Origin: Saccostrea echinata
Lineage: Eukaryota
Assembly: GCF_033153115.1 (NCBI RefSeq)
Contig: NW_026889754.1
Location: forward strand, 4,960,001 to 5,024,000
Length of the DNA stretch: 64,000 bases
Direction: 5' to 3'
Of the stretch, positions 1-64,000 are shown in pieces (within the stretch, counting starts at the first letter, position 1; each line of letters starts with the position of its first letter). A model generated the notes under the pieces. It had not been told where the DNA came from. It did not search any database and worked only from the letters and a program-made list of their open reading frames with translations. A program made the translations under genes and the position numbers.

Positions 1-24133: not shown

Positions 24134-24604
24134 ATGGAATGTTTAAGCTCAGAGTATCGTTGGAAAATGCAAGAGCATACAGGTTCCACTAAAAAAGGAG
24201 AATGGATGAAAAACAAAGAGGAATGCATCCAAGATTTCATGGATAAGAATCCTGGAGAAACAGGACTCAATGATGTGTACCTGTATAAGAGATTCAAATT
24301 ACCGGACCATGAATGTGCACAACTCATAGTATTATTATTAGGGTCATGGGAACCCCAGTATCAGGAATTCAAATGGAAAGTAAAATACGTCTTGGCTCAC
24401 AAAACAGAGGCACCAGCAAGGACCTGGATTCAAGGAAAATGGATGGAAGAAGTCCGAGATTGTATCAAAGATTATGTAAAGAAAGTGCTCAGAGAAGGAT
24501 ACGACATCATGGACTGTGCTTGTGAAACAGAATATTTGTACATGAGGCGAACTTTTCCTATTCAAAAAGAACTATGCCAAAGTATTCCATGTTTGTTATT
24601 TTAA
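24134..24604 (+). CDS. Accessory protein A (unknown; internal two-fold repeat; paralog of 25997-26485)
   Basis: Intact 156-aa ORF with upstream TATA (24072) and downstream AATAAA; alignable to ORF 25997. Confidence 0.75.
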   Translation: MECLSSEYRWKMQEHTGSTKKGEWMKNKEECIQDFMDKNPGETGLNDVYLYKRFKLPDHECAQLIVLLLGSWEPQYQEFKWKVKYVLAHKTEAPARTWIQGKWMEEVRDCIKDYVKKVLREGYDIMDCACETEYLYMRRTFPIQKELCQSIPCLLF

Positions 24605-24660
24605 TGTTATTATTGTTGTGAATTAAACCTAAGAAAAAAAAAATAAATTCTGGTGTTGTT

Positions 24661-24705
24661 GGTTTTTCCGCATGGACTAAAAATAGATATCCCAAGGTAT
24701 ATAAA
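24661..24705 (+). promoter_or_regulatory. Promoter module copy 1: GGTTTTTCC-N7-CTAAAAATAG-TATA
   Basis: Same motifs and spacing as at 25383, 25881 and 30564. Confidence 0.65.
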
Positions 24706-24743
24706 TCTTAGCTTTGAGTTCACTGTGCTCATTTTTTTCAATC

Positions 24744-25189
24744 ATGCCTTCTGTGTGGAGAATGTCGTATTTTCTTCACCAAGAAAATAGTTCCTGTCCT
24801 CATTGCTATAGGCAGTTGAGAGAGATCAGCAGATTACCTGAGTATGACAGTGACGATGACCTTATTGGTTGGTATTGGGGATGTAATGAATGTGGAGAAC
24901 GTATACCTCACTGGGAAGTAGACGATCCCCCTAGTTTGTGGTATTGTCGCTGTGATTGGTGCCTGAAATATTACCTGTGGAAATATGGGGTTGATTTTAT
25001 GATGCCACGTTGGGCTAAGCGCATGAGAAGAAATACCAAGATCGAGAGATGCCCCTCCTGCTGGGAAGAAAACACCCAAGGAAAATGGAAATGTCAACAG
25101 TGTATGAAATATCCCTGCTGTGAAAAGTGTTACAGTCCATTATACGGCTTTCTTACAGAAATTGTCCCTTGTGTCGATTTGAACAATAA
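24744..25189 (+). pseudogene. Accessory protein B: Cys-rich RING-like protein; a frameshift hides the terminal CPLCR
   Basis: CPSC..CQQC..CCEKC, then an alternate frame reads SYRNCPLCRFEQ* (stop at 25187-25189), matching paralog 25473. Confidence 0.72.
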
Positions 25190-25249
25190 TAATAAAACTA
25201 TAAACAAAAACAAAAAACCAGGTCTTATTTTCTCAGCTGAATACATGTG

Positions 25250-25432
25250 ATGACGTCACAATAGGCAGCTTGACGGACTGGAATCGGTGCCAAGTCTATG
25301 CCTAGGTAAAAACCTGGTTTTTCCCCCAGGTAGGGGGTTGAGTGCTGAGAGCGTGCAGTTAAGAAGGTGCTGAGCGCGTGCAGGTTTTTCCAAAGCGACT
25401 ATAAATAGTCAGATCCAAAGGTATTTATAGCT
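25250..25432 (+). promoter_or_regulatory. Internal regulatory region: inverted copy of the pPolB-upstream motifs plus promoter module copy 2
   Basis: TGACGTCA at ~25251; GTGCTGAGMGCGTGCA at 25342 and 25367; GGTTTTTCC at 25316 and 25383; CTATAAATAG at 25399. Confidence 0.65.
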
Positions 25433-25472
25433 GACCTTTTTGAAGAAAAAAAAAAGTCTACCACATTTCATC

Positions 25473-25862
25473 ATGATTTTTATGTCGAGACTGGCGTATT
25501 TGTTTGAGGTAGAAAAGTATTACTGTCATTACTGTGATAGGGAGATGATCCATGAGCGTACATTTACGGTGTATGATTATCCCGGATGGCATCCCCCTTC
25601 TATGGAGACCTGTGGATGTAGCTGGTGCGTTAAATTTTTCACATGGAAGTACGGGGCAGAGAATATGGTGCCCCTATGGGTCAAAGTGACCAGGAAGAGA
25701 GCCTTAAAGAAATGCCTGACCTGCTGGGAGGAAAATACGGAGGGGAGATGGAAGTGCCAACAATGCCGACAGTATCCATGCTGTGTGAAATGTGTCGAGA
25801 ACTTCGTCAAGACTTGCTACAGACTTTGTCCATTATGTAGATATGAAGGAAATAAATCATAA
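25473..25862 (+). CDS. Accessory protein B': Cys-rich RING-like protein, intact
   Basis: CHYC..CGCSWC N-terminal Zn cluster; CLTC-x9-CQQC-x4-CCVKC-x11-CPLCR. Confidence 0.75.
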   Translation: MIFMSRLAYLFEVEKYYCHYCDREMIHERTFTVYDYPGWHPPSMETCGCSWCVKFFTWKYGAENMVPLWVKVTRKRALKKCLTCWEENTEGRWKCQQCRQYPCCVKCVENFVKTCYRLCPLCRYEGNKS

Positions 25863-25880
25863 AATCAAAAAACTGTTGTT

Positions 25881-25930
25881 GGTTTTTCCTGAGATGCTAA
25901 AAATAGATTTGATAAAAAGGTTATATAAAG
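25881..25930 (+). promoter_or_regulatory. Promoter module copy 3
   Basis: GGTTTTTCC at 25881, CTAAAAATAG at 25897, TATATAAA at 25922. Confidence 0.65.
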
Positions 25931-25996
25931 AGGTATGACCAAAAAAAATCATTCATTCTGAAAAAGTTCAGTGTCCAAGTCAGACGTGTTTTAAAG

Positions 25997-26485
25997 ATGC
26001 AGTATCGTTGGTATTGTGAGAGCCCCCTCACTCAGTTTATTTACATGCAAGGAGGGTGGATGAAAACTAAAGTAGGAGCGATCCTGGATTTCTTTGAAAA
26101 TCATCCAGGACATTCCCTGGAAAACGTGTGGCTGGAAAAAAGAGTCAAAATCCCGCATCCTAAAGGAACTAGAGTGACGGTGAAATTCAACCAGCATTAC
26201 GAGCAATATAAATGGGTCAGCTGTACTCATCCTATGAATCGTTCGACACCGATGACCCTGGTTCTGAACGAAAGTCTCTGGTACTCCGACATAGAAGAGT
26301 GTGTGATACATTTTTTCAAGATGGAGAAAAAAGAACTGACATTTCCAGATTATTACGACGTTAAACAGTACGTGTATTGTCGCATCCCCTTTTCCCAGAT
26401 CAAAGACAATATGGAAAAGGAAGGACCTGGTGTTTTGAACAGAGTGATTGATTACAGATCAGAAGAAGAAGAAGAAAAAGTGTAA
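25997..26485 (+). CDS. Accessory protein A' (unknown; paralog of 24134-24604)
   Basis: YRW..G.WMK.K..I.DF..PG..V.L.KR.K.P..KW shared with ORF 24134; downstream AATAAA. Confidence 0.75.
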   Translation: MQYRWYCESPLTQFIYMQGGWMKTKVGAILDFFENHPGHSLENVWLEKRVKIPHPKGTRVTVKFNQHYEQYKWVSCTHPMNRSTPMTLVLNESLWYSDIEECVIHFFKMEKKELTFPDYYDVKQYVYCRIPFSQIKDNMEKEGPGVLNRVIDYRSEEEEEKV

Positions 26486-26590
26486 AAAAAAAAAAAAAAA
26501 ATTAAAATAAATTTTAAAAAAAACAAACCCAAAAAGTGTTGTTATAAATAGAAGGGTCATAAGTTATTTTGTCTCAGTATCTCACTGAAC

Positions 26591-27581
26591 ATGGCCGAGA
26601 GCAGTGGTTTTTACATGACTTTACCCCAGTGATGGGTCCATGCAATCTTTTCCGAGTAATACGACTGCTCAATTTAAAACCTTAATACCACAAACAGTAG
26701 ATTTAACAGATGGCCAATGGGAAGTGGTTTTAACAGAATTGATGTATCCCATATCATTGAAAAACATCACAGAAGAGGAAGCTTATTTTGACATCCTGCT
26801 TCCTCAGTTTTATGCTCCAAAAGTCCAAGAACCTAATGTGTTTAAATGGGACAGATTTAAAATGAAAACCATAGATGCGATGCCATTAAGCCAATGTCCT
26901 GTACTGTTAGATTGGGCCCATACTGAATTTGCTAATCTCATAAGGACAGACCAGAAGATGGAAATTAGGCGAATTCACTTTAGACCGGGGCCTTACATTC
27001 ATCCCATGGCTTTAACAAGTGAAATCAGTCTTGGACTGGGAAGAAGTTTGAATAAATTATGGAAGTTTTTGGGTGATCCTAAAAAAGAGAATGCCATGAA
27101 ATTAACATATCATGACAAATATGATAAAGTGATGTATCAGTTTATGGGGAGAGAACTTAGAAAATATCCCCTTTGCATTCGTTTTCCCACAGCCTTAGCT
27201 TATAAGTTAGGAATAGAAAGTAAGAAGTTGATGCTTCAGAACGATACAGAAAACATGACCAAATGGATTAACGTTAGTTACATGGGCAACAATACCGTAG
27301 ATTTATATGAAAATCTGAAATCCATGTACGTGTATTGTGACTTGATTGAACCCCAGACGGTAGGATCCAATGCCTTGAAATTATTAAGAGTGGTTCCTTG
27401 TACACTCAATCTGGAAGATAAAAAACAAGCTAAATGGGAACCCGTTAGAGCGGAATATTTGAAACTGAGTAAAAAACATTTCGATAGCATTGAGATTCAT
27501 ATCATGACTCCTTTAGGGACTCCCATGCCTTTTTTAAATGGAAAATCGGTCGTGAAACTTCATTTCAGAAAAGTGTACTGA
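26591..27581 (+). pseudogene. Minor capsid protein (penton, single jelly-roll); +1 frameshift near the start
   Basis: MAESSGFYMTLP/SDGSMQSFPSNT..F..WEVVLTE..YP ... MYVYCDLIEPQTVG....LLRVV...IEI.I...G...LHFRK; an extra C at ~26625. Confidence 0.85.
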
Positions 27582-27582
27582 G

Positions 27583-27663
27583 ATGAGTGTACATCTTTTT
27601 TGTTACATCCTATTGGGAGTGATAACTTGTCTGATATGCTGTCTGTATTGTATTCAACCTTAA
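27583..27663 (+). CDS. 26-aa hydrophobic Cys-rich micropeptide
   Basis: MSVHLFCYILLGVITCLICCLYCIQP*; starts 1 nt after the penton stop and fills the gap to the next TATA. Confidence 0.4.
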   Translation: MSVHLFCYILLGVITCLICCLYCIQP

Positions 27664-27728
27664 GACAGGAGGGTATAAAAAGGAGTCACTTGAGTGCATT
27701 TAGGTCAGTCTGACACGAGTCATGAAAC

Positions 27729-28503
27729 ATGCAGTATCATCCCGGATTATTGAGACAAAGAGGACACGGACAGTTTGTCTATCATAGAGGTTTATTACGT
27801 CAAAAAGGACGGTTGGAGCCCTTCCCTTTGATTCTACCGGACTACCACCCTGGTTTAATCCATTCAATTTAAAGAAATTTGGTAGGTTTGTGGATCGAAT
27901 TAAATCTCAAAGAGGAGGAAATTTTTTAGACTTCCTTTCGGGAATGGTACCGAACTTACCTATAGGGATGACTTTAAAAGAAGCTGTCCAATTAGGCTCA
28001 GGCCGGCGACAAAGAGGTCGAGGATTTCTTAAAGACCTAGTCAAAATGGGTCGTAATCAAGCCTTGATTGCCGGAGCTAAAGTAGGAGCAGATGTGATTA
28101 AAAAAAGGAAAAATATCAAAAATGCTCTTTTAACTCATGGACTCAATGCCGTTAAAAATACAGGCTTATTTGCTCTCGATAGAGGAGGAGGTTTAGCTTT
28201 TAAAAAGATGAATAAGAAAGGTCAAAAAGGTAAAGGGAGAAGAAAAAGAAGAAGAGGGCAGAGAGGTAGAGGAGTTTTGAGAAATTTACTGAAAACGGGA
28301 GCTAAACATGCCTTGACTGCTGCTGCTAGAACGGGTTAGATGTGTTAGAAAATAAGAGATCTTTAAAAGACGCTGTCAAAACTCACGGAGTACAAGCCCT
28401 CAAACAAAGATTGAATCTAGGTAAGAAAAGAAGAAAAAAGACACCTGTGTTAGCCCGAGGATGTCCTAAGAAGAGAAAAAGGGGTTTAGATATCTTTGAT
28501 TGA
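27729..28503 (+). pseudogene. Basic core-like protein with repeated QxGxG motifs and an internal duplication; frameshifted
   Basis: QRGHG, QRGGN, QLGSG, QRGRG, QKGKG, QRGRG; continues in another frame to ...KRGLDIFD*; TATA at 27675 and TCAGT Inr. Confidence 0.7.
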
Positions 28504-28575
28504 GACACTATAAATAGGGGAGTCGAGTGAGATTGACCTTCATTTGTGAAAAATCAATCCTAGTAGACAGACATC

Positions 28576-29991
28576 ATGTTGCAACCAGATTCCTGTGCGT
28601 GTGGGATGAACAATTTACAATTGTTCCAAGTCCCCCCGACTAATATTGCTTTAGAAGACTCCAAATGGGAAGAATATTACCCCATTTCTAGTACTTTAGA
28701 TTCGGATACGGCTCCCATTGAATTTGAAATTAAAGGACAAGGAGATCAATATCTGGATTTATCTCAAACGTATGTTCAAATGGTGTGTAAATTTACCAAA
28801 GATGATGGTACTAATCTGACTGGGGCTGGCACTACTTGCGCCCCGGTGAATAATATCTTACATTCCTTGTTTACGGAAATCGATCTCAATGTCAATGGAA
28901 AAATAGTGACTCCAGGAACCGATACTTATCTTTACAAAGCTTATCTGGAGAAATTACTTTCTTACAAACCCAGAACTTTAATGACACAGATGAGAGCTTG
29001 TAGTCTGTGGGAAAAAGATACGGCAGGACACATGGACGAGGTGGGGGTAGCAGACCTTGGAGTGGCTCAAAATAAGACATTTAATGTAAAAAAGGGTGTA
29101 AGTGGTGATACTGTGGTCATTGACGAACCTATCGTCCCAGAGTTACCGGCCAATTCTAAAAACGAAGGATTTAGAAAACGTCACCAGGCCATAAATGATA
29201 GTAAGAAAATAGCCTTGTTTGATCGTTTACATCTGGATCTATTTCAACAAGACCGATTTCTACCCAATGGAGTAGACGTCCGTTTGAGATTTAATCGAGC
29301 TAAACCTCAGTTCTATATGATGATCAAAACGGGAAGTACGGGAAAAGTGAAAATATTGAACATGGTCTTGTGGGTGAGAAAAGTCAAACCCACGGCAGTC
29401 ATGATGAATGGCATTAATCAAAGTTTGAACACTCATAGAGCTAAATATCCATTGAGAAGAGTCGAAGTGAAAACCTTTACCATACTGACAGGAACTCAAT
29501 CTAAGATTACGGATCATCTGTTTCAAGGCCAGATGCCTAAACGTCTCATTTTAGGCTTTGTGGAAAATGCGGCTTTTAACGGAGATAAAACTAAAAATCC
29601 GTTTCATTTTCAAAACTTTGGGATTAAGAAATTAGATGTCAGTATCAACGGAGAGACCATGAGTACTCGTTGTTTTGAGCCCAATTTCAATGAAGATTTA
29701 TATCTGAGATCTTATCTGAGTCTGTATCAAGCCCTGGGAAAATTAGGAGAAGATTGGGCTCCGGACATCACCCTAGAAGAGTATAAAAACGGATACACTC
29801 TGTGGGGCTGGGATTTCACTAAAGATCAAGAAGCGCAATCGGATAAATTCCACATCATAGAAACCGGAAATCTGAGAGTAGAAGTCCAATTTACGAACAA
29901 TACGGTGAACACCTTAAATTGTGTGGTGTATGCAGAATTCGATAACCTATTAGAAATTAACAAACAGAGAGAAGTGAGTATTGATTACTAA
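28576..29991 (+). CDS. Major capsid protein (double jelly-roll, hexon-like), intact 471 aa
   Basis: [52 protein letters not shown]....NPFHFQ..GYTL...D.T.D..GNLRVE..F..CVVYAEF; located immediately before the protease. Confidence 0.93.
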
Positions 29992-30494
29992 TGGATACGG
30001 GACAGTTGAGAGAAGTCTTATCCAGAGAATTAAAGAGTTCTTTTGGTGGAGTGTACCCTGTAGATATATTACCGGATCAATTAAGACCTGGAGAAAAAGC
30101 CATTGTGGTGAATACGGATCCTCAAGATCAACCTGGAGAACACTGGGTGTGTCTGTATGTGAGCAGTCCAGTGGTGGAATATTTTGACTCTTATGGATTT
30201 CCTCCCTTACAGAAAGAAATTCAAGACTTTATCCAGCGTCATGCTCACCAATGGATTTATAATCCGTATCGATATCAAGATTGGAAGACCGATGTGTGTG
30301 GACAATATTGTGTGTATTATTTACATCAAAGACACAAGATGAGAAAGAAAGCAGACGAGTGGTTATTCCCCTTTGACCATAGCACAGCTTTACAAAGAGA
30401 TCATTATGTAGCTCAATGGTTTAAAGACACTTATCATAAAAGACCTACGGGTCATGGACAGACTTGTCAATGTTTCTATCAAAATGTAATGTAA
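29991..30494 (+). CDS. Adenain-like (Ulp1 fold) maturation cysteine protease, intact
   Basis: VVNTDP..PGEHWV (His), YFDSYG (Asp), YQ......CGQYC (Gln/Cys); TAATG stop-start coupling to the capsid gene. Confidence 0.93.
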   Translation: MDTGQLREVLSRELKSSFGGVYPVDILPDQLRPGEKAIVVNTDPQDQPGEHWVCLYVSSPVVEYFDSYGFPPLQKEIQDFIQRHAHQWIYNPYRYQDWKTDVCGQYCVYYLHQRHKMRKKADEWLFPFDHSTALQRDHYVAQWFKDTYHKRPTGHGQTCQCFYQNVM

Positions 30495-30561
30495 TTAATT
30501 GTTGTTATCAATAAAGAATTGGGAAAAAAAATCTGTTCTTGTTGTTTTTTTTTTTAAAAAA

Positions 30562-30612
30562 GGGGTTTTCCCCATGATACTAAATATAGATAGAAAAAGG
30601 TATATATAAAAA
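30562..30612 (+). promoter_or_regulatory. Orphan promoter module copy 4 (downstream gene lost)
   Basis: GGGGTTTTCCCC at 30562, CTAAATATAG at 30580, TATATATAAA at 30601; no ORF follows. Confidence 0.6.
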
Positions 30613-31399
30613 AAATCGGTGGGCGGAGCGTGGATGCGTGAATTTCAGAGAGAGAGAGAGAGAGAGGTACTTTTATTGTATATCTTACACTCCCATATGT
30701 GGTCTGTGCTTCTTGAAGGGTCCGACACCTTATTTATATAAATGAAGTAAGCAAAGAGGGGTCCGAACCGCCCCTCCTCGCCTAGTCGTATAGTGGAATA
30801 TTCTACGGGCCTGCCGCCGAAATATGGTTAAAATATTACCGACTCGGCGTTAAACAATAAACAATTAATCAATCTTGACAATCTAACGGCCTGAATTACT
30901 GGTAAACGATAAACTCGGAACCTTTCTCAAGGTTTGGGTTACAGGTACTCGTTATTATGACGTCATTTACGTAAAATGACGTTGATTCTAACCGTTGCTG
31001 CATAATAGACGAGTGTACCTCATAAATTGAATTTATAATAGTATGAAAAAAAATACATTTGAAATGAAATAGTGTACAATATACATCTCATTGAGCATAT
31101 TCAATAGTAACAATTATGAATAACAACTCATTTATCTGAAAAATTTCATGGCGTCATCAGTGGTATGAATTTTACTACGTTTATCCATATATTTGCCTGA
31201 AATTTTCATGATATTCTACAAATAAGTCATGAAAAACTGTAATGTTATGCAATAAAAAGGTGCAAACGTTTAACAATTATTTACATTGAATAAAAGTAAA
31301 AGAAATACATGGTCACAATTCAGTTCAATAAAATCGGCCCCGTGGCACTCTACGCAACTGTGTGATCGGCCCAAAATCCGCCCTGTGGCACAGAAGTGG

Positions 31400-31680
31400 T
31401 TAATTTCACTCGGCAAATATTTGATCAATAGTTATGACGTCATGGGTTTGGTATTTAACCCCCGTGCTAAATAATTAGCTATTTATACCACCCCAAAACG
31501 ACAAGATTTAGTTTATATTATGTTTTGAATGATTCCATTCATTTCTTGGACCTGAAATTAAACTTTAAATATAGATATTAAGAAAACATTATTTCTAAGT
31601 TCACGTCATACAGCTTACTATGACGTCATATTGTAAAGGCAAGTAGGATATCTCTGGGTGTAGCCTTAACATACCCGCGT
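31400..31680 (-). repeat. Right arm of the inverted repeat pairing with 10625-10907
   Basis: Ends ...GGGTGTAGCCTTAACATACCCGCGT. Confidence 0.9.
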
Positions 31681-32995
31681 TGTGGAGGCAGCCAATGTAG
31701 ACATTGGTTTGTATATTTAATTTTAAAAGTAGTTATAGGCACATGCATATTCCAGGCCTATAGAAAGCTTTATCAGTTAGAGAGGAGAACAAATTAACTT
31801 TAATTAGGGGAGGGGGTATTTGTGATAACTATACAGTTTATCACATTTTCTAATAAACCATTTACATTTTTATATTAGCCTTCCCACTCTTCCTTCACTC
31901 ATAATCATCAGTCACAATTATTGCAATAAATTACTGAAACCGAGTTTCTCATATAGGATATACATTTTTTTCAAACCAGGTGAATTTACAGTTGTGAAGA
32001 AACAGAAATGGACTCTGAAGACACAGTGTATAATGGCGACTCAAGTTTCCTGAAGCTCATGTGCCCTGAGGCTTGTGAAACATGGGCAAATGAGGTACAA
32101 ATTCTAACAAGTCTTAATCACATTTGTTAAAACGTGTGTATGACTTTCTCGTGAAATATATTTCACACCATTTATAATTTTGCTTGTTATTTGCACACTA
32201 GGATACAATGAGTTCATTTAAGAAATGAATTCAACTTTTGAGAATTCATAAGGACATGAATAAGGAGGCTTCACACAATTTATTTCATGGAACGTCATTT
32301 GAGCAAATTTAATCTCTATACCTGAGGATGCTTCCATATCAATATGACTTATCAATGCTTGCTGTTTCAAAGAAGAAGATTCTTTAAGACTTTTTCCTAT
32401 ATATCCCTATGTAAGACTTTGATCGCCCTTTTTGACTCCATTCTACCCCAAAAAGGTAAATATTTGAGAAAAAAAAAATACGACATACACTATGTGATGA
32501 AAGTTTCTCATAAGTTTCTAAATATCTGGCCAAGTGGTTCTGGATTTTTAAAGATACCACTAATTTTCACGACACTGTTTTCCCTCTTGAAAAATGGTGT
32601 GGCCTGTCTATGAATGGATTTCTGTTACCCAGGGATGTTATGTAACATGTTTGGTTGAAATGGACCCAGTGGTTCTAGAGAGGAAGTCGAAAAGTGTACA
32701 GACAGACGTACACTTAACAAGTGTGACAACCTGAAATGAAGCTAAAAGGTGCAAATGAAAAAAAAAAAACAATAATTATTTATATACTAGATGATTACTT
32801 ATGTAATTTAAGATCCACCTGTGCCTAATATCACTGATATTGGTTTCAATAGATTATTTCTTCATTCTCTCTATGAAAGTATAAAAAAAAAATATAATTA
32901 CGTTTGAACATGAAAATATGCCTATTGTTTACAGACAGACGGATGGAGGACGGACACCTAACTATCGCATAAGCTCTTCGACAAGTAGAGCTAAA

Positions 32996-46960: not shown

Positions 46961-48630
46961 CCAAGTGAAAATTTTCTCAAACAAATCGCTAACAAATTGC
47001 CCAGAAATCACTTAAAAGTCATTTGTTTCAGTGATTTGTAAGCAATTCATTTAACAAATCATGAATGAATCATTTTCTACCAAAATGATGACTATGATTT
47101 GTTTACAATTTGTTACAAAAGAGTGATTTGTTTGTGATTTCTTTCACATTTCATACAATTTCTTAGTGAATTGTTAAACTTTGGAAATTGCTACAGTGAT
47201 TTCTTCATGATCTGTTGAACTTAGACTTTCTTCAAGGTGATTTGAAGATGATTTCTTGAACTTAGTCTTTCTTCAGAGTGATTTGAAGATGATTTGTTAA
47301 CGTTCTCTTTCTTCTGGATAATTTGTAAATGATTTGTTGAACTCATGGTCCTTCTTCAGAGTGATTTGATAATGATTTACTTCATTACTTCCGCTGCGCT
47401 TGCTGATTGGTCAGTTAAGAAACTCTACGGCCAATTTTCATTCATCAGATTTGAATTGAAATGATAGGAGCTAGATTGTGCCGTTATAGATTCATACCTC
47501 TCTTCTTTTGTTGAAACTGATGTTTATGCCATAACCATGCAGCATATAGTTTTTTAAGGTATGTATTATTGTATTATGCTATCATTTCCTCCTTAGAAAT
47601 GACAATATACTTCAGTTTATTACCATAATTACATGTTCTACCAACAACAAAGTCGCCGCCAATTAATGTTTAAAATAAAATCTATATAAAGCTATAAGCT
47701 TCAGCAAAGTGACTTCTTCACAGTGTCTATAGATATTTATTTCAGAAAAAAAACCATTTACCAACTTCTAAAACAACATCTTCCAAATTTGGAACCAACT
47801 ATATCTGAAGTACACAATGCCAATTGCACCTATATAATCTTCCGAATTTGAAACCAACTATATCTGAAGTACATGATGTCATCTCAATGAGGATACATCC
47901 CACTAAATGTGTATATTTTAATGCACAGAATGAAAATGCTGTTGCCAAAAGTTTATTGTTAATTATAACAAATATGCATGTGTTTCAAGCGAATATTTGA
48001 GGGATGGTTGAGCATCATGCATACAAGTGTGTATCCACCTGGAGTGATTTGCTAAACTGAAGTGATTTGTACACAATTTATTTGAAATGATTTGTTTGCA
48101 ATTTATTCAAAGTGATTTGTTAAACAGAAGTGATTTGTAAACAATTTATTCAGAGTGATTTGGTTGTGATTTGTTTGCATTATATGCATCTACATTTCAG
48201 ATAAAAAAAAAAAAAAGGTGAGGCCAAAATAAAAAATACCTTTGTTTCCCCTAACGCGACCGACCCAATTCAATCCGGCCGACTGAAAAGTTTTTTTTAG
48301 AAAGATTATTCAATTTTTTTTAAGTTGATCAACATTTATAAAATACAATTTCATCAAAACCCGTTCTTATCAGAAAATCAGAATGTATTTTCAAAGCTGC
48401 TGTCAGGAAAAAAAAATTATTTACCTACCTACCTACCCAACTTCAGAATTTAAAGTCGGGTTAGGGGAAACAAAGATATTTTTAATGATGGCCTGATTTG
48501 CTTACAATTTGTTCAGAGTGATTTGTTAGCTCATTTGCATGGGAATTTGCATCACTTACAAATCATCTTCAAATCACTGATTCATTAGTGATTTCTTATA
48601 GTGATTTGTTTGAGGATTTTTTTCACTTGG
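46961..48630. mobile_element. Non-autonomous CACTA/EnSpm-like element with GTGATTTG subterminal repeats and a 3-bp TSD (GTT)
   Basis: GTT|CCAAGTGAAAA..CTCAAACAAATC ... GATTTGTTTGAG..TTTTCACTTGG|GTT. Confidence 0.75.
48222..48493. mobile_element. Harbinger-like MITE with a 3-bp TSD (TGA)
   Basis: TGA|GGCCAAAATAAAAAATACCTTTGTTTCCCCTAAC ... GTTAGGGGAAACAAAGATATTTTTAATGATGGCC|TGA. Confidence 0.75.
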
Positions 48631-48647
48631 GTTAATGTTATAACTAA

Positions 48648-48683
48648 TTAGGTAACCTGAGTCAGTCATGACCTATTGCTATC

Positions 48684-48724
<41 letters not shown>

Positions 48725-48833
48725 GCTGATCACATTTTGTCTGTAGTCTGTCTGTTCATCTGTCTGTAAACTTTCACATTTTCGACTTCTTCTCCAGAAC
48801 CACTGGCCTATTTCAACCAAACTTGCCACAAAC

Positions 48834-48864
<31 letters not shown>

Positions 48865-49520
48865 TAAATAAAGGGCCACACCCTCAATAAAAGGGAGATA
48901 ATTAAGAAATAGTGAAAATTTAGTGGGATGTTTTAAAAATCTTCTCAAGAACCACTGGGCCAAAAAAGTTGAAACTTATAGGAAACCTTGTATGTCAAAG
49001 TGTAAATTCAAATTTGCTTAAATCATGAGCCCCGGGGGTAGGTTGGGGCCACAATGGGGGATCAAAGTTTTACATAGGAATATATAAGAAAAAAATCTTA
49101 AAAAATCTTCTTCTCAAGAACAGCAAAGCCCTGTTTAGTTATATTGATATTTGATAAGGAAGCATCATCAAGTAGTGTAGATTCAAGTTTGTTCAAATCA
49201 TGAACCCTGGGGTAGGGAGAGGCCACAATTGGGGATCAAGTTTATACAAAGGCATATGTAGGGAAAAATCTTTAAAAAATTTCTGCTCAAGAAAAACAAA
49301 ACCATATGTTATATTAATATTTCTTATGGCCTGAGGGTGTGTCATCACCTTGACCCAAGGTCATTTGGGCAAGTTCAAGGTCACTGACAGAAAAAAAATC
49401 ATAATTCGTGTTCGGTCCGTATCTTTCCTATGGAGAATAATTTTGGATGTTGGGAGTATCCACTTCACACAAAGACCGTTTATGACCTGAGGGTGTGTCA
49501 TGATCCTGATCTCTAGTCAC
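48648..49520 (+). mobile_element. Helentron-like satellite-bearing element(s)
   Basis: TTTTAGCTCACCTGAGCTGAAAGCTCAAGTGAGCT hairpin, (GTCT)n, satellite-like units. Confidence 0.7.
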
Positions 49521-51916
49521 GTACTGTAGAAAAAATGGATAAATAATGCATCCATACTTTCCAACAGAGAAAAACTTGAAAAATTGTTATTAATTTTTCA
49601 ATGTAATAAAAAACAATATTATTATTAGTATTGCTGTTTTACTAGGCTATGCCAAAGTTTCATTCATTAAAAAAATATAATGAGCAATTACAAGTAATTT
49701 GTCTCTCTAAATGTATAAACAATTTTTGAACACCTTTTAGATCCTAAAATACTAGTATTAGTGACTTGGCATCTTCTCTGAAAAACCCAGTGGGGGAGGG
49801 GGTATTTGTCCATATTGGACAGTTCTAGTTTAGTTCTAAAGGGAATCAGCCAGGAGTTATCTGTAGAAAATAATAATGTTCTGAAAAAAACTATGTGTTT
49901 TCCCATATGCAAATTCATTTAATATTTTCTTTTTCTTTACAGATGAAAGAGAATTGCAGAAGAATGAATTGATGTTAAATTAACATCTCAACATTAAATT
50001 TGGCTTAAATTTGAATATGTCTTTTGTTGTGATTGCCTAAAGAGCAATTATGATCAGGAAATTTGAGGTGAAGGATATCAGATATGTACCTTCAAAATGT
50101 GGATCATTCAATAGATGAAAAGAAAATAAGCCCCTGAAGAAAATTATGTCAAATGCATGAAATGAATATTTTAATTGCACATTATTTTTGTTTCACGTAT
50201 GTTTACAATACATATGTGAAAAAGAATGTTCGGTGGTCAAAACATATGTTTAACCATGGTTTGGCACATGTATGGTACTTATACATTTATCATTTGAGCA
50301 GTGCATTTAACAAACATGTTAAACGCATGTTCCTGAAAACATAAGTTACACACACGCTGCACGTACGTTATTCATACGTGAACCACATGAATAACGTACG
50401 TGTGCAACATTTGTGTAACGTATGGTAGTAAATACGTATGTTTAACGTACGTGTCTCGCATGATATTCATACGTGTGAAAACATACGTTTAACATACGTG
50501 GTGCTTTTTTCATGTGATACGTACGTGAAGTCACGTATGTATCACATACGTTTAACGTACGTGGCACATTTTGCTGTGTATGTGTTGCAATATCCCATAA
50601 ACCAGTTGATCACTTGACTGTTTATTATCTTTTTTAAAGTGTTGCCCGGTGCGCTCCGGGTTCGCTCGGGGTCAGCCTTAGCGGACTTCAATCGGACCCA
50701 GAGAGGGAACCCCGGGTAAGAAAAACCTGGAACTCCTTTTACATAATTTTGATTTTACTGCATTTGGGAATTTTTAAGTTTTTTTTCCTGTTGTTTTTCC
50801 ATTTTTTTTGGGGGGGGGGGTGTTATTTTGATTTCTTAACATTAGCATAATTTTTGTTGTGGAATCAGCTGGATTACTCCAGAATTCTTATGATATGACA
50901 GTGTAAATTCAAATTCTGAAGACTCTACATATGTTGTACTCTACAATGGAAGGAAGACAAACTAGGATTAACTACACAGAAATACACCAAATAGCCACAT
51001 ATTTGTGAATACTGTCATCCTACACTGTATATTGTAAGTATTAAATAGCTAAGTTGAAAGCAGGTTAACTAAACAAATAGCTGAAAAACATGAAACTTTT
51101 TTTCTGAAACAGGATATTTGAAGTATTATGAAATGAAAGTATGTCCTATAAGAGCTGAAAAGTAAATGTTTATTCTTATTATTCCTGTTGATATTAAATG
51201 TTGTTTTAGACCAGGTCTGAAACCTCCCTGTATTTTTTCGTGAAGTAATCAGAAAAAAAAAAAAATGTTGGATTTTGTTTAATTTCTGTATTTTCATTTT
51301 GCATTTTGACTGTATTACATTAACAGTGTTGGGGTTCTGTTCACCATTCCTACCTTTGTAGCTCATTAAATCATATTTCATGCAAGTTGTATTATGACTT
51401 TACTTGCTCTAATATGGTTGACTGAGTTTTGGCATAAACTTCTTTAATAAGAAATCATTTGGAGTTAGAAATATACCAAGAAAAAAGGAAAACTGTAAAT
51501 TAGTCTATTTTATTTAGTCTACAGGTGATTTGCATCAGGTCTATAAAATTAATTAAATTTGTTCTACATTATATAACTCTTATCTTTTAATGAATAATTC
51601 CTGGTAATAATTTAAAATTTAATGACAATTGCTTCAAAGTTTTCTTTAAAGAAATATTCAAATTATAACTTTTTATACAGTTAAGGTGGTTCTGAGTATT
51701 CTTGATTTAACTGTTTGAAAAAAAAGAATTATACAGGTGTACATGCAGTTGAACTTCAGTATCTGGAACACTGATATCTCTAAAACTATGGATATGTCTA
51801 AAGAATTTTAAGTCCAAATCATTTATTCTTTAAGTATTTTACCCTAAATATCTAGAATCATTGGTTATCTCAAAGCTTTTTCTTGGTCCCATTGAGTTCA
51901 AGATAACGATGTTTGA

Positions 51917-51919
<3 letters not shown>

Positions 51920-51983
<64 letters not shown>
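51920..51983. repeat. (TA)n microsatellite
   Basis: Direct reading. Confidence 0.95.
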
Positions 51984-51986
<3 letters not shown>

Positions 51987-52162
51987 TAAAATAAAATCCA
52001 AGATAAACAAACAAGTTCACATTTAATTATTACACTAAGCGCTTTCGCTTATATTGTTTTTATAAACTTTGTTACACTCTGAAGAGCCTCACGGCGAAAG
52101 CGCTTAGTGTAATAATTAAATGTGAACTTGTTTGTTTATCTTGGATTTTATTTTAATTTATA
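51980..52162. repeat. Perfect 69-bp inverted repeat (Penelope-like pLTR inversion)
   Basis: 51980-52048 is the exact reverse complement of 52094-52162. Confidence 0.9.
52069..52115 (+). ncRNA. Minimal type I hammerhead ribozyme
   Basis: Stem I TTGTTACACT/AGTGTAATAA, core CTGAAGA, stem II GCC-tcac-GGC, GAAA, palindromic stem III A-GCGC-T; predicted cleavage after CUU at 52105. Confidence 0.8.
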
Positions 52163-52177
52163 ACCTACCTATACCGT

Positions 52178-52374
52178 NNNNNNNNNNNNNNNNNNNNNNN
52201 NNNNNNNNNNNNNNNNNNNNNNNNNNNNNNNNNNNNNNNNNNNNNNNNNNNNNNNNNNNNNNNNNNNNNNNNNNNNNNNNNNNNNNNNNNNNNNNNNNNN
52301 NNNNNNNNNNNNNNNNNNNNNNNNNNNNNNNNNNNNNNNNNNNNNNNNNNNNNNNNNNNNNNNNNNNNNNNNNN
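52178..52374. other. Assembly gap (N run)
   Basis: Direct reading. Confidence 1.
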
Positions 52375-52429
52375 CAACTCTGAAACTAACATAATTGCCC
52401 TAAGTGAAGAAATATTAATAAAGAAAGCA

Positions 52430-52665
52430 TTTTCCCTTTTTTACCGGTCATGACGGAAAGCGCACGGCGGGTGTGACGGGTCGGCAGGGGATGCTCACTC
52501 CTCCATGGCACCTGATCCCACCTCTGTTTTTGGAGGTCCATGTTTGCCTTGCTCCCGATTTGTATTGTTTTAATGGACTCTGAGCCTGAATACTGTTCGT
52601 TCCCGATTTGTGTTGTTTTAATTGACTTTGAGCTTGAATATTGTTCGTTATTTCCATATTTCATT
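52430..52665 (+). mobile_element. 3' UTR fragment of the Penelope/Naiad-like element
   Basis: CACGGCGGGTGTGAC.GGTCGGCAGGGGATGCTCACTCCTCCATGGCACCTGATCCCACCTCTG. Confidence 0.8.
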
Positions 52666-53029
52666 GTATAGGTTTTCGTTTATGCGCTCCAGCTCAGCAT
52701 GAGCAGTTGGAAATTGTGACTTTTCTGGGAATTGACAAAATGATGTATTTAGAACCGAGTCCCAATAAAAAGAGGTCATAATAACGTCTTGTTTTGCTTT
52801 ATTTACTGTACTGAAAACCGCCATTTCTGTTTTAATGTCTTAAAATTTAATGTCTTCATTTTCTTTCTTAAATTCTAATTTCATTAATATTACACATATT
52901 GTTTCCCCACTGTTACAATCTTAAAAATAAAATAGAAATAGTTATTGATTTCAGAAAATTCTTTTATGCAACTTTTTTTTTTTTTTTTACAGTTTGCTCC
53001 CTCTCTTTGCTTGCTTCCCTGGCCGATGC

Positions 53030-53172
53030 CCGGGTATATGGACGTTGCACCTCGGTCTCTTCAATTGGACAAAATTCGCAGCTCTCCACCGGCAAGTGGT
53101 GGCGTCTCCGTATGTGTGAAAAATTCTCGAGAGGAACGTTAAACAACATACAATCAATCAATCAATCAATCA
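53030..53172 (+). mobile_element. SINE 3' fragment
   Basis: CACCGGCA..GGTGGCGTCTCCGTATG.GTGAAAAATTCTCGAG.GG.ACGTTAAACAACATA(CAAT)n. Confidence 0.7.
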
Positions 53173-53969
53173 AATACAATAAGAAAACAGGCAGAAATTG
53201 TGTTTGATATTGTCTAAGCAATAAGCATTCTTTGGCTGAGACATAATTAAGGCAATGGCCAGTTCAAAATAAACGCACAGCAGGAATGCAAATTAACACA
53301 TTTTCCTTGTTTACTACACCGCGTTACGTTATCAGAACCTTCATCATATTGATATATCTTAGTTTAACAAGTAGTTGAAACTTTCTGCTTACATAAGCAT
53401 GCTAAATATTACCGTCAGTTTCAAATCGCTTGGGTTTAAAACCGAATTATGCCTCTGGTTTAATGATGTCGTGTAGGCTATGTAATTTTCCCAATGCAGA
53501 TCAGGGACACACGCCCAGTATATACATATACTATGTTTATTTTGTACGTAAAATTAATGATAATAATGATACTTCATTTAAATAAGGTAGCCTGATTAAT
53601 GCAGTGCACTATTCTTTCTCAGTGCCTTCTAATTACACAAATACGTATGTATGTTTCAGGAAGGATTAAGTTTTTTAAAACAAACCTGATAAACACCGAT
53701 ATGTTCTTTTTCCTGTTTTTGTCACTAATTTGTTTTTAAACATGTTTTACAAAATAATCCCAAAATTTTACAGCACTATTAAACTTCAAAAGCTGTAAGC
53801 TATTCATAATTGAAAATCGTAACAAACCAAAAAAAAAAAAAATTAAATAAAAAAGAAACACATGGGTAGCAAAAAATTAGAAATCTGGCTTTTTTTTTAT
53901 CTAAATTTGAAGTAAATCTGGATTCTTTAAGTATTTGACGAATTAGAAAATTTTACTGTAGATACTGAT

Positions 53970-56857
53970 CATGGACCCTGACAAAAACAAAATAAAAGAC
54001 GCCTTTACAACAAGAAATGGATGTCTGATAAGCGTCGAAAAATACTATTACAGAATAAGAAGGAAAGGTCCGAATTAGAAACAGATTCCGAATCAGTTCA
54101 ATGCTCTTATGTTAACCAAGATGGAAACTCTTCTGAAGATGTGCATGATGCACACAGCGTACCTGGGTTTCTAAACTTTCAGACCGATTGTGGTAATGAA
54201 CAATCTGAAGATAACAGCATTGACCATGTTGACAGATTAGATTTAAATTTGCAGCATATGTCCTACTGACGAGGAATCAGATAACAGTGATGGACAAAGT
54301 GAAGTGATAAACACACTCAGAGAATGGGTAAATTTGAACGATGTTAACGCAAGTACAGTTGATGATCTGCTAAAAAGATTAAGAAAAACTGTAAATCCAA
54401 ACCTTCCAGCTTCTTCGCGCACGCTTCTTAATACACCAAGGCACATTGATCTACGGAGAGTTTCAGACATGGATTATTTTCACTTTGGACTTGAAATAAT
54501 GATTTTTAATACATTAAAGAAATACTCTCAAACGGACATTGAGGCGCTTAATAATAAATTAATCCTATTTCTGAACATCGATGAACTTCCTTTGTTCAAA
54601 AGCAGCAAAACAACAGTATGGCCTACACTAGGACTCATTTGCAATTCAAAACATCCAAAAGCATTCCCTATAACATTGACTGTTGGCACTTCAAAACCAT
54701 CGAACCTCGAATTCTTTAATGAAAATATTATTGACCTAAATAATTTAATAACCAATGGAATAAACATCAATGAAGAGCATTTTGAAATCAAAGTCCTGTG
54801 CATAATTTGTGATGTGCCAGCAAAATCATTTGTCAAGTGTGTCAAACAATATTATGCGCAGGTAGGTTAAGGCTTCCCGTAGAATATGACAGTGCACTCT
54901 GTGCCTTCACATCTCTGAACTACCAAAATATGACGTCATAATGGAAAATGACGTCAGGTCACTGCAAACTTGAGGTGTTATGACGGGGAGAGTGTCAAGA
55001 ACTTTATTTCAAACTGCATGTAAAATGCTAGATAGCTATTGCAAAATTCACGGGTCGTTAAAGGTTTTTTTTAAGTCTTATATGTCCGAATATTTTAAAA
55101 ATACACCGCTTACCTACCCTTGATTGAAATTCATCATGTTCAAAATGCTTATGAAAAATATACTTTTGAAATGTACTCTGTTTTATACCCGTTTGTTGGA
55201 GGTAGAATTTATTTTGTGTGTATAAAAGAGTCTGGCGCAGGTGATTAATGAGGATTAATCTGAGAATTTTTGTGGAAATCTGTAAGAAGAGGTTGTTCTC
55301 TAACTGAATCTTGCTTGGAAAAACTGTGTGTTGGCTTTGTTTTAATACAGATTACGATATTGTGTGGAAAATACCCTCAAATTTGTAGGTAAGTTGAATT
55401 TCTCAGGAAATATTTTGTACCCAAGTAATACTATGACTTTTCCCAAGCACATTTCGGATACACAAGGATACGATGAGTTTATTTATATAACAAAATGTTA
55501 ATAATTGTTGTGTTAATCAGCTGCGCCGAAGCGATTTATTTGAAACACTTCAAAAAATTATAAATGACCGTCACATGATCAACAAAGTCATGTGATATCA
55601 TAACAAATATGCTAATATATAGCCGGGGAAACCCTTATATAAATTGGAAGTACTAAAGTTCAATACTTAAGTCTTATAAATTAAAACCAAAACCGACCTC
55701 GCAATGGCATATTATGTTTTGAGCGCATTTTAAAGCTTCCGGAAGCCTTAACATAGCTGCGTGGGTATTATAAATGTGACAAATGTGAGCAACGTGGGCA
55801 ATATATAGGAAGGGTGATCTACCCAGTCATAGATAATCTTGTTTATTGAACAAATACATCGTACACAAGAAGAGCATCATAAACAAGATGCCTGACCTTC
55901 ATTTCTTGACCTTCCAATAGATATGGTACAAGACTTTCCTGTGGATTACATGCATCAGGCGTGCCTTGGTGTAATGAAAAAGCTTCTGTTACTTGGATGC
56001 GGGGTCCGAGAGCGAATAATCGACTGTCCATTGGTCAGATTTCTCAGATAAGTACTAAACTTGTGTCTTTTGCACATTATATACCTAAAGAATTTGCAAG
56101 AAATCCAAGAAGTCTTGAGGAAGTTGATAGATGGAAAGCTACCGAATTTCGCCAGTTCCTTCTATATACAGGACAATTTGCTTTAAAAGGCGTGTTGTCA
56201 CAAAACTTGTACATACATTTTATGTGTCTTTGCGTGGCAATAACTATCCTTTTGAATGAATACCTTGTTTCGCATTATTCAAATTATGCACACCTCTTAC
56301 TGTTTTACTTTGTACGGAGTTGTCGCAGGTTGTATGGAGAGAAGTTTTATGTCTATAATATACACAGTCTCTTGCATTTACAAACAGAGGCAGACGCATT
56401 TGGCTCATTAGAAAACTGTGCAGCATGGCCTTTCGAAAATTATATGCAGCAGTTGAAGCGTAAAGTTCGAAAAGGGAACAATCCAGCAGCTCAATTAGTT
56501 AAAAGGATATTTGAGTCTATGGAAACCGATGTCATCCCGGAACATGCGAAAGTTAGAAAAATAATGCATAAAAGACCAAACAATGTTTACAGAACTGATA
56601 GGAAGAAATGCTGTGAGGTAATCCGGCCTCTAAACAGGGACAGACAGGCTTTTCTCTGCAGAGTCTACTATTCGTCAGAATGTTCCTTCACTTATTCATG
56701 TGACTCTTGCATCATTGGTCATGCACAATTCTCTCACCAAAGTTACACTATAAAAACAATTGAAGCTGGTAAACTAACAACAAGGTGTCTGAAAATACCT
56801 TCTCACCATGACAACAAATTTGTTTTTATTCCACTACAACACAACATCCAAATGTAA
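53970..56857 (+). pseudogene. EnSpm/CACTA-like (animal CMC) transposase with stops, frameshifts and a 907-bp insertion
   Basis: LP..SRTLL.TP, LNIDELPLFKSS...WP.LG, CDVPAKSFVK..KQY/GYYKCDKC, FPVDYMH..CLGV, P.EFARNPRSL.EVDRWKATEFRQFLLYTG, YNIHSLLHL, AWPFENYM. Confidence 0.85.
54856..55762. mobile_element. 907-bp insertion with RCGCAGSTAKGTTAAGGCTTCC termini and no TSD
   Basis: GCGCAGGTAGGTTAAGGCTTCC ... GGAAGCCTTAACATAGCTGCGT; its removal restores the in-frame KQYY-GYYKCDKC. Confidence 0.8.
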
Positions 56858-57279
56858 CATTTATCACCAGTCAAACAAGAGCTTTCCTGCATGTTTAAAC
56901 ATGGTATGTGTTTAGAAATGTAATACTGAAATTAATACAAATTAATCAAAACTTTAGGACTACTGCTTAGTTTAAAATATTTAAATTAAAATATGGATAA
57001 AGTAAAAATAAATGCTGCCGTGTTATATCTGCATGAATGAACTTTAACAGTTACTCAAAATCATTTTTACTAAAAGCAAGTGTAATACAACATCTATAAA
57101 CAATTTAACACATGCCGTACTTATAACTTACAGGACGTGAATTCATTATTGATAATTCTTACAATTTGCTAAAATAATCCAAGATTACCATGATTACTGC
57201 ATATGATTATCTACTCTAACACTTTCAGAAATATTTATTTAGAATATATTTTTCATACTTTAGGCTCTCTTAACTGAAT

Positions 57280-57349
57280 CATGTATGCAGTTGTACATTT
57301 TGTGGATGATGAAAGCGTAGAATGTGTCCCAAAATCATGGCTGCAAGGG
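57280..57349 (+). pseudogene. First exon of the EnSpm accessory ORF (DUF4806-type N-terminus)
   Basis: MYAVVHFVDDESVECVPKSWLQG followed by a GT donor, downstream of the transposase. Confidence 0.55.
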
Positions 57350-58296
57350 GTAAATATAAACAGTGAACTCTTTGAAAGCATGAATATTTACCTAGTTACT
57401 GTAACATGATTAAAAAATCAAAAGCTACATGTACTTTATTTTCCATGATCAGAATATGTCTCGAATTATAAGTAACTGGAAATAATTACTCGATAATCAG
57501 TTACAACTGAACATAATCTGCATATACCTTACCAATTTTTTATTTACTTACACTTTCATTCTATCATCCAATCAAAATTTTAGATAATTTTACTTTTAAT
57601 GCATTTTGAAGATATCCAACACTGTATCTGTATCAATGTCAAACGTATTTAAAAAAAAAGATTCCGAATCATAAAAAAATCCTTTATCACCTGACCACTG
57701 TCCATAGTTCCTGCTAAGCCAAAAGACTGCCATTGAATGAATGAGTGAAGCAAAAGAGTTCACTGACTGATTTTACTGTCTAACGAGAGAACAAGTTTGG
57801 CTTTCCAGAAAGCCTGAAAAGTCATCTCTTTGGCTTCATTAATGTCACAGAATAATATTATTTTCTCAGCTATTACAGGCAGTAGTATTGCTTTTGAAAA
57901 AATCGGCAGAGGGGGAGTGGAGGACAAAAAAAAAAATCGACGACTTTTCTGAACAATCTTTGACAAGGGGAAAAAGGGGCTATCCAAACTCAACATTTTC
58001 ATTTCTTGGAAGGAGGGATTACAACTTTTCCGACAAACATATTTTATATTATACTACATTCTCATGGGATGATTTGACGTACCATACTGCAACAAAAGGT
58101 GGAAGAGGGGCAAGGGTGCGCCTTTTCAATGTTTGGTGAAAAAAGTGGAAGGGGACGGCCCTCCTGGTGCTATGTGCCTGTATTATTTTACCTGTTGTAA
58201 ATATGCTTTATTCAGTTTAAATATATTTTGTACAATATCTGTAAAAAATTCTAACCACTGAGATATTCGTAAGAATTATTTAAAGTCATATATTGT

Positions 58297-58301
<5 letters not shown>

Positions 58302-58371
<70 letters not shown>
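58302..58371. repeat. (TA)n microsatellite
   Basis: Direct reading. Confidence 0.95.
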
Positions 58372-58373
<2 letters not shown>

Positions 58374-61084
58374 TTCAGACTACCTAAATTAAAAAGATCT
58401 TTCTATTTGTTTGATTACTTTATATAAAAATAGGACTTTCCTGTAAATTACACAAAATAAATCAATCACGTTTCAAACATATTAGAAATTTAAAGCAAAA
58501 ACCGATTTATTTACCGATTCAGATTTTAATTAACAGACACATTTTAATTTTTTTTTAATCAGTCGAACTATGGAAACATGAGGTTATTCAAGTTCAAAAT
58601 CGGTGAAAAATTTAATTTCAACGTAAATAACATATATCATGTTTAGCTACACCCAATCTCGTATTTTTATTTTTTAGCCATATATAGCTTTAACAATTAT
58701 TCCGAAAGAAGATGGATAAAAACTTAGCGTTCCTTTTGACTTTAGTTCTTAGCCGCCTACTACGACAGCAAAGAAGTTTTAAAGCGCCAACTTAAATTAA
58801 TCTGAACCTGAATTAATTCAAAGACTTTCCTTATTTTCCTTAATCGTATCCTCTGAAGTGACCTGGCCATCGAGCCACTGGGATTTTATTGATTATCGAG
58901 CCACTGGGAACATCAAGGGAAAAATTGAGACACTCCTGCATCATGCCCTTCTGCTGCCCATGCAGAATCATGTTCTAACGCTATATTATGTATAATATAA
59001 GTACATGTACATGTATACGCTCTTTGGAAAAAAAATCATGCATAGAAAGGTAATAAAATTGAAACCTTACCATTTAAAATTAAGTATTAACACATCGAAA
59101 AGAACCCCAATCTACCAACATCGATTTTATAGGCTGTTCCATGAGACACACATTTTATAATTTTGGCTTTATTTCAAGAATACGAGGAGTGATTTTTTTT
59201 TTTACCTTCTCTCATTGACAAAAAACGCAAATTAGAATTGCATAAAGAAGATGATAACAGTTGCTTTGTTTATTAACTCTTAAAATCTGAGCCAGGTAAA
59301 GAAAACTGTATATTTTCTTAATACTTTTCTACAGGGGTAAATTTAAATAAAAAAGAATATAGTGCACACATCCGAGAAAATACTCATAATGATTCTTAAT
59401 GATCTTTATTCCAATGCCTGCAGCACTGAGTTACTTAAATCAGAGACATTTATAATTATGTTTCTGCCTAAATTGTGCTTTTAGGTAAAATTTCTTTTTT
59501 TCGAACCTTATTTTTTCTTTTTTGAATAAGTTCTGTTTTATTTTTCATATATACGGCATTAATTATAGATTGACTAAAGTACTCATAAAAGTAAAGTTTT
59601 TGCCATTGTATATATATGCATTTAATGTGAGTTGTTATTTAAATGTTTTCACTGTTTTCTTTCGTCAGTAAATCTTGGATCCACGCCTTGGCTTATACAT
59701 TCAATATGCAATGTTTTGTGTATTTTGATCCCCGCGCGCTGACCATCTTTTTACGCAATAGCCTAGATGCAATGTTTAAGTATATAAACCGTTAATGAAG
59801 ACCCAACACCACCCAAGTGATCCTACCTCTATTACTCTTAATGAACCCTGGTGTAGTTTTACTTTAAGATGGACCATTTTGTTTAATAATAATAAGACAG
59901 ACTTTGGTTAATTTTGTTTACATCTCTATATTTAGAAATCGTGTCATCGTCAGTCCCTTTGCCAGACCACCAGCTTATCAATGGCAGCTTACACCAGGAC
60001 TTTACTTCCGGTGATTCAAACTTAATGTGTCATCTCCCGAGGGAGATGACAAAAAACTTTCTCTTTTCTTTTGTCTACTTATTAGATGGTTTCAGGTAGA
60101 AAACTATTGATGCCTGAACTCCTATTGTGTAATTATCGGACTCCTCCAGGTAACTTTTGGACATTTAAATAGCAATGATTTAGGTAAGATATATGCCTAA
60201 CGGGCCTCAAACAGTCTGATAATTTTACATATAGAAAGTATTCGGCATATATCCATTACATACTATCGTATGATACACAATAATTGTATGCTTAAAGAAT
60301 ATTTTGTCTTGTTAACATAGGTAGAAGGCCGTCTCCCCCAAAGACAAAATTTTCACAGAGAGAGAATCACAAAAGACACATAAGAGAAAGCATCAATAAC
60401 ATCATCACAAGATAGTTCACCACTCTCTCCATCAAGCTTCAGCACTGAGAAAATCTCCACTGAGAGTTACAAGTTACAAGTGCTCCATCAGCATCTTCAG
60501 CTGGAGGTGCTATGTCATCTTCATCTTAAGTGCTTCTTCATTTTCTCACCAAATACTTGATATGCTATTAAATTATTTGAAGGTATATTGGATAATTTGA
60601 ATTATTAATTTAATTTTCATTTATTTTTCTTTAATTTAATCAACTTACTTTAAAACTGGTTTTCTGTTATCAGCTGCTAGTGATACTGGAACATCTGCGA
60701 CAAAGAAATCAGGAGGAATCATTTCTCAGTTAATTCTTCAAGGTGTGTAAAAAAAGTCCTGATTGTATAATGACTTTATTTCCAATCTATAAAAATCAAA
60801 CACTTCTTTCTTTGTAAGATTTAGCCTCTTGAATTAGAAGCGCTCATATAAAAAATGAGCTTGCGAAATGGGGATGTGGCCTAAAGTCTATGAGAAATCG
60901 ATGTAAACAACATTCCCCTGCTATATTAATCACATAAATACCTAATTACAGTGCAAGAAAGTAAAAATTGAAAATGAAATTAATAAACTACAATGTTTGA
61001 TGGAAAGATTGAGGCAAAATTATGTAGAAAATCTTTAATTTAATTTTTTGTAAATTATCCGGGGGGGTGGGGGGGGGGAGATTT

Positions 61085-61205
61085 GGACGTTTAAACGATT
61101 CATCCTTTATACCTATGCTCGGCACTCGGGGCCATTGAGCAGTGAGGGATCTTTTTCGTGCCAACACCTACTGTGGCATGGGACTTTGGTTTATACGGTC
61201 TTATC
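61085..61205 (-). mobile_element. SINE fragment
   Basis: CCTATGCTCGGCACTC.GGGCCATTGAGCAGTGAGGG is the reverse complement of the SINE core. Confidence 0.7.
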
Positions 61206-61369
61206 CGGTCCGACGCAAGTAATCCACGGAACAAGACATTTCAATACAAGTAAAGTTAAACGAATGATTTCCAGTAATACTAATAATAGAGCTATATATG
61301 GTAAAACTAGTGCTAATTGTAACGGGAACCGTTACAGATGTTCCCCAAACGACTCCCAAATTCTTGTGA

Positions 61370-62001
61370 TGCCACAGAGTCTGACACATCTGTTTCATAT
61401 TTGGATATTTTACTTGAAAAAGACGTTAATGGTAATCTAACAACCAAGCTTTATGATAAACGTGATGACTAACTTTTCAATCGTCAACTTCCCTTACTTA
61501 TGCAGCAATATACCTTCATCACCTGCATACGGGGTATATATACCTTCATCACCTGCATACGGGGTATATATCTCTCAGTTGATTCGATACGCAAGAGCAT
61601 GTACAATTTCTAAAAAGAGGTAAATTATTGACAAATAAGTTGATGAAACAAGGATATCAGCTGTCTCGTTTAAAGTCATCAATTTGTAAGTTCTATGGTC
61701 GATACAATGACCTTGTCAGCAAATACAATTTATCATTGAGTCAAATGCTGACTGACGTTTTTCATACTAATTGTTAGGCCATGATTTACACACTGAATTG
61801 TCGACGGATTTTTCCGTTATTTCCCGATCATGACAAGGAGCACACGGCGGGTGTGACCGGTCGGCAGGGGATGCTCACTCCTCCATGGCACCTGATCCCA
61901 CCTCTGATGTTTGGAGGTCCATGTTTGCTCTGCTCCTATTTTGTGTTGTTTAATGGACTTTTGAGCTTGAATACTGTTCGTTATCTCCATATATTTCATT
62001 C
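61370..62001 (+). mobile_element. Penelope/Naiad-like RT 3' fragment with 3' UTR
   Basis: Near-identical to the reverse complement of 35417-36028, with a 31-bp internal duplication at ~61509-61570. Confidence 0.85.
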
Positions 62002-63551
62002 AATTATGTTCCCCAAACGAAGTTTGGGAACATATTGTTTCAGAATTTCTTCTCCGGTACTTTTTTGTCCGCGAGTGTTCTCGTAAACTACTCATCCGAT
62101 TGAGATGAAACCTTATTAGGGTTATTAGGGTTAATAGGCATGTTGTGTGATATATTTAATATAGCCATGCCTTTTATATTTCTTCACGAATTGCTTTGAA
62201 ACTCAGAATATAATGATACATTAGTAGTCTAGACAAGATGACATCGTCAAATTAGCATGAACCCTCGCGCATGCACGTGCGCTTCACTCTGATTGGCTGA
62301 TACAAAACTCTCAGTAACTTCCCTTTTTTTGACGAAATACTTTCAAGTTAAAAATATAAGAATATATTATAAAATTCTACAACATGTTATATGTTACTAC
62401 CATCAGGATGCACATATACAGAGCATTAGGTAATTATTTTGCATTATAGTTATGCATGTTTCCAAAAGGATTATTACCTTGTTTTTCCCAGCTATTCCTA
62501 TTATATCTGAGTCCATAATACTTCGCATAATACTCTTTCCATACATTCTTACTCTTTTAGATGTACCAGTAGCATAAATCTCATTACCCATGATATGTCA
62601 ACCAAAATATTTGAATAGATTATAGTTTCATATAAATTAGTTGAAAGAAATATTTGTTAAAAATAATAATAATAAAAAAATAGTGACTGTGCAGAATTTA
62701 TGCGCGCAGGGTTCACTTTATATGTAGTTGTATAAACATTTAGGATAATTTAAAAAGAAATATTGCATCTAGTTAAGTATAACATTAAAAATTTTCACCC
62801 CTCAAAAACTATTGTCAACCTCGACTGTGCCCTGTTGACAGTTGGGAAAATTCTTTGGGTGAAAACTTTTAATGTTAGACTCAACTACATGCAATATTTA
62901 TATAAAGGAACACCTCTCAAAACTAATCTTTTAATGTTTTATAGCTTAACTGACTTTTCAAAGCTCTACTTCATGTGCTTACTACCAGTAGTATGACATT
63001 GTGTTTGTGTATAATTATTTATTTTTTGGATTAATTTAATTCAGATATTCAAAAATAGATCAAGAATCTCCTGCAGTTACTATCTGAAAGGGAAAGAAGC
63101 TACCCAAATGATAATTTTTGTTTTCTACCGGCATCCTCTCTTCCAACAGCAAGTGAAGACCTGTCAGGAGTTGATTGCATTGAACAGGATGATGATGATG
63201 ATGATGAAAGCAGAAACCACAGACTTCTTTTTCTGTCATCAGACCCGATTTCAGAGACATTTATTGTACAGGTGAGTCATGTACATGTTTATCAATTCAT
63301 AAAGTTAACTTTAAGTGTGTTTGTACGATTTAATTTCTGTTAGTTGTGATAAAGAAGAAATAGTTCAACAATGATATACTTGCTTGCTCAAATGCAAATT
63401 TACTGCCAGGATGGATTTACAAAGAAAAAGTAGGAAAGGCCAGGAATTTTCATAGTAGTTATGGAATACACCAATTATGAGATTTTTCTGCTTCTTTTTA
63501 TATCCCAGAAAAGCTGTAAAGATGATTTATCATTATTAAATCTTTATTTAA

Positions 63552-63835
63552 GGTATGGTAATGCCCTCTGTCTCTTAGATGCCACTTATCGGACCACTAA
63601 ATATGCCCTTCCATTATTCTTCCTTGCTGTGAAGACCAACATGGGATTCAGTGTGGTTGCAGAGTTTGTTGTCCAACATGAGACAAAAAATGCAATAAAG
63701 GAAGGGTTAAGTACCATAAAACGCTGGATGGATGAAGATCCAGAAAAGCCACAAAACTGGAACTGGAATCCAAAGTGTTTTATGACCGATTATTGTGGGA
63801 GAGAGATATGGGCCATTGAAGAAGTATTTACAAGT
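63552..63835 (+). pseudogene. MULE (Mutator-like) transposase domain exon
   Basis: RYGN...LLDATYRTTKYALPLFFLAVKTN....VAEFVVQHET...I.EGL....W....PKCFMTDY...E..AIEEVF; no other exons were recognised. Confidence 0.8.
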
Positions 63836-64000
63836 ACATTAGCTCTTTTGTAATTTTTGTTTCTAATGAGAAAGAATATAATATTATAGACTTTATGAAC
63901 TGTATATATGAGTCTTCTGAGTTCATGGATTAATCAACTTCTTTGTTAACCATGTTAACATTATTTATACAAATTGACAAGCAGTTTTGTGTTCATCTGT

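What the first reader, a model, noticed from the sequence alone, without database searches (positions are those of the whole stretch)
24134..26485. Mirror-ordered A-B-B'-A' accessory cassette of two unrecognised paralog pairs
Seen: four same-strand genes between integrase/TM and penton; 24134 is paralogous to 25997 and 24744 to 25473. The pairs are well diverged yet mostly still open, each with a promoter and poly-A signal, and a regulatory repeat sits at the centre. Inference: a host-interaction module expanded by duplication, for example a substrate adaptor (A) plus E3 ligase (B). I do not recognise it from described Polinton gene sets, so it is the best candidate here for an undescribed system.
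Basis: partly seen in the sequence, partly recalled or inferred. Interest (0 to 1): 0.8.

Follow-up and report, generated by a model that had tools for sequence, protein, structure and literature searches.

The report
Variable accessory-gene slot in oyster Polinton
The four genes are real paralog pairs in a virus-like transposon, but their mirror order is just one state of a slot that gains and loses genes; one gene type looks like a RING ubiquitin ligase and the other is a small protein family not found in the libraries searched.

Summary
Observation confirmed: A (24134) ~ A' (25997) and B (24744) ~ B' (25473) are paralogs, each with its own TATA box and poly-A signal, inside a decayed Polinton/Maverick. 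This genome holds at least about 150 related elements. In this copy B is frameshifted and B' is internally deleted. The mirror is not a design. Among 103 loci the TM-penton slot holds A-B-B'-A' (35), A-B'-A' (24), A-B' (17), A' alone (6), nothing (6) or other mixes. Divergence patterns point to swapping of whole promoter-gene-polyA units. B is a zinc ribbon plus C4C4 RING, probably an E3 ligase. A is a tandem duplication of a ~65-residue beta-beta-alpha-beta domain with no Pfam, PHROG, NCBIfam or PDB match. B never occurs without an A-family gene (82 of 82), but A occurs without B (15 of 97). A also occurs without B in a second Polinton family, beside GADD34-like and macrodomain-like genes, and in two metagenome contigs as A-zinc ribbon-A (one followed by penton). 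Best reading: a dispensable, fast-evolving host-interaction slot; an obligate adaptor-ligase pair is not supported. The new item is family A.

The parts
14746..30655 (+). Decayed Polinton/Maverick element holding the cassette; left end begins with the AGTAGT terminal motif; the right part, present in sister copies, is missing after the protease gene
   Evidence: Pfam DNA_pol_B_2 (E 2e-23), rve (8e-11), Pox_A32 (0.0016, weak); terminal motif at 14746; sister copies continue after the protease with further genes. Right boundary is approximate, read from the sequence.
14893..15017 (-). Repeated motifs upstream of the polymerase; inverted counterpart of the repeat upstream of B'
   Evidence: blastn self-match, 82% over 57 nt (E 2e-9) and 90% over 31 nt
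19274..19777 (+). IAP gene (BIR + RING), split by a frameshift in this copy; context for the cassette
   Evidence: RING zf-C3HC4_3 E 3e-12; BIR match by tblastn in another frame; one open BIR+RING frame in sister locus L134
23767..24033 (+). Small TM protein gene, constant left border of the slot
   Evidence: 150 matches in the genome; precedes the slot in the census
24134..24604 (+). Gene A, 156 aa, full length: two tandem beta-beta-alpha-beta domains, no known family found
   Evidence: AF2 mean pLDDT 72; halves align with hhalign probability 97.6%, E 4.5e-12, column-shuffled controls at most 1.9%; no family hit
24744..25250 (+). Gene B: N-terminal CxxC-x25-CxxC zinc ribbon, CxCxxC, C-terminal C4C4 RING; frameshifted near 25135 in this copy
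   Evidence: Alignment with sister copies; full 8-Cys pattern in 19 of 20 B ORFs of sister SF1 loci, absent in the window's B
25251..25472 (+). B-B' spacer: TGACGTCA site at 25251, two TGCTGAG units (25343, 25368), two GTTTTTCC sites, TATA at 25400; promoter region of B', variable in length and content among copies
25473..25862 (+). Gene B', paralog of B with a complete RING; lacks 21 codons of the N-terminal zinc ribbon near 25593 in this copy
   Evidence: 129 aa against 147-163 aa in 19 of 19 sister SF1 ORFs
25997..26485 (+). Gene A', 162 aa, full length, old paralog of A with an acidic tail
   Evidence: separate, fully supported clade in trees
26640..27581 (+).
   Evidence: follows the slot in the census; no Pfam hit

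Best explanation
The stretch between the TM gene and the penton is a dispensable accessory slot of one Polinton family. Each gene is a self-contained unit (TATA promoter, ORF, poly-A signal). Units are gained, lost and swapped by recombination between co-resident subfamilies (shown as a pattern; the recombination mechanism is inferred). The A-B-B'-A' order arose when an old paralog, B, entered an A-B'-A' slot; no mirror duplication is needed (inferred). B/B' most likely act as RING E3 ubiquitin ligases that pick a host target with their own N-terminal zinc domains and remove or modify it (RING shown by pattern and weak fold match; activity inferred, about 0.65). A/A' are a separate small binding module, one or two aromatic-rich alpha/beta domains, that binds a host protein or nucleic acid and can work without B (independence shown; ligand inferred, about 0.3 for any one class). 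Together they belong to the element's counter-defence and host-conditioning kit; extra diverged paralogs would widen or shift the targets.
For: Slot census of 103 loci: A-B-B'-A' 35, A-B'-A' 24, A-B' 17, A' alone 6, empty 6, A-A' 5, A alone 3 (2 of them truncated), 7 other (maps). Gene-by-gene mosaicism: SF1 vs SF2 dS is 0.20 for integrase, 0.21 TM, 0.19 A, 0.28 B', 0.14 penton, but 0.83 for A'; SF1 vs SF3 dS is 0.36 integrase, 0.50 A, but 0.25 B'. B vs B' dS about 1.8 and A vs A' saturated, so both duplications are much older than the subfamilies. All cassette dN/dS values are below 1, and between subfamilies they are higher than for integrase: A 0.32-0.46, A' 0.37-0.59, B' 0.23-0.30, integrase 0.13-0.15. 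Related terminator-promoter DNA lies before B and before A' (77% over 56 nt). B's C-terminus: about 47 of 50 fold-search rows are RING or U-box chains by my reading of the titles. The B profile matches a second, Pro-rich RING gene of the same elements in 3 of 5 right-arm loci scanned at E<0.01 (best 4e-6), and genes of that type reach Pfam zf-C3HC4_3 at E 0.035-0.00028. Context genes: IAP, PP1c_bdg (E 8e-6), macrodomain-like. In a second Polinton family a one-domain A lies directly beside a PP1c_bdg gene (E 4e-8) and a macrodomain-like gene, with no B.
Against: No activity, target or expression is shown. The B model is poor (mean pLDDT 52.7, RING part below 50) and its fold matches are weak (best Z 3.9, rmsd 3.4 over 51 residues); the top rows are the TFIIH p44 C-terminal domain, and arenavirus Z is in the list, so a RING fold need not mean ligase. 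B/B' themselves pass no Pfam RING cut-off and hit ZZ at E 0.0055-0.025. B is never without an A-family gene (82 of 82), which a purely independent reading does not predict. dN/dS sets were picked from top-scoring, full-length copies, which biases dN down; penton dN/dS (0.25-0.33 for five of six comparisons) overlaps that of B'. The census is not a random sample: loci came from the A', A and TM hit lists, and about 50 of the 150 TM hits were not read.
Confidence: 0.55

Rival explanations
1. Two-part degradation module: A is a substrate adaptor or host-factor binder and B is the ligase that depends on it; A can also act alone or with another zinc protein.
For: 82 of 82 B-bearing loci carry an A-family gene, 81 with A-type directly upstream. 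30 of 30 loci picked by B' have A' downstream. A-B adjacency recurs in rearranged elements L111, L117, L118. Two outside contigs show A - zinc ribbon - A.
Against: A-family genes lack B in 15 of 97 loci, including a whole subfamily (6 of 6 SF4), in the second Polinton family and in both outside contigs; their middle zinc gene is not detectably related to B (hhalign probability 0.6%). B' and A have different divergence histories. Linkage in one slot explains co-occurrence without partnership, since few independent events underlie the 82 loci.
Confidence: 0.2
2. A is an optional virion-associated or genome-binding protein of the morphogenesis block, and B is a bystander.
For: An A-family gene lies directly before the penton in SF1, SF2, SF4 and in outside contig L171. 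Distant A homologues are basic, pI 8.3-9.7.
Against: Six loci have an empty slot. A' type does not track penton type: SF1 and SF2 share the penton (about 90%) but A' is 55% identical; SF3, SF4 and the empty-slot copies share a divergent penton yet have B', A' or nothing before it. In the second family A sits among non-structural genes. Window A and A' have pI 6.3.
Confidence: 0.1
3. B is a non-catalytic RING that binds a transcription or repair complex (as the TFIIH p44 C-terminal C4C4 domain or arenavirus Z do), and A/B regulate the element's own transcription.
For: The four best fold rows are p44/Ssl1-type chains (Z 3.5-3.9, 18-26% identity). The promoters of the four genes and of the polymerase share a motif: 7 of 11 GGAAAAAC sites in the window lie there, 4.5 expected in the whole window. 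The second family pairs A with PC4-domain genes.
Against: All Z values are low and within about 1 of many E3 RINGs. The RING ends in C-P-L-C-R, the ending typical of active RING ligases (recalled, not tested). The motif was chosen after looking at the sequence.
Confidence: 0.1
4. The paralogs are near-neutral cargo, copied along with a successful element.
For: The slot can be empty; the window's B and B' are damaged; within-subfamily dN/dS reaches 0.4-0.66.
Against: Between subfamilies and paralogs dN/dS is 0.17-0.59 with cysteines and aromatic residues kept; family A persists at 25-40% identity in other lineages.
Confidence: 0.05

Closest known systems
Polinton/Maverick (adintovirus-type) accessory genes, including 'Adintoc' and 'Oncoid' genes (Starrett et al. 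2021, PMC8502044; section 3.2 and passages read)
   Same: Same kind of element, with IAP-type and cysteine-rich accessory genes and conserved unknowns; the paper reports IAP and Bcl2 homologues and unnamed conserved proteins.
   Different: Oncoids are defined by LXCXE/CR1 motifs beside paired CXXC and usually lie upstream of PolB; this slot lies between TM and penton. The passages read describe no RING-plus-zinc-ribbon gene or A-like domain. I did not see the supplementary gene maps, so A or B could be an unnamed Adintoc there.
Viral RING E3 ligases such as herpesvirus ICP0, poxvirus p28, baculovirus IE2/PE38 (recalled)
   Same: Small viral genes with a RING and a separate recognition part, used against host defence.
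   Different: B has a C4C4 RING at the C-terminus with zinc ribbon and CxCxxC parts in front; no sequence or structural match to these was found.
C4C4 RING-like domain of TFIIH p44/Ssl1; CNOT4 RING
   Same: Eight-cysteine cross-brace; p44-type chains are the top fold rows and the UbcH5B-CNOT4 entry is row 15.
   Different: Z only 2.9-3.9 on a low-confidence model; no detectable sequence match.
Gene accordions and variable accessory regions of DNA viruses (recalled for poxviruses); mosaicism in Polisuviricotina (bioRxiv 10.64898/2026.10.13.758929, abstract and passages read)
   Same: Module exchange and copy-number change among related genomes.
   Different: That preprint's passages concern replication and capsid modules; here single accessory genes vary in one slot among subfamilies inside one host genome.

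Membership tests
Polinton/Maverick | Protein-primed family B polymerase | tested here: met
   Pfam DNA_pol_B_2, E 2e-23 and 3e-25, split over several ORFs in this copy
Polinton/Maverick | Retroviral-type integrase | tested here: met
   Pfam rve E 8e-11 plus chromodomain
Polinton/Maverick | Packaging ATPase, major capsid, penton, cysteine protease | tested here: inconclusive
   ATPase fragment hits Pox_A32 at E 0.0016, under the cut-off; the other three have no Pfam hit and are labelled from recall and position
Polinton/Maverick | Terminal inverted repeats with AGT-type ends, target-site duplication | tested here: inconclusive
   Left AGTAGT end at 14746, also in L119 and L134; right end missing in the window; target-site duplication not examined
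RING E3 ligase (B/B') | Eight zinc ligands in RING spacing | tested here: met
   C-x2-C-x10-C-x2-C-x5-C-x2-C-x11-C-x2-C in 19 of 20 B and 19 of 19 B' ORFs of sister SF1 loci and in the window's B'; not in the window's frameshifted B
RING E3 ligase (B/B') | RING fold | tested here: inconclusive
   Model residues 91-146 match RING/U-box chains at Z up to 3.9, but pLDDT there is below 50
RING E3 ligase (B/B') | E2 binding and ubiquitin transfer | not testable with these tools
   Needs a bench assay
ZZ zinc finger (B/B') | Final ligand pair made of histidines; Pfam ZZ cut-off (definition recalled) | tested here: not met
   Best 16.9 bits against a cut-off of 21.4, covering only the first six ligands; the last pair is CxxC
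Adintovirus Oncoid | LXCXE motif beside paired CXXC, usually upstream of PolB (PMC8502044, section 3.2) | tested here: inconclusive
   Read from the alignment: B' has one LXCXE string, but its cysteine is a RING ligand and B lacks it; position does not fit
Obligate adaptor + E3 pair | Both genes always travel together | tested here: not met
   B with an A-family gene 82 of 82; A-family gene without B 15 of 97, and 4 of 4 second-family loci and 2 of 2 outside contigs
Any curated family for A/A' | Profile or fold match | tested here: inconclusive
   No hit over cut-off in Pfam, PHROGs, NCBIfam or PDB sequences; best fold Z 7.0 to a designed protein (rmsd 5.3, 122 aligned), within the background range

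The most novel reading that the evidence does not exclude
Family A is an undescribed viral binding domain, used singly or in tandem by several animal Polinton lineages. In the pre-penton slot two diverged A genes flank an exchangeable zinc-protein effector (a RING ligase in oysters, an unrelated zinc ribbon in another lineage), forming a plug-in targeting system in which A picks the host target and the middle gene acts on it.
Probability: 0.15. Interest if true: 0.75.

Novelty: new variant of a known kind. Interest (0 to 1): 0.48.

Why it matters
Animal Polintons are usually known from a few decayed copies, and what their accessory genes do is open. Here one genome holds at least about 150 young copies (within-subfamily dS mostly 0.02-0.07) in subfamilies with 0, 1, 2, 3 or 4 genes in the same slot, a natural series for asking which accessory genes help an element spread. 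Family A is a new small domain found in three Polinton lineages. Its neighbours (IAP, GADD34/ICP34.5-like, macrodomain-like, RING) suggest these elements face the same defences as true viruses. Finding the targets of A and B would name mollusc defence factors against DNA viruses.

Tried and rejected
Inverted or mirror duplication: rejected; all four genes are on one strand, the self-comparison shows no inverted match between the halves, and the two pairs split at different depths. Central repeat as an organising axis: rejected; it varies among sister copies and is absent from the A-B' spacers of SF2 and SF3. A+B complex prediction: no verdict (score 0.00 in two runs, alignments not used, partner fold uncertain); no evidence either way. 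Single-sequence homologue searches with window B' and A': none at E<=0.001; B was not searched again with a profile in the large protein sets, so its range outside this genome is little tested. IMG/VR scans: 6 scans, no relative. First metagenome scan: none. ESM Atlas: no usable hit for A' or a distant A homologue. Foldseek for A against PDB (none at E<=0.001) and BFVD (one at 8e-4 with rmsd 12), and for B against BFVD (none). Weak fold rows for A (Y-family polymerase little finger Z up to 6.6, ribosomal chains, ERH, AcrIIA15) are within background and were not used. Expression: no RNA holder listed; contigs of four runs only guessed to be RNA cover pieces of A, B, B' and A', but also intergenic DNA, so transcription is not shown. 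Whether the A-zinc-A order in the outside contigs shares an origin with A-B-A' is unresolved: none of three constrained trees was rejected (p-AU 0.11-0.47). Earlier findings of this scan: three look-ups, nothing. Literature: eight searches showed no description of this slot or of family A; subscription journals, Repbase entries and supplements were not seen.

Full report
Setting. The four genes lie in a Polinton/Maverick that starts at an AGTAGT end at 14746. It encodes a split pPolB (Pfam DNA_pol_B_2), a split IAP, an ATPase fragment, an rve integrase with chromodomain, a small TM protein, the slot, and then penton-like, core-like, major capsid and protease genes (the last four labels are from recall and position). 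This copy is decayed and ends shortly after the protease, where sister copies continue. The nearest named homologues of A are Saccostrea gene models, so the host is most likely an oyster.

Observation. A~A' (z 16) and B~B' (z 30) are real, and cross pairs are at chance. Each gene has a TATA box and a poly-A signal. The central repeat at 25339-25392 is an inverted match to the region upstream of the polymerase. It is simply the upstream region of B', and its length and content vary among copies. In this copy A and A' are full length, B is frameshifted near 25135 inside the RING, and B' lacks 21 codons near 25593.

The slot across the genome. Searches of the genome gave 274 matches for B', 152 for A', 150 for A and 150 for TM, all lower bounds. 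I read 103 loci including the window, picked from the A', A, B' and TM lists; about 50 TM hits were not read. Content: A-B-B'-A' 35 (SF1), A-B'-A' 24 (SF2), A-B' 17 (SF3), A' alone 6 (SF4), empty 6, A-A' 5, A alone 3 (two truncated), A-B-A' 2, and one each of A-B, A-B'-A' with SF1-type A', B-B'-A', A' in a deleted element, and a six-gene A-B-A-B'-B-A' array. That array (L111) follows PolB and IAP directly, with no capsid genes in the stretch read. All 82 loci with a B-type gene carry an A-family gene; 15 of 97 loci with an A-family gene have no B. The mirror order is therefore one subfamily's state.

How the order arose. Between SF1 and SF2, synonymous distance is about 0.2 for integrase, TM and A, 0.28 for B', 0.14 for penton, but 0.83 for A'. 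Between SF1 and SF3, B' (0.25) is closer than integrase (0.36) or A (0.50). B and B' differ by dS about 1.8, and A and A' are saturated. So old paralogs are being swapped as single units. The simplest path is that B entered an A-B'-A' slot and A' was replaced by a distant allele (inference). Related terminator-promoter DNA before B and A' could serve as crossover sites (inference). All cassette genes show dN/dS below 1, with higher values than integrase between subfamilies (0.23-0.59 against 0.13-0.15), though penton overlaps B' and the sets were biased to intact, top-scoring copies.

Protein B. Full-length copies (147-150 aa) have a CxxC-x25-CxxC zinc ribbon, a CxCxxC motif and an eight-cysteine C-terminal domain ending in C-P-L-C-R. 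The pattern is complete in 19 of 20 B and 19 of 19 B' ORFs of sister SF1 loci. The AF2 model is poor (pLDDT 52.7), but residues 91-146 match RING and U-box chains in about 47 of 50 rows, best Z 3.9 to p44/Ssl1-type domains. A second, Pro-rich RING gene in the right arm of full elements has the same core spacing, is found by the B profile (best E 4e-6) and hits Pfam zf-C3HC4_3 weakly. A partial ZZ match stays under the cut-off and the last ligand pair is CxxC. RING is likely; ligase activity is inferred.

Protein A. AF2 (pLDDT 72, pTM 0.68) gives two beta-beta-alpha-beta repeats, and the two halves of the family alignment match each other with 97.6% probability against at most 1.9% for 30 shuffled controls. 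No curated family or solved structure matches. A profile finds 27 representatives in 1.84 billion proteins, of which one (P0030, a repeat protein) looks spurious, and a wider profile finds 86 clusters, mostly 31-40% identical, nearly all unnamed and on short contigs. A and A' form separate clades, each with members from outside this genome.

A outside this slot. A second Polinton family in the same genome (integrase 34%, capsid 29% identical) carries a one-domain, 80-aa A gene in 4 of 4 loci read. It is followed by a PP1-binding GADD34/ICP34.5-like gene and a macrodomain-like gene, with PC4-domain genes nearby and no B. Two metagenome contigs, OCZB010027316.1 and OBLZ010097194.1, show A - zinc-ribbon gene - A, and the first continues into a penton homologue (41%, E 2e-19). 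The middle gene is not detectably related to B. Whether this sandwich is inherited or arose twice could not be decided. One run labelled as another organism holds contig pieces like A and B', a weak sign that both occur in a related host.

Mechanism. Shown: modular genes, variable slot, old paralogs, purifying selection, RING-type cysteine pattern in B, independence of A from B. Inferred: B ubiquitinates a host defence or silencing factor chosen by its own zinc domains; A binds a host protein or nucleic acid; extra paralogs widen targets. The company these genes keep supports a counter-defence role: IAP, PP1c_bdg gene (E 8e-6), macrodomain-like gene and second RING in the same elements. Overall confidence 0.55. 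A one-way dependence of B on A stays possible (0.2) because B was never seen alone, but few independent events underlie that count.

Comparison with what is known. Starrett et al. (PMC8502044; section 3.2 and passages read) describe IAP, Bcl2, Oncoid and unnamed Adintoc genes in animal Polintons, but nothing matching A or B in the text seen; supplements were not seen and may bear on this. The coral polintovirus paper (PMC11131425; term search only) has no mention of ubiquitin, apoptosis or zinc proteins. A survey preprint (10.1101/2025.04.19.649669; passages) reports Polinton-type regions as abundant in bivalves. A mosaicism preprint (10.64898/2026.10.13.758929; abstract and passages) deals with replication and capsid modules. 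Eight paper searches showed no description of this slot.

Verdict. A new variant of a known kind: a variable accessory slot in a Polinton, with a probable RING ligase and one undescribed protein family. Interest 0.48; 0.75 if A proves to be a targeting module for exchangeable effectors (probability 0.15).

Noticed in passing
L123:4091-4561 and 4803-5312 (+), L128:4863-5438 (+), L124:1443-2075 (+), L129:4720-5349 (-): Several subfamilies carry one or two ORFs after the protease that resemble the circovirus-type Rep endonuclease domain (Pfam Viral_Rep E 1.4e-4 to 0.02, under the cut-off). A rolling-circle initiator domain in a protein-primed element is unexpected.
   Followed up: partly
L124:3862-4359 (-), L122:7201-7698 (-), L152:4604-4834 (-): GADD34/ICP34.5-like PP1-binding genes (PP1c_bdg E 8e-6 and 4e-8) in two distinct Polinton families; in the first it overlaps a second conserved 137-aa ORF in another frame.
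   Followed up: partly
L121:4023-4520 (+), L123:5591-6082 (+), L154:4076-4594 (-): Macrodomain-like ORF shared by both Polinton families (about 50% identical); only a weak N-terminal match to DarG (E 7e-5), no Pfam or PDB sequence hit.
   Followed up: partly
L121:6039-6746 (-), L123:6576-7556 (-), L125:1900-2619 (-), L117:1403-1942 (+): Pro/Arg-rich protein with a C4C4 RING on the opposite strand in the right arm; distant paralog of B's RING.
   Followed up: partly
L111/L130 (G000:C14:1177000-1194000): Element with PolB and IAP followed directly by a six-gene A-B-A-B'-B-A' array and a Rep-like gene; no ATPase, integrase or capsid genes in the stretch read; possibly a non-autonomous form.
   Followed up: partly
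window 19274-19777; L134, L135: The IAP gene between PolB and ATPase is itself optional: present in the window and L134, absent in L135 (SF3). Saccostrea gene models annotated as IAP or uncharacterised are BIR fused to pieces of A (P0007, P0022).
   Followed up: partly
L151:2970-3794 (-), L152:5219-5680 (-): Second Polinton family carries two PC4-domain genes, one with tandem domains and one with a TM segment.
   Followed up: no
window 14962, 15021, 24083, 24662, 25317, 25384, 25882: GGAAAAAC motif in the upstream regions of the polymerase and all four slot genes (7 of 11 sites in the window; 4.5 expected in the whole window, 1 of 100 shuffles reaches 11); resembles Rel/NFAT sites (recalled). 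TGACGTCA (CRE-like, recalled) at 15039 and 25251.
   Followed up: partly
L124:4851-5504 (+), L131:6349-7005 (-): Zinc-knuckle (CCHC) gene near the element's right end (E 7e-15).
   Followed up: no
window 10713-10907 and 31400-31594: Inverted repeat pair (195 nt, 94%) bracketing the Polinton from outside; looks like the ends of a separate host repeat, not the Polinton's own ends.
   Followed up: no
window 35417-36596, 38671-39246, 61368-62000: Fragments of a reverse-transcriptase-like retroelement (label recalled) in several copies; also tandem arrays of 156 nt (4198-5261) and about 168 nt (6400-7970, 33080-33830).
   Followed up: no

Follow-up and report, generated by a model that had tools for sequence, protein, structure and literature searches.

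The motif pairs repeated ahead of accessory genes in an oyster mobile element raise the question of which factors read them. The window, a stretch of 64,000 nucleotides of Saccostrea echinata DNA, carries 15.9 kb of a Polinton/Maverick (adintovirus), a virus-like mobile element (14746..30612, + strand). The polymerase and integrase that define such elements were found as profile matches (DNA_pol_B_2, E 2e-23 and 3e-25; rve plus chromo), along with BIR and RING, and the (AGT)2 ends of the terminal inverted repeats are seen as AGTAGT at 14746, the left end, and as inverted counterparts in other copies. The Pox_A32 match for the packaging ATPase was weak (E 0.0016, below the cut-off). No Pfam match was obtained for the putative capsid, penton or protease, which we take to be such from their size, known motifs and place in the gene order; the only annotation on homologs of the capsid is F54H12.2-like. 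The window copy is cut off on its right side: it breaks off at ~30612, lacks the right terminal repeat and ~6 kb, and has interrupted pPolB, IAP and ATPase frames, the polymerase being in pieces. Among genomic copies, at least 90 capsid matches were scored, and subfamilies A, B and C coexist in the one genome, with capsid identities of 86-94% between them (~70% for other oyster Polintons). Searches of the genome with two distant capsids found only the same Polinton family, two apparent outliers being subfamily-C-like.

A composite module and its distribution

The first-pass annotation had described four modules with a 16-nt offset from the start of a kB-like 9-mer to the start of a MEF2-like box, and all four lie where it placed them, with that offset. 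Each can be written GGTTTTYCC-N7-CTA(A/T)4TAG, followed by AAGGT(T)ATWTA. Module 1 (24661..24734, + strand) consists of GGTTTTTCC (24661-24669), CTAAAAATAG (24677-24686), a TATA box (24698-24706) and an initiator-like TCATTT (24729-24734), with a predicted start at ~24731. Module 2 (25383..25429, + strand) has GGTTTTTCC (25383-25391), CTATAAATAG (25399-25408), which is also TATA-shaped, and TATTTATA (25422-25429). Module 3 (25881..25958, + strand) has GGTTTTTCC (25881-25889), CTAAAAATAG (25897-25906), a TATA box (25922-25928) and an initiator-like TCATTC (25949/25953). In module 4 (30562..30611, + strand), GGGGTTTTCCCC holds a full Dorsal-type site around the 9-mer GGTTTTCCC at 30564, followed by CTAAATATAG (30580-30589) and a TATA box (30601-30611). 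From these sequences, we lean towards reading the repeats as proximal promoter cassettes upstream of accessory-gene TATA boxes, likely recruiting host MEF2 and Rel/NF-kB. MEF2 would bind the CTA(A/T)4TAG box and, in subfamily A, a host Rel/NF-kB dimer would bind GGTTTTYCC, so that host RNA polymerase II would transcribe the accessory genes when MEF2/Rel pathways are active.

The module occurs four times in the 15.9-kb element, compared with none in 200 third-order Markov simulated sequences, and was absent from 45 kb of host flank around the element. A genome-wide pattern scan gave 172 matches versus 0 for a reversed-pattern control; among the matches listed, 97 of 100 fall in the element, a single Polinton family, and no host precedent for the pairing of 9-mer and box was seen. 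The box alone is common in the host flank, with 8 sites over 45 kb, of which a single tandem repeat accounts for 4. GGTTTTTCC also stands without a box at 14970 and 15029 (minus strand) and at 25316.

Viral enhancer and origin repeats form tandem arrays in which a short word recurs, and the 9-mer is almost invariant in such arrays, near both ends of the element and internally. This arrangement, the near confinement of the composite to the element and the presence of several element genes of no known function would suit a site for an element-encoded or helper-virus activator, the MEF2 and kB likeness being coincidental in AT-rich DNA. Protist virophages rely on helper-virus promoter motifs, according to the available part of one report (10.1101/2025.10.09.676808). 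We nevertheless judge an activator of this kind decidedly unlikely, in part because the core promoters are of the canonical Pol II TATA and initiator type.

Core promoters and spacing

In 10 of the 11 window promoters the TATA-to-initiator distance is 31-34 nt, in keeping with a Pol II core promoter, in which TATA lies ~30-33 nt before the initiator; an initiator-like word would fall within 19 nt by chance in 7% of cases. The exception is module 2, which has no initiator at the usual distance from TATA. For modules 1 and 3, this distance identifies the downstream TATA as the core promoter. The motifs thus stand ~45-75 nt ahead of the predicted Pol II starts, which bears out the earlier view of them as part of the proximal Pol II promoters of Polinton accessory genes. 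The possibility that the box is merely a second TATA was rejected, since CTAAAAATAG contains no TATA and the distance to the initiator singles out the box further downstream. Module 2 is ambiguous as to whether its box serves as box or as TATA.

The spacing is less rigid than first proposed. In a scan allowing 4-9 nt, 56 of 79 genome matches had 7 nt between the halves and 23 had 5 nt, which replaces a single fixed spacing with two; in module 2 and in subfamilies B and C, one half is also lost independently of the other, and the box-to-TATA distance varies from 4 to 21 nt. These properties differ from those of a composite site with obligatory spacing. Contigs from public runs differ from module 1 at two spacer positions only; they cross promoter DNA upstream of TATA boxes and were counted neither for nor against expression.

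Other promoters of the element contain the halves separately. The IAP promoter (19173..19234, + strand) has GGGGAAAACTCCC, TATA at 19199 and an initiator at 19229, with no MEF2-like box; in the three other copies read (3/3) its site is GGGGAAAACCCC, the reverse complement of the module-4 site. The array upstream of the polymerase gene (14894..15100, + strand), likewise without a MEF2-like box, comprises three GGAAAAA(A)CC, GGAAATTCC, two CTCAGCA, TGACGTCA at 15039, TATA at 15054 and an initiator at 15084. kB-shaped sites therefore stand alone ahead of both genes. A hypervariable array at 25251..25382 (unstranded), with TGACGTCA at 25251-25258, GGTTTTTCC at 25316 and TGCTGAG at 25343 and 25368, resembles the polymerase array in inverted form; most other copies have there 2-5 inverted units of GGTTTTTCC-AAAGT-C(T/A)AAAAATAR. 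The structural genes had been credited with plain TATA promoters, a description that does not hold. The TATA boxes of the putative major capsid promoter (28508..28545, + strand; gene 28576-29991), CTATAAATAG, and of the putative minor capsid (penton) promoter (26542..26579, + strand), TTATAAATAG, both fit the MEF2 consensus. We take the latter gene to be the penton gene from its position and the usual Polinton layout.

Conservation across copies and subfamilies

A different account is that duplication or gene conversion spread one cassette in which only TATA and initiator, and perhaps the box, matter, with the 9-mer and the spacing as passengers. Accessory genes B1 and B2, and likewise A1 and A2, are paralog pairs, and AGATA/TGATA/AAAG cores are common to the spacers. 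A 7-nt non-homopolymer spacer rarely takes indels, so its constant length is weak evidence of selection, and many copies and whole subfamilies have lost the 9-mer or carry it in mutated form. We regard this account as unlikely on the comparison of motifs with spacers that the first-pass annotation had called for. Over 20 subfamily-A copies, picked by capsid score and not independent of one another, 3 of 76 motif columns varied compared with 6 of 28 spacer columns (Fisher p=0.011), an excess that comes mostly from one promoter and involves CpG sites. At module 1, variable columns numbered 0/19 in the motifs and 4/7 in the spacer. The intervening bases do differ, as had been noted: over the six pairs of window modules, spacers agree at 13/42 positions (31%), compared with 51/54 for 9-mers and 54/60 for boxes (90-94%), a likeness that is partly circular because the motifs were chosen for being alike. 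Furthermore, the 9-mer stays with the box in diverged fragments ahead of different genes, and the lone kB-shaped sites before IAP and polymerase also argue against passengers. The greater conservation of the motifs speaks against mere duplication, but the AGATA/TGATA core shared by many spacers indicates that cassette duplication is part of the story. The cassette may have spread by copying between promoters and then been kept by selection.

Conservation is uneven between the halves. Module 1 is full in 20/20 subfamily-A copies and module 3 in 19/19 anchored A copies, with its box in 24/24 B copies; the module 2 9-mer reads GGTTTTTTC, a mutated form, in 12/20 A copies. At the orthologous B-gene promoter the box stays within YTA(A/T)4TAR in 20/20 A, 18/19 B and 8/8 C copies, and at the A2-gene promoter in 19/19 A and 24/24 B copies. 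The post-protease box is lost in 8/23 anchored B copies and the A1 box is decayed in 12/13 anchored A copies, anchored counts that leave out the A1, A2 and post-protease promoters of subfamily C and A1 of subfamily B, or draw on other comparisons. Two A copies have the 9-mer and 7 nt followed by CTT(C/T)ATTTAG, which is not a MEF2 site, and CAAAAAATAA, the form found in many internal array units, departs from the MEF2 consensus. The kB-like half is mostly lost at one subfamily-B promoter and is absent from those subfamily-C promoters recovered, and the MEF2-like box mostly persists throughout.

The cassette or its halves recur ahead of many different accessory genes; subfamily B has AP-1/Nrf2-like repeats and subfamily C tandem MEF2-like boxes. 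The use by close subfamilies of different upstream words, each resembling another host factor site, is easier to reconcile with host inputs than with a single element-encoded factor, and the fact that box variation over orthologous promoters obeys YTA(A/T)4TAR also weighs against such an activator. MEF2 would then be the stable input and Rel a swappable, lineage-specific one.

Candidate host-factor sites and the genes behind them

The MEF2A SELEX consensus is given as KCTAWWWWTAGM in the available part of one source (PMC3807682). As first claimed, the 10-bp core fits this consensus, or CTA(A/T)4TAG, in all four modules; the full 12-bp SELEX site is fitted by module 3 only (1/4). The kB claim fared less evenly: module 4 fits the Dorsal consensus GGGWWWWCCM/GGGWDWWWCCM (PMC3009591), but modules 1-3 miss it by 1-2 bases. 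The Dorsal consensus is also fitted by the IAP site of other copies and by one site in the polymerase array. The canonical kB pattern is GGGRNWYYCC, and it is not enriched in the element (4 versus 2.0 expected). The host genome encodes Rel-homology proteins at two loci, and MEF2-type MADS exons are present as well.

Host factors might also bind and yet drive expression by tissue or developmental stage, through MEF2 in muscle, embryo or germ line or through NFAT-type factors on GGAAA, and not an immune immediate-early programme. MEF2 acts in muscle, and its site, the half that is conserved, also fits the TATA boxes of structural genes. The polymerase array holds two GG-N5-CC forms, GGAAAAACC and GGAAATTCC, the former including GGAAA, the NFAT core. 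Vertical spread of a Polinton would presumably need germ-line activity, and non-immune roles of MEF2 are described in the available part of PMC3807682. Still, the best kB matches stand before the macrodomain-like and IAP genes. The GGAAATTCC and GGGGTTTCCCC variants resemble Rel dimer sites more than NFAT monomer sites. On balance, we give this tissue-expression reading very little credence.

The modules had been described as preceding accessory genes, which is true of modules 1-3 in the window; for module 4 the gene is absent from the truncated copy. The accessory genes in the window, all on the + strand, are A1 (24134..24604), its paralog A2 (25997..26485), B1 (24744..25250), which is Cys-rich with a RING-like C-terminus as a lead only, and its paralog B2 (25473..25862), also Cys-rich and shorter here than in other copies (B1-B2 identity 45%, with B2 from another copy). 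The window A1 promoter has TATA, initiator and a decayed box; diverged copies have a full module or tandem boxes. For A2, no homologs were found in the sequence search and no match in the atlas, and its predicted model, with a pLDDT of 77, matched no fold (no Foldseek match at E<=0.001; highest VIA Z 4.3). In other copies, a 166-aa macrodomain-like gene follows module 4, and the idea that this module is an orphan was accordingly dropped. That gene has no Pfam match and six PDB matches, all weak (E 0.2-1), three of them named ADP-ribose 1''-phosphate phosphatase; we take all six to be macro-fold proteins. One relative, 48% identical, bears the name Macro domain-containing protein. The 5-nt array leads a putatively GADD34-like gene, overlapped by an ORF with PP1c_bdg (E 3e-5, below the cut-off), and the element IAP has BIR and RING.

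The targets may thus include host-defence antagonists (macrodomain-like, GADD34-like, IAP). More tentatively, the Polinton might wire such predicted antagonists, a RING-like one among them, to host Rel and MEF2 through a portable cassette, with sister subfamilies re-tuned to different inputs (Rel plus MEF2, AP-1/Nrf2-like, MEF2 arrays). On that reading, immune or stress signalling would naturally trigger the expression of Polintons in animals, and, if such induction is real, anti-apoptotic and anti-stress-response genes could be expressed from the many copies (at least 90 capsid matches) when oysters are infected. That viruses exploit host NF-kB sites is already well known, which limits the surprise.

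Comparison with known systems

The comparisons that follow refer to the available excerpts of each source. In white spot syndrome virus (WSSV), immediate-early promoters (wsv069/ie1 and others) are driven by shrimp Dorsal, Relish, STAT and AP-1 (PMC6683665). Like the oyster element, WSSV is an invertebrate dsDNA system with NF-kB-type and AP-1/CRE-type sites before genes, and there host signalling drives them; by analogy, the oyster cassette may work like ie1-type host-responsive promoters. However, WSSV is a large, non-integrating virus with experimental demonstration, whereas binding and timing are only predicted for the oyster Polinton, and the excerpt gives no repeated Rel+MEF2 cassette. 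Drosophila antimicrobial-peptide promoters combine NF-kB sites, distal MEF2 sites and MEF2-TBP TATA boxes (PMC3807682). They similarly bring kB and MEF2 inputs together at a single TATA promoter, and the oyster capsid and penton TATA boxes, CTATAAATAG and TTATAAATAG, likewise overlap a MEF2-shaped site. In contrast, those are host genes, their TATA consensus is CTATAWAAGM or CTATATAAAGC versus CTATAAATAG here, the excerpt describes no fixed kB-MEF2 spacing, and the oyster box and TATA do not coincide in modules 1, 3 and 4.

For OsHV-1, Poshv117 is also an oyster dsDNA virus case of a TATA promoter before a RING-finger early gene, using host Pol II, but the elements reported are TATA, CCAAT and others, and MEF2 and kappa occur 0 times in the available text (PMC9661190). 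Mavirus/EMALE is an integrated Polinton-like element in which a repeated promoter motif sets expression timing; that motif is common to the giant virus CroV and serves the helper virus's late transcription machinery (10.1101/2025.10.09.676808), whereas the oyster core promoters are of host Pol II TATA/initiator type with host-factor-like upstream words. Animal Polintons/Mavericks (PMC8502044, PMC8097293) have in common with this element pPolB, integrase, ATPase, protease, capsid, (AGT)2 ends and accessory IAP. In the available text, 'promoter' occurs 0 times in PMC8502044 and twice in PMC8097293, once about insertion into a host promoter, with no element promoter architecture; giant-virus activation of animal Polintons is proposed there only by analogy. 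No published description was found of host-responsive promoters of this type, or of an immune or stress trigger, in an animal Polinton. As to what triggers animal Polintons, the oyster family offers specific candidate inputs, start sites by prediction and, within a single genome, three naturally occurring variants of the promoter. Its short TATA promoters with host-factor sites could also serve molluscan cell work.

Beyond the genome, an IMG/VR pattern scan gave three matches, the surrounding sequence having no TATA-type module context, and IMG/VR capsid scans found no relative. Of 185 loci in a metagenome scan, 80 were retained, with identities of 28-45% except for one 1.6-kb contig (73%). 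In 333,536 nt of these 80 mostly distant Polinton-like loci, the full module was found 0 times versus 0.05 expected, and box plus TATA 9 times versus 4.6 expected.

Occurrence and architecture of the promoter module

The first-pass annotation described a promoter module repeated four times in the Polinton/Maverick copy at 14746–30612 (plus strand), and all four modules are present where it placed them. The kB-like 9-mer GGTTTTYCC starts at 24661, 25383, 25881 and 30564, a MEF2-like box, CTA(A/T)4TAG, begins 16 nt after each 9-mer start, and AAGGT(T)ATWTA follows. Numbered from left to right, modules 1–3 lead the accessory genes B1, B2 and A2. By comparison with the four modules in this 15.9-kb element, none appeared in any of 200 third-order Markov simulations or in the 45 kb of host flank. 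The whole genome (923 Mb) holds 172 matches, and the reversed pattern gave zero. Among the 100 matches listed, 94 carry a spacer of one of the four window classes (assigned by reading the list). Of the other six, three are in Polinton fragments and two are in a host tandem repeat; one was left unassigned. Because the genome matches mostly belong to the spacer classes of one family, their number reflects family copy number and not independent origins. No host precedent for pairing the 9-mer with the box was found among the matches listed, and 80 mostly distant metagenomic Polinton-like loci yielded no module. A further copy of modules 1–3 lies about 2 kb beyond the right edge of the window (G000:C5:5026207-5027474). 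Separately, a 156-nt host tandem repeat at 4198–5261 carries CTAAAAATAG in four units, and a variant of this repeat produces two chance full-module matches elsewhere (L002 and L003).

In 10 of the 11 window promoters examined, the TATA box lies 31–34 nt before an initiator-like TCA(G/T)T, which we take as the initiator consensus and which is expected by chance in 7% of cases within a 19-nt window; module 2 is the exception. This spacing is unusually uniform across core and accessory genes (15054–28542) and provides predicted start sites for almost the whole element, including ~24731 for module 1 and about 25951–25955 for module 3. Relative to these starts, the box of modules 1 and 3 falls at approximately -58 to -45 and the 9-mer at -74 to -62; thus, the box is an upstream element, and the TATA–initiator spacing singles out the downstream word as the TATA box of these two modules. 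The box-to-TATA distance ranges from 4 to 21 nt. Between box and TATA of module 3, a GATA-like word, TGATAA (25910–25915), reads GGATAAG or AGATAAG in other copies; it is clear in the module 3 promoter only.

The spacing between the two halves, initially thought to be fixed, proved to be a preference. A genome scan allowing 4–9 nt returned 79 matches (control, 1), with 7 nt in 56 but 5 nt in the other 23, as counted by hand. As an obligate fixed-spacing composite element the module therefore fails, and selection on the 7-nt spacer length cannot be claimed. The 5-nt form, GGTTTTTCC-AAAGT-CTAAAAATAR, does not occur in the window. In other copies of the same subfamily (A, defined below) it forms tandem arrays, with two to five units between B1 and B2 in 16 of 17 copies recovered, and it also precedes a minus-strand gene overlapping an ORF with a PP1c-binding match. 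Many internal array units read CAAAAAATAA, in which the 9-mer is kept and the box lost.

Conservation and turnover of the two halves

A capsid search of the genome, with 90 of 480 candidates scored, separated three groups: A (~95–100% identical), to which the window copy belongs, B (~91–94%) and C (85–86%). If the repeats reflected mere duplication, spacers should be as conserved as motifs. In 20 subfamily-A copies chosen by capsid score, excluding the window and seven copies already found via the motif, motif columns were instead less variable than spacer columns (3/76 versus 6/28, p=0.011; 18–20 copies aligned per module). As evidence for selection this contrast is moderate, because most of it comes from module 1 (0/19 motif versus 4/7 spacer columns variable), CpG sites play a part and the copies share ancestry. 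Contigs from three of four public runs span module 1 and differ at two spacer positions only; those from all four runs have T in place of C in the module 2 9-mer. In diverged fragments elsewhere in the genome, full modules with different spacers precede A1, A2 and further accessory genes. Many module spacers terminate in GATA or begin with AAAG, a sign of common descent from a single cassette. Duplication and selection both appear to apply. At loci L193 and L197, a B2-type upstream array stands after the protease gene, the 9-mer being followed by a non-MEF2 decamer; this relocation indicates that promoter cassettes move between genes.

A promoter census of 20 A, 24 B and 9 C copies shows that the two halves turn over independently of each other. 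The B-gene promoter has the full module in all 20 A copies, and the box without the 9-mer in 18/19 anchored B and 8/8 anchored C copies. Similarly, the A2 promoter is a full module in 19/19 A copies; in B, the box is present in 24/24 and the full module in one. The post-protease promoter is full in 17/20 A copies, and 23 B copies comprise 12 full modules, two with both halves at other spacing, seven kB-like only, one box only and one with neither. This promoter is kept across subfamilies while the gene behind it differs; in B and C, the ORFs there (L073:9087-9557 and L070:8593-9228) show weak Viral_Rep matches (E 3e-4 and 2e-3). The module 2 9-mer is mutated in 12/20 A copies, and the A1 box is decayed in 12/13 anchored A copies and tandem in 8/9 C copies. 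The gene at the end of the element, which encodes three CCHC zinc knuckles (L051:5335-5961), has a promoter with the 9-mer but no box in A and with the box but no 9-mer in C. In subfamily C, accessory genes are preceded by YTAAAAATAR boxes in tandem, and subfamily B carries TGACTCAGCA repeats, presumably AP-1/Nrf2-like. Of the two halves, the box is stable across these copies and the 9-mer is specific to lineages.

The element and the genes behind the module

The element opens with AGTAGT at 14746 and is cut off at ~30612. It encodes pPolB, an IAP (BIR, RING), a weak A32-like ATPase and an integrase with a chromodomain. This copy has interruptions in the polymerase, IAP and ATPase frames. The penton, capsid and protease genes are putative assignments that we made from gene order and typical Polinton features, and the nearest named relatives of the capsid are oyster proteins, which suggests an oyster as host. 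A gag-like frame encoding a CCHC zinc knuckle (14271–14745, minus strand) lies immediately next to the left end, so the element seems to have inserted into a retroelement fragment.

Other A copies continue past module 4 with a 166-aa gene and then additional genes, up to the right terminal repeat. A homolog of the 166-aa gene (48% identity) is named Macro domain-containing protein; PDB matches were weak, and a Pfam search returned no match. B1 and B2 are Cys-rich paralogs (45% identical), and A2 is a paralog of A1 (25%) for which homolog and fold searches found no family or fold. The ORF at L051:4408-4908 (minus strand), which occurs in subfamilies A and C, has a PP1c_bdg match (E 3e-5, below cut-off), overlaps a second ORF in another frame and follows the 5-nt module array; we assume it to be GADD34/ICP34.5-like.

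The window holds further repeats. A 283-nt inverted pair (94%; 10625–10907 and 31400–31680) flanks it at 4 kb and 0.8 kb and is not a Polinton terminal repeat. A satellite-like repeat of ~168 nt forms arrays at 6400–7970 and 33078–33830, and a 402-nt inverted pair (98% identical; 35417–35818 and 61599–62000), with more partial copies, is likely another mobile element.

Candidate host factors and predicted regulation

The host genome contains two Rel-homology loci as well as MADS exons, which we take to be of the MEF2 type. In the available text of one study, the MEF2A SELEX consensus is KCTAWWWWTAGM (PMC3807682); the box core fits it in all four modules, and the full 12-mer in one. Measured against the Dorsal consensus in the part consulted of another (PMC3009591), the proposed kB site is a full match in module 4, but modules 1–3 miss by one or two bases; one site of the polymerase upstream array, a mix of GGAAAAACC, GGAAATTCC and TGACGTCA, also matches fully. 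The IAP promoter carries GGGGAAAACCCC without a box in the three other copies read. The contrast first drawn with plain promoters of structural genes does not fully hold, as the capsid and penton TATA boxes are themselves MEF2-shaped (CTATAAATAG in 45/46 and TTATAAATAG in 47/49 copies read).

In the proposed mechanism, TATA/initiator cores would let host Pol II transcribe every gene of the element. Accessory genes would gain an upstream MEF2 site from a portable cassette, and in subfamily A a Rel site would be added 5–7 nt further upstream. Activation of Rel would then increase expression of genes whose predicted roles are to counter apoptosis, ADP-ribose signalling and translational shut-off. 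Several observations weaken this mechanism: the kB matches of three modules are imperfect, many copies show losses, no host precedent for the pairing appears among the matches listed, and the 80 mostly distant metagenomic loci have no module. The module is a real feature, and its first interpretation is partly supported: position, conservation, turnover and gene context were observed directly, and a functional cis element is very probable. MEF2 is probably the factor at the box, and Rel is slightly favored at the 9-mer. That the module-led genes form an immune-induced, co-regulated early set is a tentative and rather doubtful proposal.

A literature search of titles and abstracts, in which subscription papers are under-represented, found no description of promoter motifs for animal Polintons, nor did term look-ups in the portions searched of three main texts (PMC8502044, PMC8097293, PMC9661190). 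The module is not of the mavirus-type helper-virus promoter kind. It can be likened to WSSV ie1-type promoters, which, according to the accessible part of one report, rely on Dorsal, Relish and AP-1 of their host (PMC6683665); for the module, such binding is a prediction. Fly antimicrobial promoters have inputs in common with the module, and the capsid and penton TATA boxes recall the MEF2–TBP TATA boxes of fly antimicrobial genes, although the consensus differs.
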